Shown here piece after piece: positions 1-32,000 of a DNA stretch of 32,000 nucleotides. This DNA is from Methanothermobacter marburgensis str. Marburg. Lineage in GTDB: Archaea; Methanobacteriota; Methanobacteria; Methanobacteriales; Methanothermobacteraceae. The stretch spans positions 1,450,793 through 1,482,792 of the forward strand of contig NC_014408.1 of NCBI RefSeq assembly GCF_000145295.1, given 5' to 3'. Position numbers and translations under genes: made by a program. Positions within the stretch are counted from its first letter, which is position 1. Each line of letters begins with the position of its first letter. The notes below the pieces were generated by a model. The model saw only the letters and a program-made list of their open reading frames with translations, was not told the DNA's origin and did no database searches.

Positions 1-218
1 TGGCCATGCCTGCTGCAGCTGCAGTCACTCCTGAGGCAGCAGCGCCCTCTGGGAAGTGAGAGTGGCGCGTCAACCGCCACTGTATCTGCGGATTTCACTG
101 AATGGATTATCTCATCAAATGAGAAGACACTGAACACCTTCACTCTCCTGCCGTCTATTATGGCCACACCTGTCTCGTTTTCATGAGATGCGGCCAGATC
201 AACGCCTGCAACAGACAC
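1..218 (-). CDS. 5' part of a hypothetical protein that runs off the window start; possibly RNase H-fold / DUF429-like
   Basis: My own minus-strand translation from GTG at 218 gives VSVAGVDLAASHENETGVAIIDGRRVKVFSVFSFDEIIHSVKSADTVAVDAPLSLP... and stays open to position 1. It starts 9 nt after the stop of the upstream gene. It is absent from the ORF track because it is truncated. The family guess rests only on the GxDLA...TGxA and DAPL motifs. Confidence 0.4.
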   Translation of the reverse strand, partial: MSVAGVDLAASHENETGVAIIDGRRVKVFSVFSFDEIIHSVKSADTVAVDAPLSLPRGRCCLRSDCSCSRHG

Positions 219-227
219 CGCTACCCC

Positions 228-1013
228 TCAGTGGACCCTTACATCCAGGACAACATGCCAGACACCCGGCGAGTACTTCTTTATAATATGCCTGTCAAGA
301 ACAGACACCCTTCTCGGGTGTGCTGCCCTTTCAATCCTCTTAATGGGTCTTGAGAACATTATATTCTCGGGAACAGTTTCATGGTAGTGTAAAACGCCCC
401 CCTCATTGACGCATTCCATCGCAGCTTCAAGGAAGTGGTGGGTGGTTCCAACATAACCCATTATAACCCGGTCAGCGTCCAGTTCAGGGGCGATGGAACG
501 GCAGTCCCCAAGGTGTGGTTCCACGACCCCCTCAACCCTGTTGAGTTTTATATTGGATTTGAGGAATTCAAATGAGTCAGGGTTTATCTCTATGGAGTGG
601 ACCCTCCCTGGGTTTGAATGGACCGCCACCGGTATCGAAAAGTAGCCTATACCTGCAAACATGTCAACAACGGTTTCGCCGTCCTCAACAACTCCGGGTA
701 TTCTGGCCCTCTCATTTATGTTACCCCTTGACCACATTACCCTGGAGAGGTCTATCCTGAAAAGGCAGCCGTTTTCCCTGTGGATTGTCTCGGTGCATTC
801 ACCTGCAAGGACCCTGACGCGGGGCCTCCTCAGGGGTCCACTTATCCCCTCAACAAGGAGAACACCCCTCACACCCGGCATTTCAAGGAATCTTTCAGGG
901 TCCTCAACATCCCTGTTTAGAACTATAATGTCCCCTATCCTCACCCATTTCATGTTTTCACTGCTATGGAGGGCTTTCTGAAAAATAAATCCATAAATGT
1001 TCTTCTTCATCAA
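228..1013 (-). CDS. Class I SAM-dependent tRNA-modifying transferase, Trm5/Taw2 (TYW2) family
   Basis: 261-aa ORF with the SAM-binding motif VVDMFAGIGYFSIPVA. Its short length fits the Taw2-like members better than full-length Trm5. The start is ambiguous: TTG/ATG at 1013/1010, or an internal ATG at 953 (MKWVRIGD). Confidence 0.75.
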   Translation of the reverse strand: MMKKNIYGFIFQKALHSSENMKWVRIGDIIVLNRDVEDPERFLEMPGVRGVLLVEGISGPLRRPRVRVLAGECTETIHRENGCLFRIDLSRVMWSRGNINERARIPGVVEDGETVVDMFAGIGYFSIPVAVHSNPGRVHSIEINPDSFEFLKSNIKLNRVEGVVEPHLGDCRSIAPELDADRVIMGYVGTTHHFLEAAMECVNEGGVLHYHETVPENIMFSRPIKRIERAAHPRRVSVLDRHIIKKYSPGVWHVVLDVRVH

Positions 1014-1097
1014 AGTATTTAATGGCTTCTGTTGAAGGCAAAAAAGATAACTAGCATGAAATCCAACTCTTCATATATAAATTTGAGGGGTTTTTTT

Positions 1098-2189
1098 ATG
1101 AGTAAGGTAAACCGTGATGAGATACTCAGCATCCTTGATGGATACAGCAGGGAAGACATAACAGTTGCAACCCTTGGCAGCCACACATCACTCCACATAC
1201 TCAACGGTGCAAAACAGGAGGGCTTCAGAACCGCTGTGGTATGTGAAAAGGGCCGGGAGGTACCATACCAGCGGTTCAGGGTTGCAGATGAATTCATAAT
1301 TGTTGATAAGTTCAGTGACATTGTAAATGATGATGTTCAGGACAAATTAAGGTCCATGAACAGTATAATAGTCCCCCATGGATCATTTGTGGCCTACGCA
1401 GGCCTTGACCATATCGAAAACGACTTCTATGTCCCCATGTTCGGTAACAGGGACATACTGAGATGGGAATCCGAACGCGACCTTGAGAGGAAACTCATGA
1501 AGGAGGCTGGTATAAGGATACCCCTCAAGTACACTGACCCCGAAGAAATAGACAGACCAGTGATGGTCAAGTTCCCCGGGGCCAGGGGTGGCCGGGGATA
1601 CTTTGTGGCGTCCAGTACAGGGGAATTCAACGATAAAATCGATTCAATGATTGAGAGGGGCTGGATAACCGAGGACGATGTTGATGATGCCCACATTGAA
1701 GAGTATGTATCAGGTACGAACTTCTGTATCCACTACTTCTACTCAATCATGAACGATGAAGTGGAGCTCATGGGTATGGACAGCCGCTTCGAGTCAAACA
1801 TCGACGGCCTTGTAAGGATCCCTGCAAGGGACCAGCTTGAGATAAACCTGGACCCATCATATGTTATAACAGGTAACCACCCTGTTGCAATGAGGGAATC
1901 ACTGCTTCCACAGGCATTTGACATGGGCGACCGTATGGTTGAGGCAGCCAGTAAAATCGTGCCCCCCGGTATGAACGGCCCATTCTGCCTTCAGACCATG
2001 TGCACAGATAACCTGGAAATCGTTACATTCGAGATGAGTGCCCGTACAGATGGGGGAACAAATACCTTCATGCATGGATCCACCTACAGTTACCTCCTCC
2101 ATGGGGAGGGAATGAGCATGGGGCGGCGTGTTGCAAGGGAGATAAAGGTGGCCTCAGAGACAGACCGCCTGCCTGAAATCATAACATAG
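1098..2189 (+). CDS. purP: 5-formaminoimidazole-4-carboxamide ribonucleotide (FAICAR) synthetase PurP, ATP-grasp
   Basis: The N-terminus ...[29 protein letters not shown]... and the overall length are typical of archaeal PurP. I placed the start at ATG 1098 ([10 protein letters not shown]), which is preceded by GAGGGG at 1085-1090. The ORF track extends to 1032. Confidence 0.88.
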
Positions 2190-2396
2190 CACCCCCACTT
2201 TCATTCTGGATCCGGAAAATCCTGAAATGATAACCCCCTTAACCTTATTTTATTATAAAAAAATCGCAAAGTTTAATAAGGACCTCCAATTTATATAAGG
2301 TACAGAACTTTTATGTCCTCATGGACAGCCACTTACATCATAAAACACAATTAAGAACTGGAGCTGGTTTTTTATTATTTTTACTGAGGTGTATTT

Positions 2397-3029
2397 ATGA
2401 AAGATGAAAAAACGCTGAAAGGCACCACAACTGTTGGCATAACATGCAAGGATGGAGTTGTTTTTGCCACAGAGAGAAGGGCCAGCATGGGCAACCTCAT
2501 AGCCCACAAGGCCACAGACAAGATCTTTAAAATAGATGAACACATAGCAGCCACAATAGCGGGCTCAGTTGCAGATGCCCAGAGCCTCATGAAATACCTC
2601 AAGGCAGAGGCTGCCCTTTACCGCATGAGAAACTCAGAGAGGATAAGCATAGAAGCTGCAGCTGCACTTGCAGCCAACATACTTCACTCATCACGTTTCT
2701 ACCCATTCATTGTCCAGACACTCCTCGGTGGTGTTGATGAAACAGGTGCAAAGATATACTCCCTTGACCCATCAGGGGGTATGATACCTGACAGGTTTGT
2801 ATCAACAGGTTCAGGTTCACCCGTGGCCTACGGTGTGCTTGAGGACAGGTACGCCGATGAACTCTATGTTGATGATGCGATTGACATCGCCATAAGGGCC
2901 ATAAAGTCAGCCATGGAGCGGGATACCTATTCGGGCAACGGCATCCTTGTGGCGACTGTCACAGAGGAGGAAGGCTTCAGGATGCTCAGCCAAGAGGAAA
3001 TCCAGAAAAGGCTTGAAGACCTCAACTGA
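2397..3029 (+). CDS. psmB: Proteasome beta subunit, with a short propeptide before the catalytic Thr
   Basis: MKDEKTLKG|TTTVGITCKDGVVFATERRAS... matches the Ntn-hydrolase proteasome beta signature. RBS GAGGTG lies at 2386-2391. Confidence 0.95.
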   Translation: MKDEKTLKGTTTVGITCKDGVVFATERRASMGNLIAHKATDKIFKIDEHIAATIAGSVADAQSLMKYLKAEAALYRMRNSERISIEAAAALAANILHSSRFYPFIVQTLLGGVDETGAKIYSLDPSGGMIPDRFVSTGSGSPVAYGVLEDRYADELYVDDAIDIAIRAIKSAMERDTYSGNGILVATVTEEEGFRMLSQEEIQKRLEDLN

Positions 3030-3090
3030 TTTTTTTTCCTGTTTTTAATCTGCAGTAAACACCAGTTTACTGTTGATCCCCTGTTTTTTA
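3029..3090 (+). terminator. Oligo-T tracts plus a small hairpin downstream of psmB
   Basis: T8 follows the stop directly (3030-3037), then a T5 run. An 8-bp hairpin CAGTAAAC/GTTTACTG sits at 3053-3072, followed by T6 at about 3084-3089. T-runs are the known archaeal intrinsic termination signal. Confidence 0.35.
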
Positions 3091-3101
3091 GAAGTGATCT
3101 T

Positions 3102-5012
<1,911 letters not shown>

Positions 5013-5058
5013 GGCTAACTATTTAGATGACCTTAAACTATTCTTTAGTGGTGATTGA

Positions 5059-6075
5059 ATGGTAACCTATTCAGAATCCGGTGTGGATATAGACCTGGAG
5101 GAGCTGACCGTATCACGCTTAACCTCCCGGCTTAAGGGCACACTCAGATATTGTGACGTTATAAGCGGGGCCGGCCACTTCGCGGCCCTGGTCAGGATGG
5201 GTGATGTGGCCATAGCCATGAGCACCGACGGTGTCGGTAGCAAGATACTGGTCGCTGAGATGATGAGCCGGTACGACACCGTGGGGATTGACTGCATCGC
5301 GATGGTGGTAAACGACATACTATGTGTTGGCGCAAAGCCGGCGGCACTCGTTGACTACCTCGCAGTTGAAGAACCAGACCCTGATGTTGCTGATGAGATA
5401 GGTAAGGGCCTTGCAAGGGGTGCTGAAATCGCACAGGTGGCCATAATAGGTGGGGAGACAGCCTCCCTCCCAGGTATAATCAGAAACCTTGACCTTGCAG
5501 CCACAGGGATCGGTTTTGTGGATGTGGACCGCATAATAACCGGTGAGAATGTGGGGGAGGGTGACGCTGTTATAGGCCTTGAAAGCAGCGGTATACACAG
5601 TAACGGCCTGAGCCTTGCCCGTAAGGTGTTCTTTGATGAGCTGAAACTCTCAGTGAACGATGAAATGCCGGGCTCCGCTAAAACCGTGGGCGAGGAACTC
5701 CTTGAACCCACAAGGATTTATGTGGATCCCATAATGAGGCTCCTTGAGTCAGGGGTGAGTGTCCATGGCCTTGCCCACATAACAGGAGGGGGCTTCGGAA
5801 ACCTCAAGAGACTCAACAGGGACGTTGGATACCATCTTGATTCCCTGCCAGAACCACAGGAGATATTCAGGACCATCCACGAAGCAGGGGTTGATATAAC
5901 AGAGATGTACAGGGTTTTCAATATGGGTGTTGGCTTCTGTGCTGTTGTCAGCCATGATGACCTGGACGACGCCCTTGACGTCCTTGGTGACGGCGCCCAC
6001 CATATCGGTAACGTAACACCCAGGAAAGCGGAGGTTGCCCTTAAAACTTACACCGGTGAATCAATAAAACTTTAG
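5059..6075 (+). CDS. purM: Phosphoribosylformylglycinamidine cyclo-ligase (AIR synthetase)
   Basis: 338 aa with the AIRS N- and C-domain pattern, including [14 protein letters not shown] and HITGGGF. Confidence 0.92.
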
Positions 6076-6085
6076 GAGGACTCTT

Positions 6086-7111
6086 ATGAGGATAAGTGCT
6101 GAAGAGGAAGTTAGAATCATAAAGGAAATACTCACCGCCATGGAGGTTCCAGAGGAGGTTTCAGAGATAGTGGCTGATGTTACCCTGGACGCGGACCTGA
6201 AGGGTTTCAGTTCACATGGAATCGGTCGTTTCCCCCAGTACGTTGAGGGGCTGCGATGTGGGACAATAAAGCCCCATGGTGACATAACCATTGAAAGGGA
6301 AACCCCCTCAACGGCCCTCATAAACGGTAACCACATGTTCGGACACTTTGTTGCCTGCAGGGCAATGGAACTTGCAATTGAAAAGGCCAGGGATACCGGC
6401 GTCGGGCTTGTTGGTGTCCATGACTCAAACCACTTTGGTGTTGCCGGATACTACTCGGACATGGCGGTCATGAACGACATGATAGGGGTTGTGATAGCAA
6501 ATACAGAGCCTGCTGTGGCACCCATAGGTGGCAAAACACCCATCCTGGGAACAAACCCCGTGGCCATAGGGATCCCATCAAACAGGCACTATGTCTCGGT
6601 TGACATGGCAACCTCAGCATCCGCCAGGGGCAAACTCCTGGAGGCCGCCAGGAAGGGTGAGAGTATACCCGAAAACATAGCAATGGACGCCGATGGAAAC
6701 CCCACAACCGACCCTGAACTTGCCCTTAAGGGGTCCATACTCCCCTTCGGTGGGCATAAGGGTTATGCGCTTTCATTCATGATAGAGATCCTAGCAGGTC
6801 CCCTTGTGGGGGCTGCCTTTGGGGCTGCGGTGAAGGGAACCGCGAACCCCCGGGAGATGTGCACCAAGGGCGACCTCATGATGGCCATAGACCCCTCAAA
6901 GATGGTCGACCTCCAGGAATTCAAATCCAGCGTGGATGAATTCATCGAGGAGGTTAAATCATCCGGGGACGTCCTCATACCCGGTGACATTGAGGCCATG
7001 AACATAAAGAGGGGGCGTGAAGAGGGAATAGAGGTGGATGAAAAGCTCCTTCAAAGGCTGAATGAAATATCAGATGAACTCGGCCTGGACCTCAAGATTA
7101 AGGGGTTATGA
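6086..7111 (+). CDS. comC: Ldh_2-family 2-hydroxyacid dehydrogenase, probable L-sulfolactate dehydrogenase
   Basis: 341 aa with family motifs [10 protein letters not shown] and NHFGVAGYY. It overlaps the following sulfopyruvate decarboxylase gene by 4 nt, which is coenzyme M biosynthesis context. Confidence 0.8.
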
Positions 7112-7605
7112 AGTTGGATAGCAGCAGGGCTGTTTACGAGGGTATGAAGGAGGCGGGGATAGACTTCGCGGTCAGTGTCCCCTGTGTGAACCTCAGGTTC
7201 GTCCTTGAAATGGTGGACTCTGACCCGGAAATCAGGCACGTGCCTGTTACACGTGAGGAAGAGGGATTCGGTGTTGCAGCCGGCGCCTACATGGCCGGCA
7301 AGACCACAGCCATGCTGATGCAGAACTCAGGTCTCGGTAACTCCGTGAATGTCCTCGCATCACTCTACAGCCTCTACCATATCCCCATAACAATGATTGT
7401 AAGCCACAGGGGGACAAGGGGTGAGTTCATGGAGGCCCAGATCCCCATGGGAAGGGCCACGACCGATATACTTGATATCCTCAAAATACCCTACAGTACC
7501 CCTGAAACACCCTCAGAGGCAAGGGAATCCATAATGGAACTCACAGAACTTTCACTTAAAAGGAGGCATCCTGTGGCTGTGCTCCTTGAGGTTGCCTACT
7601 GGTGA
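7108..7605 (+). CDS. comD: Sulfopyruvate decarboxylase alpha subunit (ThDP enzyme, N-terminal PYR domain)
   Basis: 165 aa. It has a ThDP PYR-domain pattern with conserved Glu ([14 protein letters not shown]) and pairs with the downstream beta subunit. Confidence 0.85.
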
Positions 7606-7609
7606 TAAC

Positions 7610-8152
7610 ATGCTTACACGAATTGAAGCCATAGAAAGAATTGTGGGCGTCCTTGATGATGAAATCGTGGTATGCAACCTGGGTTTCCCATCAAGGGAGC
7701 TCTACAGTATCAAGGATTCGTCAAGACATTTCTACATGCTTGGATCCATGGGTATGGCCCCCTCCATTGGACTTGGCCTTGCCCTCTCACAGGATAGGAG
7801 GGTTGTGGTACTTGATGGTGATGGATCCATCCTCATGAACCTGGGGGGACTGGTAACAGCCGCTGCCCAGGCACCCAAAAACCTCGTCATAGTCCTCCTG
7901 GACAACAGGTGCTACGGAAGCACTGGTTCCCAGTGCACCTACTCAGATCTCATAGACCTGGGGGATGTTGCCGGGTCAATGGGATTCAATGTTATCAGAT
8001 TCCACGAGGAACCTGACTTTAAGCGTGTCCTCCAGGAGGATGGGCCAGTTTTTGCCCATGTGCCTGTAAAACCTGGTAACGCGGATGTCCCTGTCATAGA
8101 TTTAAGCCCTGAGGAGATAATTGAGAGGTTCATGGATGAGGTGAGATCCTAG
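7610..8152 (+). CDS. comE: Sulfopyruvate decarboxylase beta subunit (ThDP/Mg-binding PP domain)
   Basis: It carries the ThDP-binding GDG...N motif ([14 protein letters not shown]...VLLDN). I placed the start at ATG 7610 (MLTRIEAI), just after the comD stop. The ORF track starts at TTG 7586. Confidence 0.85.
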
Positions 8153-9918
8153 GACCTCCTCCCTGTGTATGTTGCGTAGAAACCATCTGTATCTGCATAA
8201 ACCGTATGGAAACCGAATTCCTCGGCTATTTTTATTGTCCTCTTTATGTAATCCCTTCCCCATGCGGTTATGGCCTCTGCACACTCCATTGAATACCACC
8301 TGAACCTTGAGTAACCGTAGACCCCGTACATGGTGTTTGCAAGCCTCTTGAGGGCCTCCTGCTGTACATTGAGTATCTTTCGCTCCATGGGGTCATCTGA
8401 GCGCTTCATCTCCCCCTTGATTCTGACCCTCTCAGAGAGTATCTCGCCTATAACCGAGGGTACAAAACCTGCTGGCTCCTTACGGAACCTGTAACCGTAT
8501 TCCGGTGCAACGTGGCAGTCACAATCTTTCTCATCGGTGAGTGTGTCCGGGGATATGTTCTTTGAGATTATTATGCTGGGGTATAGGCTGCGGAAGTCGA
8601 ACTGGACTATGTTCTCATGGAGGCCCCTCTCAGGTTCCTTAACATACCCTCCAACGGCCCTGCGACCCCTTCTCTTTGAGAACTCCGAGTGTGATGGTTT
8701 GTTTGGTACAAGTTCGCCGTACTGGTATGCCTTCCTTACAAGGAACCATTCGGCCTGCTGTCCGGTTGCCATGCGGGATATGTCAAAGAGGGGCTGGCCA
8801 ACTATACGGGTGAGCTCCATGTTGAGGGGGAGAATCTTCTCTGCGATCCGGTAGGTTGCAACGACGTCATCAAGGGAGTACCTGAAGAGTTCATCCCTCA
8901 GCTCCTCCCGGTCCCAGTACTCCCAGAGCTTATCGCCTGGAAGGTCCAGCTTCTCCTCCCCGAAGAGTTCCTGGTAGACCCTCTCAAGTGTGTAGCGGTC
9001 AAGGTTCATGTACCTCCTCATCACAGGGTAGAGGTCCACGTGCACCGTTCCCTTTATGGCTGTTGCGTTTGCAAATCCCCTCCTCATGGTCTTTATCCTT
9101 GAGCCATCCCATCCAAGGTCAAGTTCCACCCCAAGGATCTCGGCCCTCCTTGATAGGTAGGGGAAGTCGAAGTTGTCGGAGTTGTAGCCCACAAGGATGT
9201 CGGGTTTTTTCTCCCTGACGATTTCAGCGAACCTCTCAAGGATTGCCGCCTCATCCCCAACCCTTTCAACGAAGTCCAGGTGCTCACCCCTCGTTGATAT
9301 CACCGATTCAACGCCCATGTTACCGGCAATTCCAACCATCACTATCTCATCATTCTCAGGGTCAGGCATCCCATGGGGGTTTCTCACCTCAATGTCAAAG
9401 CTGAGGATGTCCAGCTGGGGGAAGCCAGAATCAGATGTTTGTATCCCGTCGGTTATCTCAATTATCCTCACATCATCTGATGTGATGGATGATGCCGACT
9501 CCGCCTCCACGCCATTGAATTCTATCCCTGCCATTGGAACGATTGACCTGTCAATGAGGTACCTCCGGTAGAAGGGGATGTCATGTTCCCTTATATCCGC
9601 AACGGATTCAAGGTTCCTTATCCTATCCCTTAACTTCGGAACCTCCTGGGGGTGCCTGAATTCTATCCTTATAACCTCCACCGGTTTTCCAAGGTCCCTT
9701 CGCTCTGTGACCTCAAGTTTTTCCAGTCCCAGTTCAGCGAGGTCATCCAGGCACCTCTCTGTATCGATGGGGATTGCATAGATGTATGGCCTGAATGAAC
9801 TGTCATATGCGATGATTGGCTCATTTCCTGACTTGTCCTTACCAAAGAGCCTGATGACGGGCATCTCATCGACCGTTAGGTAGTCGATGTCAAGGAGCAC
9901 CATGCTGTATCTTTCCAT
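8149..9918 (-). CDS. polB: Family B DNA polymerase, large (N-terminal exonuclease plus palm) piece of a split PolB
   Basis: Exo I is FDIEV, Exo II is [12 protein letters not shown] and Exo III is YSLDDV. Pol motif A is [10 protein letters not shown], motif B is [12 protein letters not shown] and motif C is YADTDG. The ORF stops 10 codons after motif C, so the thumb region is missing. This matches the known split PolB of Methanothermobacter. Confidence 0.92.
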
Positions 9919-10629
9919 GGAGTTTACTCTGTTGTGTGGGACTAATAAAATGTTCTAGGAATGAAGGGGTTATCCGTTTAACTGGCTTGCCAGACCAGTA
10001 TGCCATAGTATCAAAAGATATTAAAAAATGTGAACACAGAGCAGTTGACTTGTAAAAACACCTGCAAAATCTCGACTTGAACAACTTCTAAAACAAAACG
10101 GAACAAGAAAAAAATCAGATAAAAACTATAGATCCCTTTCATGTCAAAATGTAATAAGACACCATTGAGTTAGAGTTTCTGTGAACAGACAATACATCCC
10201 ATTACAAATCGATAAAGATGTTAAGCCCGTGAAGAATTACAGTAAAGAACGTGAAAAATTACGTGATGTAAGCATTATCGCTTCCTCCTTTGGCAATAAA
10301 CCATACGCTCCTGGTGGAGTGTAAGTACCGCAGATACAGACTCAAACAAAGACGTTATGTGATGAAATGCCAATTTATCACTGGGAAAATCATTCCAATG
10401 CCAATTTAAAGAAACACTCAATGCAATCTCATTTGCATTACAAAGAAAGAGATATTAACACTTCATGCATGCTTTGCATGGATTTTTTGTAAGTTTTTAA
10501 TGAAAATCATGAACATGGGATGTTAGAGATCTAAGAGAAAATGTAAGTGACGAAGATCTTATCTAATAAATTTTAATATTAAATTTGTGTTATATAATGG
10601 GATTTATGTTTTTCGGTCCTCAATTGGAT

Positions 10630-10660
10630 AATAATATTTTTATATGATTTTATAATCAAC
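10630..10660 (+). promoter_or_regulatory. Candidate BRE/TATA promoter for the island's first gene
   Basis: AATAATATTTTTATATGATTTTATAATC lies about 40 nt upstream of ATG 10685, with the SD GGAGGTG at 10672-10678 in between. This is sequence resemblance to the archaeal TATA consensus only. Confidence 0.35.
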
Positions 10661-10684
10661 TTTATTTTGCTGGAGGTGTTTTTT

Positions 10685-13204
10685 ATGAGAAAGTTTCTGT
10701 TCTTTATGATGGCTGTCTTGTGTTTCTATCTTATAGGTAATTCTTTCGCTCTAAGTTTATCATATGATGAGGTTTGTGACGCCTCTAAGATGATAGGAAA
10801 CTATACAGCATCACAGAACCGTATACCATCAATGGTTGTGGTTAATGGGAAGAATATAACATCAGACAATTATTTGTATGCGGCGTCCTCCACTGTCCTG
10901 AACCTTAATCAGGGCAAAAGGACCGGCATATCATTACCTGATTATAATCCTCCTACTAATCCGAGTGGGGCGGCAACAGGAACACTCTACAAGACATACA
11001 CAACAGGGACAGGATACCTCCAAGCAGCCCAGAACATCAAAAACTTCATGGAATCCAATGGCAGGTCGCCGAACTATGCCAACACAGCCATTGGACAAGT
11101 GCGCTACGAAAGCCTGATCTACGCCTATGCAAGGATAATAAACTTCTACAACAGCACAGGCAAACTACCAGACCACATTACAATACAACAAATAACAAAA
11201 AAAGAAGGAACCATCACAAGGCCACGGGCCGACTACACCTACAAAATCGAAGGTTACACCACCTATTTCATGGATAAGAGCACAGGTTCCATCCAATCAT
11301 GGCAATGGGACCTTGGAGACAACACAACAAGCACTGAAAGGAACCCAACACACACCTACAAAGCAGGAACATACACCGTAACCTTAACCGTCCGGGGTTA
11401 TGGTGTCACATCCACTAGGACGATGATGTTGGAGGTTATGCTTGCGACAATTCATGTTAATTCAACAGCAGTAACGTTTTTGGGACAAACTTTAAACTTA
11501 ACCTTTAAAATGCCTCTTAACAATACAGCCAAATGGATTAGTATAGGGGCTATGGCTACAGGCCCATTCAATGAGACAGTATTCCTTGTGGAGGATGGTG
11601 TAGCATATAAACTGGCAGAGCTAACCAACCCATTCTATCAGGTGAACAGGCAAAGTCAAAGGGAAATTGTCTGGACCGCCACCGCAGGACTGAACAGACT
11701 CATAGAAATCTGCACAAAACTCGGACTCGACGAACTCGAAACAATAAATGAATACCTCAACAACTTCAACCTAACAGAACAAGAAAAGAACTTCATCCTA
11801 ACAAACCATGGAAGATGCATAGACATCCTCCAAGTCAGCATAGAATATCCTGGCGAAGAAAGTGTCACAATAGCCAACATAACATTCCCAGGGAACCGAT
11901 CAACAAGGACGCTCCTACTACTCTACACAAACGGCTACTACATACACCCGCCAGGAGAAACCGGGCCCAACATAATAATAAATGACACCCTAACCTGGGA
12001 AGCCAGCAACTATGACGCCATTATAACCTACACCATAGCCACCAAAAAAATAACAAACCAGACACTACAATACTGGCTAAACAAAGAATACCCTCCAGGA
12101 CCATTAAAAGCAGCCTACGGACTATTCCTCGCAGGCCTCGAAACAATATACCTCCACGACACAATCGCAGACCAGGCAGCCGCAAAATACAACATAACAT
12201 GGACAAGAACCAGGCCAGCGATGGTCTCAGCAGGAGACCACAGCCCAGCGACATGGATAAGCCTGGAATGCAACCACAACATGGGAGTGAAAGCCAACGG
12301 AACAACACAAAACCTGAAAGCATTCAACTACGCAAGGACATCCACCATAAACCCAATAGAATACTATGTTATGGAAGCCTTATTCCCAGGATCAGACCCC
12401 ACAACCGCCCCAATAACAGGAATAGGCCAGAAACTACTCAATGGAGAGCCACTAGACATCCTCGAAACCGAAAATTATACGCTAATCACTGACAACCAAG
12501 GAAGATACATCATAATAGACCATAAAACAGGAATGGTCAGAGACATAATCTACAATCTTATGGGAGCATACTGCTACTACCACCAACAAACAGAATGGGC
12601 CCAAGAACTTGGCCGAACCATAATGTCCTCTGAAAGGTTAAAGTCACTCTTGGATGGTAATGGCACAGTAAATCTTGAAGGTTTAAGGGATAGTGTGGGA
12701 AAAGCCTTCATGGGTCTTATAGTTTCAATGCGACTCGCCCTACATAACCCCATGACCTTTGTTGAAATCATCAGTTATGGCTTGGTGGGTCAGGGCCTCA
12801 TAGGAGTTAACATAGCAGCATACGCAACAACAATAGCCTACATAAACTCCAAACTCAACAACATTACAGGCAGCATCAAAGAATTTATCGTGGAACATCA
12901 AACATACATTTCAAATGATTTTGTTGAATATATGCTTCCAGCAGTAATATATGTATTATCGAAATCTGGTGGTGGGGTAATACTTCAGCCAGTTGGTTTG
13001 TGTATGGCTATAGGCAATGGGATACTCGATTTTAGGGATCATTATCTCCCAGAGGAATATTGGAAATATATTGCATATCATCGTACATGGGCTCATGGTT
13101 ATGAGCTTAGGGCTTATGTTGGTGAGGATCATTGTATACACTATATTGAAATACCGAAGGACCCTGATGGTACTCTACGGTGGGATGAAGCAGTATATAT
13201 TTAA
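10685..13204 (+). CDS. Large secreted cell-envelope protein: signal peptide, PMBR-like repeats, PKD domain, N-glycosylation-sequon-rich unknown core, and a hydrophobic modular C-terminus (CT-A)
   Basis: Start ATG 10685 sits behind a strong SD. The signal peptide is MRKFLFFMMAVLCFYLIGNSFA. Three PMBR-like motifs are present (QNRIPSMVVVNG, NGRSPNYANT, TGKLPDHITI, with YLYAASS / LIYAYARI helices; nt ~10772-11191). The PKD signature WQWDLGDNTTSTERNPTHTYKAGTYTVTLTV is at nt ~11222-11416. Many N-x-S/T sequons occur. The C-terminal ~214 aa follow MGAYCYYHQQTE (ATG at 12560) and contain several hydrophobic helices. Confidence 0.85.
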   Translation: MRKFLFFMMAVLCFYLIGNSFALSLSYDEVCDASKMIGNYTASQNRIPSMVVVNGKNITSDNYLYAASSTVLNLNQGKRTGISLPDYNPPTNPSGAATGTLYKTYTTGTGYLQAAQNIKNFMESNGRSPNYANTAIGQVRYESLIYAYARIINFYNSTGKLPDHITIQQITKKEGTITRPRADYTYKIEGYTTYFMDKSTGSIQSWQWDLGDNTTSTERNPTHTYKAGTYTVTLTVRGYGVTSTRTMMLEVMLATIHVNSTAVTFLGQTLNLTFKMPLNNTAKWISIGAMATGPFNETVFLVEDGVAYKLAELTNPFYQVNRQSQREIVWTATAGLNRLIEICTKLGLDELETINEYLNNFNLTEQEKNFILTNHGRCIDILQVSIEYPGEESVTIANITFPGNRSTRTLLLLYTNGYYIHPPGETGPNIIINDTLTWEASNYDAIITYTIATKKITNQTLQYWLNKEYPPGPLKAAYGLFLAGLETIYLHDTIADQAAAKYNITWTRTRPAMVSAGDHSPATWISLECNHNMGVKANGTTQNLKAFNYARTSTINPIEYYVMEALFPGSDPTTAPITGIGQKLLNGEPLDILETENYTLITDNQGRYIIIDHKTGMVRDIIYNLMGAYCYYHQQTEWAQELGRTIMSSERLKSLLDGNGTVNLEGLRDSVGKAFMGLIVSMRLALHNPMTFVEIISYGLVGQGLIGVNIAAYATTIAYINSKLNNITGSIKEFIVEHQTYISNDFVEYMLPAVIYVLSKSGGGVILQPVGLCMAIGNGILDFRDHYLPEEYWKYIAYHRTWAHGYELRAYVGEDHCIHYIEIPKDPDGTLRWDEAVYI

Positions 13205-13335
13205 GGTGGTGGTTTGTTTGGATTGATAAGCTTTATGTGCTGATTATCTAGGTGTTGGTTTCAGTGGCAGATCTACTAAGTTGTGTTTGGTTTTGGCTTT
13301 GAGGTGATTTGTGGTGGGGTGATTGGAGAAAAAGG

Positions 13336-13725
13336 ATGGGTGGTTCTATGTTAGGTTTAAGAATAATCATAGGCTGTATACTTTTTATGTTAGTATTTAT
13401 AGGTTGTATATTACTGATATTAGGAGGTTTAGGAGAACGGGAAAAGAGGTTGGATTTTCTCTTATATGGGGTTATAGGTGGTGTGTTGCTTGCCATTGGA
13501 TCTTTTTTCCTTGGGGGGGATGTGGGGGCTTTCACATTCCTCATAATCTCTTTCATCTTCTTAAATAAGATAGGGAAACTTAAGATGGAATGGTTAGCCA
13601 AATCCTCCATAATACTAGCATACATCTTTGCTTTAACAATGATAATCTTAGACAGAATATTAATAGGTATTTTTGCTCTGATAGTGGCAACCCTTTTAAT
13701 CAAAGAATCCAAGACTTCAGTATGA
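13336..13725 (+). CDS. Small membrane protein of about 4 TM helices (candidate partner or immunity protein of CT-A)
   Basis: MGGSMLGLRIIIGCILFMLVFIGCILLILGG...; four hydrophobic stretches; GGAG lies 7 nt upstream of ATG 13336. It is co-oriented with and directly downstream of the large gene. The overlapping minus-strand ORF 13248-13739 is low-complexity (P/K/N/S-rich) and is treated as a shadow. Confidence 0.6.
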   Translation: MGGSMLGLRIIIGCILFMLVFIGCILLILGGLGEREKRLDFLLYGVIGGVLLAIGSFFLGGDVGAFTFLIISFIFLNKIGKLKMEWLAKSSIILAYIFALTMIILDRILIGIFALIVATLLIKESKTSV

Positions 13726-13732
13726 GGATCCC

Positions 13733-13805
13733 ATTGCATACAACATGGAATGCCGAAGAACCCTGATGGTACTCTACGGTGGGGATGAAGCAGTATATTG
13801 TTAGT
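13733..13805 (+). repeat. Short degenerate duplicate of the last ~75 nt of the large gene (3'-end handle, copy 2)
   Basis: CATTGCATACAACATGGAATGCCGAAGAACCCTGATGGTACTCTACGGTGGGGATGAAGCAGTATAT aligns with 13130-13204. It carries one extra G, which causes a frameshift, plus substitutions. Confidence 0.75.
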
Positions 13806-13819
13806 GAGGAGGGTCTTTT

Positions 13820-14056
13820 TTGGATTATGAATCTTTGTTTGGGAAGGTTTATTTTCTTATTTGTGTTGATATTATTTTATATTTTGTTGGGATTAGGCAT
13901 TTTAATGGTTTGGTTCCAATAGCGGCCCTTTTAGCCGTGTTTATTTATTTCCTTTTATTCTGGTTGCACTTCTTCGTGGATGAGTTGAAGGGAAAAAAAG
14001 AAGAAATAAGATGGATGATGGCCATAATCCTTGCATTAATTATATTCGGAACATAA
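13820..14056 (+). CDS. Small membrane protein of about 3 TM helices
   Basis: 78 aa with a TTG start 6 nt after GAGGAGGG (13806-13813). Hydrophobic segments include FLICVDIILYFVG, LVPIAALLAVFIYFLLFWL and MMAIILALIIF. A degenerate copy of its SD and start, with a stop at codon 3, also follows the large gene's stop at ~13205-13235. Confidence 0.5.
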   Translation: MDYESLFGKVYFLICVDIILYFVGIRHFNGLVPIAALLAVFIYFLLFWLHFFVDELKGKKEEIRWMMAIILALIIFGT

Positions 14057-14133
14057 AGAGGAGTTATCATGTTGCCAAGATGAAGGGGGATGTTAAGGTT
14101 TTTTCATTTAATAGACCATAAAACAGGAATATT

Positions 14134-14754
14134 ATGGGAGCATACTACCACCAACAAACAGAACTAGCCAAAAAACTTGGGAATGAAATTTTGAATTGGA
14201 GTGGTTGGTGGAAATTTATTGGTGTTGCTGGTGTTTCAACAGCCGAGGCTGCTGTGCTTGAACTGGGTGTGCTTTCAGCCCCAGAAACCCTTGGTTTGAG
14301 TTTGGCTGTTACCCTGGCCGCATATATTATCATGGAGCATCCTGAATGGCTACCATACATCAAAGACGCCGCAATAATGACACTACTAACACCAGGTGGC
14401 ATACCTCTTGCTATGGCGTATGCATGGTTGAGTAAGGATGCTACATACTTTGAATTACTTTTAAAGAAGATAACGGATCCTAATGAAGTCTTGGATAATG
14501 TGATAAAAGAGCTTCAGAATAGTTTAGATCCAAATAGTTTAATAGGACCCGATGGGAAAAGAGGAGATATTCTCGGGTTTTTCCGTGATAGATATGTGAG
14601 GTTCTATAACTCTCTTAAGAGGGGAGATATTGTGGATGTTGTGAAATATGGTATTGAGCTTATTGCTGGAGGAATAACGGTTGGTTCGTGGGTGGTGAGT
14701 GGCTTTAAGGAATTTGTGAAGGCCGTTCTTGAAAAAGAAACTGGAGGAGATTAA
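14134..14754 (+). CDS. Orphan alternative C-terminal module (CT-B) preceded by a copy of the large gene's junction motif
   Basis: It begins MGAYYHQQTELAKKLG, homologous to MGAYCYYHQQTEWAQELG of the large gene. The 22 nt TAATAGACCATAAAACAGGAAT at 14109-14130 equal 12513-12534. Homology stops after ...CTTGG and the remaining ~190 aa are unrelated: hydrophobic segments followed by a helical soluble part. Confidence 0.65.
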   Translation: MGAYYHQQTELAKKLGNEILNWSGWWKFIGVAGVSTAEAAVLELGVLSAPETLGLSLAVTLAAYIIMEHPEWLPYIKDAAIMTLLTPGGIPLAMAYAWLSKDATYFELLLKKITDPNEVLDNVIKELQNSLDPNSLIGPDGKRGDILGFFRDRYVRFYNSLKRGDIVDVVKYGIELIAGGITVGSWVVSGFKEFVKAVLEKETGGD

Positions 14755-15379
14755 ATTGGATTTAAATGCAGTCATATTATTTATATTTCTATTAAGTGTA
14801 GTCTTCATTTTCATAGAATATTCTCTAGGAAAAATCGCGTTGGGATTAATTGAAAAAGAAGAGTATGAAAAAGCCATAAATGTCTATAGGCTCCTCATAT
14901 CAAAAACTGAGAAAGATTTATTCAACATAGGATTCTGTTTCACCCAAAACAAAGAATACCAAAAAGCTTTAAAATATTATGACAAGGCATTAAAAATAAA
15001 TCCGGAATATGCAGAAGCATGGAACAACAAAGGAATAATACTAAAAGAACTTAAAAAATACAAAAAAGCCCTAAAATGCTACAACAAAGCCCTAGAAATA
15101 AACCCTGAACTTATAGAAGCATGGAACAACAAAGGAACAACCCTCCAGGAGCTGGGCAAATATGAAGAAGCACTAGAATGCTACAACAAAGCCCTAGAAA
15201 TAAACCCAAAAAGCATTGAAACATTAACTTACAAGGGAATAACATTATCCAAAATCGGCAAATACAAAAAAGCCCTAAAATGCTTCGACAAAGCACTCAA
15301 AATAAACCCAAAAAACAAACTATTACACAAAACCAAAGCAGCACTTCACAAAAAACTTAAAAACCAAGAAAAAGCCTGA
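14729..15379 (+). CDS. Membrane-anchored TPR repeat protein (TPR-1)
   Basis: It has an N-terminal TM helix (AVILFIFLLSVVFIFIEYSL) followed by about five 34-aa TPRs with the consensus AEAWNNKGxxLxELxKYxxALxCYxKALEINP. The start is uncertain: TTG 14729, or TTG 14756 behind GGAGGAG. It overlaps the end of CT-B. Confidence 0.85.
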   Translation: MKKKLEEIKLDLNAVILFIFLLSVVFIFIEYSLGKIALGLIEKEEYEKAINVYRLLISKTEKDLFNIGFCFTQNKEYQKALKYYDKALKINPEYAEAWNNKGIILKELKKYKKALKCYNKALEINPELIEAWNNKGTTLQELGKYEEALECYNKALEINPKSIETLTYKGITLSKIGKYKKALKCFDKALKINPKNKLLHKTKAALHKKLKNQEKA

Positions 15380-15403
15380 TGTTACAACCTCGAAAATGTC
15401 GCA

Positions 15404-15847
15404 ATGATGACCATACTACCAACACCAGGTGGTCTGCCAACATTCATCACCTACACATTACTAACAGGAGACACACAACCAATACAAAACTATCTTGAAA
15501 TACTATCAAGACAGTCAGACGGATGGACCCGTAGAATGGTAAATGAGTATAGAGAAGCCGTAGATACTCTAAGGGCGGTTAGCAGTGGTAGTGTTGGTGG
15601 CGATCCCGACGATATAGAAAGGGCTATAAATAATTTAGGTAAATTCATGAGGGATGAATGGAAGCTGTTCAAGGAGGCTTTAAAGGATGGGGATGTTGTG
15701 GAGGCCATAAAACATGGAAGCACTATAATAGGCACCGGGATGGGCGTTGCGGCCCTGTTAACATATGAGAATCGCGAGGCGATAGAGGCATGCATACTAG
15801 GATTCAAAAACTACCTAGAAAAGAAGTTGAGAGAGGCTGGAGCATGA
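15404..15847 (+). CDS. 5'-truncated paralogue of the CT-B module (CT-B')
   Basis: MMTILPTPGGLPTF matches IMTLLTPGGIPLAM of CT-B, LKDGDVVEAIKHGSTIIGTG matches LKRGDIVDVVKYGIELIAGG, and GFKNYLEKKL matches GFKEFVKAVL. The junction motif and first hydrophobic region are missing. The frame opens directly after the TPR-1 stop. Confidence 0.55.
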   Translation: MMTILPTPGGLPTFITYTLLTGDTQPIQNYLEILSRQSDGWTRRMVNEYREAVDTLRAVSSGSVGGDPDDIERAINNLGKFMRDEWKLFKEALKDGDVVEAIKHGSTIIGTGMGVAALLTYENREAIEACILGFKNYLEKKLREAGA

Positions 15848-17004
15848 ACCCCCTTAAGAAGATAAAGGATTGGATGGCCAGCGGAAAAGCTGGATGGCAC
15901 CTCAGCGGGGGCCGATCAAGCCTAAAACAGGGAAAATACAAAGAAGCTCTTAAAGAATTCAGGAAAGCCCTCAAGGCGAGTCCAAACGACCCGGAAATCT
16001 TGCACTATAATGCAATGACACTACTAAAACTCAAAAGACCAGAGAAAGCCTTAGAATGTTATGAAAAAATCCTCAAAAACAATCCAAAACTAGCAGAAGC
16101 ATGGAACAACAAAGGAGTAGTCCTTAAAGAACTTAAGAGATATGATGAGGCATTGGAATGCTATGAAAGGGCACTACAAATAGATCCAGAAGACGATGGA
16201 ACATGGAACAACAAAGGAGCGCTCCTTGACACAATCGGTAAACCTGAAAAAGCAATAGAATGTTATGAAAAAGCCTTAGAAATAAACCAAAAAAATGCAA
16301 AAGCATGGTATAATAAAGGTAACGGATTACGTAGTCTTGGAAAATATGAGGAGGCATTGGAATGCTATGAAAAAGCATTACAGATAAACGCAGAATTCGT
16401 AGAGGCATGGTACAACAAAGCACTAATTCTTGAAGAACTTAAGAGATATGATGAGGCATTGGAATGCTATGAAAGGGCACTACAAATAGATCCAGAAGAC
16501 GATGGAACATGGAACAACAAAGGAGCGCTCCTTGACACAATCGGTAAACCTGAAAAAGCAATAGAATGTTATGAAAAAGCCTTAGAAATAAACCAAAAAA
16601 ATGCAAAAGCATGGAACAACAAAGGAGTAGTCCTTGAAGAACTTAAGAGATATGATGAGGCATTGGAATGCTATGAAAAAGCCTTAGAAATAAACCTAGA
16701 AAACGACGAAACATGGGCTAACAAGGGAGTACTCCTCAGGAAACTTGGAAAATATGAGGAGGCACTGGAATGTTTTGAAAAAGCCCTTGAAATAAACCCA
16801 GAATTCGCAGATGCATGGAAATGGAAAGGAATAATCCTGGAAGACCTCAAAAAACCAGAGGAAGCCCTGAAATGCCACAAGCAAGCCCTCAAACTAAACC
16901 CCCCAAAACAAAACACTACAAAAACTTGGAAAACACCAAAAAAGTCCTACAAAAAAAGCCCTGAAAGAACTCCAAATGAAAGGCCAAAGTCACCCTTAGG
17001 GTAA
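15844..17004 (+). CDS. Soluble TPR repeat protein (TPR-2), about 10 TPRs
   Basis: ATG 15844 overlaps the CT-B' stop (ATGA). It has the same TPR consensus as TPR-1 and contains a recent internal 3-TPR duplication. Its last codons run into the CT-A' remnant. Confidence 0.88.
   Translation: MNPLKKIKDWMASGKAGWHLSGGRSSLKQGKYKEALKEFRKALKASPNDPEILHYNAMTLLKLKRPEKALECYEKILKNNPKLAEAWNNKGVVLKELKRYDEALECYERALQIDPEDDGTWNNKGALLDTIGKPEKAIECYEKALEINQKNAKAWYNKGNGLRSLGKYEEALECYEKALQINAEFVEAWYNKALILEELKRYDEALECYERALQIDPEDDGTWNNKGALLDTIGKPEKAIECYEKALEINQKNAKAWNNKGVVLEELKRYDEALECYEKALEINLENDETWANKGVLLRKLGKYEEALECFEKALEINPEFADAWKWKGIILEDLKKPEEALKCHKQALKLNPPKQNTTKTWKTPKKSYKKSPERTPNERPKSPLG
16127..16614 (+). repeat. 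Intragenic tandem duplication with a 306-bp period (3 TPR units)
   Basis: 16127-16308 is identical base for base to 16433-16614 (182 nt) in my manual comparison. A further partial unit at 16615-16680 matches 16105-16170 with few changes. Confidence 0.9.
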
Positions 17005-17505
17005 CAGCACCTTTGAAGGCTTAAAGAACAGCGCGAAAAAAGCTTTTATGAGTCTTATAGCTTCAATGCAACTCCCCCCACACAACCCCATAACCTTTAT
17101 ACTCGGTTATGGCTTGGTAGGCCACCAAGTTAAAATGGCAGCATATGCAACAACAATAGCCTACATAAACTCCAAACAGGCAGCATCAAAGAATTTATCG
17201 TGGAACATCAAACATACATTCCATGGGATGTTGTAGAAGGTATAATAACTATTGGTGGTGTTAAAGCTCTTGCTACTAGTGTGGAACTCAATCTAGGTTT
17301 TATAGGTGTAATTATAGGTGAAGGTGATTTGATTCTTAGGATAAGGGACCATTACCTACCTAGGGAATACTGGAAGTATCGTATCATCCAGGGTCATTCT
17401 ATGGTTATGAGGTTAGGGCTTATGTTGGTGAGGATCATTGTATACACTATATTGAAATACCGAAGAACCCTGATGTAGTTTGAGGTGGGATGATGCTCGA
17501 TACAT
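16976..17505 (+). pseudogene. Degenerate, frameshifted copy of the large gene's 3' end (CT-A' remnant, matching ~12630-13204)
   Basis: It aligns with the large gene from ERLKSLLDG (here ERPKSPLG*) to ...LRWDEAVYI (here LRWDDARYI). A 13-nt deletion lies at ~17176 and a net 4-nt deletion at ~17380-17400, with a premature TAG at 17476. Track ORFs 17048-17236 and 17200-17478 are fragments of it. Confidence 0.78.
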
Positions 17506-17864
17506 AGGCTTCTTTATTATATTGCGGTTATTTTGTCATCTTTCACGGTTCCAGTAACTTTGCTGGCCATTAGATCATATGCAGTGATGCAGGCACAGGT
17601 CAGATTATTGTTAGTGTTTCTTTTAATGATAAATTTTGTACTCCTATTATCTTAGGTCTAAGAGAGCGTTTAAATGAGAAGAAAAAGGGGCAATTGAAAC
17701 CCTCACGTTTATAATATTTTTACTACTTATAATTGTTCTTCCAGGTGCTCCTGCTTAACAAAACACGGGAGACATGTAAATGAATTATCATAACTAACAT
17801 GATGTGCAATTATCATGATGCTGTAATATTACGAAATAACCGGAATAAGCATGACACTTTATGT

Positions 17865-18872
17865 TCACTGGTTCTCCTCAGCAGCTGATTCTCCAAGCCG
17901 GTAGGCCTCAAGGGCCGCGTAGGCAAGCCCCAGGACCAGTGGCCCCACTATGAACCCGGCAACACCCCATACGACCGGGCCCCCAAGGAAACCCACAAGG
18001 AATATCATGGGGTGTATATCAGCATACTTACCTGAAAGCTTTGGCCGGAGGTATATGTCGATTGTGCTGAGGAATATCCCGAATATGAGGACCAGAACCC
18101 CCCTGAGGATATTCCCGGTCACCAAGTCATAGATGGCAAGGGGGGTGTAGGCAGCCCATGGACCTATAACCGGTATGAGCTGAAATATCCCGGTTATTAT
18201 ACCGAGGACTATGGCGTAGGGGTAGCCCAGGAGGTGAAAGCCGAGCCCCGCCATGATGCCTATGAGGAGCGCTGTGAGGAAGTGGCCATAGAATATGCTC
18301 ATGAGCACACGTTCTGTCTCAGAGGCCATCCTCCTCATGAAGGGCTTGGCTTCAGTGGGTATGATGCCCCTTATATATGAAAGGAGCCTTTCACCATCCC
18401 TTGCAAAGTAGAATGTTGATGAGAGGAATATGAAGAGCTGCAGGGCTATCATGGGGACTGACTGTATCACATCAATCACATAGTTGATGGATCCTCTCAG
18501 TATGTCGGTTAAAATACCCCTCAAAGCCCCCAGGGTGCCCCCGGAACTCTGGAGCTGTCCCGGAAGGTAGGGGATATCAAAGCCCCTTGCAAGGGTTATG
18601 AGTGAGGGGGTGGAGTTTATGAGGGAATCCACGGTAAAAACCACTATACCAATAAGGGGCATTATAACAACGATCATGGCGATGATTATTGAGACCGAGA
18701 GGTAGGGTATCCTCTCATTTATCCTTAAAGCCACCGGCCTTACAATGTAGGCGAACACAGCCCCCAGGAAGAGCATGGTCCAGATGGGATAGATTACAAT
18801 GGCCGATAGAAGTATCAGTGCAAGTACAAGGAATGAAGCAGATGTGATGGTGCCCCTGAGCCTCTCAATCAT
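17865..18872 (-). CDS. AI-2E family transporter (PerM/UPF0118-type permease)
   Basis: 335 aa, a polytopic membrane protein with the typical AI-2E layout of about 8 TM helices and a conserved G/P-rich C-terminal half. Confidence 0.82.
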   Translation of the reverse strand: MIERLRGTITSASFLVLALILLSAIVIYPIWTMLFLGAVFAYIVRPVALRINERIPYLSVSIIIAMIVVIMPLIGIVVFTVDSLINSTPSLITLARGFDIPYLPGQLQSSGGTLGALRGILTDILRGSINYVIDVIQSVPMIALQLFIFLSSTFYFARDGERLLSYIRGIIPTEAKPFMRRMASETERVLMSIFYGHFLTALLIGIMAGLGFHLLGYPYAIVLGIITGIFQLIPVIGPWAAYTPLAIYDLVTGNILRGVLVLIFGIFLSTIDIYLRPKLSGKYADIHPMIFLVGFLGGPVVWGVAGFIVGPLVLGLAYAALEAYRLGESAAEENQ

Positions 18873-18884
18873 GAAACCACCACA

Positions 18885-19679
18885 TTACCAGCTGATTCTC
18901 CGGCCGGCAGCGTCCCTCCTGTACCTGCCAAATTCACCGACACCCCGTAATTCATGGTCCCAGAAGACAGGACCCTCGGCACAGACCCTCCACCCTGTCC
19001 CGTCGACGCAGCACTGGCCGCAGATACCCACGGCACACTTCATGTACCTCTCAAGGGAAAACTGGGTCGGTATCCCCCTCTCATCAAGCACCGCCTTCAC
19101 ATGGAACATCATGGGTTCTGGACCGCACACAGCCGCCATGTCATATTCTCCATCCATTTCAGAAAGGCGTTCATGTGCAAATCCCTGAAACCCGCAGGTT
19201 CCATCATCTGTACATGTATGGATATTAACACCTGCATTCTCAAGCCTCTCTGTGAAGAGAAGCTCATCTGATGTCCTTGCAGCCACAACCGCATCCACAT
19301 TCATGCCCCGTGCCACAGCCTCCTCTGCAAGGGCTGCAAGGGGTGCCATACCTATCCCGCCGCCCACAAGGATCAGGTTTCTTCCCATGAGTTCAAAACC
19401 CCTTCCATAGGGTCCCCTGACCCCCAGGAGGTCTCCCTCGTCCAGTTCATGGACCGCTGATGTGAATTCACCAACCCTCCTTATGGATATGCCGATCTCA
19501 GACCTCTTATGGTCAATGAGTGAGACTGACATGGGTTTCTCGTCGCTGAAATTCCAGACCATGACGAACTGTCCGGGCACTATTTCCCTCCTGAAGTCCC
19601 AGTCAAATATGAATGTCCTGACGGTCTCAGATTCCTCAACTATACCCTTAATTTCAAGAAGCTCTGGAACATTTCCCAT
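18885..19679 (-). CDS. pyrK: Dihydroorotate dehydrogenase (type 1B) electron-transfer subunit
   Basis: It shows an FAD/NAD(P)-binding ferredoxin-reductase fold (RSEIGISIRRVGEFT, GGGIGMAPL) and the C-terminal 2Fe-2S motif CAVGICGQCCV. I placed the start at ATG 19679 (MGNVPELL), 4 nt after the pyrD stop. The ORF track extends to 19721. Confidence 0.9.
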   Translation of the reverse strand: MGNVPELLEIKGIVEESETVRTFIFDWDFRREIVPGQFVMVWNFSDEKPMSVSLIDHKRSEIGISIRRVGEFTSAVHELDEGDLLGVRGPYGRGFELMGRNLILVGGGIGMAPLAALAEEAVARGMNVDAVVAARTSDELLFTERLENAGVNIHTCTDDGTCGFQGFAHERLSEMDGEYDMAAVCGPEPMMFHVKAVLDERGIPTQFSLERYMKCAVGICGQCCVDGTGWRVCAEGPVFWDHELRGVGEFGRYRRDAAGRRISW

Positions 19680-19683
19680 GAAA

Positions 19684-20592
19684 TCACACCCCCTCATGGG
19701 CCAGTCCAACCATCTCATCAACCGATGAGAAGCCCTCCTCGATCATGAACCTTTCAAGGCCCCTGCATATCCCCATGAAGATCTCGGGGCCATCATACAT
19801 TATGGCTGTACCCACCTGAACGGCCACTGCACCTGCAAAGAGAAATTCAACCGCGTCTCTGAAGTCCCTGACGCCACCGGCGCCAATTATTGGGATCTCA
19901 ACACTGCGGTAAACATCATAGACGCACCTTACAGCCACGGGTTTTATGGCGGGACCAGACATTCCCCCAAAGGCATTGGAGAGTACAGGTTTTGCTGTTT
20001 TTATATCGATCTTCATCCCGGGACCAAGGGAGTTTATGAGGGTCAGGGCATCTGAACCTGCATCCTCTGCGCTTTTTGCTATCTCAACGATGTCTGTAAC
20101 GTTTGGTGTGAGCTTGGTGGATACCGGCACGCCCACAGCATCCTTTACAGCCGATACCACCCTGAATGTCAGCCCGGCATCCTGTCCTATGGAAGCCCCG
20201 CAACCCGCCATGGCGTGGGGACAGGACACGTTGAGTTCGATCATGTCCACGTAGTCCTCCACTGAAGCCGCCACCCTGGCAAATTCCTCCGGTGAAGACC
20301 CGTAGATGGATGCTATGAGGGGCACATCATCATCCACCCCCCTGAGCTCCTCTTTAAATGCCTCAACTCCAGGATTTGATAGGCCTATGGCATTTATGAT
20401 CCCGCCGGTAACCTCCACTGTGGTGGGATTTTTATAGCCCTCATTGGGTTCCAGTGAAAAGGATTTGGTTACAACGGCCCCTGCACCTGCACGGTAGACC
20501 CTGTTGAGGGATGAAGCCATGCTCCCCATAACTCCCGCAGCAAGCATGGTTGGATTCCTGAGCTCAATATTACATATCCTGGTCCTCAGCAT
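19684..20592 (-). CDS. pyrD: Dihydroorotate dehydrogenase 1B catalytic subunit
   Basis: Supporting motifs are NPTMLAAGVMG, LNVSCPH and GGV...AVQVGTA. The start is placed at ATG 20592 (MLRTRICNIEL). Confidence 0.93.
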   Translation of the reverse strand: MLRTRICNIELRNPTMLAAGVMGSMASSLNRVYRAGAGAVVTKSFSLEPNEGYKNPTTVEVTGGIINAIGLSNPGVEAFKEELRGVDDDVPLIASIYGSSPEEFARVAASVEDYVDMIELNVSCPHAMAGCGASIGQDAGLTFRVVSAVKDAVGVPVSTKLTPNVTDIVEIAKSAEDAGSDALTLINSLGPGMKIDIKTAKPVLSNAFGGMSGPAIKPVAVRCVYDVYRSVEIPIIGAGGVRDFRDAVEFLFAGAVAVQVGTAIMYDGPEIFMGICRGLERFMIEEGFSSVDEMVGLAHEGV

Positions 20593-20643
20593 GAAAAACA
20601 CCTTCTAAATATATTTATAGTCACCACCTATAGATGTACCCCT
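20593..20643. promoter_or_regulatory. Compact divergent promoter region shared by pyrD and nop5
   Basis: The spacer is 51 bp with a single AT-rich core, TAAATATATTTATAG, at 20606-20620. This core lies about 25-30 nt from both ATG 20644 (nop5, no SD) and ATG 20592 (pyrD). That spacing suggests short-leader or leaderless transcripts. Confidence 0.35.
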
Positions 20644-21753
20644 ATGAAGTGTTATCTCACAGGCTGCGTTGCTGGTTTTGTTGCCTTCAGTGAAGATCTG
20701 AAAGTCATAGATTATGAAACTTTCCCGCTGGATGATGTGGCCAGCAGGCTCAGCGAATCACAGATGGGAGGTATCACACCTGAGGAGAGGAGGATACTTG
20801 AAAGGCTCCTTGGTGAATACGATGAGGTTGTTGTTGAGGCTGAACCATCCCCTGCATACTCTGAATTTGGTAAAATCAGGTTTGAAATGCCATCAGCCGC
20901 CGGAGTCCATCTGAGGGAGAACCTCGATGAGATACTGGAATCAATCACTGATATCCCCCCATCCAGATTCATACACAGCGCCCTCATCTCGGCAACCCGG
21001 GAAAAACTGAGGGAGTCCCTCAGGGAATCTGACAGGTTCCTCATACAGGCCATAAATGCCCTTGATGAACTGGACGAGGAGATCGGGAAACTGATAGAGA
21101 GGCTGAGGGAGTGGTATTCCCTTCACTTCCCTGAACTGGATGGTGTGAGGAGCCATGAGCAGTACGTTGAGCTGGTTGCCAGGTACGGTGACCGGGACAG
21201 GATACTTGAAAATTTCAGGATGGATGTGGAGGAAAGCATAGGTTCGGATATCAGCAGCGAGGACCTCCATATCTTCATGGACCTTGCAGAGAGTATCAGG
21301 AGACTCCAGAGGCTGAGGCAGGACACCGAGAGGTACATTGACCTCAAAATGGAGAAGCTCGCCCCCAACCTCAGGGCACTTGCAGGTGCGAATGTTGGGG
21401 CAAGGCTTATTGCACATGCAGGTGGCCTCAGGGAACTTGCCATGCTCCCCTCATCCACTGTACAGGTCCTTGGGGCTGAGAAGGCCCTCTTCAGGCATCT
21501 CAAATCAAATGCCAGGCCCCCAAAGCATGGGGTGATCTTTCAGCACCCCTCCATACGGTCATCACCATGGTGGATAAGGGGCAGGGTTGCAAGGCTTCTT
21601 GCCGGTAAAATAGTAATCGCAGTGAGAAAGGATGTTTTCAGCGGGGAATTCGATCCAGAGATCATTGAAAGTTTCAATGAGAGATTTGAATTCATAAAAA
21701 ATAAAAACAAGAAACCTCCCGTCAAAAGGAAGAGGTTCCAGAGGAAAAGATAA
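20644..21753 (+). CDS. nop5: C/D box sRNP core protein Nop5 (Nop56/58 homologue)
   Basis: The Nop domain is present (GARLIAHAGGLRELAMLPSSTVQVLGAEKALFRHL), together with a coiled-coil middle region and a Lys-rich tail. Confidence 0.93.
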   Translation: MKCYLTGCVAGFVAFSEDLKVIDYETFPLDDVASRLSESQMGGITPEERRILERLLGEYDEVVVEAEPSPAYSEFGKIRFEMPSAAGVHLRENLDEILESITDIPPSRFIHSALISATREKLRESLRESDRFLIQAINALDELDEEIGKLIERLREWYSLHFPELDGVRSHEQYVELVARYGDRDRILENFRMDVEESIGSDISSEDLHIFMDLAESIRRLQRLRQDTERYIDLKMEKLAPNLRALAGANVGARLIAHAGGLRELAMLPSSTVQVLGAEKALFRHLKSNARPPKHGVIFQHPSIRSSPWWIRGRVARLLAGKIVIAVRKDVFSGEFDPEIIESFNERFEFIKNKNKKPPVKRKRFQRKR

Positions 21754-21774
21754 TCAGAGTGGAGGGTGTGTCCA

Positions 21775-22440
21775 GTGAAACGTGTTAAGGGCCTTGATGG
21801 TGTTTTTATGATGAATGACTCGCTCCTCACAGTGAACCCCAATCCCGGTGTGAGGGTCTATGGGGAGAAGCTCATAGAGTGGGGTGGCCGGGAGTACCGG
21901 GTCTGGGATCCCAGGCGGTCCAAACTTGCAGCCGCCATTCACAATGGTCTCAGAGGCTTCAGCCTGAAAGCCAGTTGCCGGGTACTGTATCTTGGGGCTT
22001 CGGCCGGAACAACAGCCTCACACATCTCTGATATTGTGACAGACGGCAGGGTATACTGCGTTGAATTTTCACCCAGGATGATGAGGGAGCTTCTGGAGGT
22101 GTGCAGTGCCCGTATGAACATGCTGCCGCTTCTCGAGGACGCTTCAAGGCCCAGAGATTACCTCAGGATGGTTGAGGCGGCTGACCTCGTCTACTGTGAC
22201 ATTGCACAGCCAGACCAGACCCGGTTGTTCGCCGAGAATATGGAATATTTCCTGAGGGATGATGGCTACGGTCTCATAATGATAAAGGCCAGGAGCATAG
22301 ATGTTACAAGGAGCCCCCGTAAGATCTTCCGTGAGGAGGTAAGGAAACTCAGGGACTCAGATTTCCAGGTGATGGACCAGGTGGGCCTTAATCCCTACGA
22401 GAAGGACCATATGGCTGTTCTTGTTAAAAGAAGTGATTGA
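21775..22440 (+). CDS. flpA: Fibrillarin-like rRNA/tRNA 2'-O-methyltransferase
   Basis: Supporting motifs are [17 protein letters not shown] and the SAM motif [17 protein letters not shown]. The start is probably GTG 21775, 8 nt after GGAGGG at 21761-21766. The ORF track starts at GTG 21766. Confidence 0.93.
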
Positions 22441-22529
22441 AATTCATATGATTTTTTAACAGATTTTTAGTAAAAAAGGTATATATTGGGTTAGTTACAT
22501 AATTTTAATCCCAACTGAAGGCCATAATT

Positions 22530-22584
22530 TCACCTCCGGGTTATTGTTGCAACACAATAACCTGGAGTGAATAACTCCATTTTT
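22530..22584 (+). ncRNA. Candidate small structured RNA or terminator hairpin between the convergent flpA and coaBC genes
   Basis: A ~17-bp hairpin spans 22530-22570 (TCACCTCCGGGTTATTGT / ACAATAACCTGGAGTGA, with 1 bulge, 1 G-U pair and a 6-nt loop). An alternative 5-bp hairpin lies at 22564-22578, followed by T5 at 22580-22584. A TATA-like GGTATATATT sits at 22478-22487, after the flpA T-runs. There is no homology evidence. Confidence 0.3.
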
Positions 22585-22633
22585 CTGATTTCTGCTGAAA
22601 TAAAATGAGTGAAAGCATTATTTTTTAAGCTTA

Positions 22634-23791
22634 TCAAGAATTTCGTTCCTTTTCTTCAAGTTTCCCTGCAATCTCATCAATTATTAGGGATGCGAGGTCA
22701 TCCTTGCTCATTACAGGAAGTTCCAGTGCTTCATCTGAGACTATGATGGCCATGTTGCTGTCTGAGCCGAACCCCTCAACTGAAACGTCATTTGCAACGA
22801 CGATATCCACACCAGCCTCCTGCATCTGCTTCTCTGCAGATCTGATAAGTTCATCCCTGGGGACATCGTACTCGGCCTTGAATCCAACAATAAGTGCGTC
22901 GGGGTTAAGTTCCCTTGCAATTTTTATGATCTTGGGGTTTGGTTTAAGTGTGAGTGTGAGTTCTCCATCTGAGGATATCTTCCTCTCTGTGTAGGTGGGT
23001 TTGAAGTCAGCGACGGCTGCAGCCGATACGAATACATCATGTTCCCCTATAAGTTCCCTGACTGCTGATGCCATGGAATCCGCTGTCTCAGTCCCTATAA
23101 CTGTGAACTGCTGGGGGATATCCACTGAGATGATACCTGCCAGGAGTGTGACGTCGGCACCCTCAATGTATGCCCTTCGTGCAACCGCAAGACCCATCTT
23201 ACCTGAACTTCTGTTTGTAATGCCCCTGACTGGATCTATTGGCTCATATGTTCCGCCAAGGCTTATGAGGACCCTTTTACCCCTCAACCTCTGCTTTGAG
23301 GTCTGCCTCATCGCCTCAAGTACTATCGTGTTGATGTCAGGGAACTTGGCCTTCCCCTCATCCATGCGGGGCTCAACAAAGACAACACCCTCATCCCTCA
23401 GCCTTCGCATGTTCCCCTTTGCAGCGGCATACATGGCCTCATGCATTGATGGGACCATAACTATTGGGGTCCCCATCCCTGATGCCGTGAGGAGAAGGGA
23501 TGATATGGGGTTGTCGGCCAGCTTAAAGGCAAGTTTACCTATGATGTTGGCTGTTGCAGGGGCCACCAGGATTAGGTCTGCGTCGGCGTACTTAACGTGC
23601 TCTATCTCCCCTGTAAGTTCAAGGATGGGTTTGCTTCCTGTGGCGAACTCCATTGCATAGGGGTGTATTATTCTGCAGGCGTCCTCACTCATGAAACAGG
23701 TGACACTGGCGCCCTGCCTTCTCAGTTCCCTTGCGAGTTTAACCGCCTCAATGGCGGCAACGCTTCCTGTAACGCAAAGTACTATCTCCAT
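22634..23791 (-). CDS. coaBC: Bifunctional phosphopantothenoylcysteine decarboxylase / phosphopantothenate-cysteine ligase
   Basis: The N-terminal flavoprotein region is MEIVLCVTGSVAA and the CoaB signature is GGTYEPIDPVRGITNRSSGKMG. I preferred the start at ATG 23791. An alternative ATG at 23812 overlaps the upstream gene by 11 nt. Confidence 0.9.
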   Translation of the reverse strand: MEIVLCVTGSVAAIEAVKLARELRRQGASVTCFMSEDACRIIHPYAMEFATGSKPILELTGEIEHVKYADADLILVAPATANIIGKLAFKLADNPISSLLLTASGMGTPIVMVPSMHEAMYAAAKGNMRRLRDEGVVFVEPRMDEGKAKFPDINTIVLEAMRQTSKQRLRGKRVLISLGGTYEPIDPVRGITNRSSGKMGLAVARRAYIEGADVTLLAGIISVDIPQQFTVIGTETADSMASAVRELIGEHDVFVSAAAVADFKPTYTERKISSDGELTLTLKPNPKIIKIARELNPDALIVGFKAEYDVPRDELIRSAEKQMQEAGVDIVVANDVSVEGFGSDSNMAIIVSDEALELPVMSKDDLASLIIDEIAGKLEEKERNS

Positions 23792-23801
23792 TCCATCCCC
23801 A

Positions 23802-24299
23802 TCATGTGTCATCTATAACAACAACCGTTTTTTCGCCGGTCAGCATTTCTATTATCTCGTTGAGGGTTTCAAGTTTTCCTGGAACCCTCCTTGCATCCTC
23901 CCGCATAACCCTGATCTTGAAGCGTTCCTCACCGTCCTTTCCAAATACTATGTTGATCCCTGAAATCCTTGCAGGTGCAAGGACATCCTCTGCAACTGAT
24001 TTGAGGTCAGAGTTCTCACCGACCACCCTCACCTTCTTGCCCAGAGCCCTTGATATTGCCCTTACGATTTTACCGCCCTTGCCTATCAGTTTTCCCACCT
24101 CATCAGACTCCGTTATGATTATAACTATTCCATCAAGGTCTATGGCCCTTTTAAATCCGAGTTTTCCCTCTCCAATCCTGTATAGAACCTTTGAGATCTC
24201 CAGTTCAGTCTGAGTTACCTCCCCTGTTTTAAGTTTATTTTCACAGCCCTGACATAAAATTCCGCTTTTAAGACAGACATCGCATATTGGCAATACCAT
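23802..24299 (-). CDS. Zinc-ribbon plus KH-domain RNA-binding protein (NusA-like KH)
   Basis: Start ATG 24299 follows the strong SD AAGGAGGAAG. It has an N-terminal CxxC...CxxC (ICDVCLKSGILCQGC) and the KH GxxG motif IGKGGKIV. Confidence 0.75.
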   Translation of the reverse strand: MVLPICDVCLKSGILCQGCENKLKTGEVTQTELEISKVLYRIGEGKLGFKRAIDLDGIVIIITESDEVGKLIGKGGKIVRAISRALGKKVRVVGENSDLKSVAEDVLAPARISGINIVFGKDGEERFKIRVMREDARRVPGKLETLNEIIEMLTGEKTVVVIDDT

Positions 24300-24513
24300 T
24301 CCTTCTTCCTCCTTTTCTTTAGTGATTACCGTGGTTATCGTGAGCAAGGCCACACCTGTAAATCCCGGTTTAAAAACCCGTCACAGTCTTTAAACCTCTG
24401 GAGATAAAATAAAAAGAGCCCATTTATCACTGCAGTGACCCTTATAATTTAATAATATTTTGATAAATATAAATTTATAGTTTTGGTGTATCCCTAAAGA
24501 AAGAAGAGTGGAG

Positions 24514-25038
24514 TTAAATAAATCTGAGGCTGTTCACGATAAGGTCGAAGTTCTTCCTTTCAGCGTCGAACCTGTCAGCCGGGGCTGTGCAGAGTATCAC
24601 ATAGACCCTTCTGTTGTTCTGTATCCAGATGGCTCTCTGCTTCTTCTGTACCCCATCAAGGACAAGGTAGACATTCTCTATTGCCTGGTAACCACCTATG
24701 GTCGTGTTTGTCTCTGAGACCCTCCTGTAACTGGAGTTGGTGAACAGTGTATCATAGTTGTCCCTGTACATATCATAGAGGTTACCCTCTAGTTCCCTTG
24801 ACTGGATCACAACTGAGACCTGTGCAAGTCCAGATGAATCAACTGATGCCGGGTCCCCGACGGCTGCGACTGTTTCGTTTGCCAGTGAATTGGCTGTCAC
24901 CCAGCTGGATGGGTACTCAAATGAAATATTGTTTCCTGAGAACCTCTTGGTCTGGTTCTCAGAGTTACTGTCCGGTGACGTGCATCCTGACACCGCAACA
25001 ACCATTATTATGAAAAGGATGAGCCAGTGTTTCCTCAT
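24514..25038 (-). CDS. Exported protein or putative lipoprotein of unknown function
   Basis: The signal peptide has a lipobox-like Cys (MRKHWLILFIIMVVAVSGC|TSPD). The mature part is a mixed beta-type sequence with no recognised family. Confidence 0.7.
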   Translation of the reverse strand: MRKHWLILFIIMVVAVSGCTSPDSNSENQTKRFSGNNISFEYPSSWVTANSLANETVAAVGDPASVDSSGLAQVSVVIQSRELEGNLYDMYRDNYDTLFTNSSYRRVSETNTTIGGYQAIENVYLVLDGVQKKQRAIWIQNNRRVYVILCTAPADRFDAERKNFDLIVNSLRFI

Positions 25039-25053
25039 GCAGTTTCCTCACTC

Positions 25054-25677
25054 TCATGGTGATGATGGTGGATTCTCCCCTCCACCGGTCCCCTGATTAT
25101 CAGGGGTTGTTGGAGTGGTGGGTGTTGAAGGCTTTTCTGGTGTTGTTGGAGTGGTGGGTGTTGTGTTGGTGGGGGTCCTGTTTGTGGTGGAAGTTACAGT
25201 CACATTTTTGACGGTGTTGTTGAAGGATGGGAACGCTGTTTCGTTCACAGTAACGGTTCCTGTAACAGGGGTTTCCTCCTTCAGGTTCATGAAGTACAGC
25301 CCGAATCCCGTTCCAAAGAAGAACGCCGCCACAATTATTATGGCACCTATGAGCGACAGATTCGGACCCCTCCTTTCCTTGACCTCCTCTGTCTTGACGT
25401 ACCTTCTGACGAGTTCCTCCCTCTCCTCTTCCTCCTTCTTTTTCCGTGATTCCTCCACCCAGTGGTCGAGGGGTTTTTCCGGGGTTTTCTGCCCCTGAAG
25501 CCGCCTTATGTTTTCAACTGCCTCAATTGTTTCAAGTTCCTTCGTGTACTGTTCCTTCAGTTCACTGTATTTCTTCCTTGAAATATTACCCTCTTCAAGG
25601 TCCCTTTCAAGTTTCTTAAGCTGTCTCAGGAGGATTTTCTTATCCGGACTAATCATAATCATCTCCTGATAAATCAA
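25054..25677 (-). CDS. Single-pass membrane protein with an N-terminal coiled-coil/SHOCT-like segment and a Thr/Pro-rich C-terminal tail
   Basis: The SHOCT-like segment is LKKLERDLEEGNISRKKYSELKEQY and the TM helix is LSLIGAIIIVAAFFFGTGFGLYFM. The tail reads TPTNTTPTTPTTPEKPSTPTTPTTP. The start is uncertain, with several Met codons in the first 8 codons. Confidence 0.65.
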   Translation of the reverse strand: MIYQEMIMISPDKKILLRQLKKLERDLEEGNISRKKYSELKEQYTKELETIEAVENIRRLQGQKTPEKPLDHWVEESRKKKEEEEREELVRRYVKTEEVKERRGPNLSLIGAIIIVAAFFFGTGFGLYFMNLKEETPVTGTVTVNETAFPSFNNTVKNVTVTSTTNRTPTNTTPTTPTTPEKPSTPTTPTTPDNQGTGGGENPPSSP

Positions 25678-25805
25678 TGATAATCAACTGGATCTATATT
25701 GAACAGCCGGGTATATATAATTTATATGGCATGGAACATTCCCGGACACGATAGAAAAGTAAGTTTATACTGAAGTCTGCTGAGGTCCCTGGAAAATCAA
25801 AAGAA

Positions 25806-26627
25806 CTATTCATAAACAGTTTCCTCTGGATAGGACCCCAGAATTTTAAAGAAAGGTGTTCTATCAGCTATACAATCAAGCACGTCCATTATTACGGCGT
25901 CCTTCCTGTGCCCCTCAAAATCTATGAAGAATATGTACTTGCCAAGCCCCCTCTTTGAGGGTCTGGACTCTATCTTTGTGAGGTTCACACCATGCTCTGC
26001 AAAGAATCCCAGGACTTCATAAAGTCCCCCTGGTCTGTCCTCTGCCAGGGAAAAGACTATGGAGGTCTTGTCCTTTCCTGTTGGCTCATGATCCTTCTCT
26101 GAGAGGACTATGAACCTTGTGAAGTTGGGGTCAAAGTCTTGTATGTCCTCTGCGATCACATCAAGGCCATAGATATCAGCGGCTCTCAGGGTCCCTATCG
26201 CCGCAAGTTCCCTTCTCCCCACTATCGTCCTGGCTGCTGCCGCTGTGCTGGGTGCTGAATGTGTTGTGACCCCCAGTTTCTCCAGGAACCGCCGGCACTG
26301 TGCAAGGGACTGGGGGTGCGAGTAAACCTCCCTCACCTCCCCCAGGGATACACCACTGTTGACAAGGAGGTTGTGCCTCACCCTCAGTATTATCTCCCTC
26401 TCTATGCACAGATCATATTCCCATGCCAGAAGGTCAAGTGTTACCCCAACCGGCCCCTCAATTGAGTTCTCAATGGGGACAACCCCCCTTGAAGCCTTAC
26501 CTGATGCCACCGCCCCCAGAACCTCAAGTATGGAGTCAAAGGCCAGAAGTTCCTCACCAATATGGAGTGCTGCCTCCTCGGTGAATGTCCCCTCGGGTCC
26601 AAGGTAGGCTATGGATTCCCCTGCCAT
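25806..26627 (-). CDS. pheA: Prephenate dehydratase (PDT domain plus ACT domain)
   Basis: Supporting motifs are IAYLGPEGTFTEEAA and the ACT region TSIVFSLAEDRPGGLYEVLGFFAEHGVNLTKIESRP. Its ATG overlaps the stop of the upstream RNA ligase gene (TGATG). Confidence 0.92.
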   Translation of the reverse strand: MAGESIAYLGPEGTFTEEAALHIGEELLAFDSILEVLGAVASGKASRGVVPIENSIEGPVGVTLDLLAWEYDLCIEREIILRVRHNLLVNSGVSLGEVREVYSHPQSLAQCRRFLEKLGVTTHSAPSTAAAARTIVGRRELAAIGTLRAADIYGLDVIAEDIQDFDPNFTRFIVLSEKDHEPTGKDKTSIVFSLAEDRPGGLYEVLGFFAEHGVNLTKIESRPSKRGLGKYIFFIDFEGHRKDAVIMDVLDCIADRTPFFKILGSYPEETVYE

Positions 26628-27781
26628 CAGTAGAGGCCCCCCTCCAGGTAGTTGTTTATCCTGTCTGTTGTTGCCTGGTAGAATCGTCTCACCGTGGCCT
26701 TACCGTCCCTGTAATCTGCGAGGGTTGCTGAGACACCGAGATGCACGAGGTGCCTTATGAAATCCTCGGCGGTCTCCATGTCATCCACATCAATGACCGT
26801 GTCCTCGTAGGCGGCCTCACCGTCTGCTATGGCCTTTATCCTCTCAAGCATGGGGTATATTATTGCCTCTCCAAGGCGGTGGGCCCTCTCAAGGGTTTCC
26901 TCATCTGACTCATCCAGTTCATAGGCCTGGAACCCCTCCCTTATAACCCTGCTGAAGAAGAATGGCCTCCCGAAGTCAAAGGGGTAGCTGAAGGCATATG
27001 CAAGTTCCCGTGCATGTGCCTGGGATGACGTGTACTTGAGGGGTGGTAAATCCATGGAGGGGTCCTTCATAACAACCCCCTCCCTTCCCTCCTTCCCCAG
27101 GGTTCGTATTATGTCTGCAACTTCCTCTGCAGCATCCTCGACAGGGTAAATTCCAAATAAACATACAGGTGGAAGACCGTAGGATTCAAGAAGGTCCCTC
27201 TTCTCCTTTATTGGGAGGGGTCTGTTGGTGTTCTTCTCCCTGAGGTCAAAGACCCTGAAGCCCAGTGGCCCCACCTCGGGGTAGTCCTGTGAAACATAGG
27301 GGTTGTCCCTTCCAACCATTTCACCGCATACAACAAGGTCCGCATGGTCAGAGAAGAACCCGTCAAGGTCCATGAGTTCCAGTGCCTTCCTGGTTGTGAA
27401 GGGGCATACATGGCCTCCCCGTGTGATTGCAACCGTATCCCCGGACGAAAGGCGTGTTATGCGGACATTGTAGCCGTTCATCTTCTCCTCCACTGCAACG
27501 CTGTCCCTGAAGTGTTCCATCAGGGTGGGGGAGAGCAGAAGTGTCCTCCTGATCTTCGGAAACCCCCGGATAACCTCAACCTCATCTCCAGTGTAGATCA
27601 CCGTGCCTGCCTCAAGGTCCATGAGGGACTTTTTGAAAAGCAGGGCGTTCATACCACCCTCTTCAGTGACCCTGATGGCGCCCCTGTCAAGCCCATCTTT
27701 CAGCCTTGCAGAGGGAATCCCTGTTTTCTCTGTGATCTCATGGAAAGGAATGTCTGTATTCATCAGATTCACGCTGATCAT
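26627..27781 (-). CDS. rnl: ATP-dependent RNA ligase, archaeal Rnl3 (MthRnl/Pab1020) type
   Basis: Nucleotidyltransferase motif I is present with the Lys in EEKMNGYNVRI, and the overall length fits. If translation starts at GTG 27772, the product is 381 aa and the motif I Lys is residue 97. From memory, that agrees with the published M. thermautotrophicus enzyme. Confidence 0.88.
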   Translation of the reverse strand: MISVNLMNTDIPFHEITEKTGIPSARLKDGLDRGAIRVTEEGGMNALLFKKSLMDLEAGTVIYTGDEVEVIRGFPKIRRTLLLSPTLMEHFRDSVAVEEKMNGYNVRITRLSSGDTVAITRGGHVCPFTTRKALELMDLDGFFSDHADLVVCGEMVGRDNPYVSQDYPEVGPLGFRVFDLREKNTNRPLPIKEKRDLLESYGLPPVCLFGIYPVEDAAEEVADIIRTLGKEGREGVVMKDPSMDLPPLKYTSSQAHARELAYAFSYPFDFGRPFFFSRVIREGFQAYELDESDEETLERAHRLGEAIIYPMLERIKAIADGEAAYEDTVIDVDDMETAEDFIRHLVHLGVSATLADYRDGKATVRRFYQATTDRINNYLEGGLY

Positions 27782-27822
27782 TCAGTAAGCATGTGTCTTG
27801 AGTTTATTCAAAAAATAAAGGA

Positions 27823-28650
27823 TTAGAAGACACCCTCTATCTCAACTATGAGGTCAAGGATGTCCGTCTTTGTAACTATACCCTCAAGTTCGCCGTCCAC
27901 CACTGGGAAGCCGCCGTAACCTGTCTCCATCATCATTGATGCAAGATCCGTTACCGGCGTGTCTGCCTCAACGGTCCTGACGTTCTGTTTCATTATATCC
28001 TCAACTAGAAGGTTTCTTATCCTTGATGGTTTGTGCTTATCCGGGACCACCTTCCTGAAGTTTATAACTGCACGTGTCATGTCCTTTGCGGTGAGGATAC
28101 CGGCGAGTTCCCCTCCATCCATTACCAGTAGCCGTCCTATGCCCGCATCAATCATCATCCTCCTTGCATGGACAACCCTCTCCTGGGGGGATACTGTTAT
28201 CATCTCTGTGCTCATCACATCGCCTGCAGTGTACTTCTCATAGGCCCTTCCCCTGCATATATCAAGGATGTCTGATTTGGTCACGATTCCTAGTATCTCG
28301 CCATCAAGGATAACAGGCAGGCTCCCTATGTTGTTCTCGAGCATGAGACTTGCTGCGTTTCCTGCGTCCATGTCTGGATCCGCGGTTATGAGTTCCCCTG
28401 TCATGACCGTTGAGACGTGGAAGTGGGATGGGGCCATATTTCCGTACCTTGATGATCCCAGTTTTATGGCTATATCCTTCTCGGTGACTATCCCCACAAG
28501 TTCCCTCTCATGTTCGCTGTTTGTGTTGATGACAAGGAGCCTTGACACGTTTTTCTTGCCCATCAATCGAAGGGCGTCGCAGACGTTCTGGTCCTTATCG
28601 ATGCAGACAGGATCCTCTGACATGATATTTTTAATTATCATACTCTCCAC
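27823..28650 (-). CDS. CBS-domain protein (four CBS motifs, two Bateman modules)
   Basis: 275 aa made of repeated CBS motifs, for example GIVTEKDI, GIVTKSDILD, GILTAKDM and GIVTKTDILD. No catalytic domain is present. Confidence 0.9.
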   Translation of the reverse strand: MESMIIKNIMSEDPVCIDKDQNVCDALRLMGKKNVSRLLVINTNSEHERELVGIVTEKDIAIKLGSSRYGNMAPSHFHVSTVMTGELITADPDMDAGNAASLMLENNIGSLPVILDGEILGIVTKSDILDICRGRAYEKYTAGDVMSTEMITVSPQERVVHARRMMIDAGIGRLLVMDGGELAGILTAKDMTRAVINFRKVVPDKHKPSRIRNLLVEDIMKQNVRTVEADTPVTDLASMMMETGYGGFPVVDGELEGIVTKTDILDLIVEIEGVF

Positions 28651-29487
28651 CTACTGTATCCCGCTTATTATATCTGTTTTTGTTATTATTCCCACCAGTT
28701 CATCATCCTCAACAACTGGCAGTCCGCTTATGCCGTTATCAAGCATCACTGAAGCCGCCTCTGACGCATCGGCTGAGGGTTCGACTGTTATGACGTCCTC
28801 GGTCATTATATCGCCTGCAGTTAACATTGCGATTGTCCTGGCCCTCCTCTTCTCCTCGGATGCGCGGCTTATGAAGTAGACCCTTTCAACAGGTATGCCC
28901 CTCTCAGGGTCCTCAAATGTTGCAAATGAGAGGTTCTCAGAGGTTATTATTCCCTCAACAGCCCCGTTCCCGGTTACAACAACTCTTGATATGCCGTTCT
29001 CCTCCATGACATCTATAACATGGGCCAGTGTATGGTTGGCTGTCACAGTTTTAACATCCCGGGTCATTAAATCCTCAACCTTCCATCTGCCGGCGCATCT
29101 GTCCTTGAAGAATCTGAGAAGGTCCCTCTTGGTTATGATGCCTGCAAGTTCCTCCCCCTCCATCACAAGGAGTGAGCCTATTTTCTTCTTGAGCATCAGG
29201 TCGGCGGCTTCCCTTGGAGTGGCGTTGATATCCACGCTGATGGGGTTCTCGTTCATGACCCTTCTTATTGATATCTTATCTATGGGTCTCCTCTTCCATG
29301 CTGGTCCATCAATTCTCAGCTTCCTTGTTATGTCTGTCTCTGTGACGATACCTGCTGGTTTCCCCTCGGAGTCCACGACGACTACCCTGCTTATCCCATG
29401 CCTTAACATGAGGTTCCTGGCGTATGCAACCTGCTGTGTGTCTTCCATGACAAAGACTTCATCTGTCATTATACTTCCAACGTTCAT
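28651..29487 (-). CDS. CBS-domain protein (four CBS motifs)
   Basis: 278 aa with four CBS motifs. Its stop abuts the start of the downstream CBS gene with 0 nt spacing. Confidence 0.9.
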   Translation of the reverse strand: MNVGSIMTDEVFVMEDTQQVAYARNLMLRHGISRVVVVDSEGKPAGIVTETDITRKLRIDGPAWKRRPIDKISIRRVMNENPISVDINATPREAADLMLKKKIGSLLVMEGEELAGIITKRDLLRFFKDRCAGRWKVEDLMTRDVKTVTANHTLAHVIDVMEENGISRVVVTGNGAVEGIITSENLSFATFEDPERGIPVERVYFISRASEEKRRARTIAMLTAGDIMTEDVITVEPSADASEAASVMLDNGISGLPVVEDDELVGIITKTDIISGIQ

Positions 29488-29495
29488 GGGACCAC

Positions 29496-30437
29496 CTAAC
29501 CTGTTATTGCCCTCAGAAGGTCGCTCTCTGTTATGATTCCCCTGAGGTTTCCATAGTCCACCACCGGCAGACCGCCAATTCCATGTTTCTCCATGATCTC
29601 ACAGACCTCTCCAAGGGTGGTTGATGATGTGACGGTGCAGACCTCCCTTTCCATGATTTCGGTGACAGGTGTGGCGAGAACCTCCTCGGCACTGTTGGTC
29701 TTCATTGAGTTGAATGCCTGGTTCCTTCCAAGGAACTCGAGTATATCGGTGGAGGTAACAATTCCAACAAGTTTTTCATCCTCTGGGTGGGGTGTTCTTC
29801 GCTCCTCACCAACAACAGGTATCCTCCTGAGCCTGTTTCTTACCATTATCTTGGAGGCCCCTTCTATCGGTGTTCCAGGTGTTGTTGTTATAACATCGGG
29901 TGTCATGTGATCCTCAGTGACCTCATCGATGAATACACCTGCCATGAGGAGCACGAAGTCCCTCTCGGATACTATACCTGCTATTCTCCCCTCATCATCC
30001 ACAACCGGCAGGGCGCCGACACTGTTTTCCAGCATCATGGTAACCGCATCTGATATGGAGTCCCTGGTGGTTATGTGGATGACATCACGTGTCATTATAC
30101 TCTTAACCGGTTCGTTGACTGCTGCGAGGAAGTTATCATCGTATTTGTTATCCAGGATCTTGAATTTATCTCCCCCTCCTAAAAAGTCCAGGATGTCCAT
30201 GGTCGTTACTATTCCCTGGAGCTTCCCTGTTCCGGGGTTTGTTATGGGAAGCCTCCTGAATTTGTTCTTAACCATTATCTCCGCTGCTTCCTTGATGGTG
30301 GCTGTCTGTGGTATGGAAATTACTTCCTTCCCGGCGATTGTCATGACATCGCCTTCATGGTCGAAGTTTCTGCTCTCGAATTCAATGGGACCACGGTCCC
30401 TAGACTTTACCAGGTTTATGGTGTCTTTTTTTCTCAT
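29496..30437 (-). CDS. CBS-domain protein (four CBS motifs, with an N-terminal extension and an internal insertion)
   Basis: 313 aa with CBS motifs. It has an extra charged insert, GEERRTPHPEDEKL, in the third motif. SD AGAGGTG lies upstream of ATG 30437. Confidence 0.9.
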   Translation of the reverse strand: MRKKDTINLVKSRDRGPIEFESRNFDHEGDVMTIAGKEVISIPQTATIKEAAEIMVKNKFRRLPITNPGTGKLQGIVTTMDILDFLGGGDKFKILDNKYDDNFLAAVNEPVKSIMTRDVIHITTRDSISDAVTMMLENSVGALPVVDDEGRIAGIVSERDFVLLMAGVFIDEVTEDHMTPDVITTTPGTPIEGASKIMVRNRLRRIPVVGEERRTPHPEDEKLVGIVTSTDILEFLGRNQAFNSMKTNSAEEVLATPVTEIMEREVCTVTSSTTLGEVCEIMEKHGIGGLPVVDYGNLRGIITESDLLRAITG

Positions 30438-30458
30438 TTACACACCTCTCTGGGAGAT

Positions 30459-30479
30459 ATACTTACATGAAGTAAGTAT
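30459..30479. promoter_or_regulatory. 8-bp-arm palindrome between an AT-rich promoter-like region and the CBS gene start
   Basis: ATACTTAC-ATGAA-GTAAGTAT at 30459-30479 lies between TATA-like sequence (~30495-30520, minus sense) and the SD/ATG of the gene starting at 30437. Its function is unknown. Confidence 0.25.
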
Positions 30480-30558
30480 CGTTATTACCCAAACTAATAT
30501 TTTTAATAAAAATTAATTTCTCGTTGATGGGACTTTCAGGTTTCATCAAGCCACCATT

Positions 30559-31377
30559 TCACTTGATATATGCTTCCAGGACGTCCTCCCTGGACACTAT
30601 ACCCAGAAGATCTGCCTCCTTCACCATGCTGGGGTCCCTCTTCACAAATACCGGGTTTTCAACCACGGGGATCCTTCCAATATCCTTCTCCAGCATGAGA
30701 GAGGCAGCCTTTTCAGAAGGAGTATCCGGTGTTATGGCAACGGGGGGTGTTTTCATTATCTTCTCAACCGCCACGGATTTCACTTCACCTGATTCCCTGT
30801 GTATCCTTGCATGGCCGTACCTCAGAAGGTCCTTCCTGGTTATGATACCTATCATTTTACCATTCTTCATCACAGGAAGACCTGAAAACCCTGATTCATC
30901 CATAAGATCCCATACAGCTGAAAGCTGGTCGCTGTGTTCACATGTAACAGGGTCTGGGGACATTATCTCACTTACAGGGCTTCTGACCGGCTCATAGCCA
31001 TTTTCAAGGAAGCCAGATATAAGGTCTATGGCGCTCAGTATCCCCACAAGCTTCATGCTGTCGGTTGACTCAACAACAGGGGCCTGTATCTCACCGACCT
31101 TTAAAAGGTCAGATGCTGCCCTCATCGCATCCATCTCAGGGGTCAGGATAACCTTTGGTTTCTCCATTATGCCCCTTGCCTCAAGATTTGACTTGGTTGC
31201 TGTGATGTTGAGCACATCACCCCTTGTTATAAGACCCCTCAGTTTCTCTCCCTCAACCACAGGGACGCATCTGAAATCCTCATCCCTTAGAATGGATCTT
31301 ACTCTCGTGGCGGCAGTTTCAAGTGAGACTGAGACGGGATTTAAAGTCATTACGTCTCTTACAAACAAATCATTCAC
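30559..31377 (-). CDS. CBS-domain protein (four CBS motifs)
   Basis: 272 aa with CBS motifs throughout. Its start overlaps the upstream CBS/zinc-ribbon gene by 8 nt. Confidence 0.9.
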
Positions 31378-31933
31378 CCTCTAGGTCCTCTTTACACTCC
31401 TCACATATGTATCTACCATCATACTCCTCAAGGTACTCCTCATAGTTACCGCAGACCTCGCACACGCCGGGGACAGACCTCTCATTCTCAGGTGACAGTG
31501 CCCTGTTCTCCTCAATCCTTGCATTCTCAACAAGGATCTCGGTGAGTTCAGGGGCGACCATCATGACATCAGAGGATGTCAGTATCCCCACCAGTGCACC
31601 GTCCTTAACCACAGGGAGTCTCCTTATACTGTTCTTTGCCATCAGCCTTGCAGCGTCACTGAGTTCCCTCTCAGGTTCTATGCTTATGAGGTTACGGCTC
31701 ATTACCTCGCCAATTGTAACCTTGCTGGCAGCCAGGTCCTTGGAAACCACCTTCCTTATGATGTCACTCTCTGTGATGAGTCCTTCAGGTTCGGAGTTGC
31801 TCTTCACAATGATGCTTCCGACCTTCTTTTCTGTCATTATCGATGCTGCTTCTGCAACGCTGATGCCAGGGTCTGCTGTTATAACATTCGATGTCATGGC
31901 ATCATGGACTGTAACCTTTGTTTCCATTTCCAT
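31370..31933 (-). CDS. CBS-pair protein with a C-terminal zinc ribbon
   Basis: 187 aa with two CBS motifs followed by [30 protein letters not shown] lies 7 nt upstream of ATG 31933. Confidence 0.9.
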
Positions 31934-31944
31934 CTGACAACCTC

Positions 31945-32000
31945 CTACCTAAGGCCAAGGGCCCTATGCATCTGTGGTATAACGTAAACATCCATATACT
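31945..32000 (-). CDS. 3' end of an unidentified upstream gene that runs off the window end
   Basis: My own minus-strand translation gives ...[17 protein letters not shown], with the stop at 31947-31945. Only 18 codons are visible, so no family can be assigned. Confidence 0.3.

Follow-up and report, generated by a model that had tools for sequence, protein, structure and literature searches.

A secreted pseudomurein-binding protein with exchangeable tails and linked downstream genes marks a candidate toxin/immunity-type locus in Methanothermobacter marburgensis

We analysed a 32,000-nt stretch of chromosome from the thermophilic methanogen Methanothermobacter marburgensis str. Marburg (the window) and found a locus built on a secreted carrier protein whose C-terminal tail is swapped at a conserved junction. 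Tails are strictly linked to the genes downstream of them, a block of tail and partner genes has been exchanged recently between strains, orphan tails are arrayed behind the carrier, and the architecture recurs across the family. We consider it probable that the locus is an archaeal polymorphic, membrane-acting toxin/immunity-type conflict system that belongs to the pseudomurein-walled methanogens themselves; we infer that the carrier is exported and binds the wall, that its tail is released and damages membranes, and that the partner genes protect.

Results

Architecture of the locus and its carrier protein

The locus occupies a low-GC island (10685-17500) in this M. marburgensis-type chromosome, and the island is found in four different chromosomal contexts. 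All genes and fragments described here lie on the plus strand. At the left edge, an AT-rich non-coding leader of the carrier gene (9985-10684) has a GC content of 0.33 compared with about 0.51 in the flanks, and homology of the PolB flank with locus L023 stops at 9984. The right edge, placed by GC profile, is also non-coding (17656-17826), with homology to the AI-2E-permease flank of L023 beginning at 17826. Between these edges the order is the carrier with tail CT-A, TM1, a CT-A remnant, TM2, CT-B, TPR216, CT-B', TPR404 and a frameshifted CT-A subtype. An initial annotation of this DNA had proposed six elements, all of which were recovered at or near the positions given, together with a 100-nt CT-A remnant that it had overlooked. 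The similarities among the repeated pieces are far beyond chance.

The full-length carrier gene (10685-13204) encodes 839 aa from the ATG at 10685, or 845 aa if the upstream TTG at 10667 is used. The ATG is preceded by a strong ribosome-binding site, GGAGGTG, and a TATA-like TTTATAAT lies upstream at 10649. The protein carries a Sec signal peptide (10685-10750), three PMBR repeats (about 10754-11191; Pfam PF09373, E=1e-21) and one PKD domain (11267-11428; Pfam, E=1e-12), and is 99% identical to the 'pseudomurein-binding repeat-containing protein' of Methanothermobacter sp. THM-2. The proposed full-length secreted protein with CT-A past a conserved junction is present.

A 370-aa central domain follows (11429-12550), and alignment showed conservation through the junction helix (11429-12631), with the motifs G(P/G)(L/M)KAAYG, IY(L/C)HD, VTW(T/S)RT and LEC(N/D)H.MG. 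The AF2 model of the central domain was confident (pLDDT 90.5, pTM 0.90), and neither a sequence search of PDB nor a Foldseek search of PDB and BFVD gave a match. The central domain and junction are the family-defining unit and a candidate 'pre-toxin' domain. The junction itself (12527-12612) reads TGMVRD, 6 aa and then GAYCYYHQQTEWAQELG in the window protein, after the general pattern TGxVRD…GAYCYYHQQTEW, and its Cys and Thr are nearly invariant across the family; the motif occurred in 20 loci. Its DNA is repeated at the start of CT-B (12554-12612 against 14128-14180, 80%, E=5e-9), the shared peptide being MGAY(CY)YHQQTE(W/L)A..LG. The junction is both a recombination handle and the border between the conserved and polymorphic parts.

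CT-A tails are followed by small membrane-protein genes

As delimited by alignment and hydropathy, CT-A (12563-13204, 213 aa) starts with a conserved helical head and ends in a conserved tail (13034-13201) with the signature RDHYLPxEYWKY…DHCIHYIEIPKxPDG; between them lies a Gly-rich hydrophobic hairpin (12914-13027) that is hypervariable. Searches of Pfam, NCBIfam and PDB with CT-A gave no match, and its AF2 model was of low confidence (pLDDT 47.7). The next two genes are the two small multi-TM genes of the initial annotation. TM1 (13309-13725) is an open reading frame of 125-138 aa with 4 hydrophobic segments, labelled 'hypothetical protein' in public records. Both the window and L021 have it behind CT-A; the L021 copy is 99% identical with a dS of 0.01, while the N-terminal regions of the same two loci differ at a dS of 0.83. 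TM1 is a candidate cognate immunity protein or partner of CT-A.

The remnant overlooked previously lies between TM1 and TM2 (13723-13826) and consists of the last ~27 codons of a CT-A with its downstream spacer, as seen in DNA and translated matches. It is 79% identical to 13123-13224 (E=3e-18) and 76% identical to 17429-17496, and it marks a deleted CT-A variant formerly 5' of TM2. TM2 (13820-14056) encodes 78 aa with 2-3 hydrophobic segments by hydropathy, and similar genes stand behind CT-A variants in L021 (16231-16476) and L022 (12516-12722 and 15754-15999). TM2 is an intact candidate immunity gene that has lost its own tail.

Three-frame translation of the distal end of the island revealed a further CT-A-like orphan, frameshifted and 5'-truncated (16977-17496), with 71% DNA identity to 12631-13191 over 575 nt (E=8e-76). 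Its hairpin differs from that of CT-A and its tail is conserved; the earlier description of a frameshifted older copy of CT-A was right as to the frameshift, but the copy belongs to a third subtype with a variable hairpin of its own rather than being an older form of the current tail. Behind it is a degenerate small membrane-protein reading frame (17494-17655), which aligned with L001 14503-14673 and has lost its start by a 2-nt deletion relative to the 56-aa reading frame there. In L021 and L024 a secreted C39-peptidase-like protein likewise has the CT-A tail at its end; there the tail follows a double-glycine-leader-like motif within a bacteriocin-like cluster.

CT-B tails are followed by TPR genes

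The orphan CT-B cassette (14134-14754, 206 aa) begins at the junction as MGAY-YHQQTELAKKLG, with a vestigial 'IDHKTG' directly upstream, and comprises a hydrophobic head with an APETLG turn and then a soluble helical tail. As had been claimed, it joins the same junction to an unrelated body: CT-A and CT-B have no sequence relationship, and their common theme is glycine-rich hydrophobic helices. CT-B forms the actual end of the full-length proteins P0005 (L001) and P0006 (L024), at 95-97% identity, and the orphan compared with such fused copies gave dN/dS values of 0.37-0.59. Its stop is overlapped by 26 nt by TPR216 (14729-15379; Pfam TPR_1, E=1e-49), as the initial annotation had noted. TPR216 has one N-terminal hydrophobic helix, stands behind CT-B in the window, L001 and L024, and has a dN/dS of 0.19-0.37; it is a candidate cognate partner of CT-B.

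The pair is then repeated in altered form, in agreement with the proposed truncated paralogue and second TPR gene. CT-B' (15389 or 15404 to 15847) is a 5'-truncated orphan with a variant soluble tail, 29% identical to CT-B residues 76-199 (E=3e-11), which lacks both junction and hydrophobic head. Full-length CT-B' is fused in P0007 (L023) and is an intact orphan in P0132, P0133, L021 and L022. The TPR404 gene (15790 or 15844 to 17004) probably starts at the ATG at 15844, overlapping the CT-B' stop, and encodes a soluble protein of about 10 repeats (Pfam), including a 306-nt tandem duplication. In each of the six Methanothermobacter loci it stands behind CT-B', of which it is a candidate cognate partner. 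Lacking both a signal peptide and any hydrophobic segment, TPR404 would have to meet the tail in the cytoplasm.

Tails are swapped at the junction between strains

The same N-terminal and central part carries CT-A in the window and in L021 (P0002), a diverged CT-A in P0003, CT-B in P0005 (L001) and P0006 (L024), and a CT-B head with a CT-B' tail in P0007 (L023). Homologues thus have no single invariant C-terminus, and CT-B and CT-B' are not confined to stand-alone genes; both outcomes accord with the cassette interpretation first put forward. Two N-terminal alleles (about 71% protein identity, dS 0.83) were each found with CT-A and with CT-B (window, L001, L021, L024). Up to 12601, the DNA of the window is 64-86% identical to that of L021 (strain EMTCatA1); at 12602 the identity rises to 97-100% and stays there until about 14200, a break that falls at the junction. 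Relative to L001, the window has an additional 12613-14127, containing CT-A, TM1, the remnant and TM2, exactly at the junction, and this insertion displaced CT-B. In every locus examined, CT-A was followed by TM1, CT-A variants by TM2-like genes, CT-B by TPR216 and CT-B' by TPR404.

The cassette layout recurs across Methanobacteriaceae

Taking a central-domain match at E<=1e-3 as the criterion for membership, we assigned at least 286 representative Methanobacteriaceae proteins to the family defined by the central domain and junction. Their tails fall into at least 25 clusters, and many orphan reading frames start inside the central domain. The layout of cassette and cognate gene was found in 25 Methanobacteriaceae loci from at least three genera. 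For 26 of the 27 cassettes in these loci, the gene that comes next (within 400 nt) encodes either a TPR protein or a small polytopic membrane protein, its type being consistent inside each tail cluster. Members of the CT-A family vary in the hydrophobic hairpin and are paired with a membrane protein; those of the CT-B family vary in the soluble tail and are paired with a TPR protein.

Nearly all family tails contain glycine-rich hydrophobic segments. GxxxG density was 1.28 per 100 aa in tails versus 0.22 in the remainder of the same proteins, glycine made up 14% of the most hydrophobic segment in tails versus 4% in downstream membrane proteins, and 78% of 86 tails had a 19-residue Kyte-Doolittle segment of at least 1.6. 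A Pfam scan including 80 family members matched no tail to a known toxin family, in line with the failure of the initial annotation to recognise a known toxin fold in either CT.

Discussion

A toxin/immunity function is favoured by tail swapping, recombination between N-terminal alleles, the breakpoint and insertion at the junction, and cognate linkage both locally and family-wide. The match between variable part and partner type, the size and diversity of the family, the composition of its tails, the portable CT-A tail module and the presence of the low-GC island in four contexts point the same way. Protector-like genes also outlive tails, TM2 being intact beside the 100-nt remnant and TPR404 beside the truncated CT-B'. 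Classical polymorphic toxin families are a mixture of many enzymatic activities, whereas the methanogen tails are uniformly hydrophobic, as a simple C-terminal membrane anchor would look, and on a Sec substrate such tails could be stop-transfer anchors in the producer. The cytoplasmic encounter that TPR404 would have to have with its tail, the lack of tail matches to toxin families and the low-confidence CT-A model also count against a toxin, and we identified neither a protease for release nor a way for the protein to pass a neighbour's wall.

An alternative proposal is that the cassettes are exchangeable anchors, varying how an adhesin-like wall protein is fixed in or connected to the producer's own membrane, with partners assembling on the tails in the cytoplasm (TPR) or in the membrane. 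The Sec signal, with which C-terminal helices could act as stop-transfer sequences, and the 78% of tails with a hydropathy segment of at least 1.6 fit this proposal, and a cytoplasmic tail would suit a soluble TPR partner. In Methanobrevibacter, adhesin-like proteins that carry a transmembrane domain at the C-terminus have been interpreted as anchored in the membrane (PMC2812497). Anchoring leaves unexplained, however, the hyper-diversity of at least 25 clusters, near-identical block exchange across lineages at a dS of 0.83, 5'-truncated orphans arrayed each with its own partner gene, and the survival of partner genes past loss of the anchor. Moreover, PMBR repeats already provide wall attachment, the hydrophobicity of the window's CT-A and CT-B is weak (maximum 1.53-1.59 versus 2.6-3.3 in TM1, TM2 and TPR216), and a search for an archaeosortase or PGF-CTERM-type signal found neither. 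The surface-variation alternative raised in the initial annotation is weakened by these observations, and we regard it as rather unlikely.

Polymorphism, junction recombination and strict linkage of tail and partner are also accounted for by non-lethal kin recognition or strain-specific adhesion, in which the two would form an identity pair signalling 'same strain' on contact. Proteus IdsD/IdsE is such a pair in self/non-self recognition, to which a polymorphic tail and its membrane or TPR partner can be likened. The position of the variable regions in or beside membrane segments and the empty toxin-domain search also suit recognition, but intact TM2 and TPR404 beside deleted or truncated tails fit the collecting of immunity better, the CT-A module recurs in a bacteriocin-like cluster with a C39 peptidase, and no signalling output was identified; we judge this explanation unlikely. 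The truncated or frameshifted state of CT-B', the CT-A pseudogene, the 100-nt remnant and the reading frame at 17494-17655 would be expected of functionless debris, left by local duplication and decay of one surface-protein gene with neighbours linked by chance. Such an origin is contradicted by the same ordered layout in 25 loci of at least three genera, by purifying selection on the intact orphan CT-B and TPR genes, and by block exchange among strains, which make it highly improbable.

Under the toxin/immunity reading, the large protein would leave the cell by Sec and its PMBR repeats would bind the pseudomurein wall of the producer or of a neighbour. The central domain would end in the junction helix (…TGxVRD…GAYC..QTEW), bearing a polymorphic tail of 110-310 aa built around glycine-rich hydrophobic hairpins. 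This tail would be the active part, acting once displayed or released, entering the cytoplasmic membrane of a neighbour that lacks the cognate protector and harming its barrier. Sister cells would be protected by the gene directly downstream: for CT-A-type tails a small polytopic membrane protein (TM1, TM2) recognising the hypervariable hairpin within the membrane, and for CT-B-type tails a TPR protein (TPR216, TPR404) binding the variable soluble tail. New blocks of tail and protector would be acquired through a single crossover within the conserved junction during homologous recombination, and the displaced tail would remain downstream as a slowly decaying orphan while its protector gene is kept. 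The locus is laid out like the polymorphic toxin–immunity loci of bacteria, with parts that have no known relatives, and is probably a conflict system of pseudomurein-walled methanogens' own.

Organization of the island

The locus lies in a low-GC island at about 9985-17826 (GC 0.34-0.45 against about 0.51 in the flanks, from the GC profile), with a minus-strand family-B DNA polymerase gene (PolB, 8149-9918) on its left and a minus-strand AI-2E-type permease gene (17865-18872) on its right; every gene of the island is on the plus strand. The large gene (10685-13204) encodes the carrier protein, which consists of a signal peptide read from the sequence, three PMBR repeats and a PKD domain recognised by Pfam, a 370-aa region without a family match (the central domain), the junction, and the tail CT-A. 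The PMBR assignment (PF09373) scored 76.2 bits over three stretches, against a Pfam gathering cut-off of 24.9. Downstream lie the small membrane-protein gene TM1 (13309-13725), with four hydrophobic segments by hydropathy, a 100-nt remnant of the 3' end of a further CT-A copy (13723-13826, a 79% match to 13123-13224, E=3e-18), and a second membrane-protein gene, TM2 (13820-14056), which adjoins the remnant. These are followed by the alternative tail ORF CT-B (14134-14754), the TPR gene TPR216 (14729-15379), a truncated tail CT-B' (15404-15847), the TPR gene TPR404 (ending at 17004), and a DNA match to CT-A that is split over three frames (16977-17496). A small ORF follows this frameshifted copy; a deletion of 2 nt, seen by comparison with the homologous locus L001, has removed its start.

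The initial annotation had described a polymorphic C-terminal cassette locus, toxin/immunity-like or serving surface variation, and self-comparison of the region bore out each of the module similarities claimed at the locus. CT-A is related to the downstream copy (12631-13191 against 16977-17496, 71% over 575 nt, E=8e-76), the junction is repeated (12554-12612 against 14128-14180, 80%, E=5e-9), and CT-B and CT-B' are paralogous (29% over about 135 aa, E=3e-11). To this account we add the CT-A remnant between TM1 and TM2, and in one respect we depart from it: the frameshifted copy had been taken for an older copy of CT-A, but its variable hairpin differs from that of the current CT-A, and it therefore represents a third CT-A subtype.

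Five window proteins have exact matches in M. marburgensis records, four of them from strain Marburg (ADL59167, ADL59168, ADL59171) or from an ISG34-tagged genome (WBF09680, WBF09681), under the names 'hypothetical protein' or 'tetratricopeptide repeat protein'. M. thermautotrophicus Delta H is also represented in the TM1 protein cluster. In the PMBR repeat region (about aa 30-175), a 5-aa difference at window 10970-10990 (…LYKTYTTGTGYL… against …LYKSGYL…) separates the window protein from its THM-2 orthologue P0001, which is otherwise 99% identical. Antisense to TM1 is a 163-aa ORF (13248-13739, minus strand) whose translation is of low complexity and rich in Pro, Ser, Lys and Asn; it is most likely not a gene. 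TPR404 contains a recent tandem duplication of 306 nt, or three TPRs (16042-16854, 90% matches), and homologous TPR genes in other strains span 353 to 455 aa, implying that the repeat number varies. An intact orphan CT-A of another subtype (P0122, 215 aa) is known from strain Marburg and is absent from the window, so that the Marburg genome probably has one more locus of this kind elsewhere.

The central domain and CT-A had no match among PLSDB plasmids, INPHARED phages or IMG/VR contigs, and the window had no tRNA gene, no Rfam match and no integrase seen among its ORFs; an origin as phage or plasmid cargo was rejected on these grounds. On a metagenomic Methanothermobacter contig, a related island (L023, 9552-15837) sits in this very intergenic site between PolB and the AI-2E permease, but is inverted with respect to its flanks. 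Terminal repeats that might explain the inversion were limited to a weak 26-nt inverted pair in the window (10404-10429 and 17602-17627, 77%), and no boundary sequence common to the two islands was found. A search for an empty PolB/AI-2E site by exact-protein look-up returned contigs that end at the island. Two short-read assemblies carrying the window's AI-2E permease (L025, L026) stop about 100-150 nt past the permease on the island side. Repeated cassettes may break assemblies, and the family may thus be under-counted in draft genomes.

Exchange of tails at the junction

Protein searches showed that the same tail modules are attached to different carriers. The carrier of strain EMTCatA1 (P0002) is about 71% identical to the window protein in its N-terminal part and essentially identical in CT-A, that of another M. 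marburgensis genome (P0003) has a diverged CT-A, in two others (P0005, P0006) the junction leads in frame into CT-B, and a further one (P0007) joins a CT-B head to a CT-B' tail. The orphans CT-B and CT-B' of the window are thus fused C-termini elsewhere, in line with polymorphic toxin systems, in which stand-alone cassettes replace tails by recombination and the displaced ones persist downstream (PMC3482391). The loci L001 and L021-L024 were fetched and the window modules mapped onto them. The window-type N-terminus is combined with CT-A in the window and with CT-B in L001, and the EMTCatA1-type N-terminus with CT-A in L021 and with CT-B in L024. The two N-terminal alleles differ at dS = 0.83, whereas dS was 0-0.01 for TM1 and TM2 and 0.014 for CT-B (window against L024), indicating that the blocks moved recently.

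Identity between the window and L021, profiled in 100-nt steps, was 64-86% up to position 12601, then rose to 100% as far as about 13700 and stayed at 97-99% until about 14200. Against L001, 10602-12612 and 14128-16704 of the window were collinear at 94%. Collinearity on both sides places an insertion of CT-A, TM1, the remnant and TM2 (12613-14127) exactly at the junction in the window, and CT-B was pushed downstream by it relative to the L001 arrangement. The insertion and the jump in identity are the marks left by homologous recombination that exchanges blocks through a single crossover in the junction.

In L021 and L024 the CT-A tail module (RD.Y.P..YWKY…DHCIHY.E) also forms the C-terminus of a C39-peptidase-like protein, secreted and frameshifted, whose gene lies upstream of that of the carrier. 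This CT-A-like C-terminus follows 'LSTEEMQNIRGK', whose sequence resembles a double-glycine leader. The protein belongs to a bacteriocin-like cluster some 1-4 kb upstream from the carrier gene (L021 6135-9078, strain EMTCatA1; L024 5150-8069). The two small Gly/Trp-rich peptides of this cluster carry the same double-glycine-leader-like motif, LS.EEMQKIIGK, and next to each, on its downstream side, a small multi-pass membrane protein is encoded. A CT-A-tail-like fragment was present in a Methanobacterium locus (L011) as well.

Genes downstream of the tails

In six Methanothermobacter loci the pairing of tail and downstream gene was constant, CT-A being followed by TM1, CT-B by TPR216 and CT-B' by TPR404; CT-A variants in these loci were followed by TM2-like or other membrane proteins of 80-95 aa. 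More widely, for 26 of 27 cassettes in 25 loci the gene that came next, no more than 400 nt away, encoded either a TPR protein or a small polytopic membrane protein, and inside each tail cluster the kind of downstream gene was consistent. By genomic linkage these are candidate immunity genes.

The site of variability within a tail matches the type of its partner. In the CT-A family, whose partners are membrane proteins, the family alignment shows conserved head and tail segments and, between them, a hydrophobic hairpin that is about 40 aa long and hypervariable. In the CT-B family, whose partners are TPR proteins, conservation lies in the hydrophobic head and variability in the soluble tail. 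The partner genes also outlast the tails, TM2 being intact beside a CT-A remnant and TPR404 intact beside the truncated CT-B'. TPR216 had a dN/dS of 0.19-0.37; the value for truncated CT-B' was 3.95, a noisy estimate from only 14 differences.

The central domain and the tails

An AF2 model of the central domain was of high confidence (pLDDT 90.5, pTM 0.90) and showed, in order, a beta-rich module, mixed alpha/beta parts and a junction helix at the end. The domain had no PDB match, either by sequence in a profile search or by Foldseek. Pfam and NCBIfam scans, together with PDB profile searches with the central domain and CT-A, returned nothing past PMBR, PKD and TPR, and no archaeosortase/PGF-CTERM or sortase signal was found in the large protein (no NCBIfam match; PMBR and PKD only in Pfam). 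The Cys and the TGxVRD motif of the junction are nearly invariant in the family and could, speculatively, mark a processing site.

CT-A and CT-B had no match to Pfam, NCBIfam or PDB sequences; in polymorphic toxins the C-terminal domain has a recognised toxin fold or a demonstrated toxic activity (PMC3482391). The AF2 model of CT-A, built from an 11-sequence alignment, was too poor for fold comparison (pLDDT 47.7). The tails are glycine-rich, with 1.28 GxxxG motifs per 100 aa against 0.22 elsewhere in the same proteins, and 78% of them contain a stretch whose hydrophobicity would suffice for crossing a membrane. The hydropathy maximum of the window's CT-A and CT-B is 1.53-1.59, compared with 2.6-3.3 in TM1, TM2 and the TPR216 helix. 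Four otherwise unrelated tail clusters (those of CT-B, P0147, P0155 and P0136) have in common two hydrophobic, glycine-rich helices joined by an (A/S)PETxG turn (APETLG in CT-B, window 14272-14289), suggesting that these tails may be distant variants of one hairpin design. A 181-aa orphan tail in L023 (14250-15729), after which come two paralogous membrane proteins of four to five passes, has no strongly hydrophobic segment at a hydropathy cut-off of 1.6 and one weak segment at 1.4; some tails may not be embedded in a membrane.

Distribution of the family

When one genome of each species was scanned with the alignment of the central domain, 19 loci came up, belonging to Methanobacterium, Methanobrevibacter and further Methanobacteriaceae. 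All of them have D.xTG[IVLM][VLM]RD followed, 8-15 residues on, by G.YC[YF]..Q.T[ED]W. A junction search anchored on TGxVRD, which recovers diverged junctions, identified at least nine loci with two or three same-strand junction copies, the downstream copies being preceded by only 48-260 open-frame codons. The architectural and comparative claims of the initial annotation are supported.

Among 1.84 billion representative proteins, a profile search recovered 286 matches at E<=1e-3, 109 of them at E<=1e-30. Many were proteins of 300-460 aa beginning at the Met of an MKAAYG motif, as expected of orphan cassettes. The tails of 86 representatives fell into at least 25 sequence clusters; the carriers are multidomain proteins, predicted to be secreted, with a conserved body and a C-terminus that varies past a sharp boundary, an organization characteristic of polymorphic toxins (PMC3482391). 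A Pfam scan of 80 members detected only N-terminal domains of adhesin type (beta-helix/NosD, PMBR, PKD, Big, Fn3-associated and CHB_HEX_C) and no toxin families.

Discussion

What was observed, namely the architecture, tail swapping, recent exchange, linkage to downstream genes, orphan arrays and recurrence throughout the family, is consistent with a system of the polymorphic toxin/immunity type. The toxin function is a prediction from sequence, one that we consider plausible and rather favour. The carrier would be exported by Sec and bind pseudomurein, and its tail, released or presented, would insert into and damage a membrane as the active part of the protein. Protection from each tail type would come from its partner, an in-membrane protein or a TPR protein, and diversification would proceed by recombination at the junction, leaving orphans behind.

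Two main rivals were weighed against a toxin function. One is non-lethal kin recognition. The other holds that the tails are exchangeable membrane anchors, which is the usual reading of adhesin-like proteins with C-terminal transmembrane domains (PMC2812497) and is supported by the uniformly hydrophobic nature of all tails. Anchoring leaves unexplained, however, the orphan arrays, the block exchange and the partner genes that are kept without their tails.

In its predicted working the locus resembles several bacterial toxin/immunity systems, namely CDI, WapA/Rhs, MafB/MafI and the pore-forming colicins, but it belongs to none of these families. CDI loci consist of CdiB, CdiA and CdiI with arrays of orphan cdiA-CT/cdiI pairs, and in E. 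coli EC93 CdiA-CT acts on the membrane and CdiI is a membrane protein. As in CDI, a large exported carrier has a conserved body, a sharp junction and a polymorphic tail with a tail-specific small gene immediately downstream, and displaced orphan pairs keep junction homology and are exchanged by recombination at the junction. The pairing of a predicted membrane-acting tail with a candidate membrane-protein protector is analogous to EC93. Unlike CDI, the locus lacks CdiB or two-partner secretion, FHA/haemagglutinin repeats and VENN (by Pfam, motif search and inspection of the island ORFs), its host is an archaeon without an outer membrane, and the carrier presumably relies on Sec export and PMBR wall binding. 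Its junction, GAYC..QTEW, closes a domain without known relatives, and the toxin role of the tail is predicted.

WapA/WapI of Bacillus subtilis, a Sec-exported, wall-associated polymorphic toxin of a Gram-positive, belongs to the Rhs/YD-repeat kind. It shares with the carrier a signal peptide, N-terminal wall-binding repeats, a conserved body, a polymorphic tail, a downstream cognate gene and orphan modules, but our locus has neither YD repeats (Pfam) nor PxxxxDPxGL (motif search), its tails are hydrophobic and glycine-rich rather than nucleases, and its wall module, PMBR, is pseudomurein-specific. In Neisseria, MafB/MafI loci include promoterless alternative mafB-CT cassettes, and an immunity gene accompanies each of them. 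Common to both systems are the Sec signal peptide, the conserved N-terminal region, the variable tail, an immunity gene (here a candidate) directly downstream and the alternative tail cassettes, whereas the DUF1020/MafB N-terminal domain was not found by Pfam and the junction, the tails and the archaeal host are different. Pore-forming colicins, in which a small polytopic membrane immunity protein recognises a hydrophobic hairpin of the toxin, have a similar order of a wall- or receptor-binding part, a middle domain and a hydrophobic C-terminal hairpin, for which the CT-A hairpin with TM1 and TM2 may be compared. In contrast to colicins, the locus is chromosomal with orphan arrays rather than plasmid-borne, some tails pair with TPR proteins, and the pore-forming domain (a ten-helix bundle) gave no Pfam hit at E<=0.1, the CT-A model being inadequate for comparing folds.

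Among archaea, the VARTIG module of Thermococcales comprises a large secreted protein whose C-terminus is hypervariable through inter-strain recombination, with variable downstream genes; its organization has been likened to polymorphic toxin systems and its function is unknown (PMC8416519). The likeness is one of analogous organization, a secreted archaeal protein with a hypervariable C-terminus and downstream genes. The variable part is an Ig domain in VARTIG; here it is a tail, hydrophobic and rich in glycine, that follows a central domain of non-Ig type. The two belong to different archaeal orders and have no sequence family in common. The N-terminal parts (PMBR, PKD, Big, beta-helix/NosD) are of the same kind as in the adhesin-like proteins of Methanobacteriales, some of which end in a transmembrane domain (PMC2812497) and 12 of which have been counted in M. 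marburgensis (PMC3087415). These descriptions treat the C-terminus of such proteins as an anchor and mention no conserved junction, no tail cassettes and no cognate downstream genes. Polymorphic toxin systems were reported to be rare in archaea and mostly nested within bacterial versions, in a survey that mentions neither methanogens nor pseudomurein (Zhang et al. 2012, PMC3482391). Full-text searches of the available papers yielded no account linking polymorphic toxins to such a locus in Methanobacteriales genera, leaving aside Makarova et al. 2019 (mBio 10:e00715-19), where a prior in-silico listing is possible.

Going further, and with some doubt, we suggest that the loci may constitute a previously unrecognised, Methanobacteriaceae-specific family of Sec-exported polymorphic membrane toxins targeted to the pseudomurein wall, with members in two classical laboratory strains, Marburg of M. 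marburgensis and Delta H of M. thermautotrophicus. Such a family would bring a new pre-toxin domain ending in GAYC..QTEW and two new immunity classes, in-membrane proteins reading a hypervariable hairpin and TPR proteins reading a variable soluble tail, and would have arisen within Archaea rather than been borrowed from Bacteria.

Antagonism between archaea is barely characterised, and archaeal polymorphic toxin systems have been predicted without experimental test (PMC8416519). The family is abundant in pseudomurein-walled methanogens, its only detectable domains in common with bacterial systems are generic adhesin modules, and in population-genetic terms it bears every mark of a conflict locus. 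The genes are present in M. marburgensis Marburg and have relatives in M. thermautotrophicus Delta H, for which a genetic system exists. If the toxin reading is true, a new protein fold and new immunity families would be added, and the methanogen-specific membrane-active proteins and wall-targeting modules might be of use in methanogen control. The family would then show how wall-enclosed archaea compete without secretion needles, and would account for some of the many 'adhesin-like proteins' that methanogens of the rumen and gut encode.

Follow-up and report, generated by a model that had tools for sequence, protein, structure and literature searches.

The junction duplicated in the window (the whole 32,000-nucleotide stretch of Methanothermobacter marburgensis DNA analysed here) is probably the point of exchange for C-terminal cassettes in a polymorphic toxin–immunity-like surface system of Methanobacteriales. 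Each cassette would comprise a variable C-terminal module (CT) and its own downstream partner gene, swapped by homologous recombination. The junction lies within one long gene, whose parts are the following.

10685..13204, plus strand: main gene, encoding a predicted secreted, pseudomurein-bound surface protein (ORF listing, Pfam).
11444..12613, plus strand: conserved pre-junction body domain of ~390 aa (aa 260–649), from family search and structure prediction.
12506..12613, plus strand: junction (demarcation) motif YIIIDHKTGMVRDIIYNLMGAYCYYHQQTEWAQELG, closing the conserved part ahead of the variable C-terminus.
12560..12595, plus strand: 36-nt core ATGGGAGCATACTGCTACTACCACCAACAAACAGAA (peptide MGAYCYYHQQTE), containing the 5′ crossover as placed by nucleotide comparison.
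12614..13204, plus strand: CT-A, the current C-terminal module of 196 aa (aa 650–845; homologue alignment).

The main gene starts at a TTG at 10667 in the ORF listing (845 aa) and at the ATG at 10685 in the annotated homologue P0001. Its product has an N-terminal hydrophobic leader, FFMRKFLFFMMAVLCFYLI (hydropathy), three PMBR stretches (PF09373; E=1e-21, 76.2 bits against a gathering cut-off of 24.9) and a PKD domain at aa ~140–255 (PKD_4, E=1e-12), giving it the N-terminal trafficking and anchoring region of a secreted multidomain protein and the repeats that mark the pseudomurein-binding surface proteins of Methanobacteriales; it is predicted to be tethered to pseudomurein via the N-terminal PMBR repeats. 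A protein from Methanothermobacter sp. THM-2 is 99% identical and is labelled 'pseudomurein-binding repeat-containing protein' by NCBI.

The body domain had no match in Pfam, NCBIfam, PADLOC, PHROGs or PDB sequences. It belongs to a family with 185 protein cluster representatives at E<=1e-3, every identified one from Methanobacteriales, in which the domain is always followed by 60–280 aa of unrelated C-terminal sequence. The family is part of the large 'adhesin-like' proteins of Methanobacteriales, and a 2026 preprint on those proteins is silent on C-terminal variation, toxins and recombination. In an AlphaFold2 model of body plus CT built on aa 260–845, pLDDT was mostly 80–96 in the body and low in the CT part, and a Foldseek search of this model against the PDB returned nothing at E<=1e-3. 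Purifying selection acts on the body (dN/dS 0.22), whose dS between the window and locus L002 is 0.84. The junction motif was also found in Methanobacterium and Methanobrevibacter by a motif scan of species-representative genomes, checked with a pre-junction-domain profile, so that the same architecture occurs in three genera, Methanothermobacter included. The degenerate DNA pattern recovered seven Methanobacteriales loci and seven chance bacterial matches in those genomes but was absent from all Methanothermobacter species representatives, and the main gene therefore appears to be strain-variable; an alignment of Methanothermobacter sequences only, scanned against the same genomes, gave zero matches.

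The end of the body domain is formed by the junction ...IIDHKTGMVRD...MGAYCYYHQQTEWAQELG, in which D618, T621, G622, D626, C636 and T642 are near-invariant in the family. The original prediction had likened this stretch to VENN and PxxxxDPxGL, as a modular boundary serving as a recombination handle, and expected the motif in homologues with a collapse of conservation behind it. Both expectations are borne out, and the breakpoints described below fall at the core, which supports that reading. Of the 150 best cluster representatives, 79 have a looser form, (V/L)IDPETGIVRD-x(9-12)-GAYC(Y/F)xxQQTEWAxDLG, at the end of the conserved domain. Significant similarity is present in 91% of pairs over the 100 aa before the motif and in 7% over the 200 aa after it, column information dropping at residue 649 from 2.1–2.6 to 0.5–1.4 bits. 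The CT-A, CT-B and CT-B′ classes diverge directly after ...LG in the full-length homologue alignment. Paralogous modules at the Methanobacterium loci L007 and L008 share 80–93% of their nucleotides as far as the junction and ~40% beyond it. Close relatives thus share a conserved body that carries unrelated C-termini across a sharp boundary. The 36-nt core is nucleotide-identical across all five close strains and differs by 0–1 substitutions in eight of ten full-length copies, orphans counted.

Three further features describe the second junction copy and the segment that brought it.

12560..14246, plus strand: exchanged cassette of ~1.7 kb, 99–100% identical to EMTCatA1, with flanks at 69–80%.
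14109..14181, plus strand: defective junction copy J′, with the exact 22-mer, a 22-nt deletion, a 6-nt deletion and the end HQQTELAKKLG.
14134..14754, plus strand: orphan CT-B module, a 206-aa ORF from the junction Met, found elsewhere as an in-frame C-terminus.

The 22-mer TAATAGACCATAAAACAGGAAT is, as had been reported, exact at both 12513–12534 and 14109–14130. A chance repeat is ruled out as its source, since the two matches with <=3 mismatches compare with 0.00 expected in 100 shuffles. The second block, TTATGGGAGCATAC...CTTGG (12558–12612), does recur, with five substitutions that all lie within the TEWAQELG / TELAKKLG part; its copy begins at 14132 rather than 14131, and the indel is 6 nt, not the 3 nt first given. 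The missing TGCTAC encodes Cys and one Tyr, leaving MGAYYHQQTE in the orphan for MGAYCYYHQQTE in the main gene. The original prediction also described 23 nt of the main gene as replaced by 1 nt; the loss of length is real, but comparison with the L001 allele, GGAATA[GTCAGAGACATAATCTACAATC]TTATGG, favours a clean deletion of 22 nt. The IDHKTG block ahead of the orphan is indeed out of frame with ORF 14134..14754, with an in-frame stop at 14119–14121, and homology ends straight after ...CTTGG. The Met that could open the orphan had been called conserved, which does not hold for the family: it is specific to this Methanothermobacter clade, the family consensus being Ser (26%) and the L004 residue Gly. 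The J′ copy in L002 carries one further 1-nt deletion.

The exchange itself is visible in comparisons between strains. The window body is 98% identical to that of one strain but 69–80% identical to that of EMTCatA1, and the window is thus a mosaic. Against L002, identity runs at 69–80%, rises to 99–100% over 12560–14246 and returns to 80%; window/L002 mismatches stop at 12559, and window/L001 mismatches begin at 12596. In a second comparison, L001 and L005 are 74–82% identical in the body and 97–98% identical over CT-B and the TPR gene. Nucleotide identity therefore changes from about 75–80% to 97–100% exactly at the 36-nt core in two independent strain pairs, which shows directly that recombination operates there. 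In L001 the body is joined directly to CT-B, without the CT-A insertion. The comparison shows that the window lineage had the earlier arrangement body–junction–CT-B–TPR, which L001 still carries, and that an EMTCatA1-like donor then supplied the ~1.7-kb segment through a double crossover, at the 5′ side within the 36-nt core and at the 3′ side within nt 14132–14246. The segment contains CT-A, the membrane-protein gene TM138, an older CT-A tail, a second membrane-protein gene (TM78) and the defective junction copy, and its insertion pushed CT-B and its TPR gene downstream as orphans. In other Methanothermobacter strains the same gene ends, in frame, with CT-B (P0005 at L001, P0006 at L005). The locus thus shows replacement of the CT through recombination with standalone cassettes, and orphan CT–partner modules downstream. 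The island occupies differing chromosomal places between strains; terminal inverted repeats able to explain its inversion or mobility were looked for, and none was convincing.

The genes behind the CTs are candidate partners, as listed here.

13309..13725, plus strand: TM138, a small membrane protein with at least three predicted spans, candidate partner or immunity protein of CT-A (hydropathy, synteny).
13820..14056, plus strand: TM78, with two predicted spans, candidate partner of a displaced CT-A variant (hydropathy, synteny).
14729..15379, plus strand: TPR216, with an N-terminal membrane span and TPR repeats, candidate partner of CT-B (Pfam TPR_1, E=1e-49; hydropathy).
15790..17004, plus strand: TPR404, a TPR protein, candidate partner of CT-B′ (Pfam).

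TM138 may in fact begin at the ATG at 13337. It stands behind CT-A in both the window and L002, and behind 5′-truncated CT-A orphans in L023 (strain DP) and L024; L001 lacks a close TM138 homologue. Homologues of TM78 stand after the main CT-A variant of L003 and after the orphan CT-A variants of L002 and L003. TPR216 shares 26 nt with the end of CT-B, which it also follows in L001 and L005, while a TPR gene stands after every CT-B′ in L001–L006 and L023; an alternative start of TPR404 at 15844 is possible and would overlap the CT-B′ stop codon as ATGA. CT class and partner are strictly linked, CT-A types being followed by multi-pass membrane proteins of 78–138 aa and CT-B and CT-B′ by TPR proteins; at L004 a new CT is followed by two 4-span membrane proteins. 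The partner proteins matched no known immunity family in Pfam, NCBIfam or library searches. TPR proteins are atypical as immunity proteins, and this counts against the toxin–immunity reading.

CT-A combines a helical region, Gly-rich and moderately hydrophobic, with a small C-terminal subdomain (RDHYLPxEYWxY ... YIEIPxxPDGxLRWDEAVYI), which is conserved across genera without conserved catalytic-looking residues and looks more structural than enzymatic. A Gly-rich hydrophobic 19-mer occurs in 50 of 67 family CTs, typically ~30–60 aa past the junction. Such segments suggest membrane-active CT toxins paired with membrane immunity proteins. Bacterial polymorphic toxin systems are known to include pore-forming CTs without catalytic activity as well as immunity proteins that cross the membrane twice, and the CdiA-CT of EC93 is membrane-active, its CdiI being a small protein with two membrane spans (PMC3482391). 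Against the toxin reading, the CTs matched no known toxin domain or solved structure in Pfam, NCBIfam or PDB sequences, and searches of the body, both CTs, TM138 and TM78 against Pfam, NCBIfam, PADLOC, PHROGs and PDB sequences left PMBR, PKD and TPR as the only domains found locus-wide. AlphaFold2 gave pLDDT 30–57 for the CTs overall and 47 for CT-A alone with a CT-A-specific alignment, so that nothing can be drawn from the CT fold.

It is just as possible that the hydrophobic C-termini anchor the protein in the membrane of the cell that makes it. One rival reading is a polymorphic anchor or self-recognition module, in which the CT would sit in its own or a sibling membrane and bind its cognate partner for strain-specific adhesion or kin recognition, as in the analogues Proteus IdsD/IdsE and Myxococcus TraA, and in which cassette exchange would change the type. 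The hydrophobic Gly-rich helices of the CTs, partners that are membrane proteins, the conserved, structural tail of CT-A without enzymatic signature, and the place of the body family among 'adhesin-like' proteins all fit such a module, and self/non-self recognition is among the hypotheses for the analogous archaeal VARTIG module (PMC8416519). It is nevertheless unlikely, because the N-terminal PMBR repeats already anchor the protein to the wall and make a second anchor superfluous, and because 5′-truncated CTs beside intact partners fit kept immunity genes, whereas recognition needs both partners expressed.

The orphans bear on this point and on two further explanations; besides CT-B, the window holds three more remnants.

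13746..13800, plus strand: last ~55 nt of an older CT-A-variant gene, before its partner gene (repeat families D8, D14).
15404..15847, plus strand: CT-B′ fragment, an orphan that has lost its 5′ part and represents a second CT-B-like class; P0007 (L004) carries an 85% identical sequence as its in-frame C-terminus.
17000..17490, plus strand: degenerate third CT-A copy (repeat families D5, D6, D9, D10; 80–97% identity).

All three are absent from the original prediction. The first copies the last ~55 nt of the main gene, and in L002 and L003 CT-A variants are directly followed by homologues of the gene next to it, TM78. Frameshifts scatter the third CT-A copy over three reading frames; it has no junction and stops short of the 3′ tail. 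Orphan arrays occur in all Methanothermobacter loci examined; orphan dN/dS rests on 5–18 differences, too few to inform on selection. Orphans without a start of their own keep 42 aa of body plus the junction (L002 13315-, L003 12838-, L005 14199-). Such pieces could serve as homology arms if the orphans were a gene-conversion reservoir for surface variation against viruses or predators, like Neisseria pilE/pilS, with the downstream genes as passengers. The junction core conserved at the nucleotide level and another long identical stretch, 46 nt at 13114 at the 3′ end of CT-A, would suit this improbable scheme, but strict linkage of CT class and partner, with reading frames often overlapping or coupled, is needless for simple antigenic variation, and the events seen are inter-strain insertions of CT plus partner, not intragenomic conversion tracts.

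Equally improbable is that the copies are functionless leftovers of segmental duplication decaying in a fast-evolving accessory island, where recombination would merely use whatever is conserved enough to pair: the deletions in J′, the frameshifted CT-A copy, a main gene fragmented in one M. thermautotrophicus strain (L006) and the variable island position agree with decay, yet against it stand the recurrence of the architecture in three genera and 185 protein clusters, purifying selection on the body, intact partner genes beside truncated CTs, and two independent cassette transfers across lineages ~20% or more apart in nucleotides, by which the exchanged unit is apparently selected.

Under the preferred reading of cassette exchange in a toxin–immunity-like system, the locus would act in the manner of WapA, Rhs and CdiA, with a wall-anchored protein presenting a C-terminal toxin to neighbours. 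The Gly-rich hydrophobic CT segments would make this a membrane-inserting, depolarising toxin, and the producer would be shielded by the partner that varies along with the CT, a small membrane protein for CT-A types and a TPR protein for CT-B types. When a CT is displaced its immunity gene would be retained, so that arrays of 5′-truncated orphan CTs with intact partners would accumulate, and the near-invariant Asp, Asp and Cys around the junction might, as a speculation, form a CT-releasing processing site. The fullest version is put forward tentatively, at somewhat less than even odds: a lineage-specific, Sec-exported, wall-tethered system of contact-dependent competition, in which the ~390-aa pre-toxin domain would process itself at the invariant GAY-C and deliver interchangeable membrane-depolarising CT toxins, neutralised by cognate membrane or TPR immunity proteins.

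Polymorphic toxin systems are held to be rare in archaea and mostly borrowed from bacteria (Zhang, Aravind et al. 2012, PMC3482391), and no archaeal one has been characterised experimentally (PMC8416519). If the proposal is true, this would be the first such system made up solely of archaeal components, and methanogens would have their first known mechanism of interference competition. The locus carries the full genetic signature (demarcation motif, CT–partner cassettes, orphan arrays and fresh inter-strain transfer), carried by a wall-binding scaffold of archaeal type together with an uncurated domain that occurs in Methanothermobacter, Methanobacterium and Methanobrevibacter. It offers a concrete candidate for strain-level competition or recognition among the methanogens of digesters, guts and sediments and would give a role to part of the unexplained 'adhesin-like protein' repertoire. 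The window strain and the L001 strain form a natural near-isogenic pair, differing at this locus mainly by one cassette.

Among known systems, the features of Neisseria MafB/MafI and pilE/pilS, and part of those of WapA, CdiA and the colicins, are taken as general background. WapA/Rhs-type toxins such as Bacillus subtilis WapA–WapI share a Sec-type leader, N-terminal wall-binding repeats, a long conserved body closing in a demarcation motif, a hypervariable CT, a gene directly downstream of it (immunity in WapA/Rhs, a candidate partner here), and strain-variable pairs of CT and downstream gene with orphan modules behind them (comparison partly from PMC3482391). The present locus differs in its archaeal PMBR wall-binding repeats, its uncurated ~390-aa pre-CT domain and CTs that are not recognisable nucleases or enzymes. 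Membership of the Rhs/YD-repeat family is rejected, there being no RHS/YD match in Pfam and no PxxxxDPxGL. The DPxTG piece of the junction consensus, (V/L)IDPETGIVRD...GAYCYxxQQTEW, bears a superficial likeness only to Rhs DPxGL.

CdiA/CdiI resembles the locus in the short conserved peptide (VENN in CdiA) at the switch from conserved to variable sequence, in orphan CT-plus-partner pairs that keep a pre-motif piece as homology arm, and in incoming cassettes that displace old CTs; it differs in that the motif here is GAYC(Y/F)xxQQTEWAxDLG and the host is an archaeon with a pseudomurein wall and no outer membrane. Membership of the CdiA family is likewise rejected, since TPS domain, FHA repeats and CdiB were absent in Pfam and NCBIfam, and VENN in the sequence.

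Neisseria MafB/MafI and pilE/pilS are alike in their promoterless or 5′-truncated 3′ cassettes downstream of an expressed gene and in short conserved recombination sequences, but pilS cassettes come without a partner gene, MafB is distinguished by an N-terminal DUF1020 domain and known toxin CTs, and neither system is archaeal. Pore-forming colicins and Tox-WTIP CTs share a helical C-terminal module of ~100–200 aa with a hydrophobic Gly-rich hairpin and a small integral-membrane protein encoded adjacent (immunity there, a candidate here) (partly PMC3482391); the CT model (pLDDT 47) is too poor for fold comparison, and no sequence match to colicin or WTIP domains was found in Pfam.

An archaeal system of similar organisation is VARTIG of Thermococcales, for which the Ig-centred searches of its authors gave no counterpart outside that order; it too is a large secreted protein with a C-terminal region made hypervariable by inter-strain recombination, variable downstream genes and a polymorphic-toxin-like organisation, but its variable part is an Ig domain and its downstream genes also encode Ig proteins (PMC8416519), whereas in the present locus the variable part is a hydrophobic, helical module behind a sharp demarcation motif, accompanied by membrane or TPR partners and by clear arrays of orphans. 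In its organisation the locus matches the polymorphic toxin–immunity systems of bacteria, with the CT as putative toxin and its partner as candidate immunity protein.

The junction, the demarcation motif that closes the body (the ~390-aa pre-junction domain) of the main gene, is very probably a boundary of exchange, and homologues and strain comparisons support its proposed role in demarcating recombination. Beyond it lies a variable C-terminal module (CT), of class CT-A, CT-B, or CT-B' among others, and further modules follow downstream in the window.

Features of the locus (window positions, strand, description)
10685-13204, +, main gene: hydrophobic leader, three pseudomurein-binding repeats, PKD domain, ~390-aa domain, junction, and 196-aa CT-A
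13309-13725, +, TM138, small membrane protein with at least three predicted spans
13746-13800, +, copy of the final ~55 nt of a CT-A-type gene
13820-14056, +, TM78, two membrane spans
14109-14181, +, J', damaged junction copy
14134-14754, +, orphan CT-B
14729-15379, +, TPR protein with N-terminal membrane span, overlapping the CT-B end
15404-15847, +, CT-B' module, 5'-truncated
15790-17004, +, second TPR protein
17000-17490, +, third CT-A copy, frameshifted

The organism is a Methanothermobacter, and its main protein shares 99% identity with one from strain THM-2, the chief difference being a 5-aa insertion at aa ~109-115 (window ~10990-11010), where the window protein reads KTYTTGTGYLQ and THM-2 and other homologues read K-----(S/A)GYLQ. 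The ~390-aa domain (aa 260-649) has no library match, and its AlphaFold2 model (pLDDT mostly 80-96) has no PDB relative by Foldseek. Both TPR genes contain, over 14950-15380 and 15930-16930, 102-nt (34-aa) tandem units, 60-89% identical within and between the genes.

The body-domain search returned 185 cluster representatives, with named members in Methanothermobacter, Methanobacterium, and Methanobrevibacter; the match extends to the junction in 79, giving the consensus (V/L)IDPETGIVRD-x(9-12)-GAYC(Y/F)xxQQTEWAxDLG, after which come diverse CTs that in complete proteins are mostly of 60-280 aa. The predicted abrupt loss of conservation is borne out: similar pairs make up 91% over the 100 aa before the junction vs 7% over the 200 aa after it (n=1,891 pairs), and column information, at 2.1-2.6 bits up to that point, is down to 0.5-1.4 bits at aa 649. 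Scanning species-representative genomes with a degenerate motif likewise located it in homologues at seven Methanobacteriales loci, several with two junction modules, and paralogous modules in Methanobacterium (L007 and L008) share 80-93% nucleotide identity up to the junction and ~40% past it. Residues D618, T621, G622, D626, C636, and T642 (window 12518-12595, aa 618-643) are 90-98% conserved family-wide and fall in a beta-hairpin, loop, and helix start of the predicted model; speculatively, autoprocessing or release may take place at this stretch. L020, a contig labelled as an Anaerolineales MAG, encodes a protein of 1889 aa that matches a Methanobacterium sp. PtaU1.Bin242 contig (L014) exactly in its junction and CT start; L020 is probably mis-binned.

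Full-length homologues are alignable through ...MGAYCYYHQQTE(W/L)A(Q/R/K)(E/K)LG and split into classes thereafter. CT-A is carried by the window, THM-2, and EMTCatA1, with a variant of ~70% identity in M. marburgensis; CT-B by P0005 and P0006, with the orphan as window counterpart; and CT-B' by P0007, matched in the window by the 15404-15847 fragment. The orphan CT-B is thus a real C-terminus in other homologues.

The loci of homologues were fetched and compared at nucleotide level. Against L001, from a metagenome-assembled genome, the body is 98% identical over 11401-12559 and identity is kept to 12595, past which L001 directly joins the sequence found from 14132 onwards in the window; its arrangement is therefore body-junction-CT-B, without the CT-A insertion. 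Against L002 (EMTCatA1), the body is 69-80% identical (dS 0.84), followed by 99-100% identity over 12560-14246 and ~80% beyond. Since the final L002 mismatch with the window is at 12559 and the earliest L001 mismatch at 12596, the 5' crossover lies inside the 36-nt core ATGGGAGCATACTGCTACTACCACCAACAAACAGAA; the 3' crossover is within 14132-14246, identical or nearly so across all four strains. The window is therefore the L001-like recipient of an EMTCatA1-like cassette (a CT with its own downstream partner gene). This cassette, ~1.7 kb long, entered by recombination and thereby reduced CT-B to an orphan. An independent pair, L001 and L005, makes the same jump, from a body at 74-82% to CT-B and its TPR gene at 97-98%. 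The core ATGGGAGCATACTGCTACTACCACCAACAAACAGAA has 0-1 substitutions in 8 of the 10 full-length copies of these strains, orphans counted, and at 43 nt it is the second-longest uninterrupted identity that the window and L003 share anywhere in the gene. The longest, of 46 nt, is the CT-A 3' end, VGEDHCIHYIEIP... (13114-13159). What is left of another such tail (13746-13800) stands ahead of TM78, and this sequence may provide a further recombination handle on the 3' side of CT-A-type modules.

The duplicated junction was largely as the original prediction described it. The 22-mer TAATAGACCATAAAACAGGAAT occurs exactly at 12513-12534 and 14109-14130, and no third copy was found in the window with up to three mismatches permitted (chance expectation, none). 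The second block (12558-12612) is also duplicated, its copy running over 14132-14180 rather than from 14131, with an indel of 6 nt (TGCTAC) instead of the 3 nt proposed; the peptides are MGAYCYYHQQTE in the main gene and MGAYYHQQTE in the orphan. The reported replacement of 23 nt by 1 nt is, judged against a close strain's allele, a clean 22-nt deletion. The orphan's upstream block is indeed in a frame different from the ORF 14134..14754, and likeness between the copies stops directly past ...CTTGG. A conserved start Met for the orphan does not hold family-wide, as this residue is confined to the Methanothermobacter set, as is the exact HQQTE wording. Within 14107-14136, the deletion places CATTTAATAG, a weak archaeal TATA-like string, ~25 nt and AGGA ~6 nt upstream of the orphan ATG, so that on sequence grounds the orphan CT-B could be expressed independently; the L002 copy carries an additional 1-nt deletion.

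Partner genes are specific to the CT class. All CT-A-type modules, expressed or orphan, are followed by a gene for a 78-138-aa protein with 2-4 membrane spans: TM138 in the window and L002 and behind CT-A orphans lacking their 5' part in strain DP (L023) and L024, and TM78-like proteins behind CT-A variants in L002 and L003. A TPR protein is next downstream of all CT-B and CT-B' modules, and an additional CT in L004 precedes two 4-span membrane proteins. The partner genes are intact, while 5' truncations or frameshifts are common among orphan CTs. In M. thermautotrophicus CP064337 (L006, 8596-11437), the main gene is spread over three or more ORFs (131, 262, and 478 aa) and is therefore apparently a pseudogene; the last ORF keeps the junction and a CT-B'-like module, with a TPR gene next.

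The CTs have no match in libraries or among solved structures and are predicted, at low confidence, to be helical. A Gly-rich hydrophobic segment occurs in 50/67 family CTs, typically ~30-60 aa past the junction, and CT-A has a conserved C-terminal subdomain common to several genera, with no obvious catalytic residues. Bacterial systems include pore-forming CTs with immunity proteins of two membrane spans (PMC3482391); by this analogy, the best guess is that the CT would be a toxin acting on membranes and that its immunity protein would reside in the membrane. A toxin-immunity function is only slightly favoured, and non-lethal recognition or anchoring by the CT is a serious rival.

The whole island (window 9985-17825; L004 7552-13836) is flanked in both by the same two genes, which encode a family-B DNA polymerase and an AI-2E-family transporter and are each ~95% identical; its orientation with respect to these flanks is reversed between the two. 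Terminal inverted repeats of the island were looked for and not found. It occupies other chromosomal sites in L001, L002/L005, L003/L023, and L006. In EMTCatA1-type strains, a Peptidase_C39 gene of bacteriocin-processing type with several small ORFs (L002 4368-5039; L005 4141-4710) precedes the main gene by ~3 kb and is possibly another antagonism locus, adjacent to the island.

According to published accounts, polymorphic toxin systems are rare in archaea (PMC3482391) and lack experimental characterisation there (PMC8416519); the exchange locus is immediately testable. The present family may possibly have been listed in a 2019 archaeal survey. The genetic logic is that of WapA/Rhs and CdiA (wall or surface anchoring, a motif at the boundary, cassettes of a CT with a candidate immunity gene, and orphans left by displacement), but their defining repeats and motifs are missing here, and membership in either family is therefore rejected. 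The closest archaeal analogue is VARTIG, reportedly without counterpart beyond Thermococcales (PMC8416519), whose domains differ from those of the present family.
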